Below are positions 1 to 64,000 of a stretch of 64,000 nt of DNA, in pieces; position 1 is the stretch's first letter, and every line of letters starts with the position of its first letter. The position numbers were made by a program, and so were the translations under genes. The stretch lies in the NCBI RefSeq assembly GCF_000143415.4, contig NW_003314264.1:3833229-3897228 (forward strand). The letters run 5' to 3'. The notes beneath the pieces were generated by a model. It made no database searches and was not told the DNA's origin. It saw only the letters and a list, made by a program, of their open reading frames with translations. The stretch comes from Selaginella moellendorffii. Lineage: Eukaryota > Plantae > Lycopodiophyta.

Positions 1-68
1 TTTTACATGCAAATGTCAAAGAGATGTTGGAAAAGGGAGTTATTCAGAAGTTGCAGAATCCTTGGGTA
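1..68 (+). mobile_element. Ty3/Gypsy reverse-transcriptase N-terminal fragment, truncated
   Basis: From nt 9 the sequence translates as ANVKEMLEKGVIQKLQNPW, resembling the Gypsy RT start motif (VxEMLxxGVIxxSxSPW). It is cut off by the LTR copy beginning near 72. Confidence 0.5.
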
Positions 69-71
69 TGT

Positions 72-818
72 GACTGAGAGCATTGGCCAGTCGATCTCCC
101 GGGGGAACTAGAGCCGGCTCTTGAACACTTCACCAAGCTACCCCACTTGTCGGTCCGTGTTCACTCTAGTCTTGGACTTCCCAGTGGGCAGCTCCTCACC
201 CAACACTGGGTCTGGCCTTCCTGGGCCAAACTGGCCTTTCCTGGCCAAACTGGCTCCACTGCAGTCCTCCCCCCTACTATACTTTTGGAGCTCACCAAAC
301 CCCGTAGGGTTTGGGAGACGAATGCTTTGGGCTTTCACCCTCTCAGACTCGAACTTGGACTCGGCCTCGGACTCAGACTTGGACTCGGACTCAGACTCGG
401 ATTCGGACTTGGACTCGGACTCGGCCTCGGCCTCGGTCTCAGTCTCAGTCCCGATCTCGGTCTCGGTCTTGGTCCCGGTCTCGGTCTCGGTCCCAGTCTT
501 GGTCTCGGTCCCGGTCTCGACTTCGGACTCCATCTCGGGGTCCTTCTCGGACTCCACTTCGGACTCCAACTCGGGTCCATCTCAGACACTTCCACGTGTC
601 ATGTGTTGGTCCTTTTGGGTCCCTTTTTGGAGCCTCGTTTATTGCTCTCTTTGTGCTTGTTCCTCGAGCACTTCATTGGGAGTTCCACTCCCGCTCTTGA
701 CCTTTCAAGGCGGAGCTTTTAGTCCAAACGTGTTACGCTCGTTTGGCTTTCGCTTCGGCCACTACCACGTGGCGCCCCTCCGGCTCCACTTTGGGGCCTA
801 GGGATTTTGTGTCTCACA
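72..818 (-). mobile_element. Truncated copy of LTR family A (carries GACTCG/GTCTCG arrays)
   Basis: Reverse complement of about 4717-5453. The terminus ...GGGATTTTGTGTCTCACA is at 818. The overlapping low-complexity ORFs derive from the internal tandem array. Confidence 0.85.
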
Positions 819-1118
819 GGACATACATATGGATGCCCAATACGTACGATTTCAAATTTATGGGTAGGAATATACCTTGCTCAAGGGTATATTATATTTT
901 TAAGTAGCCACTAATCAATGGGAATCAAACCCATGCAACCTGGCTCCGATACCAATTATAGCACACTTTATCTCTCTCCCCTTAAGCCAATTGGAAAACG
1001 GGCAATTGCTTGATGAGAGAGCCCTTAGGGGCTATTTTATCCCCATTTATCCTCTAAGGTTCCAAGGATCCATGGTGACAGTATATTTAAATCTCATCCT
1101 ATGATCACATGCGCTACA
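819..1118 (-). mobile_element. TRIM family B fragment (one LTR, PBS and part of internal region)
   Basis: Reverse complement of about 60542-60830. LTR about 957-1118. On the minus strand the PBS reads TGGTATCGGAGCCAGGTT, complementary to the tRNA-iMet 3' end. Abuts the family A LTR at 818. Confidence 0.8.
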
Positions 1119-1466
1119 CTTACTCACGACTACTCATATAAACCTTCTCAGGGATTGAAGGTTTGAAGTAAGTTTCTAATTAACTCGTGTTTTTGGTAGC
1201 TTGTTCTAGGGTGAGAATTACTATACCAACACAAAATCAATGATAACAAAAGCCCTCTGGCTCTTTGCAACCACAATAGTAGACCGTCGCAGCTAGCTTT
1301 TCACCAAATTTTCTATTGCATCTGCAATAAAATTGTAGCATAACTTCATCAGAGTTCTTCTAGTTTTCACATGCCCAACAACAAATATCATGGCCACAGC
1401 CACGTCCTTGCCCTTGTCCTTGAACTTGGGTAACAGTAGCATCAACTTTCATTGGAACAAGATCAT

Positions 1467-2593
1467 TGTAAGCGAGTAATTTTTCCATTCTACTTTAGTC
1501 ACTTAACCACACCTTCGACCACTTGGAGGAGTCTCATTCACAAACTCCATAAATCCAATTTAGGACTTAGGGCTTGCTAGCCCTGAGAATAGTATCCATG
1601 CCACTCAACCTTTGCACTTGGTCCAAGTGCTTCACATGTCCAATCCCATGACCAATACTCAAAGGTACCACCGACATATTAACCCATTACGCTAAAGCTA
1701 TGCCTAATCACCTTTGCCATATCTGTGGTCCAATACCACCTGCATCACAGTCTTGTCTCTCTAAAACTAGGCCATTTGTCCATGAGTGGTCATCCCAGAT
1801 CCACTCCTTAGCATCCTTAGGATGCCCGTAGACGTAGGGAATAACCTTCCCTAACATCCCTTTTTCAGTCCCCATTAAATTCCTTTTTATCCATGGCTGT
1901 GTTCACCAACACTGCCACTGGAACAAGGCCTCTAGGCCTGACCTCTAAGTCTCACTGTCCTTTGGGACTTCCTCACCATGTGACCATATCCTTAGTCATT
2001 GCACTAGAGGACTACTCCTCTTCCTTTTCATAGTTTGGGACTTTAGGACAACATTTCGGAACCCCATGGCTTTACACGAGCCTTATGAGTACTTTTTCCG
2101 CCTTTTGCCTTTAAGTGCTCTAGCCATAGGATTAGAGCGAGGTTCCGTTGAGCCACGCCAGGTATCCAAGTAGGTAGTGCCACCCATGCTTGGATTGGGA
2201 GTATCGACCATTCGATCTCCCCCCCCTTGGGGGACGATTGCTTTGGGCTTTCACCCAACAGCCTGTATTAGTATTCGCACTTAGACTTGGACTCGGACTC
2301 AGACTCGGTCTCAGTTTTGGTCTTGGTTCCATTTCGAACTCTATCTCGGGTCCATCTCGAACTCCTCCACATGTCATGTGTTGATCCTCTTGTGTCCCTT
2401 TTCTAAAGACTCACTTATTGCTTGTTTTGTGCTTGTTCCTTGAGCATTTCATTGGGAGTTCCACTCCCGCTCTCGACCTTTCAAGTCAGATCTTTTACTC
2501 CAAATGTGTTACACTTGTTTGGCTTTTGCTTCGATCACTACCATGTGGCACTTTTTTGGCTCCACTTTGGGGCTTAGGGATTTGTATCTCACA
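1467..2593 (-). mobile_element. Older solo LTR, family A
   Basis: TG...CA termini. Near-perfect 5-bp TSD ATCAT (1462-1466) / ACCAT (2594-2598). Colinear with 4717-6178 but with a shorter array and an internal deletion. Confidence 0.85.
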
Positions 2594-3378
2594 ACCATCT
2601 CCCACAGGAAGTGGTGCTGAAGGATATGTAGTGAGAAGTGAAAGAAGCGATATCTCATAACGTTGTGCTAAGCAAAGGGCATCATCAAAAGTGGCTAGAG
2701 CAAGTGCATACACAAGTCTTATAAAATTTTGACAAAGTGCTAGCCACAACATTCCTAACTTGATCTGTTCTAATATATTTGGCTTCGCACAAAGAAAGAA
2801 GCTTAAAAAATGAACACTAGACTGCATTACCAACTTAGATGGCCCTTGACGAAGATGATTGTTGCAAATGTAACTTTAGGTATCGAAAGTTATTTATCAG
2901 CCAGTCTTTACGGACACTCTTTCCTTACTACTATGACAGCAGAACGTTGGTATTGCTAGACCCTTTATCAGTCCCTCTTATGCTTTAACTGGGCATTTCG
3001 AGTGTACTTAGACCGGATGAGTATAAGGATGGAATTCCTACGTGTTATTAGTTAAGCATACTTAGCCCAGTAAAGAGTTCCTATTTCGTTATATCTTGCA
3101 CTGGCTAGTGACAAGAACCCTTGTGTATTGAGATTAGTCCCTCAATATTGCTACAAAATAGCTTATCATGTCTGCCAAACACCCTTGCTATCATGCCCTT
3201 TGTGTTAATCTCATTTTGATCCAAAATGCTATTTATGGAAAGTGTCTAGATTCGCTCATTTGACATATCTACAAAATGTAGAGATTGTCCTGAATGCAAT
3301 GGTGTTCATCCCATGTCCAAATTCACAATTTACCACCATTCCATATTTAGTAAGTTTCAAGCTTGTCCTAGAGATTAA

Positions 3379-3971
3379 TGTAAGCTCCTGAGTTTGGACT
3401 TCCCGGGAGGTCACCCAGCCCAGTACTATTCAAACCCAAGGACGCTTAACCCCAAGTATCCCAAGACCCTTAACCGATTGGAAAAGGGGGTGCACTCTTG
3501 TTCATGGGCCCTTTCCCTCTATATTTGAACCCCATGGATCGTCTCTCAAGTCGTTCTCTTTGGTTGCTTACAATCCACCACGCTTCCCTGCAAGTTCACG
3601 CCCTCGTGAACGGAAGCTGAGAGCCGCAGCTCTCCCGAGAGCCCCGCTCTCTTGACACCCTACCCCTCGGGTCGAGCCCAGCGCGAGCAAACTGGACCAG
3701 CCAGATGTCAATCAACATGTGGTGTGATTCTCTTAGCCAACCAACAGAGTCGGACCCGAGACCCCTCTGATACCAAATGTAAGCTCCTGAGTTTGGACTT
3801 CCCGGGAGGTCACCCAGCCCAGTACTATTCAAACCCAAGGACGCTTAACCCCAAGTATCCCAAGACCCTTAACCGATTGGAAAAGGGGGTGCACTCTTGT
3901 TCATGGGCCCTTTCCCTCTATATTTGAACCCCATGGATCGTCTCTCAAGTCGTTCTCTTTGGTTGCTTACA
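3379..3971 (-). mobile_element. Cassandra TRIM (5S rRNA-containing non-autonomous LTR retrotransposon), intact
   Basis: Two 194-bp LTRs (3379-3572, 3778-3971), TG...CA, identical by eye. Perfect 5-bp TSD ATTAA. tRNA-iMet PBS TGGTATCAGAG on the minus strand at 3765-3775. Internal region 205 bp and non-coding. Each LTR contains a 5S rRNA segment. Confidence 0.95.
3396..3450 (-). promoter_or_regulatory. 5S rRNA-derived Pol III internal control region (A box/IE/C box) in Cassandra LTR; second copy at 3795-3849
   Basis: Minus strand reads GTTAAGCGTCCTTGGGTTTGAATAGTACTGGGCTGGGTGACCTCCCGGGAAGTCC. This matches the central and 3' part of plant 5S rRNA as recalled, with about 7-8 differences in 55 nt. 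Confidence 0.9.
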
Positions 3972-4716
3972 ATTAACTCCTGATACTAAAGGAGACTTCA
4001 TTTGACTCTGTTTTGTATGCTGGTCCTAGCATTGGGATGTTGGATGCTCTAGGACTGTTCCAAGTCAATTTGTGCTCCTGTCCCTTCTCTCATTAAGCTG
4101 TTTACTTGGGATCATTCTGTGCTCCAGTGCCATTGCTCTTTGGCTCCATGCTTGGGAGTTTGGCTTCGTTCCTTCGTTCAGTGGCCTAAGGCTCTAAAAC
4201 TTGGGTTTCACACCACTGTCCTTTGGACATGTGGCATCTGTCACGTGGCACAAAGAGGGTTTAAGTTTTGCTTCATGGTGTTATCCTATGGTAAATCACT
4301 ATAGGACAAAGGGTAAAAACTACGTGTGCTATATTTGGTATCAGAGAATGAGTCTTAGCAAGTACTATTCGATGAGATTGGGCAACTAGTCTCATTGCAT
4401 ACGTAGAGATGAAAATGATAATCTGAGTGGGTATACATTTGGGTGCAAAAGCTTTGTAATGGTTCCTTGGGTATGGATTTGGTTACCTTTTTTTTTTTGT
4501 TGTACCGTATTATGTGAACTTGCTCTTGGGCTCATAAGAAGGATTGAGTTGTTCCTTTGCACGAGTTTGTGCTTAGGCTCGTGAGTGAAGCACATTGGTG
4601 TTGGAATAGTTTTGAGTTTGGTCAGAAAGAAAGTGGCATAAGCTTGTCTGTGTTGTGAACAAAAGTTGGTGGTGTTCGGTGTTGTAAATCTCTATTGGTG
4701 AAGTGTGGCATTTATG

Positions 4717-6178
4717 TGTGAGACACAAAATCCCTAGGCCCCAAAGTGGAGTCGGAGGGGTGCCATGTGGCAGTGGCCGAAGCGAAAGGCAAACGAGCAT
4801 AACACGTTGGGACTAAAAGCTCCAACTTGAAAGGTCAAGAGCAAGAGTGGAACTCCCAACAAAGGGCTCGAGGAACGAGCACGAAGCGAGCAATAAGCGA
4901 GGCTCCAAAAAAGGGACCCAAAAGGACCAACACATGATACATGGAAGTGTTCGAGATGGAGTCCGAGATGGATCCAAGATGGAGTCTGAGATGGACCCGA
5001 GATGGAGTCCAAGATGGACCCCAGATGGAGTCCGAGATGGACCGAGATGGAGTCCGAGATGGACTCGAGATGGAATTCGAGGTCGAGACCGAGACCGGGA
5101 CCGAGACCGAGATTGAGACCGAGGCCGAGGCCGAGCCTGAGTCCGAGTCTGAGTCCAAATCCGAGTCCAAGTTTGAGTCTGAGACGGTGAAAGCCCAAAG
5201 TGTTTGTCTCCCAGACCCTGGGGGGTTTGGTGAGCTCCAAAAGTATAGTAAGGGGGAGGACTATAGTGGAGCCAGTTTTGCCAGGAAAGGCCAGTTTGGC
5301 CCAGGAAGGCTGTACCCAGTGTTGGGTGATGAGCTGCCCACTGGGAAGTCCAAGACTAGAGTGAACACGGACCAACAAGCGGGGTAGCTTGGTGAAGTGT
5401 TCAAGAGCCAGCTCTAGTTCCCCCGGGAGATCGACTGGCCGATGCTCCCAGTCCAAGTGTGGGTGGCACTACCTACTTGGATACTAGGCGTGGCTCAACG
5501 GAACCTCGCTCTAAGCCCATGGCTAGAGCACCCAAAGGCGAAAGGCGGGGAGAGTACCCACGAGGCTTGCGTAAAGCCACGGTGTTCCGAAATGTTGTCC
5601 CGAAGGCCCAGATTGTGGAAAGGAAGAGGAGTAGTCCTCTGGTGTAGTGACCAAGGATATAGTCATGTAGTTAGGAAGTCCCAGAGGACCGTGGGACTTA
5701 GTGGTCAGGCCTATGGGCCTTGATCCAGTGGCAGTGTTGGCGAACACAGCCATGGGCAAAAAGGGACTTGGTGGGGACCGGAAAGGGGATATTGGGGAAG
5801 GCCATCCCCCATGTCTGTGGGCATCCTAAGAATGCTAAGGAGTGGATCTGGGATGATCACTCATGGATGGATGACCTAGTCTTTGAGAGACGGGACTGTG
5901 GTGTAAGTGGTGTTAGACCACCAGTGTGATCAAGGTGAATGGGCATGGCCTTAGCGTAATGGGCTGATGTGTCAGTGGTGCCTTGGGGGGTCGGTCATGG
6001 GATCAGACATGTGGAGCACTTGGACCAAGTGCAAAGGTTGAGTGGCGGAGATGCCATTCTCGGGGCTAGCAAGCCCAAGTCCAAAATAGGACTTATGGAG
6101 GTTGTGAGTGAGACTCCTCCAAGTGGTTGGAGGTGTGGTTAAGTGACTAAAGTAGAATGGAAAAATTAGTCGCTTACA
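4717..6178 (+). mobile_element. Complete solo LTR, family A (1462 bp)
   Basis: TGTGAGACAC...GTCGCTTACA termini. Perfect 5-bp TSD TTATG (4712-4716 / 6179-6183). Internal GAGATGGAGTCC and GAGACC/GAGTCC tandem arrays. Confidence 0.93.
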
Positions 6179-6422
6179 TTATGTTGCATTTTGTCAAATC
6201 GAGTTGGTACTTGATACTCACATAAACCTTTAAAGTAATAATATGGGCATTGCTTGTGGTGTTGCTCAATTGATGATTAAATCATTGTGATTTTTATATT
6301 ATATTTATGTGATAATGAGCAATGTGTTTACAAAGTTGCTTAGTTAGATGATGATCAACCCTAAAGTGGTTGATGGTGAAGCTAATCTACTTGCACGTAA
6401 TAACATTAAAGAAGTTGGTTGA

Positions 6423-6925
<503 letters not shown>

Positions 6926-7562
6926 AACAAAGATAACGCCATTATCAAAATTTCAAATGGATAATTTGTGAAATTTCATCCAGCCACCATGAATGTAAAT
7001 TTTTTTTTTCTTCTAATTTTTGTTTTTGCATATGGGCACCGATCTAACTCCTCACTATTACTTTTGATGATCAGGACTCACAACTATTACTATATATATA
7101 TAATCTTTGTTAAATTATGTATATGTATATATGTAAAAAAAATTTTACATGTTAAATTATGTATATATATATAATTAATTTAACTAGTAGCTGTCTTTTT
7201 ACTAACTTAATTTTTAAAAGTCCTTAAACATCCTGGACATTCATGCTTATATGGTTCTATTAACTTTGCCCTTGAAATACATACAAATCTTGCAAAGAGT
7301 CCAAAGAGGTAAATTCCTCCTTTTCTTGCATTTGGGTGCTTGAAAGTCATGTCAATACCAAAGAGGTCCCACTATTACTATTACTTTTGATGATCAAGAC
7401 TCGCCACATGACAGTGGAAAACCCACTAATTAAAACAAAGATAACGCCATTATCAAAATTTCAAATGGATAATTTGTGAAATTTCATCTAGCCACCATGA
7501 ATGTAAAATTTTTTTTTCTTCTAATTTTTGTTTTTGCATATGGGCACCGATCTAACTCCTCA
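6926..7562 (+). repeat. 129-bp direct duplication (6926-7054 and 7434-7562)
   Basis: AACAAAGATAACGCC...GATCTAACTCCTCA occurs twice. The second copy contains the PPR ATG. Confidence 0.9.
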
Positions 7563-9438
7563 AATCAAGCTACTCCAGGAGTCTATCGACAGCTTGCACG
7601 GCAATGATGACGATTCGCGCATTGTAAGCTTGCTCAGGCAGTGCGGGGAGTCCAGGGCACTCGCACAGGGGAAGCGGCTGCACGACTATCTTCGCCAGGT
7701 TGGCAAGGACACTGAAACTTTTGTTGGAAATTGGATCATCCAGATGTATGGAAGGTGCGGTGTCATCCAGGATGCCGCACAGGCATTCGAGAATATCAAG
7801 AAAAGGAATCTTTTCTCGTGGAACATCATGCTCGGAGCATATGCCCAGTCGGGGCATATGCTGCAAGCAAAGATCCTATTTGACAAGATGCCTCAACATA
7901 ACTTGGTCTCGTGGAATTCGATGATTACAGGTTACGCACAGGCTGGTTTGTCCGAAGATGTAGGGGTTTCCTATAGAAGCGTTCTTTTGGAGGGATTGAG
8001 ACCCGATAGGATCAGCTTTGTAGGAGCTCTCCAGTCTTGCTCGTGCCCAATCGAGGGAAAACGCATCCACTCTCACACAATCCAATCGGGCCTTGAATCC
8101 GACATCGTCATCACCACAGCTATTGTTGTTATGTACGGAATGTGTCACAATGTTGACGCTGCGAGGCGTTGCTTTGAGATGATTGCCAATCCAGATACTG
8201 TGTTGTGTAATGCTCTCATAACGGCATATGCCAGAAATGAGCATCTGGAGGATGCGGAGCGATTGTTTGACAGCCTCCGGACAAAGGACGTAGCTTCGTA
8301 TACCGCAATGGTGACGGGATATGCCGAAAATGGGCATCTGGAAAAGGCTCGGGACGTTTTTGAGAAAACGCCTCAGAAGAATGTGGTGTCCTGGAATGCC
8401 ATTTTGGGGGTATATTCCGAGGCTGGGCGCTGCCTTGAGGCACTGGCGCTATTCGAGAGGATGAAAAGCGATGGCATCTCTCCGAATAGAATCACTTGCA
8501 TCAGAGTCTTGGACATTTGCGCGAGACTTGGAGCAATCGAGCAGGGACGAGAGATTGAATCCTTCGCAGTCAAAGCAGGGTTTGCTTTCGACACCGTCTT
8601 AAGCAACGCTGTGGTGAACATGTACGGAAAGTGTAAAGATCTCGACAGCGCGGTGAAAGCGTATAAGAGGATGTCTGTCCTGAACTTGGTTTCGTGGAAC
8701 TCGCTGCTCGCTGCATATGCCCAAAACGGGCATTGCAAGGAAGCGGTTCACCACTTCAAGCTCATGGACCTCGAAGGGATCCAGGCCAATGACATCACCT
8801 TTAGCACATTTTTCGATGCTTGCGGTGGCTCTAACGCAATCAAAGATGGGAGGATTGTGCACGAAGAACTTCTCGAAACACACTACTTGCACGAACTCCC
8901 GGTGGCAAACTCGTTGGTCTCCATGTACGGAAGCTGCGGTAGCGTCGAGGACGCAGAGGAAACCTTCTGGGACATGAGATCCAGGAACGTAATCTCGTGG
9001 ACCGGAATGATAACCGCGTATGCCCAAAACGGGTATAACTCTAAAGCTCTGGAGATGCTCCACGCAATGAACCTCGAGGGCGTGAGTCCAAACGATATCA
9101 CCTTCGTGAGCGTTCTCTCCGCTTGTAGCCATGGTGGCTTGTCCAAGCGCGGCCTGGGATACCTTGCTTCCATGCTCGCAGACTATGGACTCGCTCCAAC
9201 GATCGATCATTATGTGTGTGCCATCGATGTCGTGGGCCGAAGTGGAGAAGCGGGAGAAGCTAGCACAATCGCGAAAGCTATGCCGTTTGAGCCAGATCCT
9301 GTGGCTTGGACGAGCATCCTAGCGGCTTGTTCCGTCCAGCAAGACGCGAGCCTGGGAGCAGTAGCAGCGGAGAAGTTTAGAGACTTGGATCCCAAAAACG
9401 ATGCTTCGTATGTCATGGAGTCCAAGCTATGGTCTTAG
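7540..9438 (+). CDS. PLS-class pentatricopeptide repeat protein with partial E domain, no DYW; intronless
   Basis: Repeated P/L/S motifs (NVVSWNA, ITAYAQNG, PNDITFVSVLSACSHGG, DHYVCAID, MPFEPDPVAWTSIL). First ATG at 7540; the ORF track start at 7528 is TTG. Confidence 0.92.
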   Translation: MGTDLTPQIKLLQESIDSLHGNDDDSRIVSLLRQCGESRALAQGKRLHDYLRQVGKDTETFVGNWIIQMYGRCGVIQDAAQAFENIKKRNLFSWNIMLGAYAQSGHMLQAKILFDKMPQHNLVSWNSMITGYAQAGLSEDVGVSYRSVLLEGLRPDRISFVGALQSCSCPIEGKRIHSHTIQSGLESDIVITTAIVVMYGMCHNVDAARRCFEMIANPDTVLCNALITAYARNEHLEDAERLFDSLRTKDVASYTAMVTGYAENGHLEKARDVFEKTPQKNVVSWNAILGVYSEAGRCLEALALFERMKSDGISPNRITCIRVLDICARLGAIEQGREIESFAVKAGFAFDTVLSNAVVNMYGKCKDLDSAVKAYKRMSVLNLVSWNSLLAAYAQNGHCKEAVHHFKLMDLEGIQANDITFSTFFDACGGSNAIKDGRIVHEELLETHYLHELPVANSLVSMYGSCGSVEDAEETFWDMRSRNVISWTGMITAYAQNGYNSKALEMLHAMNLEGVSPNDITFVSVLSACSHGGLSKRGLGYLASMLADYGLAPTIDHYVCAIDVVGRSGEAGEASTIAKAMPFEPDPVAWTSILAACSVQQDASLGAVAAEKFRDLDPKNDASYVMESKLWS

Positions 9439-9557
9439 CACGTCCAACTAGGAAGAAAAATATTGATTAGAACCAAACAAAACGATGGCTGAAATCCAAC
9501 GAGTTTTGTTAGCGCTGTCCGTTCATACTCTAAACTTTACCGCATGGCTATGGAGCT

Positions 9558-10700
9558 TCAAAAAACTTGGGCCGCGGTGTTGAGCTTCTCGGCGAGAGCG
9601 AGTTGTGTTCTTGTCAAGTTTGCAAGATAAACAACCAGTAGCAAGTCCTTGAAAGGAGAAAGGCAAGTGTCAGCGAATGCGAAGCGATTAAACTCTGGGA
9701 GAATCAAGTACCTGCATGCTATCGTTGAAGAGCTTGCTGAAGGTGTCTGGAGAGATCTTGGGCACCATGGAGAGAGTATCCGCCAGGTAGCGACCGACTG
9801 TGTTATCTGGTGGGATACGGCCCTCCTGAAAAGTTAATTTATCTCAGAGATTTCTTCCATTCCAAAGCTCAAAGTTATGCTTACCACGACATCATCCACA
9901 TACTTGAAGACCGTGTCGATCATGTTTTGCAGCCTTTGCATCGAGGACTCCAATCCTTGGAGATCGTTTGGGAGCTTGTCAACGAGAGTTTTCTTCAGGA
10001 TATCAACTATACCAAGCTTTGAAGTGTCAGAAAAAGGAAAACAAGACACGGAGAAGAAACTTACAGCCAACTCTCTCGGCCTCCAAGAGTCGAAGATCGA
10101 GCTGGACCTCATGGAACTGTGCCGCAAGCGGACGCTCGCCGAGAGTTAACACCGTGGAAACATAAGCTTTGATGTTTGCGGCATCATCGCTGAAAGTTGT
10201 GTCGACAGTGAGGTGAATGGGATTGGAGGTCTCTCTGGCGTAGAAATCCTGGATCAAGGCATCGCTTCCAGTTACCCCAGGGCTTGTTGAGTACCTTGAG
10301 AGAATCCATTTCTTACTTAAATCACAGAGAGAGTTTGAGCAACTTACCATCCGATGATAACTTCTTTGGGATTCACTCGCTGATGAAGCTCAAACATCGA
10401 CCTATGATAATCGATGTCCACAGCCACCTGCATTGGAAACCCGATTTACACGAAATCCCACTTCCAGGATCAAATACCGACCTGATCAGACGACTCGTTG
10501 TGCGGAACGGCATAAGAATTGCGAATATCGATCGTTCCATCGCTGGAAATCGACCCCAGCAGCGTCCCAATCACCCGATCTTGCTGATCGTTGCGGCGAA
10601 TGTAGGAATCGCAGATGTTGAAGAGGACCGTCGGATGGAGCTTGGCAACGACCGCCGTCGGCCCGGAGGGCATGTGAAGCACCGTGCTCCCGATCGCCAT
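9558..10700 (-). CDS. eIF3f: Eukaryotic translation initiation factor 3 subunit F (MPN domain), multi-exon
   Basis: KLHPTVLFNICDSYIRRNDQQDRVIGTLLG...RNSYAVPHNES; PIHLTVDT; C-terminus YLANLTRTQLALAEKLNTAAQVF*. Confidence 0.93.
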
Positions 10701-11231
10701 CGCCCCGCCCTGCCGCAAGAAACCAAGAACCCTAGAAATCCCCTAGAACAAGGTCGGTCGGGCGTTCGATACCGCTTGGCAACAGCCCTACTTTTCCCGC
10801 CATACGGACTTACTTTATTTTAAGTTTTTTCCACGTCGGCGTTCGCCTATACTCAAGATCAAAACTATTTGTTTCGCGCACTCCCCTGGTGATTCTTCCA
10901 ATGCTACCTATGTGTGGCCCCAAGACTGGCGCTTGGCGCTTTGTGTTCTAGCGTTTCTAGGGCGGCAGGGCAAGGCGCAGCGCAGCTACGGCGCAAGCCA
11001 AATGCGCTGGGAATCGGCGGCTTGCGCTTGGATGTGATCGCTTGGCGTTGGATCGGCTGCCGATCGGCTCGCGCTTGAGGTATTTTGTACTTCCTTTCCA
11101 TATTCCGGAACCCCAGCGCTTTAGCTCTGAAATTATACTTCCTCCATCGTAGTTTTGATCCGAGAAGCATGGTGTAGGATCGATCCCGGCATATGAGAGT
11201 CGGATTGGGTCACACAGGAATCGATAAAGCG

Positions 11232-12312
11232 ATGAGGTGGCTCTTTGGTTGCTTCAGCAGTCGCAAAGAGAGACCAAATCGACAAAAGAAGGTGGATTGG
11301 TGGATTGGTACTGATTTTCTTTGTATTGTTTCACGACGGATCTTGCAGCCTGTGAAGCTTTTTGCGACTGCGTGTCAAGCTCTCCTACAGAAAGGTACGA
11401 GACTATATGTTTTGTTTTTGCGATTTAAATGGTTTGTTCCATCGACAGCTTCAAGCCGGCCTGACAAGGCACAAGTACTTCCGGACTCTGGATTGGAAAA
11501 TGACGAGAAAGGAATATCCCGACGGCGTGATCCAGAGGTAAGTTGATTCATCTCTTTTCTCAACTCCAGTTTATCTCAAAGGCTTCAGTTTTTTCACTTC
11601 ATCTATTTTTCACTTGCAACAGCTGATCAAGGCACGCGATAAATTGCGAGCTCACGATGATCCTGAGTAAGTGCGACTGCTATGTTGACAACTTCAGGTA
11701 ACTCATCTGACGCTGGTTAAATGGATTTGGCATGATGGAACTTCAAGAGCCGGCTTACCACGTGAAGATCATAACAAGGAAGCGTTTCATAGCGCAGCTC
11801 ACGAGGGCGACGGAGACCTTTCAGTACCGGCAGAGTCGAGCATTCATGGCAAGGACACCCGTGACGATTATCTCAGCATCGACTCGGTTTTCCCGGCCTC
11901 TTTATTCTCGGACGAGAGGTTTGGCTCCTCGGAGGGCGATTTTTCTATTTGCAAACCCGCTCCTCGCAGCTTCAAGAAGACCGAGGTCTCAGAGGACTCC
12001 ACCTCCCTCTCGAGCGAAACCAGGAGCACGCAAACGCAGATGAGCTTTGATGAGAAGCCGATCATGGGTCTGGTTGCGGCCGACTGGCTCGAGCCGGACA
12101 CTTCGGAAGTAAAGTCTTACAAGGCGTGGGATGGGAAAGGGATCCCAAACTCCCCGTCCAAATACAAGGAGGTGAGTGAGGACTTTCTCAGCAAAATCTA
12201 ACGCGATGTGTGATGTGTATCTTTGCAGGATCAAACGATAAACTTCCAAACGATTTCGTTTGAGGCACGGCTTGAGCGTGCACTGGCTGCTCAGAGCGTG
12301 ATGGAACACTGA
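11232..12312 (+). CDS. JAS: JASON-like protein, multi-exon
   Basis: N-terminus MRWLFGCF. C-terminal block PIMGLVAADW...WDGKGIPNSPSKYKEDQTINFQTISFEARLERAL, matching the recalled conserved JASON C-terminal motif. Confidence 0.8.
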
Positions 12313-12516
12313 GTAAGCCTGGAATACATAATGTAAACTTATAATGTTCCAGCTCTTGTTTTCTAATGGTGTTTATAACTAAAGATGAAAAAGGGGAAAA
12401 AAAACTTTTAAAAAAACAGAAAGCAGGGTTAGGCCGTTTTTAAAAATGGAAACGATACCTAAGAATATGCTCTGCTAAGCCCTAAAATTACTCACTTTAA
12501 ATACTTTAATGTGTAT

Positions 12517-12580
12517 GCCACGTGGCATTTTTATATATTAGTTTTGAGGTTTAGGGTTAGGTCTGTTGTTAGGGTTTAGG
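12517..12580 (+). promoter_or_regulatory. G-box and telo-boxes upstream of RPL12
   Basis: GCCACGTGGC palindrome at 12517-12526. TTAGGGTT(T) twice within 12550-12580. Telo-boxes are typical of plant ribosomal-protein promoters. Confidence 0.65.
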
Positions 12581-12610
12581 AGCTTCAGCGCAGCCGCCGC
12601 CGCCGCCGCC

Positions 12611-13111
12611 ATGGCTCCCAAGCTCGATCCATCGCAGGTAGTGGAGGTGTTCGTCCGCGTCACGGGAGGCGAGGTAGGCGCTGCGTCGTCGCTGGCCCCA
12701 AAGATCGGCCCCCTGGGTCTCTCACCCAAGAAAGTGGGAGAGGACATCGCCAAGGAGACGGTCAAGGACTGGAAGGGGCTGCGCATTACCGTGAAGCTCA
12801 TCGTCCAGAACAGGCAGGCCAAGGTGGAGGTTGTGCCCAGCGCCGCCGCGCTCGTGATCAAGGCGCTGAAAGAGCCGGAGAGAGATCGCAAGAAGGTGAA
12901 GAACATCAAGCACAGCGGCAATATCTCCCTCGAGGACGTGATCGACATCGCCAAGATCATGAAGCACAGGTCCATGGCCAAGGAGTTCAAGGGGACCGTG
13001 AAGGAGATCCTTGGGACGTGCGTCGCGGTGGGGTGTACCGTGGATGGGAAGAGCCCCAAGGATCTGCAAACGGAGATCGACGATGGCGAGGTGGACATCG
13101 CCGAGGTTTGA
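12611..13111 (+). CDS. RPL12: 60S ribosomal protein L12 (uL11), single coding exon
   Basis: [48 protein letters not shown]...[15 protein letters not shown]. Confidence 0.97.
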
Positions 13112-13623
13112 GAGGGAAGGATTATATGCTACTTGTGTGGATGTTCTTTTTTGGTATGTTTGAATCAATGGAGACGAACTTTAACTTTTGTTTCGATCAA
13201 GGATAGAAAGTAAACATTGGGGTCATTGAATTGGAAGGATTGATTGGTAAAACCTTGTGACAGATTGATCCTTTTATTCATGCTTGAATAGCGCGTAGGA
13301 AAACCATTGGACGAGTAGAGTTTCGAAGATGCTTTCAGCAGCTTTGCTTTTGTCCTTGTCATTGATGTTGCGAGACTTTCCATCGACCATTTTTTCGTCG
13401 CAAACCTTCTCGCTCGTTCGAATCGCTCGTTTTCGCAGCGAATCCATTACAATACCTATACCAAACCCTCCGAAAGACCTACCTTATATAGGAAAGTGGA
13501 AAAGGTATTATTCGTCGAATATCCTAAAATGGTCAGTGACTATTTGTAGAATATTCTTAAAGTTTAGTGATTATTCGTGGAATCCTTGAAGTTTCCGGTA
13601 AACCCTAATCCACGAACAAGGTC

Positions 13624-15168
13624 ATGGTCGCTACTCCTCCTTCCTCCTGGATCCTCCTCCCTCTCATCGCCATCGCCGCCACATTGTACGCGCTGCTCTT
13701 CTCGACCATCGCACCGCCGGCGCGTGGGATCCAGGAGCTCGCCGTGGACGCCAATGCGCCTTCTTCTTGCGATTACTCGGCGGGGACGTGGGTGTTGGAT
13801 CCCTCGCGGCAGCCTTCCTACTCGGAAGACTGCCCCTTCCACAGGAATGCGTGGAATTGCCAGAGGAGCCGGCGGCCGGGAATGGAGAGGATCTCGGCGT
13901 GGCGGTGGATTCCCAGGCAATGCGAGCTCCCGGCTGTGGATCCCGCGGGATTCCTGGCCGCGATGAGAGGCCGGCGATTAGGGTTCGTGGGGGACTCGCT
14001 CAACGAGAATTTCCTCGTTTCTTTGCTCTGCGTGTTGCGCCGCGGCGATCCCGTGGCGCGCAAGTGGAAGCGCAAGGGCGCGTGGAGGGGAGCGTTCTTT
14101 CCTTCTTTCAACGTCACCATTGGCTATCATAGAGCTGTCCTTCTAGCTCAATACCGCGAGTAAGCTCTCTCTCTCTCTCTCTCATAAGCTTAGGCACTTA
14201 TGGAGAGCTCTCGTATAGAGTAGACTCATCTCTCTCATAGATCATAGAGCATAGAAGATCATAGAGAGCTCATCTCTCATAGATCATAGAGAGAGCTCAC
14301 TTATAGAGTAAGCTCTCCCTCTTATAGGCAAGTCGCTTTGGTTTTTTTCCATTGTTGCCGTTTGTCATGCTTTTGTTTGTTCCTTTTCTTTCTTTTCTTG
14401 TAGGAAGGCTACAGCCAAGTGATCTTCCAGGGCCACTCAAGAACACCAAGCTAAAGAAGGCGTTTCGGGTGGACGTTGACGTGCCTGCTCCAGACTGGGC
14501 CAGTGTTCTCAGCTTCTACGACGTGTTTATCTTCAACACGGGGCACTGGTGAGAATCTCTTGCAGCAGAAAAAATTCTGATTTGATTGCCCAGGTGGAGC
14601 CGAGACAAGTTTCCAGATGACGAGCCTCTAGTTTTCTACAGGAGAGGCAAACCGGTCCTGCCACCCTTGGGAATGAGAGAGGGCCTTTCGGCAGTGCTGC
14701 GTCATATGGTTCCACGCATCGAAGCCGCGCTGCCATCCACCGCTCTGGCGCTCTGGAGGCTCCAGTCCCCGCGGCATTTCGAAGGTGGCGAGTGGAATCA
14801 GAACGGGAGCTGTATGTCCGAGACGCTGTTGTCCGATCAAGAGGTGCATGCTTCCTTCCATTTCCTTCCATTCTAACAAGAGTTTGCAGCGGGAGAAATG
14901 GTTTAGCAGTGGAACAAACAGCGAAGCGCGCGAGATCAACACGCTCATCCAAGAAGTTCTCCAAACGAGCCAAAAGTTTCGGGTGCTAAACATCACACCT
15001 CTGAGCGAATACCGACGAGACGCTCATCCCGCGATCTGGCTGGGACGAAAAGACGCGCACTTGACGTGGGGGCAGGACTGCTTGCACTGGTGCCTCCCGG
15101 GGCTCCCAGACACCTGGGTCGATATCCTTTGCGAAATCATCCTTGGATTCTTCCATTCCAGAGCTTAA
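13624..15168 (+). CDS. Trichome birefringence-like (TBL/DUF231) polysaccharide O-acetyltransferase, TBL12-like, 4 exons
   Basis: N-terminal TM segment; PMR5N-type CDYSAGTWV; GDS motif (GFVGDSLNEN); FNTGHWW; DxxH motif (QDCLHWCLPGLPDTW). Confidence 0.92.
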
Positions 15169-15323
15169 GAAAAAAAAATTTAAAAAATACTTTGTAGCAT
15201 TTTCTCTTGCGAGAAAATCTCTTTGCCTTGTCTCTAAACGTTCCTCTTCCTCCAGGAACTTCGGGAAAAGAACTGGCTATGAACAGAAAGAATATGGCGT
15301 CAATGTATGTACATGGAAGACTT

Positions 15324-17383
15324 CTACCTCCTGGTTCTGGAGCTTGACGCGAAGAGCTTCAACTTTTGGGACATGGGAGTGGCACTCCGCTGCCTCTGCT
15401 TTCGTTTCCTCCGGGTCTCCCCCCACCTGACCAGCCACGGCAGCGCCGCTCCACCGCCGCCAGGACTCGCCGCCGCCGCCGCCGCCGCGGGTGGCACGCT
15501 CGAGGATCGTCGGGACGCCTTGCTGGGACTAGAGTAGTGATCCAGCGTCGACACTGGGCTCGTCATCCTCGAGTTGGAGGAGCCTTCCAAGCGTGAGATG
15601 TTGCAAAACTTTCCACTCCGCCGGCTAGCGTTGGTCGACGGATCCACCCGCGAGCCACCACCAGCGCTGGTGGCGCCGTCGCTGGACCGCAGCAACCCGC
15701 TCATGATCTGCCAGTCCTCCGTGATCTCCTGCCTCGACAGCGACGTGATGCTCGGCAGCGTGTCGTTTCGAAAGTCCCGCTGCTTCTTGCTCGATCTCGT
15801 TGGCCTTCCCGTGCTGGTGGTGGAAGGTTTGGTGTTGTGTCCGCTTCTGGCCACCGGTTCCTGTTCCACTCGGCTCACTGGTACGTGCTCCGACTCGTCG
15901 ATGGCTTTAAGTTGGAGTGTGGCGCATTCGAAGTGATCGATCTCTGGAGAGCTTCCTCCGCCGTCTTCTTCTACGTCCATTCCAACGCCGGCTTCAGCTG
16001 GTATGGCGTCCGCAAACCACGCAACGGAGTCCTTCAGCGAGGGACTGGATTCCTTCCGGTTGCAGGGTGTCTTGTCCAGCGTGAGGCTGAGTAGAATTGA
16101 AGCTGCAAGGCTTGCAACTTCATCTTCACTGATTTTCTCTTCGGCAGCTTTATCCTTCTCTGGCGGCCGAGCCTGACTGCCTGTGAGATTCCCGTTTCCA
16201 GCCGAGGATGCGTTTGCCCAGTAGGAGTTTTGTTGTCCTTCAAAGACTGTGAACATGGTTTCTACTTTGCATGCCGCCTTCGTGCCTATCGTATCTCTGT
16301 AAGTATTTCCTCCAACTATGCCATTTGAATCCTTTTTCACACCAGGGATCGTCACGTAATAGTTCAAACCCATGGTGTTCTCGTACCCGTTCTTAAGCTG
16401 ACCATTTCTATCTGCTTGTTGCTGTGAGCTATCTGCGTACCGTTTTGTAGCCAACGAAAACAAGCTACCAGATGAACCATTTACGAGCCCATCCCACGTT
16501 ACTGGTAAATGAGAAGCAGCTAGCCCGTTAAAATATGCTGTTCCAGACACCTGCCATGGATGGGGAGTAGCATGCATGTTTTGTTGCATGCCGCCTGCTT
16601 GCTGGTGCCCATACCATAAACCTGTTCGACCATCCTGCTCTCGGCTTGAGACTACTGCTGGCGTTGGAAAACCTGTGCTAGCGAACCGTCCAGAAGAATT
16701 TTTTGAATCTTCCCAACCATGAAGTGGAGCCTGTGCAAACCCATTTGGCATTTGGAGCTGAAAAAATCCGGAGGCCGAAGCTTGGTTATTGTTTCCGATT
16801 CCCTGAAGCAATCGAAACTTATAAGCACATAAGTAGGCGTAGCAAAAGCTTAGATTTACCTCGAGAAGCCATTGTTGATGATTTTTCTGCAAGCACGTCG
16901 CCTGCCTTTCTTTTTGGCCGACGGAGAAACTTTGCACATGACTTTTCATGTCTGAATAGTCCAGCCTCGGTCGTTTCATCGAGCCGCAGTGCAAGAACAG
17001 CTCTAAATCGCAATTGACGTCTGTTGGACAAGGCTTTAGATCCAATTCCTGATCCACATTTTCGTCGGGAAGCTTTTCCAGGTCAAAGCCTTTCGGGAAT
17101 CCTGTTTTGGTCGGCTCCTCTTTCAGAGGGAAAAACTGGTGATGCTGAGGAGGATTCCCATTTGGGCCGCTAAGATTTGTGGCACCCAGTTCGTCCATCA
17201 TTGATTTCTGCACCTCGTACAGGTAATGAAGTGCTTGGACCTGAAAAGATTAAAAAAATTAGCGAAAACCAACGCGGAAAAAAAGAAAAAAAAAATTTTG
17301 ACCTGTTCTCTGTAGATTTTCTCCTGCCTTAACATTGTCTCTCGGACGAGCATGCACTCGACGGAACTTAGATGACCCTCCAT
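15324..17383 (-). CDS. Plant DUF863-family protein
   Basis: N-terminal RETMLRQEKIYREQV...QKSMM; GFDLEKLPDE; RDFRNDTLPSITSLSRQEITEDWQ; WGETRRKRKQR. Confidence 0.8.
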
Positions 17384-18257
17384 GTCCTATCTACTCGTGA
17401 ATCATCCTGGAACAAGGAAGAGAACGCATCCTTTAGTCACATTGCAATGCTTCTCGAGGGAGAAAGAGAGAGAGAGATAGAGAGATTTTCGAACGCATTC
17501 AATGCCAGAATTTAGAGAATGCGACAGCTAATGCTAAGCCAGGCACCAGAAAAACAAAGAATCGTCTTCCACACCCCACATCCAGACACGCAAGAACACA
17601 AAACTCTCACACACGCACGCACACACACACACACACCTGATAATTCCTTCCCCACGGCTCCCAAATTCTCCTCCCCGGCCCTAGCAATATCTCCCTAGAC
17701 AGCTCAAGAACCTGGTCTTTCCACCGCGCCGCGCCGAAATATCCTTCGATCTGTGCCGACGCCGCGCGATAGAGCGCCTGGAGCGCGAGAATCGCAGAGG
17801 AGAGATCAGCCGCCGAGCGCTGGCCGCCGCGATTGAGCCGCGCCGCGAGCGTCGCGCGAGGAGGCGAGCTCCGCCATAGCCGCTAGGCTTTTGGCCTTCT
17901 TGCTTGAGAAGCAAAATACCTATACTTACACTCACACACACAAAAGAGTAGTAGTCTCGCCAGCATCCAACAGAATGAATGATTCTGACAAAGGGGCGCA
18001 TCACAAGGGGATTAAACTAAGGCACTTTACGTGCTTTTTTAACCATGGGGCGAAACTTTTCTTCCCTCGCATTTTTCTATTCTAGGGATTTTACCTGCTA
18101 CGCTAAGTACAAGGGAATATTACGCGGCGATGCCCCATGTATACTACACGTGCATGGAATCACTGACAGGTGATTGGCCGGCGTCACGAGTGACGGGTGG
18201 GGGTTTGGAACTGACGGCCTCGCGAGTTTTCCTCTGACGGGCCAGACGACCCTTGGA

Positions 18258-18790
18258 GAAAACCAACCTTCCCATGTTCGAATCTCACGAGGTTATTTTT
18301 CTTTGGTGGCTTTGACAAGGAATATAAGAGAAATATTCATGCTTCTCTCTTCTCTCATGAGCTTCGAAACTGGAAAAGAAGCTCGATAGAGATTGTGTGA
18401 CTGACCAAACAAAAAACTCTATAGGCATAGCAGTAAACAAAACTTCATGATCTCGGCCATCTCGCGGCCACCTCGGACTCAGTTCATCATTGCGATAGCG
18501 ATAGCTCGTCCCTGGCCGCCTATTCTTTTTCCTCGTTTTCTCACCGTTTTAGCGAAAATGCTCTCGTCGTCGCGAAATGCCGCGTAGCGTGACGATGCCG
18601 TCTAAAGACTTAGTCATCTCGGTCACCACGTCCACCACAGAAGCGACCACTGGGTCACTGTAACCACTGGAAGCTATACTGTCAAGTCCACCTCGGCCAC
18701 CTTGTCGTTAAAATGCCATTGTCGGATCTGCCACGGGCGGGCACCTCCTCGTCCACGGACCAGACCATGACCGGCCCGAGGCTTGTAATT
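18258..18790 (-). pseudogene. Decayed partial duplicate of the 3' coding end and 3' UTR of the adjacent VAR3/OZ gene
   Basis: 18258-18424 matches 18985-19094 (AACCTTCCCATGTTCGAATC, AAGGAATATAAGAGAAATATTCAT, AAAAACTCTATAG). Residual GTCATCTCGGTC and CACCTCGGCCACC motifs follow, as in the RGG repeats, with no ORF. Confidence 0.65.
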
Positions 18791-19128
18791 AATCCTATGA
18801 TTTTCCCTGGACCAAGTCCTCAAGTATTCTCTGATAATTCCCTTGAATGCCGGCTACTCATCCTTTCCACAATGCCACATTCCTCCTACTGGCACGAACT
18901 TGTCGATTAATAAAGTATTAGATAACTAATTAATTAATTATCCTGCAAAAGTGAAGTTTAGACTTAATTAAGCTAATATAGGAGGAAACCTTCCCATGTT
19001 CGAATCCTGCTGTTGTTTTTTCGTAAGGAATATAAGAGAAATATTCATACTTCTCTTCTCTCATGTAGAGATCGTCAAACGAAAAACTCTATAGAAACTT
19101 ACGCACCAACGTCGTCGCCTTCTTCTCT

Positions 19129-22100
19129 TCAGTAGTCCTGGCCTCTAAAGCCGGATCCTCCTCTCCCCCGGAATCCACCGCGCCCGCCACCACGGAAGCC
19201 TCCTCCCCCTCCACGGCCGCCGCCAAAGTCATCTCGGTCTCCAAAGCCGCCGCGGCCACCTCGGCCTCCACGAAAGCCACCACCACTCCGGAAGTCATCT
19301 CGGTCTCCATATCCGCCTCGTCCGCCGCGTCCACCTCGGAAGTCATCACGGTCTCCAAAGCCACCACGTCCACCGCGGAAGCCGCCGCCGTCACGGTCAC
19401 CGTATCCACCTCTTCCACCTCGGAAGCCACCGTCGCGGTCGCCATAGCCACCTCGTCCGCCCCGGAAGTCATCCCGGTCACCGTAGCCCCCTCGTCCACC
19501 CCGGAAGTCATCTCGGTCGCCATATCCTCCACCACGGCCGCCGTAGCCTCCACCTCGGCTTCCAAACCGGCCCCCGCCACGACCACGGCCTCCAAACCGG
19601 CCGCCACCTCCACCGTCGTCATCACTCTCGTCGCTAAAGTCGTCGCCGTTGCCGTATCTGCCTCGGCCACCTCCTCCTCGTCCGCGGCCCCGACCACGAC
19701 CGAAACGAGGCTCGTCATCCTCGCTCAGGAAATCGTCGCTGTCCAAGTCGGAAGCGTCGTCGCTGGCGTCAAACTTCTTATGGCCAAACCGGCTGCCTCT
19801 TCCTAATGCTCCGCGAGCTCCTCCTCGGCCGCCACGGCCTCCTCTCGAAAAACGGTCGTCTTCGCTCACGTCGTCGCTGTCGTCGTCGAGGTCGTCGTCA
19901 AGTCGCGAACGGAGTCCACCACGGCCTCTTCCTCTGGCTCCTCGACCACGACCACCACGGGAGCTTCCAAAGTCGTCGTCGTCATCACTGAGATCGTCCA
20001 TGCTGTCGTCTTCGCTGTCAAACCGGCCACCACCTCTGCCTCTTGCTCCTCGACCACCTCGGGTGGTGAAGCTACCACCACGTCCTCCACGAGCACCCCT
20101 GCGAGGCATGTCATCGTCGTCACTGTCGTCCAAACTATCATCAAGGTCGTCTTCGCTGTCCTTGGCAAAACTCGCACGACCACCCCTTCCCCGTCCGCTA
20201 GTAAAACTCCGGCCTCGTCCCCCACCGTCGTCTTCTCTAAGTGAGGACGCCCTGGATGCAAATCCTGCTCCTCGCCCTCTACCTCTCATCTGGCCACCAC
20301 CACGTTTGGAGGACGTAAAGTCGTCATCGTCGTCGGAGTCGTCGTTCCATGCATCATTTTTGCTCTGCTTCTTGCCTAAATTTTTCCTGGACCCTACGTC
20401 GAAGTCCTTGTCGTCGGAGTCCTCATCTAAGTCACTCTCGGACTCGGACGCCATTCTCCGATTTTGAAGGGAAGTTGTTCGCTTAGGCGCAACTTTGAAG
20501 TCATCATCGGAGTCGCTGAGACCATCACTGTACTTGCCTTGCGCTTGTTTGGCCTTCCTCTCGAGGTGTGTGTGCTGCCGGGCAAAATCTTCTGGACTGC
20601 CCTCCCACTTCTCTTTGGTTCCTTTTATTGTGTGGAACACCTTGACTGTGTCAGGCCGCTCGGCTTTGCAGTCGTGGCATTCTTCATTTCTTGCAAAGTT
20701 CACGAACCGGCACCTGAGAACGAAGAAGACGACTCGTTTGAAGTTGTTATAAAAAGCATGAACTTACTCTGGACATTCCCAATCTCCGGGGCGCAGATCT
20801 TGTGGCGGACGTGGTGTATGACACTCTCGGCAATGCCTATTCCTACAAAAATTGATGTAATCACACCTGTAGAAAGAGAGAAAACAAAAAAAAAAAAACA
20901 AAAAAACATCAGAACCAGACGAGGAAATTATTCAATCTTACTCGACGCATTTCCAGTCTCCAGGTTTCATTTCATAGTTCTCGTTTTGTGGACGGCTAGT
21001 TTTCGGTTTTGCAATCACTTCCTGACGGTCACGAGGCAGTGTAGGATCCCGAGAGACGGCACCTAGACTGGTAAGCTGCCTCAAGATGTTCTTCACAGCA
21101 GTCTTGGTTTTTTCAGGGAAATCCGAACCCTCGGAAGTACACACCACAAACTGGAAAAGATACTGTAGAGCATCACTGGTTGAAGCCGTCGAGTCTGGAG
21201 GCAAGTATGCACGACTGCAGTCGTCTTTCTTAGAGCAAGACTTGCAAACCTGGATAAAAGAAAAGGAAAACGACCAGTAAATCTAGAAAAAGGAGCCAGC
21301 TTTTGATTACTTACTTCTGCTTCCTCGACGTTACAAAATCCTCGCAACCTCTTTCCAGAGTTGACAGCCTTACGAAGTGTAGTCGGACAAGGATGACTGG
21401 CCAAAACTTTCAAGTCGCCCATTGGAAGCATCCTGCAAAGATTAAGAACAGAAGTCTGAGCTAAAAAGGATATTGGAAAGTAAAGGAAGGAAAAAAAAAC
21501 TTACTTGAGGATGTCGTCCCTCTCGGTGCTGAAACGCTTGAAAGCCTCTGCGATGTTTGAGAAGCTTTCATAAGCCGCCTCACCCTTCACAAGCTCCTCG
21601 GCATTAAGCTTGAAGTAATTCTTCTGCTTGAGCAGCGCAACGAACTTCCTCCAGGCGTCCATCACCTCCCCACCAATGGACGAGTCCAGCGTTTGCCTGT
21701 GACCAACAACTCTCTGCTTTGATGCCAACACGTCTTCGATCTCACTGTCGCTCAAGTCGGACACCTCCTTCCCATTCTCGGCTCTGACATCAAAGTCCGA
21801 GTCCGACCCGGACTCCAGCTTCTTAAACTCCTTCTCGAGATCCGAGTCGGACGCCACATCCTCCTCCACCTCCGACTCGGTAGAAGCCCCAAGAGCGTCC
21901 TCAATCTCAGAGTCATCGAGCTCCGAGAAATCGCTTTCATCGTCCGACTCCATAGCAGCAGCAGCGGCCTTTGCAGAGAGCTTGCTGCGCTGGCCAGCCG
22001 ACGCCCCCCGGCCTGTGGAGCTATTGATCTTGTCCATCTCTCTCGCCATCTTCATATTCTCCAGCTTGAGCGACTTGGTCTTCTCCTCCTCACCTTTGAG

Positions 22101-22466
22101 CGACTTGTTGAGCGCTTCTATCTCACCGTCCTTCCCTTTGACGCGCTCCTTGAGCGACATCAACCCATCCTCGGCATCCTCCTCCTCGGTGGAGACCGCC
22201 GCTGATTTCCCAGGAGTGTAGCATCTTGTGGAAAGAACCCCAAGCGCCGTTGGGAGGAATCGCGACACCCCAAACAATGCCTGCATTCCTGCCGTGCTGC
22301 TGCTGCTCCGTCCAAATGCCGGAGCTCCAGCTCGCGGCGCTCTAGTTTTGCGAAGAAGCATACCTTGCGTGGTGATTGCCCTACATTGCCACGAGCGGCT
22401 GCTGGCGGAGACGAGCGAGAGACGCGAGCAAAGGCCCGCCGGCGCCATTGCTCTGGAAACGTTCAT
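19129..22466 (-). CDS. VAR3/OZ-family organellar RanBP2 zinc-finger protein with long acidic/RGG C-terminus, 5 exons
   Basis: R/S/A-rich presequence; family motif RKAVNSGKRLR...VCKSC...CSRAY; two RanBP2 fingers (GDWKCVECDYINFCRNRHCREC, GDWECPECRFVNFARNEECHDC); then about 490 aa of D/S- and RGG-rich sequence. Confidence 0.85.
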
Positions 22467-22608
22467 AGCCGCGCCTTAAACCCTAAACCACCATGGATAA
22501 AACCCTAGACCTAAAGGGTTTAACACAACCTCCTCCATCCAACGGCTATGGGGGTGTCGAGATCTTTCTTTAAAATTTAAAACTTTTTAGGTTTTAGGGC
22601 TCTCAGCC
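22467..22608. promoter_or_regulatory. 142-bp bidirectional promoter region (OZ / CBBY-like)
   Basis: AAACCCTA telo-boxes at 22478 and about 22500, TCCAACGGCTA at 22537-22547, between divergent ATGs. Confidence 0.65.
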
Positions 22609-24182
22609 ATGGCGACTTTGGCGCCCACATCGGGATTTCGCCTCGGCGGCAGCATTTTTCAGGCGAAGACGCGGAGATTTTCGCCGGTTCTTGTGTCGAG
22701 CAGGAGCGGCGGCGGCAATGCGGCGTCGGACATGGCAGTTTTTCTGGAGATCGACGGGTATGGAGGATAATTTCACTGTTTCAGTGCTTGAAAAGGGCTT
22801 GTTCTTCCTGGGCATAGAGTTGTGGCTGATTTGCACAGACACGGGCATCGGCAAAGCTTCAATGTAGGTACGAGATGTTTTTGTGGCTGTGAGCTGAAAA
22901 TCAAGCGGTATTTTTGACAGCTTTCCAGAGGCTGGGCCTCGACTGCGCGAATTGGACTGAGCCTGTCTACCTTGATCTTCTCAGGTTGCTTTTCCTTCTT
23001 CTGTTCTATTCTCCTCGTTTTTTCCGTGAACGAATTTCTCTGCAGGCAGGCAGGCAGTGATGAAACGCAAATGCTGACCACATTTTTCGATAGAGTATGT
23101 TTTCCCTTTTCATCGGTTTTGTTCTTTCGTTCTTTTGTAATGTTGGAAAGGATTCCAGATTGGATGGCCCATGTCGCTGCCAACGAATGAGAAGGACACA
23201 TTTGTAAGAAAGCTAATGGAATCCAAGGTACAATTCAATCTACAATTTGGTTTCTCTTTCTCTGACAGAATTGAAAACAACTGCTATCCATCAAGCAACA
23301 CGAACTGGAGACTCTGGCAGCATCGGATGCGATTCCAATTCGACCCGACTTAACGAGGTATGTAGCAGAGAGCCTTTCGTCACCTTTCATGTGTTTTCAC
23401 AGCTTTGTGGACGAGGCCATGGGCGAGCTCGTTCCCGTTGTCTTCATATCTTCCTACAGCAAGAGCGGAGAGCGGGTTGCAAGGTAGTCTTTTACGAAAA
23501 GACGAACATGAAATGGATCTTTGGTGTGACCACAACAGACTGCTACTCGACAAGCTGGGAATGGAGCGCCTCGACTACATCAAGATTGTTGGCTCGCACG
23601 AGGTGGAAAGCAGTGCGTATGGACAAGTTGTCCTCGGCCTCGGCGTTTCTTCCTCTCCAGATGAGCTCCTTGCCACCGAAGTCGCCAAAGCTGGTTTGTG
23701 TGACCTGGCTCTATACTTCGACTCACTACTCTTTTTCCACCAGTTTCCAGCGAGAAGCAAAGGCTTGCCAGTGAGGTTGCTTCCACCTTGAAACTTAAAG
23801 TCGATCTTGACACAACCTCTAGTGCACTGTATGGAAACTTCAAGTTTATATCGCTAAAACGTATCTAAGTTTTTGTTCCTTCCAGATTAAAGACAACAAT
23901 AGCAGCTCTAAGAGCCGCTGCTGAGACCGCTGGAGTGCCTATCGATCGGGGCATCCTTCTGGCTGGTGCCTATCTCGGCACAGAAGCAGCCAGTAGAATC
24001 AGCCTTCCCTGCGTTGTTGTACGAAGCAGGTTTGTGCTTCAAAGTTCTTTCTATCCAAACAGAATGAGTTTTTGTCATACAGTTTAACGGCTAGAGCGGA
24101 GTTTCCCCTTGCTAGAGCAACACTGGAAGGCTTTGGAGCTGGAGCTATAACTCTAAGTAGATTGCGGAAGTACCTGGCTTGA
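22609..24182 (+). CDS. CBBY-like HAD-superfamily hydrolase, probable plastid transit peptide, multi-exon
   Basis: AVFLEIDG...HRQSFNVAFQRLGLDCANWTEPVYLDL; KIVGSHEVESSAYGQVVLG; PCVVVRSSLTARAEFPLA...EGFGAG. Confidence 0.8.
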
Positions 24183-24234
24183 AATTCTACCCTGTAAGTT
24201 GTAAGCTATGTCAATATACACGAGCTTGGGCTTT

Positions 24235-25139
24235 CTAAACCACCGCTTCTGTGTGTTTCTCGTTCTTGATGTTCTTGATGAGATCGTTGGTTGATTGCTT
24301 CTGTGTGGACGAGACTGTTGGCAGGAAGAGGGCAGTGTAGATGAGAGCGGCTGCCGTCGCTCCCAGCAGCGGCGCGGCCCAGTAAATCCAGTGGTTCTTC
24401 CACTGCCCCGACCACAGTGCTGCTCCAAGTGATCTTGCCGGGTTCATCGATGCTCCAGTGACGGGCACCCCAACGAGGTGGTCAACAAGTACCGCCATGC
24501 CAATTGTGAGGGGCGCTATAGTCGAGGGGCCTTTTTTGTCCACCGCGGTTCCAAAGATAACGTATACCAGCACGAAGGTGAGCAGCGCTTCCAGTCCGAA
24601 GGCTTCGATGACTGTGAACTTGGAATTAACAGCATGAGCTCCAAAGTGTCCCTGCAAAGTTGCGATGAGAAATGTAAAGTTGCGTGGAGTTGTACAATGA
24701 GACTTACGGCGATGGCAGATGGAAACTCGCGGTAGAATCCAGCACCGAGCACTGCTCCTGCCAGCTGAGAGATCCAATACATGAGACCTTTGATGATGCT
24801 CATGTTGCCGCTCATCATGAAGCCGAACGAGACAGCCGGGTTAAGGTGGCCTCCAGAAACTCCAGCGGTTGCGGCTACGAGGATAGCGATCGCGAAGCCA
24901 TGCGCGATGGCTATAACGAGAAGCCTGGCAGAGTTAAGCTGGTCATCCACGATTCCTGCACGAAAAGTTTTCGCGTAAGTTCATGATTGTCAAAAGATAA
25001 AACAAAACAGACCCGAGGACACGACAGATCCGCATCCGAGGAATACGAACAGGAACGTCCCGATGAACTCTGCAGCACAGCCAAGGAGTGTTGTTGGAGA
25101 GAAGGGGTCTCTCACTCCCAAGCTCCAGCTTCTCAACAT
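24235..25139 (-). CDS. HIP1: Aquaporin, hybrid intrinsic protein (HIP) subfamily, 3 exons
   Basis: AEFIGTFLFVF; SGGHLNPAVS and TGASMNPARS. ar/R filter reads H (AIAHG), H (VDHLV), A, R, which is the HIP signature. Confidence 0.85.
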
Positions 25140-25594
25140 GATGGTTGATGAGGCAAAAGCTTCTCTCTAGTTGAGGTCGCTCCACACCAAGGAACTGCAA
25201 CGAGGAGAGCTAAGGTCCCAGAACTTATATACGTCCCCAAGGCGCTTTGTTTGTTTGTAGCCCTCTATCTGCGATCGATGGACTATTCCCGAGTCGGCCG
25301 AGCAGGGTCCACGTGGAGGACCGACCGTTAAGAACTGAGCTCCCGGAATAATTCTGCCAATGTTCCATGCTTCATAAGTCCATGCTGTAATGGCCAACCA
25401 GCCGCCCTGACTGGGCCCTTGCCTTGAATTCGTTCTTCTTCATGCGCTGCTCGTTCATTGAAATGCTCCTTAGATAGATTCGAATACCCCTGATTGCAAA
25501 ACAACGAAAGTCGAAAGTCTATAGCGAAGGATTCAAAAGCAAGAATGATGAAAACCTGCTTTTAAGTTCTCGGCTGAGCAATAGTAGCTCTCTC

Positions 25595-28500
25595 TCACGA
25601 GCACGATGGCGATGGTGATGACGATGAAGATGACGTCGAGGATGATGTTCTCCGTCTCTTCGACTTGTGGCGTTTATGTCTTTCCTTCCTTTCTCTTCTC
25701 TGCAATAATGCGTAACGTAATTCAGTCGCACGCTTAGTGCTAATACCAAAGGACCTTACTTTTCGTTTGCTCCGTTCTTTGGAAGACTCCTCCCTCCTGT
25801 CCCTGCTCTTGTCCTTCCTTTTGTCACGGGACCGGCGTTGATCTTTATCGTCCTTAGTAGTGGCGTGGTCCTCGGGTTCACTTGTGTACTGCGCATCCTT
25901 GGCTTGTGCTTTCTCGTCTCTCTCTTTCTGAATATCGGCTTTCGGTTCCTCTCCTTTCCGAGACGGTTTAACGAATTTAATATGACCCTTTGGAATGTCT
26001 TGAGGTTGTCCGCTTGAAGTGTCCTCAGTAGTTTGTCCTTTTGAAATGTCCTCAGGTTGTCCTCCTGAAGTGTCCTGAGTAGTTTGTCCTTTTGAACTGT
26101 CTTCAGGTGCCTTAACTGGAACAGGCATGGGAGGAGGAACTGCAAGTCCCAATTCCTTTCCAAGTGACTCCAAAAAGTCATCCGCCACCAAGCGTGTTAA
26201 AGCTGCATTCGCAGCATCTACGTTTTTCACCGGTTGGCTTGGAGCTTCTTCCTCTTCATCATCAGAAAAGATAGCCTGCCACCATTCACGTTAGATAAAT
26301 ATCCAATTTGACGAGGAATAATACCTTGTAAAGATCAACGGGCTTTTCTGCAATTTTCTCCTCGGGTTCCTGTTGTTCACCCTCATCAACAGGAGGTGTG
26401 CTTTCCCTTTGCACTTCTTCAACTTTAGCAGCACTTCCAATAGCTTCAGTAATCTTCGAGGAAAACAGACTCTCTGACGGCGTAGCAAGCGTCAAAGACT
26501 CTATCCGGCTCTTTGGTTTCGCTAGAGAAGACTGCAAGACGATGTAACATTCAGAATAATAGGCAAAAAGATACTGAGGCGCACCTGTCCAGTGTATGGA
26601 TCTAGCACGTCGAAACGTTTGCAGAGAAGTGGAAGAGGTCTCCATGGCTCCTCAGTCCTCCTAGGATAAGACAAGGATGTGGAAGGCTGAGGTGCATAGC
26701 TTGTTGATGGAACTGATAGTTGATTTGGTGATTGCTGTTCCTCGATGCTTTCTGAGGAAAAAACGAATATGTAAGCTTTAATGTGCTAAGAGATTGACAT
26801 GATACACACTTACTTACAAATTTGCCTGCCTGTTCAACACCCCCGGACGTGAATCTGTCACTTGAGGCAGCCAACTTGCCAAGTAAATTTGCACCCGACG
26901 ATGAAACAGTTCCTCTAGCAGCATGTGCAACAGCCTCAAACTCAAGAATTTCCTGCGCACGTTGGGCTTCTGTCAGCTGTTGAGCACCTTTGTTCATTTT
27001 TCTTAAACCCCCGGTGTACTTATCCTTAAGAAACTGCTCATAGCGTGCTTGCTTAGCAGGGTCATCCTCGAAAGGTAGACGATTTGTCTTAGTTGGCTGC
27101 AAGACTACAAAGTAAGTGAAAAAGCATACTATCATCGAGCCTACCTCTGCAGATGGCTTCATGAAAGTGTTATTGAGTGTCGCCTGTAACCGAGCACGAT
27201 CTTCAGCGGGAATAGCCGGCAGCGCTGATTTTTGCAGAGGCATCTCCCCAAGAGCTTGACCACGTTCGCTTGCACCAAGCTTCGGCCTATCTCGATTAGA
27301 TTGAATCTGCAAACCACGCTTCGATCGTTCTTCCCATAGCCTCCTTGTATAGTAGTCACCACCCATCCCCCCAAAAAGAAACTGAAACAAAGGATTTTCT
27401 TTGTTCTTCTCTTTGGAGAGAGCTTCAAGTTGAGTTCCACTCCTTGCCACAAGAATTGCCATGCCGTCTATCAGCTTCACAAGAGTTTTATCTTCCGGCT
27501 GTGGTGCTTCGAGTGGGGTATTGTCAGATTGTGATTGTGATAGATCCAAGGCTGCAACGAACTTGTGAACTGGAACGTAGTCAGGAGGAACCACAGGAGG
27601 GTGAAACCTGATATATGAAACAGTACGTGAGCATAAACAGTAATGAAAATGCATACTACAAACCATTCTGCTTGGTAAGTGTTCTCGCTAGCAAGTTTGA
27701 ATCCCGGCAAAGCATCTTTTCCAACTGCCACAGTCGGAAGCCTTGGCCTTGGTGCTTTTCTCTCTATTTTTTCTAGCCGCTCTAGCTCTTCATCTTCGAG
27801 TACCATCATCTCAGGATGAGGACCTTAGGAGAAAGAAAAGGCAAAAGAAATTAGCTGAAAGTCCCAAGTATACATTTACAACCTGTTGCATAGACGTCCT
27901 CATCTTCATCCCCCATCTCCTCAAGGGCTCCTATGCCGAAGCCCTTCGACATTGTCACAGCTGCAAAGTGCCACGGTTTTAGATTTTATAAAGCAAGGAT
28001 CGAATTACCATTTGGACGAAGCGTTCTCCGCTTGACTTTGTCCTTATCATCATCCAGCCGATAGTCCTTGGCATCTGCAGCCATCGCATTATCATCTGAA
28101 GAGAAAGAAACAACGAATGCCTACGTCGAAATTCAGGAGCACTTTGAAACGGATCAAATCCCAAGCCATGAACGTTGTCCTTTATTTTCCTGACAAAGTC
28201 CTGCACGGAAACACAAACATGATGTCTGCAAAATCGCCACAAGCAAACAGCTTACAGGAACACTAGTTGGTGGCAAATCCAATTGTTCCTCTGCAGTTTC
28301 ACTATCTTCCAATGATGGACCAGCATCTTGTGAGCTACTGCCTGCACTAGCTAGAGCCAGCATAGCTTTCCTGCCTTCTCTTTTAACCTCTGCAAATGCC
28401 CGCAGTTAGCAATCATTAGAAAAAAAGAGCCGTACTATTACCTGAAGAGGCTGCTATGTGTTTCGGGCCAATACCCCGACCATGTCGCCATCCCATTTTC

Positions 28501-29221
28501 CTTAGCAGCTTCACACCAATAGAATCTGTCGGAGGTACGATTATCTCATCCGGCACAAACCCCGGAATAACAGCAGGCCTAGAACGTAAATCTTGAGGAA
28601 AAATCACGAGAAACGATGCGTACCTGTTCGTTTCTTGAGTAGCTTCACGCCGAGCATACTCCGCTGCAGTGAAACCGAACGTGTCGAATTCTTGAGCAGT
28701 TCCAATTTGCTTAGAATCCATCTCCTGCAAACGGGTTTCCAAGGCGGCCATTAAGCGGACTCAGCTCTAAAGTTCCTACAATGCGTACCCTTCGTTCTTC
28801 ATCATCCATATAATCATAGGCGCTGTGTTGTCGCATATCAGCTCGACTTCCTCGCGACGACTTGAAAGTTTTTGGCTCCCATCCTTGAAATCAAAAACGT
28901 TTAAGCACACATAACGAATGAAACATTTCTCTTACCGTCTTTGGACCCGACAGTGTTGAAGTACCCAGCAGAGAAGCCTCCCGTAAACGCTCCATGGAAT
29001 CTCCTGCGGCCCTCGCTATCACGAGCCTAGACACGAAATTTTCAGCAAGAGAAGCGAGAAGAACACATCGATCTTACATCCTGCTTCCACACGGGCTGCT
29101 GCTGGCGAAGCGTCCCCTTATCCAGCGCCTTAGCGCGTTTGCGAGCCGAGAGCTCATCGGAATTCTCGAGTGGAGTGCCATAGACCACCAGGGCGCTTCC
29201 ATCGTCATCGCCTCGCCCCAT
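25595..29221 (-). CDS. TGH: G-patch/SWAP domain protein TOUGH (GPATCH1 orthologue; miRNA biogenesis factor)
   Basis: VYGTPLE...PVWKQD...[27 protein letters not shown]; G-patch [20 protein letters not shown]; HGLGFDPF; SWAP domain ([19 protein letters not shown]); [16 protein letters not shown]; K/R/S-rich tail. Confidence 0.93.
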
Positions 29222-29307
29222 TAAATCCCAGCCCTAAAACAAGAACCCGACCAAAACCCTAATACAAAAGGGGGAAAGAAAGCTAGTTTCGTGCGATCGA
29301 TCGAGCG

Positions 29308-30576
29308 ATGGCGGAGGACGGCGACTACACGGCGGCACTGCGCGGCAGCAACAGCGATCAGTGGCAAGCATTGAAGCCTCCAGCTCCAGCGGCGCCTAGG
29401 TTTGGCGGCAATCCAGGAGCTGGTGGATCATCTTCTTCTTCCGACGGTGCGTGCTACCGCTGCGGGCAAGCTGGCCACTGGTCCCGCGATTGCTCGATGC
29501 GCCCGGCGGGAAATGCAAGTGGAATCCAGCCTCCTCCCGCGATGAATCTCTCCTCCAAGTCTTGCCCTTGTGGAGCTGGGATGTGCGTTCTTCGCACGTC
29601 CAATACTGCGAAAAATCCCGGCCGCCAGTTTCTCACTTGTCCAGCTCCACAGGTAAGCTTCTTTCTTTCTTTTATGTTCTCGCTATAGAACGTAAAGTTC
29701 TTCGTGAAACCATTGGTTCTTTCACGGTTTCTTTAACCTTGTCAACTTTCGCTAACACGTAGTTCTTGCTTGATAGGGCGCGAAGTGCAGCTTCTTCGAG
29801 TGGTGCGATGCCGCAGGAGCACCCTCTACGAATCAGCCACCGCAGGCACAGCAGCCCGGCGAGCCCGAGTTGAAATGCCGCAACTGTAACCAACCTTGCG
29901 TGGTATTCACAGCCAGGACCGAGAAGAACTCCGGCCGCCGGTTCTACAAATGCGTAAGAACCTGTTTTCTTGTGCTTAAAAGCCTTCGATGGATGGTGTA
30001 GAAAAAAGAGGACTGCCACTTTTTCAAGTGGTGTGACGAAGCGTTCGCTCCCTCCTCGTCCCCCGGCTATAAGCCTCCTGCTGGCTATGGAGGCGCGAAC
30101 TACACTGGAGCAGGATATGGAGGTGCTTCTCCCGGCTATGTGAACCCAGGTATCATCCACCACTACTCACCTCTAATAAATCATTTTGCTTAAGCAGGAG
30201 TATATGGAGGCCATGAAAACGTTTCCTCCGGCTATGGCGGTCCAGGTACCATTGAAACACAGAAAAAGCATTCACTTTCGAAACCTGTATAGGCTTTGGA
30301 GGGCCAAACAACACCGAAGGAGGATATGGCGGTCATGGCTACGGTGGCTCTGGTACCTCTCGACTCTCGTGAAAATGCTTTCAGTCCCAGGCTTTTTTGC
30401 AGGGCCAACATACTCGGGAGGATACGGGGCCCGTGGAAACGCCTCTTCCGGCTATGCACGCTCAGGTACCATCTCTCGACCGGTATAAAACTTCCAGCGA
30501 TTTACAAGCTCCTGCAGGCGATGGACACCCGAGCGCCAGTTATGGTCGTGGATACGGAGACTATGGAAACGCGTAG
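29308..30576 (+). CDS. CCHC zinc knuckle plus two GRF zinc fingers plus Gly/Tyr-rich tail protein
   Basis: CYRCGQAGHWSRDC; CPCGAGMC...TAKNPGRQFLTC...CSFFEWCD; CRNCNQPC...TEKNSGRRFYKC...CHFFKWCD; then several short G/Y-rich exons ending GYGDYGNA*. Confidence 0.8.
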
Positions 30577-30738
30577 CTTGCTGAAGCGATCTAGAGATAT
30601 GGATTGAGAGAGGATAGTAGAGAGAAGAATGCTCGTCGAAAGTTTAAAGGTTTGCTGTTAATATTTTGCCCCGGTTTTAATGTATCGCATTTTGGTTCTA
30701 TCTTCTCTGTTTTCTAGGGCTTTCCTTGTGAGGGAAAA

Positions 30739-31492
30739 ATGCAGTCTCTCCGAAGAGCGTGGTCATGGCTCAGGCGTCGCCAACAAGAAGACCAAGGGCC
30801 TCAGCTTTCGGCGGAGGACATGGGTTACTACACGGAGAATTCTTTCTTCTCGGCGCGTGAAGTTGCTGTGCTCTACAAAAAATTTCACGTAAGCTTTTTC
30901 TTCCGTCTCTGTTCTTGATGGTTGGATTCGTTTTTTTTCTTTTTCTTTTTTTTCTTGTCCCCAGGCAATGTGCAAGGAGGGATGGAATGTGCTCACTCAC
31001 GAGGATCTAACGTCCATTGAGGAGATGCTCGCAAATCCATTTGCTCCGAGAATTCTCGAGCTTTTCAGCGAGGACGGAAGCGGGTTCCTGACTTTCGAGA
31101 AATTCGTAAACATGGCGGGCGTGTTCTCCGCAAAGTCGCCACCCGAGGTGAAAATGATATGGGCGTTTGCGCTGTGGGATTTCGACGGCGACGACGTCAT
31201 TGGAGATGGTAAGGCTCTCGACGTTTTTGGTCTCAAAGCTTTGCTTTAAGCTGTTTTAGAAAGCCTTGCAGACGATCTAAAGCAAGGGATCTCTCTCATC
31301 ACGCAAACTGACGAAAGCTCCAATCCTTCGGCTCTTGCCACCCTTGGAGAAGAGCAGATTGACGAGGTCGTGTCCAGAGTCCTGCAAGAGATCGATCCAA
31401 ACAACTACGGGCTAAACTATGCGGACTTCCGAAAAGTGCTACAGAGAATGCCGGATTTCATCAATAACTTCCACATGAACTTTATTGCTTGA
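30739..31492 (+). CDS. CIB (calcium- and integrin-binding)/calcineurin-B-like EF-hand protein, 3 exons
   Basis: LSAEDMGYYTENSFFSAREV; EMLANPFAPRILELFSEDGSGFLTFEKFV; KMIWAFALWDFDGDDVIGDDDL; DFRKVLQRMPDFINNFHM. Confidence 0.8.
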
Positions 31493-31707
31493 GTGCGTAA
31501 GTAGCTACACGTCAGCTTTTCCTCCTAATCTTTTGTTATTGCGAAGGGCCGTTCGTCATTTCTACAGTGGCCGCCACACAAAGGATACTTCGTCTGATCA
31601 TACCCCGTCCTTGCGCCCGTTGCTGCCTAGTTGAAAGTATAAAGGGGATTTCTTGCAACGCTCCTCAAGCGTATTTCTCTCTGTTCTTTCCATTGATCCA
31701 CAGACGC

Positions 31708-32712
<1,005 letters not shown>

Positions 32713-32855
32713 TGTTCTTTCCGGCTGGGAATGTCCAGGCGATAGGAATGTAAGCCGACGGACCAGATCGTTTGGAGGATTCTGGGAAGTGACAATATAA
32801 AGATCTCTTTGAGCCAAACCCCTATTTGCGTGTTCATTTGGTGGAGAGAGCGGCG

Positions 32856-33529
32856 ATGGCGTCCTCGGCTGTGGAAGAGGGTGCTGTGTCTGCGTCTGGC
32901 GCCGTCATTGGCGATGCTCCTGGCCATGGCGCTCCCGGTGAGATATTTCGCCCTTCGATCTTGATTGCTTTGTGTCGCCATTGAAATTTCGATCTCTTTC
33001 ATCGATATCTTGCATGCACTTGCAGATCGTGTAGCCCGGGTGCTAGATCGGCTCGTTTTGAGTGCTAGATCGTCTTTGTCGGCGCTAAGTTTCTGTCGGT
33101 TTGATTTCAGGAAAGAAAGATGGCGAAGAAGCTCCGGCTGTCAAGAAGGAAGAAACTTCCGCCGTCGAAGCCAAGGTAATGCCACTTCATGTCTTTGATC
33201 TTCCAGAAAGAAATCTTGCGCAGGAAAAATCCCTGGAGAATGCTCCGGCTGTCGAATCCAAGGTAACGACATTTCTTTTCTTTGATCTCCCCTTGTGGAC
33301 AGGACGAAATCTTAATCAGGACAAAGCGCTGGACCTGGGTGTCAACACGGATGTGAACACAGTGAAAGCACCTGGCTTTATGGAGCGTACCATGGAGGAA
33401 GTCGAGGCCGTGGCGGAGGCTCTTCACGAGAAGCTCGATCTCAAGGGGACCAATGACGAGAACAAGGACCAGAATGAAGAACGCGACGGCATTTTCAAGC
33501 GGCTTCTAAAGAAGATTGGCTTCAAGTGA
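32856..33529 (+). CDS. Small hydrophilic plant protein of unknown function, 4 exons
   Basis: Spliced model MASSAVEEG...GKKDGEEAPAV...VNTVKAPGFMERTMEEVEAVAEALH. It resembles the plant 'VKAPNxxERxKEExEA' motif. Introns are GT-AG. Confidence 0.6.
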
Positions 33530-33824
33530 GCGGACTCGCTGGACATGCCGGTCAGTATCTCTCTTTAGCTTATCTTTGTCTTGTGTTTCTAACGTTCTCT
33601 GTGTATCATTTGCAGCTTGCGTCTTAGGCTTTTAAACGTGTATAGAAAAGACTTCGGGCTCTCTGTTTTGTTTTGTACTGTGATTTGTTTTCACTCAACA
33701 CGATGCTACAAATTAAACAAAGGTACTGTCCTTGAGGCTGCGATCTTTTGTGACCACTTCCACTTCTCGGCAACGTAATCCAGGTTTATTATGGTTCTTT
33801 TTTTACTAAACAATTGACTGTCGT

Positions 33825-35913
33825 TCAAGAGTAGGAGTGACGTCTATCTCTGCTCGGCTTCTGGGAATGACTTCCTTCGGATGCTTTGGAAAAGGAGTCG
33901 GACTCTTTGGAGCTTCTTCTACTGAACGGGTTGAGGCGATGAAGTCGCCTGGAAACAGTTTGCGCGAGCTTAGCTGAGCTGGTTGTTTTCTCGATGTCCT
34001 GTTTCATGTTGTTGTGACTTTTTTCCAGCTCCGACAGACGCATTCTCATCCGTGCGATCTCTAGCTTGAGCTCGCGGTTCTCCCGTCTCAAGGACGAGTA
34101 GTTGTCTCGGGGAGACATTGCAGCACTCACAGTACCACTTGGTCCACCTCGGCCACCAGAAAAGTGAGACAGGTTCGGGTCGTCCATAAACAACGTGCTT
34201 CCCATTTCCGTTCTTATTCTCACTTGCTCGAAGTAGAGAACCTGAATCGCAAAGTGCGCGGGCAGCCTTTCGTTCTGAGCTGCATGGCAGCATGCTTCTT
34301 GGGACAACTTCTGAGCGCTGAGTAATCTGCAAATTTTCTTCCTCTCCTGCTCACCTAGATTCGGATGTGCCTGGAAGATTCAAACTGAGGCAGTCAGGTA
34401 CTGAAAGGTTTCTTTGAAGCTCCCTTACCTTGAGATAAATGTCTACTGCTCTGTACAGGCCGTCGTCAATCGCTCGGGCATAATCTGGCAAAAGTTCTCC
34501 TATCGCTACGAACTTGTTGACCTTCAAGTTGGCATCTGGCGCAATCTCGGCCAAGTAGCCATCCATCAACTTGGCCACTTTAGAAACTGATGTCTGCGTC
34601 GGCGTAGCAAGACCATCCGACTCGTAAGTAGTTTGAGCCTCAGGCAAGTCATCATTCTCATGCTGCTGTATGAAGTTGGTCAGGATCCGCTGCACTATGT
34701 CAACGTCAAACAGCGTTTCCCCGTTGTAAGAAAAAGATGGCACAAGCAGGTCGTCCAGAGTTGCCTGGTCCAGCTGCAACGCGATTCTCTTCTCTATGTC
34801 TAGCCTGCAAGCGACCGTCGTATCGAGAATGATGGCCGTCCGGAGCAAACCGAACAAGAAGCTGCACGACGCTATGTTCTTCTCTCGAGGTAGCAAGCTG
34901 ACAATTGTCTCGACTAAGATTCTCTGCTCGTGCTCCAGGGCCGCAGTATTTTCCTGGACTTTCATCAAGCCTCGACCGCCAGTCGGAGCTCTATTGAGGC
35001 CCTTCAGCGACTGCTGAGCGTAGTGCATGAGAGTCCCCCAGAGGCTCTCCTCTCGCACGCCTTTGGACTTCATCGCTTCCAGGACCCTCTGGTAGAAATC
35101 TATCCGCAGCAGCGACAGGTCCTCGGCCCACCACTCCGTGAAGGCAGACTTTGGAAGTGTGGCATTCGGCTTGCCTTTGCTGCCCAACCGGCCAGAGCTA
35201 CCGTAGTCCGAGCCGGAGAGGCTGGAAGCTGGCTTCTGATCCTTGCAAGCGATTGACGCGATGGCATCGATGCACCTGGAGACGAGATTGTTGTCCTCGG
35301 CAATCGGGAGGAGCTCCTCGCAGCTGTGCAGCACACACAGAGAATTGGCGAAGCTGGGTAAGACAACCTCGTTGACAAACGCTTCTGTTCTTCCCAGCAA
35401 GTTTCCTTGCCCGTACTCATCCTTCATTTCCAGGTACTCGGCGGCACAGCGCAGCGCAGCCACATTTGCGGTGGTGATCTCGAAGTTGATGCCGTAGCAG
35501 AACTTGGCGGCCAGCTCGAAAGTCTCGGCTCCTCCGGGAACGTCTGGGAACTCGATGCGGGAGAGGTCCATCTCCCGCGCCTCGGCCACCGCCCGCCTGA
35601 TACGCCCGCATCGAGCAACCAAGGGGAACTGCCAAGCCAAGTTCGCTCATTGGTAAGTCCAAGATCTCTGTTTGAGAGAAGTTTCTCACGCTTTCTTTCA
35701 TTACCTTGTGAAGGGAAAAGCTGGTGCCGGCTGCCTCAACTACGACGTCTGTGGGAACGTCTGCGGACATGATCCTGCGCAAATAGGGGGTAAGATTTCT
35801 TCTCTTTCTGCTGCCTCTCTACTTCGTACTCACCATTGCCCAGTTCTTTTCTTGTTGTAGGAAGTCCGGGACACCAAGCGTTTGCTCTCCTGTTTCGGCA
35901 TGACGCCCACCAT
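33825..35913 (-). CDS. NPH3/RPT2-like (NRL) BTB/POZ domain protein
   Basis: DVPTDVVVE...FSLHKFPLV; PGGAETFELAAKFCYG; WWAEDL; LDQATLDDLL; DDGLYRAVDIYLK; HAAQNERLP; C-terminal coiled coil. Confidence 0.95.
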
Positions 35914-36695
35914 CACCGATCGATCCTCTCAGCACTTGATCATATCAACGAGGGGGAAAGCAATTGGAGACTTCTGGAAGCGTCGAATTGGAATGGGAAA
36001 GAGCGTCCAATGGAAAAGCCGTCACAGCACACGGGCGCCCAGGATCCCCATAGCCAAACCGGCTTACACACACACGGAATCAAAATGTAAGTAGCAGCGC
36101 CTACTTACTTGCTAGAGCGAGCGTTTGCGCGAACAGACGTTGATCTGGAGGATCCGGCGGTGGTCATGCTTGCACGCCAGACGCCGCGCTGCCGTTTATT
36201 CTGGATCTTGGCAATCCAACGGTCGGGGACACGAGTCGGATCCAACGGCCATCATCTCGCGTCGTGTGGCGTTCCAGGCCGCTGATTGGTTCACCTTCTC
36301 TGCTGACAACCGTCCGATGGTAGGCGCTAGAGACAGCGGATTGGTCAATTTACACGGTAACTTGTCGTACATTTCACTGGCAGGCAGGTGAAAAGAAAAT
36401 TTGGAGGAAAGTTTCCGCTGTGACCGAAGTTTTTTGATCCACCGGATTGGATGCTTGACGATCGTATAGTAAATCCTTTGTCTTGCTAACAGCCAGCAGC
36501 CTTTCATCAAAGGTAGAGACTTTGGCCAAAGGCCTTGTAACGCTGCCAGCGCGGCGTCCAGCTCAGCATTTTCGTTGGGTGTCCATGTTATTATGGATGC
36601 GCATGCCCAGATCTGTCTAGTAACGCCCTTCTTTCTACGTAGATAGATGATTTACATGGTTTGTTTGGAACGAGGGGATCTGGAGGAGCCACACT

Positions 36696-36837
36696 TTGGT
36701 AGGCCATAACTTTTGAAACTCAACATTGGAATCAATCAAATTGGTAGGCCACAACTCTTGAAGCTCAACATTGCGATCAATCAAAAATCACACCTTGGTG
36801 GGCCACACTTGAAACTCAACATTGGAATCAACCAAAA
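36696..36837 (+). repeat. Three degenerate ~45-53 bp tandem repeats
   Basis: TTGGT(A/G)GGCCA...TTGAA(A/G)CTCAACATTG..ATCAA.CAAA occurs three times. Confidence 0.8.
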
Positions 36838-37359
36838 CGATCCAAAATCGCAAGTGGCTCTATCTTGTTGGAACATCTGTAGGAAAGTGAATCTTATCTC
36901 GCGAGGGGGAAAAAGAACCTGGTTTGATCGAGTGGCCACGAAATGCAATGCAAGACGTTAGAAAATGGGAAGGACCACCGCAAAAGTTTAATTGAGGAAC
37001 ACGAGTTAGGCGACGAGGATCTATCGGAGAGTTATATGTTTGTAGTTTTGTATGTCTAGAGAGCTCTCCTTAAAGTTTGAGGGGAGATGCCTTTCATTTG
37101 CCACCTTTCTCAGACGCGAACGATATTTCTTTGGCATGTACTGTGGCTACGAGACAAATAGCATGATAGATCCACATAAAGAAACGCTTCACGAGATTAG
37201 CGTCAACTTGGAAAAGATTCGAGCTCTTTTCTGGTATAAGTTTACTTTTCGTTCTAGTTGGAAAGTGTCAAAACTTGCCAGTGCCAACCTTCTCACAAAA
37301 TTTAGGCAGCTCCCTTGAGTTGCTAGCCAGCAGCACGGATCCATTCACCATCCTCAAGC

Positions 37360-40300
37360 TTATTTTCGCCGATCTTGTGATAGTAAGCTTTCCAGCTTCG
37401 TCTTGGTGGCCTTAGCATTGCCGGAGAAAACGTAGTCATTCAAGGCCGACGATAGCGCCGCGGTGTCCACGAGCTTGGACAGTGGCCGGCCCGGGAAGAG
37501 CACGGGCAGGGCCTCGAGCCAAGCGACGCAGAAGCGCAAGAACGAGGCCTGTTTTGCCTTCTTCAGTGGCTTGGCGAGGTAGAGGATAAGTAGCTCGCTA
37601 AGCAGCGGGAGATGAGGCTCGATATCTCCCGCCATTGACGAAGTCTCGTTTGATCCGGACGGCTTAGAGCCCGACTTGGTGTAGTGCTTGAGAACCGAGG
37701 TCGAGAGCTCCATGGCCTCGGCCTTCTCGTAGTCTGTCCGGCCATCTTTGCACTTGTTGAGTAGCTTTCCAATGGAGACGCCCCGGAGCCAAGGATATCT
37801 CATAGCAGCGTCGCGGAGGAATGACAGCGGTAGCGTGTTCTTCTTCTTCTGAAAGATGTCGTCCAGCGCAGCGAGCATAGTTTTGACAACTTCCTCGTCA
37901 GCCGCACCGCAAGTTGCTTGAGAAACTTTGAGAAGCCAGAAGACAAAACCTTGAGACAAGCCACGGAGCTTTTGGTCTGTGGTTTTTGCGGCCAGAATCA
38001 CCAACTTCTGAAGCAAGTCCTTGACAGCACCCATATCCACCTCAGACCCCTTGGGATAATTCTTGGCTTTGAGAAGTCTGTTTAGAACGCCACCTATCCT
38101 GTCGCTTAACTGCTTGTGCCCGTCTGATAAAGCGTCGAGGTAACTCTGAAAGAGTGTTGGCAAAACCGTCAAAACCGCAACACTCTCGGACTGCTTTTGC
38201 AGAAACGTGTCCAAAAGGCCGAGGACACGAAACTTGAATTGCACTAGCTGTGCCTGTGTGTCCGGCTCGCCACTTCTCTTGGCTTTGAGAATCTGCGCGA
38301 GGTGGACATCCATCCTAAACATGGCGTCGTCATCCATGTCCGAAAGCTCTGCATCGTCCATAGCACCATCGGTCTGCTGTTTACCATCTGTACCACCTGT
38401 TTCTGGATCTTCTTCCGGATCACTGACTTCACTGGCTTCGTTGTCCGTAACTTCTTCTACACTGAGAACGTCTTCGTCGTCATCAACTTGAATATCAAAC
38501 AGTGGCTCCTGTCGAGTATGGCCAGTTTGCTTGCTGATCACCTTGAGCAAGCTACTTAAGCCAGAAGAGGTGATTTCGCCACAAAACAATCCGAACATCT
38601 GAAATAAACAAACACAAGAAGTGAATATCGTCATACACAGTTACAATGGTTACCTGCTCAGCGGCAGCACGGATTGGCGCCGGAGACTGCGAGAGTACTG
38701 AAAGAATTATATCAAGAAGCACATCCCCCATTGATGGTGCCTCTTCCTCGTCCTCCATCTCATCGCTAGAAACGTCGACAACCTTCCCGAATGCCTTGTT
38801 ACAGCAAATAAGTAGCTCGTTAACGATATCATCCATAGAACCAGGTTCGAGGTGCGACTGAATAAATAGCTGCGACAAGAAGCTCCGCATGGCTTCCAAC
38901 TTCTTATTGCGACTTTCTTCCTTCTTGATCTACAAGAAAAAGAGAAAGAAAAAAGTTGAGTTAAATCGCATGAAACAGATCTTACCGCAGATGAAATCTG
39001 AAAAATAGCATCTCTTAGACTGCGTTGTACGGTTCCCTTGTCTGGTTTCTTCCAGGCATTCCGAAAGAACTCAACAATATCGTAGCTCAAGTCTTCGTGA
39101 ACGTCGTCGTCCTTCGAGCGAGGACTCTTCTCCGAAAGTAAGGATCGGAGCTTTCCAATATACTCATCCTTCTCAGCATTGGATACGTCCCCAGAAGCAC
39201 ACTTTATAAGAGCCTTGACTTTATCAGTGTTCACCGCGTCACTGTTCAGAAATATATGAGCGGCAAGAAACCTCGTAACCTCCTTTGCCGCGGACATCGA
39301 CTTTGATACCGATATGGCTTGCTTGGAAAAGCTGCACATCAGTTCAACCATCCAGATTTTCTTGCTAGCCACCATTCTCTGTGCATCATCTGACTCGTCT
39401 GTGGCATTGATAGCGTCACTGACAAAAAGGCGTTGGAAGTTCTGAATAGCGAGAAGGCAGCTCTCTTCGCTGATAACTTTTCCCAATAGTTGTTTCACCG
39501 TAGAGCTCTTTGTCAGATGATCAAACTTTCCGGAGCTGCTCTGCTGTAAGAAGCCAATCGTCAGAACCAACCTGTCTTGGTCTTCTTCAGCCCATGCGGA
39601 TAAATCGGACACGAACTGCTGAGCGGCACTATGGAGAACGTTGTCCTGTCCTGATAGAATGTCGAGTAGACAGCGTCCGAACGAAGCAGATAAGATGATG
39701 GGAGTGCAGGATATCGGCAGCTTCGAAAGGAAGAGTAGCACTAGCCGCATTGCTAAAAACTTCCGTTCGTGAGATGAATCCAAGAGGCTCTCATCCACCA
39801 CTCTAGTCCAAAAGGTTATCAAACTGTGTTCCTTGGAAGCCAAGTTGTTCTTCTGCTTACTCTTCTTTTGGCGGGTTCGAACAAGCCCTTGATCCAAAAA
39901 TATGTCCGCCAGAGCATTCCAGACTAGATGTAGTCGAGGATGGCTCGAAGAAGACTCCTGCAACATAGAACGTTAATTTATCGATCAATATTCATGCCTA
40001 GAACGCACCTTTAAGTACGGGATGAGAACGTCCAGATGTGAGGCCTGGACCAAGTGCTCCAGAGATCCGGACTTGGGTAACATACGGCATTTTGAAGAAA
40101 GAGAGTCTGGTAATTTTCGCCACAGCTTCAAGGCAACAAGTAGCGCATCGGCCCCTCCAACTTCGGGACTAGCATTCAACCACTCTAGAAAATTCGGTAG
40201 TGTAAAAACTGATTTTTGTAGAGAAGACGAGGCAAGCTGCATATCAGAAGTGTTAGATTATAAACAAGCTGATATTGTCCATGCTGTACTTACTCTCTCG

Positions 40301-41206
40301 GACAGGTCCAAAAAGATGGAAGCAGCTGGTTCTCGAAGAAACGTTTTCTTAAATCCAAGAGTCAGGAGGTTTTCTGCGACGTGCTTGGCAAGCTTTTGTT
40401 GCTCCTCCGTCATGCCGTTTTGAATCAATCGATCAGCTCGAACAATCGAAGCATAAGCAAAAAGCCTCCCCAACAGCCCATCCTTGATATCCTGCAAGAA
40501 TCACAGCGCTATATATGAGAAGTAAAAGAAGACTATAACAAAAACGCAGACCTGTCCCTTCATCACGGAAGATACTTCTATTTCCTTGTCAATAAGATTG
40601 AGAACCATATCACCGGTTATAGAAGGCAATGCATGAATGGCAGTAGAGAGCGCCGCGGCAAATCCTTGCCTAGCACACTAAAAATCACACCACGCTGAGA
40701 AAGAAGAGAGACAAACCAAGAAGTAGAAAGCAAACCTGGTTAGAAGATCCGACTCCTCGAACAAGCCTTGGAAGCGCATACTGGAGCTCCGGAGCACACG
40801 ACTTGAGCGCACCACCACTGTGCTCCTCTCCGAGAAGAATCCTCTCGGCACCACTCTCAACTCTTCCATCGACCGCCTCAAACGTCTGCTGAGCGGCTTG
40901 GAGCTCTCTCACCAGTGCCAATGCCGCTGCCTGTCTCTCCGCCGGATCCAAAGAAGGGAGCTTCCAATAGACTTCCAGCCCTGTCAGCTCAATCGCCTCA
41001 GCGCCGAGCTTCCTCCTCTTAGTTTTCGGCAAATCCAGCCGCTCCTCGCCCGGATTGCCCGACGATGGATCATCCGGAGACGGATTATCAACATTTACCT
41101 CCGGCGCCCTGGATTTCTTCTTCTTCCGCCTCTGCTGCGGCGGCTCTGGCGATGGATCGACCATTTCTACATCGATCTTCTTCTTTTTCTTCTCCCCCGT
41201 CGCCAT
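37360..41206 (-). CDS. MYBBP1A / Pol5 (DNA polymerase phi family) nucleolar rRNA-synthesis regulator
   Basis: YWKLPSLD...ERQAAA; LQYALPRLVRGVGSS..CARQGFA; LLGRLFAY; SSHPRLHLVW; SSHERKFLA; DDDAMFRMDVHLA; FKFRVLGLL. Confidence 0.9.
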
Positions 41207-41616
41207 GGCAGCTGGGTTTTAGCGTTTAGGGTTAGGGTTCATATGGAAATATGGCTAACGGAATGTGCATAGAGATATTCCGTCCTCGTAAAACAAACCC
41301 TTGCATTTTGCGGTTGCCCTAAATTTTCGCAAGGCGGGAGGAGGGAGTGGAAGCGAAGGCGGGAGGCTTCTCCGCGCCACTAGCGCAAGGTACGCTGTTG
41401 AAGATCTCGGGGGTGGAAATTCTCGAGCCAAGGCGCCAGCGCTTTGATCTTCGCGGTTTCTTGGAGCGCAATGGTGTAGTCGGGGACAGGCCTGGGAAAT
41501 ATGAAGAAAAGAAGGCGATTGGAGTAGTGCTGGATGCTACATTGGTGTGGATCATGCTTGCCGCTGGCGAGCGTGAGCAGAGAGCTGGATGGGGAGTTTA
41601 GAATTTCGGCTAGACA

Positions 41617-44600
41617 ATGGAGGACGCTATACAGCAGCTGTGTGCGAAGGACACCAAGGAGAGGATGGCCGGGGTGGAAAGGTTGCAAACGCTTCTAGAG
41701 AATAGCCGGAAGGGCCTGTCGGTGACGGAAGCTAGCCATCTTGTGGACGCTACGTTGGGTCTTCTCAAGGACAACAACTTTAAAGTATGCCAGGGAGCTT
41801 TGCAAGCGCTGGCTCTGGCCGCGGCACTCGCGGGCGAGCACTTGAAGTTCCATTTCAACGCTCTCTTGCCGGCGGTCGTGGAAAGGCTCGGAGATGGAAA
41901 ACAGCCCGTGAGAGATGCTGCGCGACGGTTGCTGCTCGCGCTCATGGAGGTACGAGAAAAGAAAGATGGAAGTCTGTCATTCACCCTGTGGTGTTTTTAG
42001 ATATCATCTCCGTCGACGATCGTTGAGCGCTCTGGGAATTGTGCGTGGACGCACAAGAACTGGCGGGTGCGGGAGGAATTTGCTCGCACCGCTGCTTCTG
42101 CTATCAACTTGTTCTCTGCGAATGAGCTTCAAAGGCTTCTACTTCCGCCGGTACTATGGCTTTGCCACTTGTCTTCTTAATGAAGCGAATTTTTCTTATT
42201 ACAGATCTTGCCCTTGTTGGAAGACTCAAATACGAGCGTGAGAGAGGCAGCTATGATGTGTGTAGAGGTATGTTTGAAAGTTTTGGAACTCTGTGATTTA
42301 TATAATTGCCTACAGGAAATGTATCGGCAAGGTGGTATACAGTTCAAAGAGGAGCTGCAACGCCATTCTCTACGAGCCAGTCAGGTTAGTGATTGTATAT
42401 GAAGTGAAGTGGAGTTCTTATAATTTGTTGTTTTTTTTTTTTTTTTCCGCAGCTCAAGGATATTTTGTCTAGATTTGACAAAATAGTTATCAAGACGCAA
42501 AATCTTTCGTTGGCGCCGGAGCCCAAACACTCCTCAACTGGAAATCGCCGAAATAGTCCGAAAGCAAAGTCTTCCCTTGAGATTCCCAGTACTGGTAAGG
42601 TATTCTTGCTGTTGTCCTGCTGCGAAGACAAAATTTGCCTTCATGCAGTTGAAGCTGAAGCGAGTGATAAACCGGTGGAACCTATTCGAGTTTCTTCTGA
42701 CAGAGATTTGGCAAAAGAAATAGAAAAGGTAGCCAGCATGCTTACTCCAGAGCGAGACTGGTCTGTCCGCATAGCGGCCATGCAACGGGTGGAGGGACTT
42801 GTTGCTGGAGGTTTGTATTTGTGTACTGAAAGCTTGTATTTTTTTTTTCTAATGTTTTAGTTCAGGTGCTGTGGAGCATATGTGTTTTCCATCTCTCCTC
42901 AAACAGCTCGTTGGGCCTCTTTCTCTCCAGTTATCTGACAGGCGGTCTAGCATAGTTAAACAGGTATCACAAGCGTGAGCCTGAAACACGTTTGATTTCT
43001 AATCTCGAGCGAACTGCAGGCATGTCATCTGATGAATCTCTTGTCCAAGAATTTGCTGTCCGACTTCGAAGCTATAGCGGAGGCCATTATACCGGTATTT
43101 TGTCTGCTATTGAGATATAGAGATTACAACCCGGTTCTTTTCTTTTTACAGGTTTTATTTAAGCTGGTTGTTATAACAGTATTGGTGATAGCTGAATCCG
43201 CTGACAATTGCATCAAAACGGTTTGCTTGCAAAATGGGCTATCAATTCGATAATGTTTCTCGGATATTGCAGATGCTTCGGAATTGTAGAGTGGCTCGTG
43301 TACTTCCTCGTATTGTTGACTCTGCAAAAAATGATCGGAATGCCACTCTAAGAATGAGGTATATGGTCGTAAAACATACTTCTTTTGGGTCTGAAACACT
43401 TCTTTTCAAGGTGTTGTGAATATGCGTTGGTAGTGTTAGAACGATGGGCGGATTCTCCTGAAATACACCGGGCAGCTGACTTGTTTGAGGATTTGATAAG
43501 ATATTGCGTTGGGGATGCCATGAGCGAGGTTCGTGTAATAAGTTCTTCGCAAGAAGTTTAAACCTGTATAATTGTTCTGTACAGGTTAGATCCATGGCAA
43601 GGTCTTGCTATCGGCGCTTTGCAAAAACATGGCCTGACCGTTCTCGTCGACTGTTTTCAACATTTGATCCTGTCATCCAGAAAGTATACCTGAATTTCTT
43701 GCACTCTTTTCTATATTATCTTCTATTTTGCAGCTGCTTAACGAAGAGGATGGCAGCGTCCCGAAACGGTATACTTCTCCTACTCGCGAAAGAGGCCATC
43801 ATCTGAGAAATTCGGCTTCCGTAACTGTAAATACAGTCGTGCCGCCGCCAACAACGCAGCTGGATAGGAGCGTCAACTCTTCGACGTCGGGAAATTTTCT
43901 CAATCATAGAAGATCCGCGGAACAACTTGCCGAACGTAATTTAGAGAATGTTCTCCAAGCTAGTCAACAACAAGTAAATGCCATCGAGACGATGCTTAAA
44001 GGTATGGACGTTCCTGATAAGGCGGTGGTTTCAACTACGGCTCGATTAATTGGAAAGGATCCAGGTAGTTTTCTGTTCCTGAGTGATGTTATCCTAATGA
44101 TATTTTGATTTGCAGTCGGTGGAAGTTACCGAAAAATTCACGCTCCTGGACGTGTTAATGTGGATCCTCCGTCTGCCCGGGATCCACCCCATCCCGCATC
44201 TGCGCCAGCAGCAAATATCGTTAGTAATCGGGCACCGTCCTTGCCATCCAATTTCCGTGGGGGTCTGAGTTGTCCTTCCGAAGCTTTGCAGCAGTCCTTT
44301 ACGGATCATGGAAGATCAGCGAGGGAAACCAGTGGAAACGTTGCAAAGAGAGTGCCGATGACCACTGAAAGATCGAGTCAAACTTTGTCCGGCGAGCCTA
44401 TTGACGTGAAGGGGCCGAAGCGCATTCTAAGGACTGAACCTGTGCAAGAAGGCATACCGGGTTTCCAGCGACCTCTCATGCGCAGCTTGATATCTGGGAA
44501 GTCTTCGGTGAGCAGTAGAAGCAGTGTCGAAGAGGCTCAAGCGTCATACTCAGAACCTTTCACCTGCTTGGACGGGCTTATGTCACTGAACGACGCGTTA

Positions 44601-46896
44601 ACGGAGGGCCTTAGCATGAACGCGGACTGGTCAGCTAGAGTTGCAGGCTTTACATATCTTCGGAAGCTTCTACAGCAAGGACCAAAGGGGCTACATGACG
44701 TGAATCAGAACTTTGAGAAGGTTATGAAACTGTTTTACGAGCATCTCGACGATCCGCACCACAAAGTTGCACAGGCAGCCTTGTCAACACTGGCCGAAGT
44801 CGTACCTCCTTGCAGAAAGCCTTTTGAGGCTTACTTGGAGAGAATCCTTCCTCGAGTTTTCGCGAGACTTATAGACGGTAAAGAAGCTATCCGCCAGCTT
44901 GGTACGTCAGCTTTGGAGATCATCGGCAACATATATTCGATCGACTCGCTACTTCCGGCCTTGTTAAGGTCACTGGACGAGCAGCGTTCTCCCAAGGCAA
45001 AGATGGCTGTCGTTGAGTTTGCGATTGCCGCTTTTGCAAAGCTGGCTCTCAACGGTGAGGCTCCTGGAGGCAGTGGTATGCTCAAACTCTGGCTTGGAAA
45101 ACTAGCTCCTCTTGCGAACGATAAGAACCCCAAGCTAAAAGAGACGGCTGTTACTGGCATTATCTCCGTTTATTCACACTTCGACTCCGCGACGGTCTTA
45201 AATTTCATCTTGGGACTGTCGGTTGAAGACCAAAGTATTTTACGACGAGCCTTGAAGCAGTACACTCCGAGAATCGAAGTCGATCTTATGACATACCTGC
45301 AAAACAGAAGCCAAAGAGCAAGGTTCAAGACGGCAACCGACCATGACGAGCTTCCAACGCCTTCGGAAGATAACTCTGCCGGAATGCAAGTGAAAAACTC
45401 AAAGGTTCAGCCAGTGAACAACGAAGGTAATGGTTTGAAGCGGAATTCCATGCACTCGGACAGGCTGGGTGACTTCGAGCCAGGCAAGCTTTTCCACTCG
45501 GACTACGACATGTATGTCAGTACTGAAGATCCAATAGGTCATGCTCGGGAGGTGCACCATGTGGACACAACGAGTCCGGACAAGTCTGTTCGAAACAGCG
45601 ACGCAAGGAGCATTCCGCTTAATCCGATGGGATTTGTGGACTCTCGGATGGTTCCTTCTTCGACAGTTGATCAGGATGTCTACAAAACTCATACCACCGG
45701 GTATGAGTATTTGTACGAAGAATTGCACCGTAAGCCGCACAGGGGGACACATCTAGATACTGGCCCAGGCAGACTGCTGCAAAAGGTAAAGTAAACATTA
45801 CACAGTGACGTGACTGATTTCTCTCCTGCATTGACAGCTCTTAAACTGGATGGAAGTACCCGTTTATGAAAAACGCGAAGCCTTTCAGGAGCTTTTGCAG
45901 TTGCTGCGCTCAAACGACTTTACTCTTTGGTCGCAGGTTTTATACACCTCTGTTTTTCAGCTTCGGTGCTAAACTTCTTGTCCTTGTGTGCAGTATCCGA
46001 ACCAGATATTGTCAATGATACTGGAGGCTTTCGATGACCCCGACTCACAATTGAGGGAGATATCGCTAACAGCGATATCCGAGATTGTCACTATTCAGGT
46101 GCGGCAGATCCTGTCTATGCTTCGTACGTGACATCTTGTTTACCTGATTTGTTTTCCAGAAAGCGCTGATAGAGAACAGCACCGAAATCATCCTAGAGAA
46201 ACTTATACATGCCACGAAAGATCTGTCAGTAAAGGTAAGGTCGTGGCCATGTTCATGCCAGCGCCAGCTTGACTGTAAAACTTACAGGTTTCTACCATCG
46301 CTGACCGTTCTTTGAGCGCCGTGCTATCCCAATGTAATCCTCAACGGTGTCTTGGTGTAAGTGTTCTCATCCATTGTTTCAAAACTCTTGAAAGACTTTC
46401 TAGCAGGTTGTGATGCCTCTTTTGGTTAGTGACGATGATAAGACTCTTGTCACTTGCATTAGCTGCCTGACAAAGGTAAAGCCGGAATATGTATATACGA
46501 TTAACAGACACTGTCCATGCAGCTTGTCACTCGACTTCCTCAAGAGGAGCTCATGGCACAACTCCCGTCTTTCTTGCCAGCATTGTTTGATGCTTTTGGC
46601 AATCAAAACGCCGATGTTCGAAAGGTGATTTCATTTATTTTGTGTCATTCGTTTCTAACAAGAGTGTGGAAACTTGCAGACCGTCGTCTTCTGCTTAGTT
46701 GATATTTACATCGTACTTGGGAAAGCCTTTGTTCCGTACCTCGGAAGCCTCAGTAGCACCCAGCTACGACTTGTAACAATTTACGCGAACCGCATATCAC
46801 AGGTGAGATTTCACTTTGTGCATTGCTTCTCGAGCTTTTCGTGTTCTTGCTCGTGCATTCCAGGCCAGAACTGGCGCAACTTTGGACACACAATAA
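41617..46896 (+). CDS. CLASP: CLIP-associated protein (TOG/HEAT repeats), many exons
   Basis: KDTKERMAGVERL; LLKDNNFKV; VERLGDGKQPVRDAAR; DWSVRIAAMQRVEG; LDDPHHKVAQAAL; NADVRKTVVFCLVDIY...QLRLVTIYANRISQARTG. Confidence 0.96.
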
Positions 46897-47155
46897 CGAC
46901 TGGCAAACCCAGTCAATCTGTCATCATGTACAGTAACGTGTAACAACACTGACCAAGCCTTCAATTTTTGCAATGAACGTACGTCTTCACGCTTGTTTTT
47001 GGAAGTTCCTCTTGCAGATCTATTCTAAACCATTGCTCAAAGAGAATAAGCTACAAAACTATTCTTCAAGCTGATACGAATTCTTGATCACAATGGTGCC
47101 GGTCTGATTGATGATATACCAGAACAGTAAGTAACTCTTGATTTACTTTTAGAGC

Positions 47156-48497
47156 TCACCTTTGCATCTCCGACTCGCTCTTGCTCATGTCAATGACGAA
47201 CCGATACTTGACATCCGACTTTGCCAGCCGCTCCATGGCCTCGTTGACGCTGCCCATCGTGATCTGCTCAACGATGGCCGTCACGTTGTGCTCCCCGCAG
47301 AAATCCATCATCTCCTGCGTCTCTTTGATGCCCCCGATCAGGCTCCCAGCGATCATCCGACGTCCTGGGACATAAACCACACAAGATGAGGCACAAGAGG
47401 ATTGAAACTCATGTGTTACCAGCAAGGAGAGTTATGGGTGCTATCTGCAAAGGAGCGTCCGCTGCTCCAACCAAGACCATCTTGCCATTTACTTTGAGAA
47501 GCGCCAGCAGGGGCTCCAACGCGTGCTTCGCCGAGACGGTGTCAATGATATAGTCGATCGACATCGCAGCAGCCTGTGCACATATATAGAAGGAAATCTT
47601 GCAAGAAACTAAGGTGATTCTTACCGCCATTTGTTCTTTGTCCGTGCTAACCAGGAAATCGTCCACTCCAAGCAGCTCCCTGGCTTCCTTCTCCTTCTTT
47701 GGCGACGTGCTAATCACCGTGACTTTCATGCCAAAGGCCTTGCCGAACTTGACAGCCATATGCCCCAGGCCTCCCAGTCCCACCACTCCAAAGCTCCGCC
47801 CAGCCTCCGCCATCCCAAAGTGTTTCATGGGGCTATACACCGTGATCCCGGCACACAGCAGTGGAGCTGCGGTGTCCAGCGGCAACTTTGCCGGGACATT
47901 GATCACAAAGCTGGGAAGTTCCATCAAGGAAAAGGTTGGCATACTGTTCATAGATGGAAGAAAAGCCAAACACTAACCTCTCGTCCACGACGATGGCGGT
48001 CGAGAAGCCTCCCATGGTGTGGCTTCCACCCGGTAAGTGAGAATTGTAAGTCCACACAAGCTTTGGGCAGTAGTTCTCCAGGCCTTCGTTGCAAGAGTGG
48101 CAGTCATGGCAAGAGCTAACGAGGCAGCCCACGGCCACATGGTCCCCGAGTGTAAAGCGGCTCACCGAGGAGCCCAGCTGTTCCACCACGCCAGTAATCT
48201 CGTGCCTGGAATAATAGAATCGCAAGAAGATATAGCAGCTTACCCAGGAACAACGGGAAAAATCGTTATCCCCCATCCGTTCTTGATCTGGTGTAAGTCC
48301 GAGTGGCAGATTCCGCAGTAGAGGATCTTAATCACCACGTCCGTGGCACTGGGATTCCTGCGGAAATCTCGCAATTCATCGAATCGAGGGAGGGAAAGCT
48401 CCAAGGATTACCTCCGGGTGAGCTTGAAAGGGGCAAGAACACCCGCCGCATCCCTTGCCGCCATCGCCATCGCCTCAAATCCAGCGCTCTCGCCCAT
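47156..48497 (-). CDS. CAD: Cinnamyl alcohol dehydrogenase-like (Zn-dependent MDR)
   Basis: [10 protein letters not shown]; GHEITG; [15 protein letters not shown]; [14 protein letters not shown]; GLGGLG; [13 protein letters not shown]; DVKYRFVID. Confidence 0.93.
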
Positions 48498-48773
48498 ATC
48501 TTCCCGATCGATCGAAGCGAGCACTCTCTTCACGAGTGGCAGGGACGTAAAAGAACGTCCGGGGGAACTAAAACAGCTATCGACCGCTATTTTTTGAAGG
48601 AATCTAATTGTGATAAAGCATATTCTTGATATGATAGCAAGCGAACGAGGCTTTGGTTTGGGCGAACTTAAAAATCTGGTTTGTAAATTCTGCTTGATTT
48701 TTTGTTTGTTTAAGCAAAACTTAAGGGATTGATATACCTAAAATATATTTGGATTTTCTAGGATATTTTACCC

Positions 48774-49296
48774 TTATTCAGTTAAATTAATCTATAATTT
48801 ATAAACATGTTTATAATTTATAAGCTTTCCTAAACACTTCATAGTATATTCTTTTTTATTCTACTATCTAATGGTTAATATGCAATAAGATTAATCTTGA
48901 TTTAAAAATTATAAACATTTTTATAATTATTGATCAAATGGATTATTCAATGACACTACAATTAAGCAAACCAAATGTTGTTGCATGCAAACACGCAGCA
49001 ATATATTTAAATTGTGGTTTCAAGACTTTTTACTTAAAATGTAGTTATGTTAATTCAGATAATATAAATATTTCTGAAGAATTAAAATTTTGCATGCAGC
49101 ATGTGCTTAATAAAAGTGTTATTCCTGTTTATTAATAAAATTAATCAAATGGAAGTTTATAATCATAAATAAACAGAAAACTAATCTTATTGCATATTGG
49201 TAGAATAAATTAGAATATACTAAGAAGTGTTTAGGAAAATTGACAACTCATAACATGTTTATAAGTTATAAATACAATATTAATATAAATGAATAA
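48774..49296. mobile_element. AT-rich foldback / MITE-like element with long imperfect inverted repeats
   Basis: TTTCCTAAACACTTC..AGTATATTCT and ATATGCAATAAGATTA (48825-48893) are the reverse complement of 49182-49239. Inner pair TTGCATGCAAA / TTTGCATGCA. No clear TSD. Confidence 0.65.
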
Positions 49297-49522
49297 CAAT
49301 TATTCAATGGTACAACAAGAGACGCATTTTTTGTTAGAAAAGCGAAACACTAAGCTCCAGCCACAGGAGTACTGCACTGAGAAGCCAAAGCCAACCCTGA
49401 TGGCATCTGCAGCTGAATGGTGGAAACAGAATCAGCGTACATAGAGAATAGTACGTGAATGTATTTCAAAACGAAATTGTACGCCATCATTGCCACGTCA
49501 GTGTACCCGCCATTTCGAGTTC

Positions 49523-50833
49523 ATGGAGCCTCCGGCGCTCAAGCATGGCGACGATGTGCTTGTTTCTTATGGGGGGCTCTACTACAATGCCAAGGTGATT
49601 TCAAAGGTTTCGAAGCTAGGGTTTTAGCGATCTTAGCGATCCCATGGCAAATGTAGGTCACCAACATCAAGTTTCGAGCGAATGCTTGGCGGTATTTAGT
49701 GCACTACACGGTTTGTTTGAGACTACCAAGAAATGTGCCAGTGGATTTTATTGTCCTGATTTTATTGTCCTGTATTTTTGCAGGGATGGAGCAAAAAGTA
49801 GTGTAACCCTTGATATTAATCTAGGCAATGGCCTCGATTCTTGGTTTTGCAGATTTGACGAGTGGGTTCGCAGCAATCGCATTTTCGACGAGAAGGCCAG
49901 GGGCCAGCTTAAGATCGCCCCAAAGGTAAAGCAGGAGCTTGGTTTCAGCGATGGATTGAACCGGCAGGAGGCAAATCCTTCGGACTCGCTGTCCAAAGTC
50001 TCCAAAGTCGAGCAGTCCAAGCGTTGCAAGCGTCCTCCTTCTGTGGGAGCCACTGCTGGGAGGGGAAAGATGATAAAAACTCCTAAACAGGAGTTTATAA
50101 TCGAGAGCCCTAGCGATTTGGGAAAACAGGACGCGAAGCTTCTTCCAATTCAGGTACCGTAGTTTCTTTCAATGCTACTTTACTATTGCTTTGTCTCTTT
50201 TCGTTTCTGATGCTAGATTGTTCTGCCGAGAACTTTGCGGCGACATCTGCAGGATCACAAGGATCGCATCGAGAACCTCCAACTCACAAGACTTCCCAAG
50301 AAACCCAGCGTGGAGGACATTCTGAAATTGTATCAAGACCACAGGATGCTCAAGAGAGGAAAAATTGAGAGGTGTATATATAATGCCGTCAAGTTTCATT
50401 GTGCAAACTTTTACCTTCCAGGATTGACGTCGAGGTTTCGAACGGCCTGCGGTATTACTTCGACAGAACTCTCAAGAACTTGCTCTTGTACCCGGCAGAA
50501 CGGAAGCAATACGCAACCTTGCTTTCGCTCAACAGTGACGTTGTATCATCCACGATCTATGGAGCCGAGCATTTGCTTCGTCTCTTCCGTAAGTGATGAG
50601 CTTTCCACCTTTAAGCCCTCTTAACAAATCACCTAGATAACAGCCAAACTCCCGGAGCTTCTCGTGTATGATCAGCTCAAGGAGAAAGAGGTGTCCGAGC
50701 TCGAAGACAAAGTGATGGAGATAATGCTGTAAGTGGACCATTGCAATCTTCTTCTGTTTCGTTTTGTTTGCTTGACTCAAGAAGCCATGGCAGATTCATT
50801 GAGCGAAACGAGTCGCAGTTCCTGTGTGCTTAA
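49523..50833 (+). CDS. MRG-family chromatin protein (chromo-barrel plus MRG domain)
   Basis: YYNAKV...YLVHY.GWSK.FDEWV; LPKKPSVEDILKLY; GLRYYFDRTLKNLLLYPAERKQY; IYGAEHLLRLF; LPELL. Confidence 0.88.
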
Positions 50834-51048
50834 TCGAACCATAGACGTATCAGGTGGTGATTAAGTTCGCTTTCATCGTTTCATGATGTGGTAGCTTGTG
50901 TTTTTTGTAATTTTATGGTTATAGCGCTCTCGCACGAGCGATGAGCTACTGAAAACGTAGATAGCTTTTCACTGATGCCATTAACAATTCTCAGTGAGTT
51001 GACGGACTTTTGGCTCGAGAACAAAGCTGCTAGCGATCGAAAATCATT

Positions 51049-51829
51049 GCACGAGAGGAGTGTGGCTCCCTCTCCTGCTACTCTACTTTGTCGATATTTC
51101 TATAGTAGATTGGAGCAGACAGTGTGGACCACACCTCGACCATTAGTGAAAAAAGGGAAAGTTTCTTCCTTCTTTATCTTCCCCAAGGACAAGCAGACCT
51201 CTGTACATGTCAACGTTCACTTCTTTTCTATCAGCAAGCAAGCGAGCAAAACAAAAGAATCGAGCCAGGGGTCGAACACTGCAGCATCTCTTTTTTCTCC
51301 TTTCCTCGTTGCTTGCTCTTTTGGCGGCCTCTCAAGAAGACAAGAAAAAGAGAGACAAGCACAGTTGGATTCGATCCGATTCCTGTACCTCCCCTTGGCT
51401 CCTTACAAGTTAACATAATCTCATAATTCCAAAAGGGTTTGTAAAAGTAAAATATAAATAATTAAAAATATTTATAAATCAAAGTTAAACAAAAAAACTG
51501 TGGTTGGGGAGAGTGTGGCTCTTTCATAATCTTTCATATGCTTGTATATGTCAAGCACGAAAGGAGTGTGGCTCCCTCTCTTGCTACTCTACTTTGTCGA
51601 TATTTCTATAGTAGATTGGAACACAGGCAGACAGTGTGGACCACACCTCGACCATTAGTGAAAAAAGAGAAAGTTTCTTCCTTCTTGAGAGGCCACCAAA
51701 AGAGCAAGCAACGAGGAAAGGAGAAAAAAGAGATGATGCAGTGTTCAACCCCTGGCTCAATTCTTTCGTTTTGCTCGCTTGCTTGCTGATAGAAAAGAAG
51801 TGAACAATGACATATACAAGCATATGAAA
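51049..51829. repeat. Local duplication-inversion
   Basis: 51049-51174 is repeated directly at 51555-51686. About 51215-51339 is repeated inverted at 51681-51805. A 22-bp inverted repeat lies at 51532-51553 / 51808-51829. Confidence 0.85.
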
Positions 51830-54450
51830 ATCTTAAAAATTAAAATAGAAGAAACGAAATACATATTTAGAATATAGAAAAATGCAAACATGAGAAAATA
51901 TTGAAAATGAAGAAAAATATCAAGATGAAAATGAATATCTTATAATAAAATATATACCAAATTTGATACACAAAGTAAAACAAATGCAAACATTCTCAAC
52001 AATAAAAAGATAATCAATGCACAATAGTGACATAAATGATAAACTATTATTTTTAAAATGTATATCATAAACACTAGGTAGTGGACAAATATTGAAAGTA
52101 ACTAAAGATCTAAGAGAGAAGAAATTATTTCTAACAACATATACAAGAATGGGGAAAACAAGATTAATTAAAAAAAATAACAACCATTGAAAAGATTACA
52201 TAATTCCTAAATAAAATCCATTGGTGATGAAGAAATACAAATAGCTATAGATGCAACACTAACTGTAAAAGAAAAAATAAATAATAAAGCTATAGCATTG
52301 AAATAATATGAAAAAATAATTACAAATATCAATTACTAGTTATAAAGTAGAAATTTTAGAAATTAAGAGATTAAAAGAAGTACACAGTATATATAAAATT
52401 TTAAATAGAATTTATAAAATTAAGAACACTTTAAATTATAAAATATTTGAAAATATAATATCAAATATTATGAATTACATAGATAACAAGACAATATAGA
52501 CATAAACAGTTTATAAAAAATAAAAATAATGAATCCTACTAAAAAAAATAAAGATACAAAAAAATTAAAACTTTGAAGTCCAACTATTAAAAATAACATA
52601 ATAATATCCATATACTATATACAAATAATCAAGTACAACATTAAGACTCCATCTTGAATGAAAAGTTAATTTAATAGCAAAAATAGCATTCATTAAAATA
52701 TTAATGACAAAATTTCAAAGGATTAAAAATTTAGTATTAAACTATTTATGAAATAATATAAATTACAAACTATAAAGTTTATAAATACATATATATACAT
52801 GTGATAATACACTAATTATAGTACTAAAGCATATTAACCATCCATATGAGATTTGAATATGATCCATCCATCCAAAGCATTCATATTAGTGGAGATAAAG
52901 GGCAATGCAATTTGTACCTAAAGGGCAAAGTTTTTTAGCAGTGCTTTACTTTAGTATTCAAGATTATGTTTTTCCCTTTTATTTTTTCATTCTCTTTTAG
53001 AGTTAGATTTGTATTAGCTTTTTGCAAGATCTAGAATTCTAGCTATTGCTATTTTTAAATTTGCTCTTTCTTCTAATCTTTATTACATTCTCTTCTTTTA
53101 CCATGTCATGTTGTCATCGATTAAGGAATATATTATTTGAGATTGCTTTTGCTATTTTTTTGGATTGAACTTTTGATATTATGGGGTGTGATTATATTGG
53201 TGCTACACTAGTCCTTGATGTATTGCCATCTCCAACTTTTGTGGGACATAATTATACAGCTTGTCTTGTTTTCAATGTTCTGACATCTCTAGTTGATATG
53301 GAGTGTGATCATGACATTGATTGGCAATCTATGGATAATACAGTTTAGTTCTTGGAGAATGTTTGAGGATTAAGTTCATAAAAAGATGATATGTACAAAC
53401 TCTAGTGGATTCTAGATTATGATGACAAATTTAATTATTATGGAGATAATTTTGGAAATGAAGTGAAGATTTTGTGGGGTAGGTATCAATCCCAGCTTGA
53501 GCCACTTTTTCATGTTTTTAGTGTTCCTTCCTCCTCTGCAATATTTCATTTTCCTGGCATATTGATCATTTGTAACTCTTATAATTTTCATTCTTAGTCT
53601 AGTGTTGAGTTAAGTATTTTCTATCTTCCTCATATTAATCTAGATGTTGAGTATGTGTATAAAGTAAAGAATTTTACTTTTGTTTCATTGACACCAAGCA
53701 CACTAAACTTCCAAATTCCTAACATCACTTGGTACAACAAAACTTGATCATAGGACCCTCTAAATCCCAAGCCTTGAGTGCAACACTTGCTTCGGGATGC
53801 CAAGGGGAAACACTGTTTCCTAATGGCCTAGTATAGGTACCCCTACTCCCTCACTTCCATCCTAAAGGGAAGGCCCAAGCCCCTAGGAAGGGCGAGGACC
53901 AATGAGTCGCAAGGTACTTAAGTGGGGTAGCATTCCACATGAGTCAGGAGCATTGTAGTTGGTTTCCCTTCCGGGAGTGAGAGTTGCTCGATGCCCACAT
54001 CAAATGCCTTTTATTAATCCTACGACTTGTTGACTATGTCTTCAGGGGCATCCCCCCACTTAGCAGTGTGCCTAAGTTAGCTTCCCCACACAAGAGCCCA
54101 TGACAATGGAATATAAGTGTCCCTATACCCCTCCCCTCACCACATGCTAGTATGGGTTGGGACTTGAACCCAGCCTTGCTTTACTAAAGGGTTGGGACAT
54201 GAACTCAACCTCCGTAGAATACATTTACGAATTTAACATCCCCGGGGGGAGTCGGGCGTAGTTCCCTACGCCTGGTTGATTTAACTAACCCATGTTAATT
54301 AGCTTACCTTCGGTGTGTCTTCGGATCCCAACATATAACATATTTCTTGAAATAGATTTTTTAATTGAATTTCTCATAAGTATATAAAGTTCTACCTTGC
54401 AAAAATTCCTCCACTAAATTCTACATATTCGGTATGTTCTTCTTCAGTTT

Positions 54451-57400
54451 TCATGTTGCTTTGCAATGTGGAAATCCTTTCCACTTCACATGAAACTCCC
54501 TCACCTTGTGTCTTTCTCGCTTGCTCTTGGTCACATTGAGGATGGCCTTGACTTCGTATTTCTCTTCCCTTTGGATAACCTCAGGCAAAGGTCTTATTTG
54601 GTCCTTGCGAAGCGGATCCTTAAAGTACAGCTTGAGTAAGTTCACATGGAACATAGGGTGCATCTTCCCCATCTCTTGAGGAAGTCGGAGGCAGTAAGCC
54701 ATCTTACCAATTCGTGCCTCAATCTCATAAGGCCCCGCAAACCTGCTTAAGGAACTCAAAATCAGTTCATTTCCAGGAATACATGCATTTTTACCTTTGG
54801 GTCAACTTTTGATTGATCCCACTTTGTACTTTTAGGTTCTTGGTGTTCAGCCACACCTTCTCCTTAGATTAGAACTCTACATCCCAACACTTCTAGTTCA
54901 CATACCTGGTTTGCCTTTGTTAAGCTTGTTCCAAGGAATCCCTCACTAGATTCCAAATGTTAAGTCTTTCTGCTGTGAATGCCTCCATTGTGGATAATTC
55001 TCCATGATACTCGGCCATGCTAAGTTCCATAAAACCTTCAATAGCTCACCCATTGATGACTTCCCATGGACTCACCCCAATATTTGAGTGTGGTGAGTTG
55101 TTATAGCACATTTCCGCAAGTCCCAAATGATTTACCTAATTAGTTCGGTTTCTGAAGACATAGCATCGTAAATAATCCTCCAACTACTTATTCACCTTTT
55201 CCATTTGTCCATCTGTCAAAAAGTGTTAGTGCCAACAAACTTGATTTAATACCCATTATCTGTCTGTGGGTGATAGGCTGTGCTGAATTTCAACTTGGTG
55301 CAATATTGTTAAAAAGAGTTTTCCAGAACCTGCTGGTGAAGATCTTATCTCAATCTAAGATAATCTTTTTTGGCCTTCTCTACACTTAAACCACTTGTTC
55401 AATTTGGAATTGGGATGCTTTGTAACAAGCCCCCACTAACCCTAGTCATGGCTTTGACTTGCTAATATGTTGGGCATGTCTTTACATAATCTTAGACGTC
55501 TTTAGCTATATCTAGCTAGTGATACTTCTTCTTGAGTAAGCCCATCATCTTGGGCACTCTACCGTGTCCCGCAAGAGTCCGTCATAACACTCTTCTAAGG
55601 CTACCTTCCTTAGTTCCTTTTCTGGAACATACACCTTGTTTGTTTATAATAGATGAGTCCATTGTGTTTTATATAACATGTTTTCTCTTCTATTAGCAGC
55701 TCACCTCTTTGGTGAGCTTCTCACTCCTCTTGGTTCCTCAGCAACACTTCTTGTGCTAGACTATTGTTCTCATACATTATTCGCACATTGCCCTAAAAGG
55801 TTATTGTTGCGCTAGGTATTACCAACTTCAAGCTTGCCTTTCGACTTAGAGCATATGCCACAATGTTATTTTTCCCAGGTTTATACAAAATCTCGCAATC
55901 AAACTTGGCCAAAGCATTGGCCCACCGACTTTGTTTCCCCTCTTATATCGGGCTATGACAAGAAGTGTTTTGTTACCACATTATCTGTGTAAACTTTGAA
56001 GTATCTCCCAAAGTAGTGTTGCCACTCCTTGAGTGCCTTGACCACCACAAACAATTCCTTCTCATGGGCAAACAACTTTTGCTGAGCATTATCCAACTTC
56101 TTTGAGAAGAATGCTATTGAATGGTTGTCCTGTTTCAAAACTGTGTCCAATGCAACGTCTAAAGCGTCCATTTCTACCTCGAAGTCCTTACCAAAGTCTG
56201 GTAATGCCAATATGGGAGTCTTCCTCAACTTCCCTTTGAGGTGGATAAATGTCGCCTCGCATTCTGCTATCCATACCCTCTTTCCTTTTCCTGATTGGTC
56301 TATTACTCTCGAATAGTGTTTAATAAACTTTCAGTAGTAGTTGTATGGCCCCAAAAATGCCCTCAACTCATGTACATTCGATGGTTGCTCCCATTCCTGG
56401 ATTTCTTGGATCTTCTTAGGGTCGATCTTGAGCCCGTCCTTGCCCACCACATGCCTGAGAAATGTTACATCTTATTGAGCAAAGTCACATTTGCTCTCTT
56501 TAGCATACAACTTGTGTTCCCTTAGTTTCTCAAATACATTCGTAAAGTGTTTAGCATGCTCCTTTAGCGTCTCGCTATAGATCAAGATATCCTCAATATA
56601 GATAACCACAAAGTGATCCAGATAGGGTACAAAAATGTGGTTCATTAGCACCGAAAATGTTGCTAGCACATTGCACATCCCAACAAAAACTTAGAGCTCC
56701 CATACCTTGTTTGACGGGTTGTCTTCTCGACATCTTCCTTTGCTACCTTGATCTGGTAGCATCCTAACCTTAAGTTGATTCTCGAGAAGTATTTCACCTT
56801 TCCCAACCTATCGAACAGGTCCTCAATCCTTGGTAAAGGGTACTTGTTCTTTTTCGTATACTTGTTAAGCAACCAGTAATTTATGCACATGCACATAAAT
56901 TCATTTTTCTTTTTCATAAATAACACCGGTGCACCATATAGTGACTTACTCAACCTAATATACCCTTTTTCCACCAACTCCTCAAGCTGGTGTTTGAGCT
57001 CCTCGAGTTCCTTTTCGTTCAACCAATAGAGGGGACAAAACACTACTTTATCACCCTCGACTAGCTCGATCTTATGTTCTATCGGTTATTCGGGGGGTAA
57101 CCCCACTAGTAACTCCTCTGGCATAGTATTTTAGAATTGGTCTAACACCCGCTAGATCACTAAAGACACTTCTTTTGTTTCTATCTTTTCATCACTCCTC
57201 ACCGAGAGTAAGCACAAAAATGTTACCTTGGTTCCTTTAGTGAGCTATCCTCTTGTGGACACTACATGCAAGTAGGAGTCTTTGACCTTACATTACCCTA
57301 CCTTTAGATCTTGGGCCTCCACCCTAGATAATTCTCCTCGGGTATTTGAGTACCATAAGGTTCCTACGTTGTCCATGCAGGGCTACCACGAACCGATTGA

Positions 57401-58638
57401 ACCAATCCATCCCAAAGATTACGTCAAATCCCGCCATGTCTAACACAGTAAAATCCATATTTACTTTCCATGTCCCTATTTCGACTCTTGCTTGTCAAAG
57501 TACCTCATCGGTACTCTGGTTACCTTGAACAAACTCTATAATCCTTGGTTCACCCAGCCGCTACACCGTTAGTCCAGCTTGCCAAACTATTTCTACAGCC
57601 ACAAAATTATCCAAAGCACCTGTGTTAATAAAGATCTTAACAAAGCTACCTCCGAACTTCCATCGGAGGGTTAGTAGATGTCGCTACTTTGAGCTAGGGA
57701 CTAGATCACATACCTCAATTTAGATTTCACTTGACTTAATGGCCATATTGGCTTTGGCCTTCTTCGGGTAAGGATATTCCTTTGAAAAGTATCCCACTTC
57801 ACCACAATTGAACATATGTTATTTTCCATGCTACTAGTAGACTTGACCTTCTTATCCGTAGGTTTGTCTCTTTTCTTTTGACTCCCCCATGTACCTGCTC
57901 GCTGGCCACCAGATTTGCCTTTCTAGAACTTCAAGGACTCATTCTTAGAGAAAGTCTTTTTGAATTTCCCTTTGTCATATGTCCCCTTGGTTTGGCCCCT
58001 TTGCTAAACATGGATCCCAACCCCGTCATGTTCCCCTTTCACAGGTAATCATTGAAATGCACTTTGATAATTGTATCTAACGCTTCTTTGTAATTGGTTG
58101 GGTTCCAATGCATCACTTCGCCGTGAGCCAAAGTTTGCAAGCTTGATATAAAGGCATGGAACACATCTATATCACCCATATTCGTGACAAGTATCCTCTT
58201 TGCCATAAACCCATTTACATACTCTTGAATAGTTCTGGTCTACTTCAGCTTACTCAACTCATCCCTTAGGTTGAGAGTAGCATTTAGAAGAACGTAAGTC
58301 GTGCAAATCCTCACCTTCATCATTTCCCAAGTGGCCATCGGTCCTTCGTTGGCCTCTATCATTCTCCACCAAGACTTGGCATTATCTGCCAAGTATGGTT
58401 TTGCACATGGGACCTTCTCCAAGCTCGGTAATTGCAATGCTCGGAAGTAGTTCTCCATATCATAAAACCAATCCTCCACCACTTTATAGTCATTCACTCC
58501 CTTGAAGACCAGTGAGGGTTTTGGTTTGTACTTGGGAACTGCTTGAGGGACTGATTCCACTTCAGTCTGTTTGACTTTGTTCGGTTTTGCCTCAGTCCCT
58601 ACTGAAGGGTTTGCACCTTTTGCACTGCCAACATCCAC
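54451..58638 (-). pseudogene. gag-pol pseudogene of the chromovirus
   Basis: Fragmented ORFs 58240-58638, 56663-57043, 56472-56678, 55953-56228 and 54451-54759 with stops and frameshifts. Catalytic motifs are mutated. Confidence 0.9.
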
Positions 58639-60541
58639 AGTCTTTTGCTTTTTCTTCCGCTTCTTGTCATGTTTTAGCTTGCATATGAGAGTCTCTAGTT
58701 GGGCATTGGTCTATGCCAATTGTCCTTCTAGAACGTCCAATTTAGCTTTGGACGACCAAACCTTACCACCAGACTCATGTTTGGAAGTTTCCTTACTAGA
58801 GTCCTCCTCATGTAAGGATTCCTCATCCATAGCCTCTTGTTCGACCAGAGGCTCCAGCTCTGGAGGAGGTTCCATCTTCACCTTGGTTCATTTACACCCT
58901 GCCTTTGCCATCTCCCAGCAATCTGCCTTTATCCTTCGTTAGAATTGAGGAAAAGGCTCCGATACTAAATTATAAGCCACAAATTTTGCCTTTTCGATTT
59001 GCCAGCTTATATTGTCTATCTGACCAATATTACCTTGGCCTTAGCTAACTTTCCTTGCCAAGGTTCCCGCTTATTGTATTAGCTCCTACTCGATTTCAGC
59101 TACTCACTACACGAATAATGGAGTGTTAGCCATCCATCCACGAATTCCTTAATCTCTCCCAATCCCCCTCCCTATGTTAAACTAGATTTAAGGTTCAGAT
59201 ACACTCCCTGCAGACACAAGCCGCCAAGCACACTAAGCCTCCAAGTTCCTAACATCCCTTGGTACAACAAGACTTAATCATAGGACCCCTAAATCCTAAA
59301 CTTTGGGTGCAACACTTGCTTTGAGACGCTAGGCGGAAACACCGTGGCCTAACGGCTCGGTATGGGTACCCCTACTCCCCCACTTCCATCCCGAAGGGAA
59401 GGCCCAAGCCCCTAGGAAGGGCGAGAACTAATGAGCCACAAGGTACTCAAATGGGGCACTACTCGACATGAGCTAGGAGCATTGTGTGAGACACAAATCC
59501 CTAAGCCCCAAAGTGGAGCCGAAAGGGTGCCACATGGTAGTGGCTGAAGCAAAAGCCAAACAAGTGTAACACGTTTGGACTAAAAGGCTCCGACTTGAAA
59601 GGTTGAGAGCGGGAGTGGAACTCCCAACGAAGTGCTCAAGAAACAAGTATGAAACAAGCAATAAGCGAGGCTCCAAAAAGGGACCCAAAAGGACCAACAC
59701 ATGACACATGGAAGTGTCCGAGATGGAGTCCGAGATGGACCCGAGTTGGAGTCCAAGGTGGAGTCCGAGATGGAGTCCGAGATGGACCGCGATGGAGTCC
59801 GAGATGGAGTCCGAGATGGACCGCGATGGAGTCTGAGATGGAGTCCGAGATGGACCCTAAACCGAGCCCGAGAGGGTGAAAGCCCAAAGCGTTCATCTCC
59901 CAGAACCTTGGGGGTTTGGTGAGCTCCAAAAGTATAGTAAGGGGGAGGACTGCAGTGGAGCCAGTTTGGCCAGGAAAGGCCAGTTTGGCCAGGAAAGACC
60001 AGTTTGGCCCAGGAAGGTTGTACCCAGTGTTGTGTGATGAGCTGCCCACTGGGAAATCCAAGATTAGAGTGAACACAAACTAGCAAATGGGGTAGCTTGG
60101 TGAAGTGTTCAAGAGCCAGCTCTAGTTCCCCCAGGAGATCGACTGGCCGATGCTCCCAATCCAAGTGTGGGTGGCACTACCTACTTGGATACCAGGCATG
60201 GCTCAGCGGAACCTCGCTCTAAGTCTATAGCTAGAGCACCCAAAGGCGGAAGGCAGGGAGAGTACCCACGGGGCTTGCATAAGGCCACGATGTTCCAAAA
60301 TGTTGCCCCAAAGGCCTAAATTGTGGAAAGGAAGAGGAGGGGACCAGAAAGGGGATATTGGGGAAGACTATTCCCCATGTTTGTGGGCATCCTAAGGATG
60401 CTAAGGAGTGGATCTGGGATGATCACTCATGGACAAATGGCCTAGTCTTTGAGAGACGGGACTGTGGTGTAGGTGGTGTCAAACCACTGGTGTGACCAAG
60501 GAGAATGGGCATAGCTTTAGCATAACGGGCTAATGTGTCGG

Positions 60542-61222
60542 TGTAGTGCATGTGATCATGGGATGAGATTCGGATATACTGTCACCGTGGATCCTTGGAA
60601 CCTTGGGGGATAAAATAGCCACTAAGGGCTCTCTCATCAAACAATTGCCCTTTTTCCAGTTGGTTTAAGGGGAGAGAGATAAGGTGCGCTACAGTTGGTA
60701 TCAGAGCAAATGGCACAGGTTCGATTCCCATTGATTAGTGGCTACTTAAAAGTATAATATACCCTTGAGCAAGGTATATTCCTACCCCTAAATTTGAAAT
60801 CGTACGTATTGGACATCCATGCGTACGTCCTTCCTCTTGTGTGGTGTATCCACGGACGAAGGTATCCACCGTGGGACTGCGGTACGGGTGGATGACTAGT
60901 TGCCTCATATGGAATAGCTAGTCTACACAATGGAAGGATTGATAGATTGAGTCCGGAAATGGAGGTACTGATTCCCCTTGGCTTAGTAGGGGTTGCTAGT
61001 CAATAGTCAAGTAGGGGTTGGGGGATAAAATAGCCACTAAGGGCTCTCTCATCAAGCAATTGCCCCTTTTCCAGTTGGCTTAAGGATCCCCTTGGCTTAG
61101 TAGGGGTTGCTAGTCAATAGTCAAGTAGGGGTTGGGGGATAAAATAGCCACTAAGGGCTCTCTCATCAAGCAATTGCCCCTTTTCCAGTTGGCTTAAGGG
61201 GAGAGAGATAAGGTGCGCTACA
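60542..61222 (+). mobile_element. TRIM family B (non-autonomous LTR element)
   Basis: 5' LTR 60542-60693 (TGTAG...CTACA); PBS TGGTATCAGAGC at 60696-60707; 5'-truncated 3' LTR ending CTACA at 61222; perfect TSD GTCGG; internal ~115-bp tandem duplication. Confidence 0.88.
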
Positions 61223-61352
61223 GTCGGTGGTGCCTTGGGGTGTCGGTCATGGGATCGGACACGTGGAGCACTTGGACCAAGTGCAAAGGTTGAGTGGCGG
61301 GGATGCCATTCTCGAGGCTAGCAAGCCCAAGTCCAAAATAGGACTTATGGAG

Positions 61353-62452
61353 TGTCGCGAATGTGACTTCGGGTATCAAAAATTACCTGTCGACTAGTCC
61401 TTACGGACACTCTTACCTTACTGCCACGATGGCAGGAGGTCGGTATTGCTGGACCCGTTATCAGTCTCTGCCTAAGCTAATTGAGAAACTGGTCATCACA
61501 TGTGCACTTAGACCAGAAGGGCACTAAGGAAGGAAATCCTAAGTTGTCATTTAGTCAAGCAGACTTGACATGGTGATGACAAACTCATGATGTTGGCTTG
61601 CACTTGCTAGTGTTGGGAACCCCTGCGATATTGAGCTTGGTCCCTCAATATCACTAGATGATAACTTACTGTGTCTACCAAACACCCTCGCTATCATGCT
61701 TCTTGTGTTAGTCTCATTTCGGTCCCAAATGCTATTTATGGAAAGTGTCTAGATTTGCTCATTTGACATATTTACAGAATGTAAAGATCATCCTGAACAC
61801 AATGGTGTTCGTCCCATGTCCAAATTCGCAATTTAAGGACATTCCATATTTAGTAAATTTCAAGCTTGTCCCAGAGACTAACTCCTGATACTAAAGGAGG
61901 CTTGGGGTGAAACCCCAAAGTGTGTGTTCCTCAAGGGGGGGGGGGGGGGGGGGGGGGGGGCGCTTGGGGTTCCCCAATTTCCTCAAGGAGGGGGGGGGGG
62001 GGCTCCTGCTTGCGAAACTATCCTTGTTTTGGGTCCGGCTTGGGTCTAAGCCCAAGTTCCATTCCATGCTAGCTAGTGGAGTACCCATAGCCTCACGTTA
62101 GGCCACCAGTATGCTGAAATAGCGCCAAACTCCGTTTGGCTCTGTTTTGCGTGCTGGTCCTGGCATTGGGAAGTTGGTTGCTCCAGGACTGTTCCAAGTC
62201 GCTCCGGGCTCCTGTCCCTTCGCTCCTTGGGCTATATGCTTGGGAGTTGCTCTATGGTTCGGTTTCATCACTCCTTGGCTCCACGCTTGGGAGTTTGGCA
62301 CCGTTCCTTCGTTCAGTGGCCCAAGGCCCTGAACCTTGAGTTCCGCACCACGTTCCTTTGGACACGTGGCATGTGACACGTGGCATCTGTCACGTGGCAC
62401 AAAGTGGGTTTAGGTTCCGCTTCGTGGTGTTATCCTATGGTAAATCACCATA
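61353..62452 (+). mobile_element. LTR-like repeat family C, probable solo LTR with poly-G tracts
   Basis: Interrupts family A at ...TTATGGAG|GTTGTGAG. Homologous to 2860-4303. Shows the empty Cassandra site (GAGACTAACTCCTG). Confidence 0.75.
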
Positions 62453-62699
62453 GAAGGTTGTGAGTGAGACTCCTCCAAGTGGTCGAAGGTGTGGTTAAGT
62501 GACTAAAGTAGAATGGAAAAATTTAGTCACTTACACATTATAGTCAATTTCCCTTCTAAAAGTGGGATTTGCTCTTGAGCACTTTCTTGGGTGGCCCCTC
62601 CGACATCACCCGAGTCTTTAATCACTCCCACCCAAGGCCCCTCGGCCCCAGTCTCAACCTCAAGTTAGTTTGGAAGCATCACTGGAGAGTTCCTTCAAG

Positions 62700-63060
62700 A
62701 TTGGTTCCTAGACCTCACTATCCCTACTATACTTTTGGAACTCCTTGCAATGACCCCCCCTCCACCCCCTTGGGAGACACATGCTTTGGGCTTTCACCCC
62801 ACGACCTGTATTAATATTTGGACTTGCTCTCAAACTTGATCTCGGACTTGGTCTAGGACCCAACCTTGGACTTGATCTCGGATTCGACCTTGGACTCTGT
62901 CTTGCTCGGACTTGATCTCGGACTCGGTCTTGGACCCGATCTCGGATCTCAAACTCGGTCTTGCACTCAATCTCGGACTTGGTCTCACACTCGGTCTCGG
63001 ACTCGGTCTCGGACTCGGTCTTAGAGTTGGTCTCAGACTCGATCTCAGACTTGGTCTCAT
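62700..63060 (-). mobile_element. Degenerate fragment related to LTR family A
   Basis: CCTACTATACTTTTGGA, GCTTTGGGCTTTCACCC and a GACTCG/GTCTCG array shared with 72-818 and 1467-2593. Confidence 0.6.
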
Positions 63061-63547
63061 CTGATGAACTCTTTATTATTTTGGTTGTGCTTTCGGGGAT
63101 CCTTTAGCCTTTGACACCTCAGGGAGTTGGTTCCTTACAACTACACCACCCATAGAAAAAGTTCAATACCCACATCGAATACCTCTTATTAATTTTATGA
63201 TTTGTTGACCATATCTCCGGGGGTATCCCCCCACTTAACAGTGTGCCTAAGTTAGCCTCCCCGGGCAAGAGCCCATGACAACAGAATATAGGTGTCCTTA
63301 TACTAGTATGGGGTTGGGATTTAATTGAGGAGGAAATATCTAACAACAGTTGCAAAGGCACTTAACAAAAGCACTAACTTCCACCTAACAAATCAAATTG
63401 TCAAAAACAATAATAACATATTCATTGCCAACAACCGACCATGGAAAAGGTCTCATAAGATCAAATGCCACCAATTCAAATGGATGGGAAACTGCAATTG
63501 ACTCCAACCGTCCTTCTGCTACACAAGGGAAAGTATTACAATCCTAG

Positions 63548-64000
63548 TGTGAGACACAAAATCCCTAGGCCCCAAAGTGGAGCTGGAAGGGCGCCACATG
63601 GTAGTGGCCGAAGCGAGAGCCAAACGAGCGTAACACGTTTGGACTAAAAGCTCCGACTTGAAAAGTCAAGAGCGGGAGTGGAACTCCCAACGAAGTGCTC
63701 GAGGAACGAGCACGAAGCGAGCAAAAGGCGAGGCTCCAAAAAGGGACCCAAAAGGACCAACACATGACACGTGGGAGTGTCCGAGATGGACTCGAGTTGG
63801 AGTCCGAAGTGGAGTCCGAGATGGACCCGAGTTGGAGTCCGAAGTGGAGTCCGAGATGGACCCGAGTTGGAGTCCGAAGTGGAGTTCGAGATGGACCCGA
63901 GTTGGAGTCCGAAGTGGAGTCCGAGATGGACCCGAGTTGGAGTCCGAAGTGGAGTCTGAGATGGACCCGAGATGGAGTCCGAGAAGGAGTCCGAAGTGGA
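63548..64000 (+). mobile_element. LTR family A copy running off the window end
   Basis: Starts TGTGAGACACAAAATCCCTAGG. Its array has expanded into a 35-bp unit (GAGATGGACCCGAGTTGGAGTCCGAAGTGGAGTCC). Confidence 0.88.

Follow-up and report, generated by a model that had tools for sequence, protein, structure and literature searches.

An expressed CIB-like gene of the lycophyte Selaginella moellendorffii belongs to an old green-lineage subfamily and encodes a candidate partner of the plant TMC channel

In the papers surveyed, the calcium- and integrin-binding (CIB) proteins, or calmyrins, a family with four EF-hands, are regarded as belonging to animals, in the words of one review "conserved from arthropods to humans" (PMC11900603). 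CIB1 possesses a Ca/myristoyl switch (PMC11900603), and the N-terminal Met-Gly required for myristoylation is found in CIB1-3 but not in CIB4, and is not universal in the CIB family; CIB2 and CIB3 are likely to be myristoylated at this end (PMC11900603). The TMC channels of animals, which serve touch and hearing, contain CIB2, CIB3 or CALM-1 as a bound subunit (PMC5491523, PMC11861898). TMC channels themselves reach beyond animals: a single Tmc gene has been described in each of Coccomyxa, Klebsormidium, Marchantia, Physcomitrella and Selaginella (Erives and Fritzsch, PMC7003098); according to the same authors, writing in 2019, Tmc has disappeared from the clade that unites ferns, gymnosperms and angiosperms. 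In another survey, TMC was present among the sampled plants only in Selaginella (EFJ05970) and Coccomyxa (PMC12806904). The first of these papers contains no mention of CIB, and neither of them ties TMC to CIB. Our literature searches on CIB in Selaginella, CIB in gametophytes, CIB2-TMC in land plants and Marchantia gene identifiers returned nothing relevant.

We analysed a window of 64,000 nucleotides of the Selaginella moellendorffii genome (contig NW_003314264.1), in which a three-exon gene on the + strand of 30739-31492 reads in translation from an ATG at 30739 to a TGA at 31490-31492. Its product is the RefSeq protein XP_024517853.1 (P0185; 208 aa), annotated as "calcium and integrin-binding family member 3 isoform X2". 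Each of the three exon translations is found in this protein at the expected place, and the codon split by intron 2 encodes Glu. The features of the gene are collected in Table 1.

Table 1. Features of the CIB-like gene and of its transcripts, in window positions
Feature	Position	Strand	Content and evidence
5' leader intron	30650..30717	+	Single run (X3); links the transcript end of the upstream gene to the leader of the CIB-like gene
Exon 1	30739..30888	+	Residues 1-50 (MQSLRRAW...KKFH), encoding a basic, Trp/Arg-rich N-terminal helix and the first N-lobe helices; exact match to XP_024517853.1 1-50; RNA-like contigs stop at 30888 and restart at 30965
Intron 1	30889..30964	+	76 nt, GTAAGC...CCCCAG, T-rich; skipped in contigs of three runs
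Exon 2	30965..31208	+	Residues 51-131 and first base of codon 132; NPFAPRILELFSEDGSG motif, EF2-like loop, start of EF3
CIB-type NPFxxRI...FSEDG motif	31031..31078	+	ANPFAPRILELFSEDG; alignment of green-lineage sequences
EF-hand 3 loop (DFDGDDVIG...ADD)	31178..31276	+	Interrupted by intron 2; alignments and RNA-like contigs
Intron 2	31209..31259	+	51 nt in the 208-aa form; 42 nt with exon 3 from 31251; 63 nt in the JGI model
Exon 3	31260..31492	+	Residues 132-208 and TGA; ends with LQRMPDFINNFHMNFIA
EF-hand 4 loop	31394..31426	+	DPNNYGLNYAD; alignment
CIB-type C-terminal PDFxxxFxI helix	31439..31477	+	LQRMPDFINNFHM; aligned to APDFLSTFHIRI of CIB2/3 and to PDFIRTFHIR of CALM-1
Intron directly after the stop codon	31493..31546	+	54 nt; joint 31492/31547 in two runs (X11, X3)

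Splicing was read from contigs of public RNA-like runs aligned to 30300-32000, for which four runs were examined. The gene stretch is present in about 20 RNA-like runs from about ten studies, spliced contigs occur in three of the four examined runs, and GT..AG joints are carried by contigs of several studies. The locus is a real, expressed Selaginella gene. The last base of exon 2 is 31208, whereas exon 3 begins at 31260 in two runs and at 31251 in the third. A span of 21 nt at intron 2 contains three in-frame AG acceptors, so that exon 3 can begin at 31251, 31260 or 31272, giving an EF-hand 3 loop with seven, four or no extra residues with respect to all relatives. The first choice corresponds to a 211-aa form (P0269) annotated on another scaffold and the last to an older JGI model of 153 aa (P0268, EFJ10589/EFJ35328). 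No RNA-like contig of the four assemblies supports the start at 31272, which occurs only in that old computed model; the forms with seven and four additional residues are the only ones seen among the four assemblies, and contig assemblies drop rare splice forms. The three tandem acceptors could in principle toggle EF3 between an intact and a broken state.

The surroundings of the gene are compact. It is flanked on the contig by plant genes, a GRF/CCHC zinc-finger gene upstream and a phytoglobin gene downstream. According to Pfam, the product of the upstream gene (29308-30576, + strand) combines a CCHC zinc knuckle with two GRF-type zinc ribbons; a Gly/Tyr-rich tail follows. The introns of this gene are very short, about 50 nt (joints 30351/30402 and 30462/30515 in RNA-like contigs). 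Within 30300-31914, RNA-like contigs cross gene borders. In run X3, the joint 30649/30718 connects the upstream transcript end to the leader of the CIB-like gene, and a transcript of this kind has an ATG at 30629 that is in frame and would lengthen the protein by 14 residues; the X11 contig that carries the joint 31492/31547 extends from the CIB-like gene into the phytoglobin gene. Such border-crossing contigs are either read-through transcripts or assembly merges of tightly packed genes. Runs also differ at single bases (30571 G>A, 31619 G>C, 31649 T>C, 31671 G>A, 31879 T>C), and some of them contain both alleles at these positions. These differences fit the two known haplotypes of the genome assembly.

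To which family the protein belongs is best seen against solved structures. Exon 2 alone is closest to CALM-1 of C. elegans (E 1e-17), followed by CIB3 and CIB2 (about 1e-13), calcineurin B (about 1e-12) and CBL4 (3e-4), and exon 3 alone also brings CALM-1, CIB2 and CIB3 on top, via the C-terminal PDFxxxFH helix. The full-length XP_024517853.1 aligns end to end with CALM-1 (20-205 versus 17-200) at 100 bits, E 1e-27 and about 31% identity; the scores for CIB2, CIB3 and CIB1 are 76, 75 and 68 bits. Calcineurin B reaches at most 64 bits, in partial alignments mostly over residues 35-140, and NCS-1 (42 bits), CHP1 (39), CBL2 (31) and CBL4 (29) fall below, which gives the order CIB, calcineurin B, NCS/CHP and plant CBL. 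In an AlphaFold model built on a 21-sequence alignment, the N-lobe has a pLDDT of 80-95 and the C-lobe a low one of 43-73, poor at residues 127-157 and moderate elsewhere in this lobe. The ten best Foldseek matches of this model in the PDB are all chains of the CIB family, most of them solved with TMC, with TM-scores of only 0.5-0.6; their titles name CALM-1, CIB2 and CIB3 bound to TMC-1, TMC-2 and TMC1.

The same picture emerges from individual motifs. In the alignment, residues N74, P75, R79, I80, F84 and S85 of ANPFAPRILELFSEDGSG are invariant across green, animal and protist CIBs; N74, P75, R79, F84 and S85 are also invariant in 21 green-lineage sequences. At the other end, MPDFINNFHMNF forms the PDFxxxFxI helix and aligns with APDFLSTFHIRI. 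The first-pass annotation, which read the protein as CIB-like rather than CBL-like, had quoted ANPFAPRILELFSEDG, KMIWAFALWDFDGD and LQRMPDFINNFHM; the + strand translation contains all three, the first two in exon 2 and the last in exon 3, and the scores and fold matches above bear out the reading itself. It had also noted a degenerate last EF loop and the lack of both a C-terminal PFPF/FPSF motif and an N-terminal myristoylation glycine, and rightly so: the EF4 loop is discussed below, a regular-expression search finds neither motif in the protein, and residue 2 is Gln (MQSL start). Most other members of the green group also start without Met-Gly. We consider it very probable that the protein is a member of the CIB family. 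Pfam provides only generic EF-hand models; XP_024517853.1 scores below their cut-offs, whereas the Marchantia protein passes, and an Atlas feature search with exon 2 likewise returned generic EF-hand clusters only. The CIB resemblance is not new, as RefSeq, an NCBI Coccomyxa record and IMG already name such proteins CIB.

CALM-1, a subunit of the C. elegans TMC-1 and TMC-2 complexes (PDB 7usw, 8tkp), is the best match in both sequence and fold. It resembles the Selaginella protein in the NPFxxRIxxxFSEDG motif, in the Asp that closes the EF3 loop and in the C-terminal PDFIxxFH helix, whereas its EF3 and EF4 loops both count 12 residues and those of the Selaginella protein are inserted and shortened, respectively, in a protein without Met-Gly. 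Human CIB2 and CIB3, which serve TMC1/2 as auxiliary subunits (PDB 8z3f, 6wud), resemble the Selaginella protein in motifs and fold at about 75 bits over the full length; in contrast to it, they display an EF4 loop of 12 residues with acidic ligand positions. The green group carries WAFALWDFDGDD where animals have YAFKIYDFNTDN at the equivalent site. The match to human CIB1 (calmyrin, KIP) is weaker than that to CIB2/3, and this protein too has a groove-capping C-terminal helix; its Ca/myristoyl switch cannot exist in the Selaginella protein. Calcineurin B, the next-best family, has in common with it the NP(F/L)xxR motif and the N-lobe. It has no PDFxxxF tail and contains four canonical EF-hands. 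As a candidate identity it is set aside on its partial, lower-scoring alignments and on the non-canonical EF2, EF3 and EF4 loops of the Selaginella protein.

These loops deserve closer attention. Alignment with animal and protist CIBs places a Lys at the end of the EF2-like loop (SEDGSGFLTFEK). In all green relatives, EF3 is a 12-residue loop that ends in Asp (DFDGDDxIGxxD), as in other CIBs, whereas the RNA-supported forms of Selaginella contain four (DESL) or seven extra residues between loop positions 9 and 10. This insertion sits exactly at the intron 2 junction, and the standard length is found only in the old model P0268. In EF4, the loop DPNNYG-LNYAD is one residue short with respect to animal and protist CIBs and has a Tyr in place of the acidic ligand at position 5. 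The same shortening, with Tyr or another non-ligand at position 5, runs across the green group; from the alignments, it is treated as a trait of the subfamily and not as exclusion from the CIB family. Since the only near-canonical loop contains an insertion in each of the RNA-supported isoforms, the Selaginella protein would be under weak metal control or none, and its binding of metal may be weak or absent.

An exhaustive HMMER search with exon 2 over 1.84 billion cluster representatives gave 120 matches at E <=1e-10. The signature of the closest relatives consists of NPFAxRIxELFSEDGSG, VWAFALWDFDGDDxIG and MPDFxxNFRMS. The named members come from lycophytes (Diphasiastrum, Selaginella), liverworts (Marchantia, Mp1g13580; Riccia; Calypogeia), the fern Ceratopteris, Ginkgo (a truncated model), Mesostigma and the chlorophytes Coccomyxa, Myrmecia, Trebouxia, Chloropicon and Pyramimonas. 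Proteins of angiosperms, conifers, Klebsormidium, Chlamydomonas or any named moss were not among the matches of this search, as far as names could be checked, nor among those of word-index searches, where all names were shown. An IQ-TREE analysis of 55 sequences, unrooted because it included no CNB, CHP or CBL outgroup, places the green-lineage proteins on one side of a branch (92/100) and animal, choanoflagellate and other protist CIBs on the other. Within the green group, streptophytes and chlorophytes are separate, and Selaginella pairs with Diphasiastrum next to Ginkgo and ferns. This branching tracks species relationships, which argues for vertical inheritance and not for contamination or transfer. 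Sequence comparison thus supports an old, vertically inherited green-lineage CIB subfamily, whose traits are the lack, in most members, of an N-terminal Met-Gly and the shortened EF4 loop. Two earlier proposals, that the lineage is ancient and that it was lost in flowering plants, agree with these data, the latter as far as the searches reach.

Two other kinds of sequence came up in the searches. A complete three-exon orthologue lies on a 189-kb JGI metagenome contig (sample 3300049217; L002:3359-4798), from an AT-rich, plant-like source genome, and its exon-2 piece is named 'calcium and integrin-binding protein 1' in IMG. This copy may stem from a host plant, perhaps a moss, whose DNA entered a plant-associated metagenome. 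Its exons entered the tree as separate rows and took no resolved position; given such an orthologue in a plant-like genome, absence from mosses is not established. The very long proteins P0002, P0042, P0055, P0059, P0063, P0098 and P0099 (1,660-2,836 aa) are giant multi-EF-hand repeat proteins, in which 6-12 stretches resemble CIB exon 2, with an identity of about 29%.

How does this distribution compare with that of TMC? The CIB-like gene and a reported TMC are found together in Coccomyxa, Marchantia and Selaginella, whereas angiosperms and, it would seem, Chlamydomonas yielded neither of them. Co-occurrence is imperfect in both directions: TMC is reported in Physcomitrella and Klebsormidium, where no named CIB-like protein was found, and a fern and Ginkgo carry the CIB-like gene in a clade for which loss of TMC is described (PMC7003098). 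The TMC match rests on few species. Since seed plants lost TMC and flagellated sperm in largely the same lineages, the two ideas are confounded in land plants. The simplest explanation of this joint presence and absence, together with the CIB-TMC complexes of animals, is that the plant CIB-like protein is a partner of the plant TMC. Judging from published distributions, we tentatively regard the Selaginella protein as a candidate TMC partner, a proposal for which the odds are somewhat below even. On this proposal, a TMC gene would be expected to persist in ferns and Ginkgo.

Several other explanations were weighed. Could the protein be a divergent plant CBL or a calcineurin-B-type sensor that works with CIPK kinases? 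The overall four-EF-hand fold is alike, and CBL2, CBL4 and calcineurin B do appear lower in the fold and sequence lists. In plant CBLs, the C-terminus bears an FPSF (PFPF) motif and the N-terminus a lipid-modified MGC. Both are absent from the Selaginella protein, which has instead the CIB-specific C-terminal PDFxxxF helix, and SOS3/CBL4 and CBL2 score a mere 29-31 bits against the 100 bits of CALM-1. From the ranking in similarity and fold, the missing FPSF-type motif and the missing Gly2, we reject the CBL and calcineurin B readings, the sensor hypothesis being close to refuted. Contamination by animal or protist DNA, or a recent horizontal transfer, might be suggested by the fact that the nearest characterised relatives are animal proteins. 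This idea is refuted by the tree, which tracks green-plant relationships, and by the genomic context: the gene lies between the plant genes described above, and its introns are short, of Selaginella type, and spliced in Selaginella runs.

The role of the protein leaves more room for discussion. It could act as a general adaptor of CIB1 type, binding helical segments of kinases and of other cytosolic or membrane proteins with no special tie to TMC. CIB1 indeed has many partners besides TMC (review, PMC11900603), the gene occurs in a fern and in Ginkgo, for which loss of TMC has been described (PMC7003098), and it is found in assemblies from about ten studies. Such an adaptor would leave the joint presence in Coccomyxa, Marchantia and Selaginella unexplained, and the best sequence and fold matches are TMC-bound CIB2, CIB3 and CALM-1 and not CIB1; we hold this role possible, if rather unlikely. 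The first-pass annotation had favoured a tie to flagellated sperm, in other words a protein of flagellated cells (sperm, zoospores) lost along with flagella. In streptophytes the pattern fits, since liverworts, lycophytes, a fern, Ginkgo and Mesostigma carry the gene and no angiosperm copy was recovered, and CIB1 and CIB4 are required for mouse spermatogenesis (PMC11900603). The gene is carried by several chlorophytes as well. Trebouxia, Myrmecia and Pyramimonas, which have flagellate stages, are among them and agree with the idea; Coccomyxa and Chloropicon, coccoid algae without a flagellate stage, are also among them and speak against it. Moreover, neither Chlamydomonas nor any named moss yielded the gene, and its presence in about 20 RNA-like runs seems unlikely for a transcript restricted to sperm or gametophytes. 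A flagellar role as stated is therefore improbable, and of the earlier interpretation the CIB identity, the old green lineage and the lack of a flowering-plant member stand, whereas the tie to flagellated sperm is weak. The TMC channel gene, with its distribution as published (PMC7003098, PMC12806904), is a closer correlate than flagella and the better lead. The two ideas would be compatible should a plant TMC complex function in motile cells.

Taken as a whole, our preferred explanation, an expressed and vertically inherited gene for a CIB-family adaptor with TMC as its likeliest partner, has in our estimate a probability of roughly 0.6. Like other CIBs, the Selaginella protein would be a small adaptor, in which a hydrophobic groove of the C-lobe is expected to clasp a helical segment of the partner protein and the C-terminal helix to cap this groove, under metal control that is presumably weak or absent. 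The likeliest partner would be the single TMC channel of the plant, and the protein would then serve as an auxiliary subunit of a plant TMC complex. A more far-reaching version is doubtful, yet conceivable: a TMC-CIB complex that predates the plant-animal split and has persisted in green algae, bryophytes and lycophytes, and perhaps also in ferns and Ginkgo, with this gene supplying the plant CIB subunit and the three acceptors setting the integrity of EF3 and so tuning metal sensitivity.

If the pairing fails, the gene only modestly extends the known set of EF-hand proteins in plants, and public databases name it already. The presence of a green CIB subfamily in several of the few plants and algae reported with TMC nevertheless points to an ancient TMC-CIB pairing. 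If this pairing is true, Marchantia, with its gene Mp1g13580, would be a tractable plant in which to ask what the TMC complex does outside animals.
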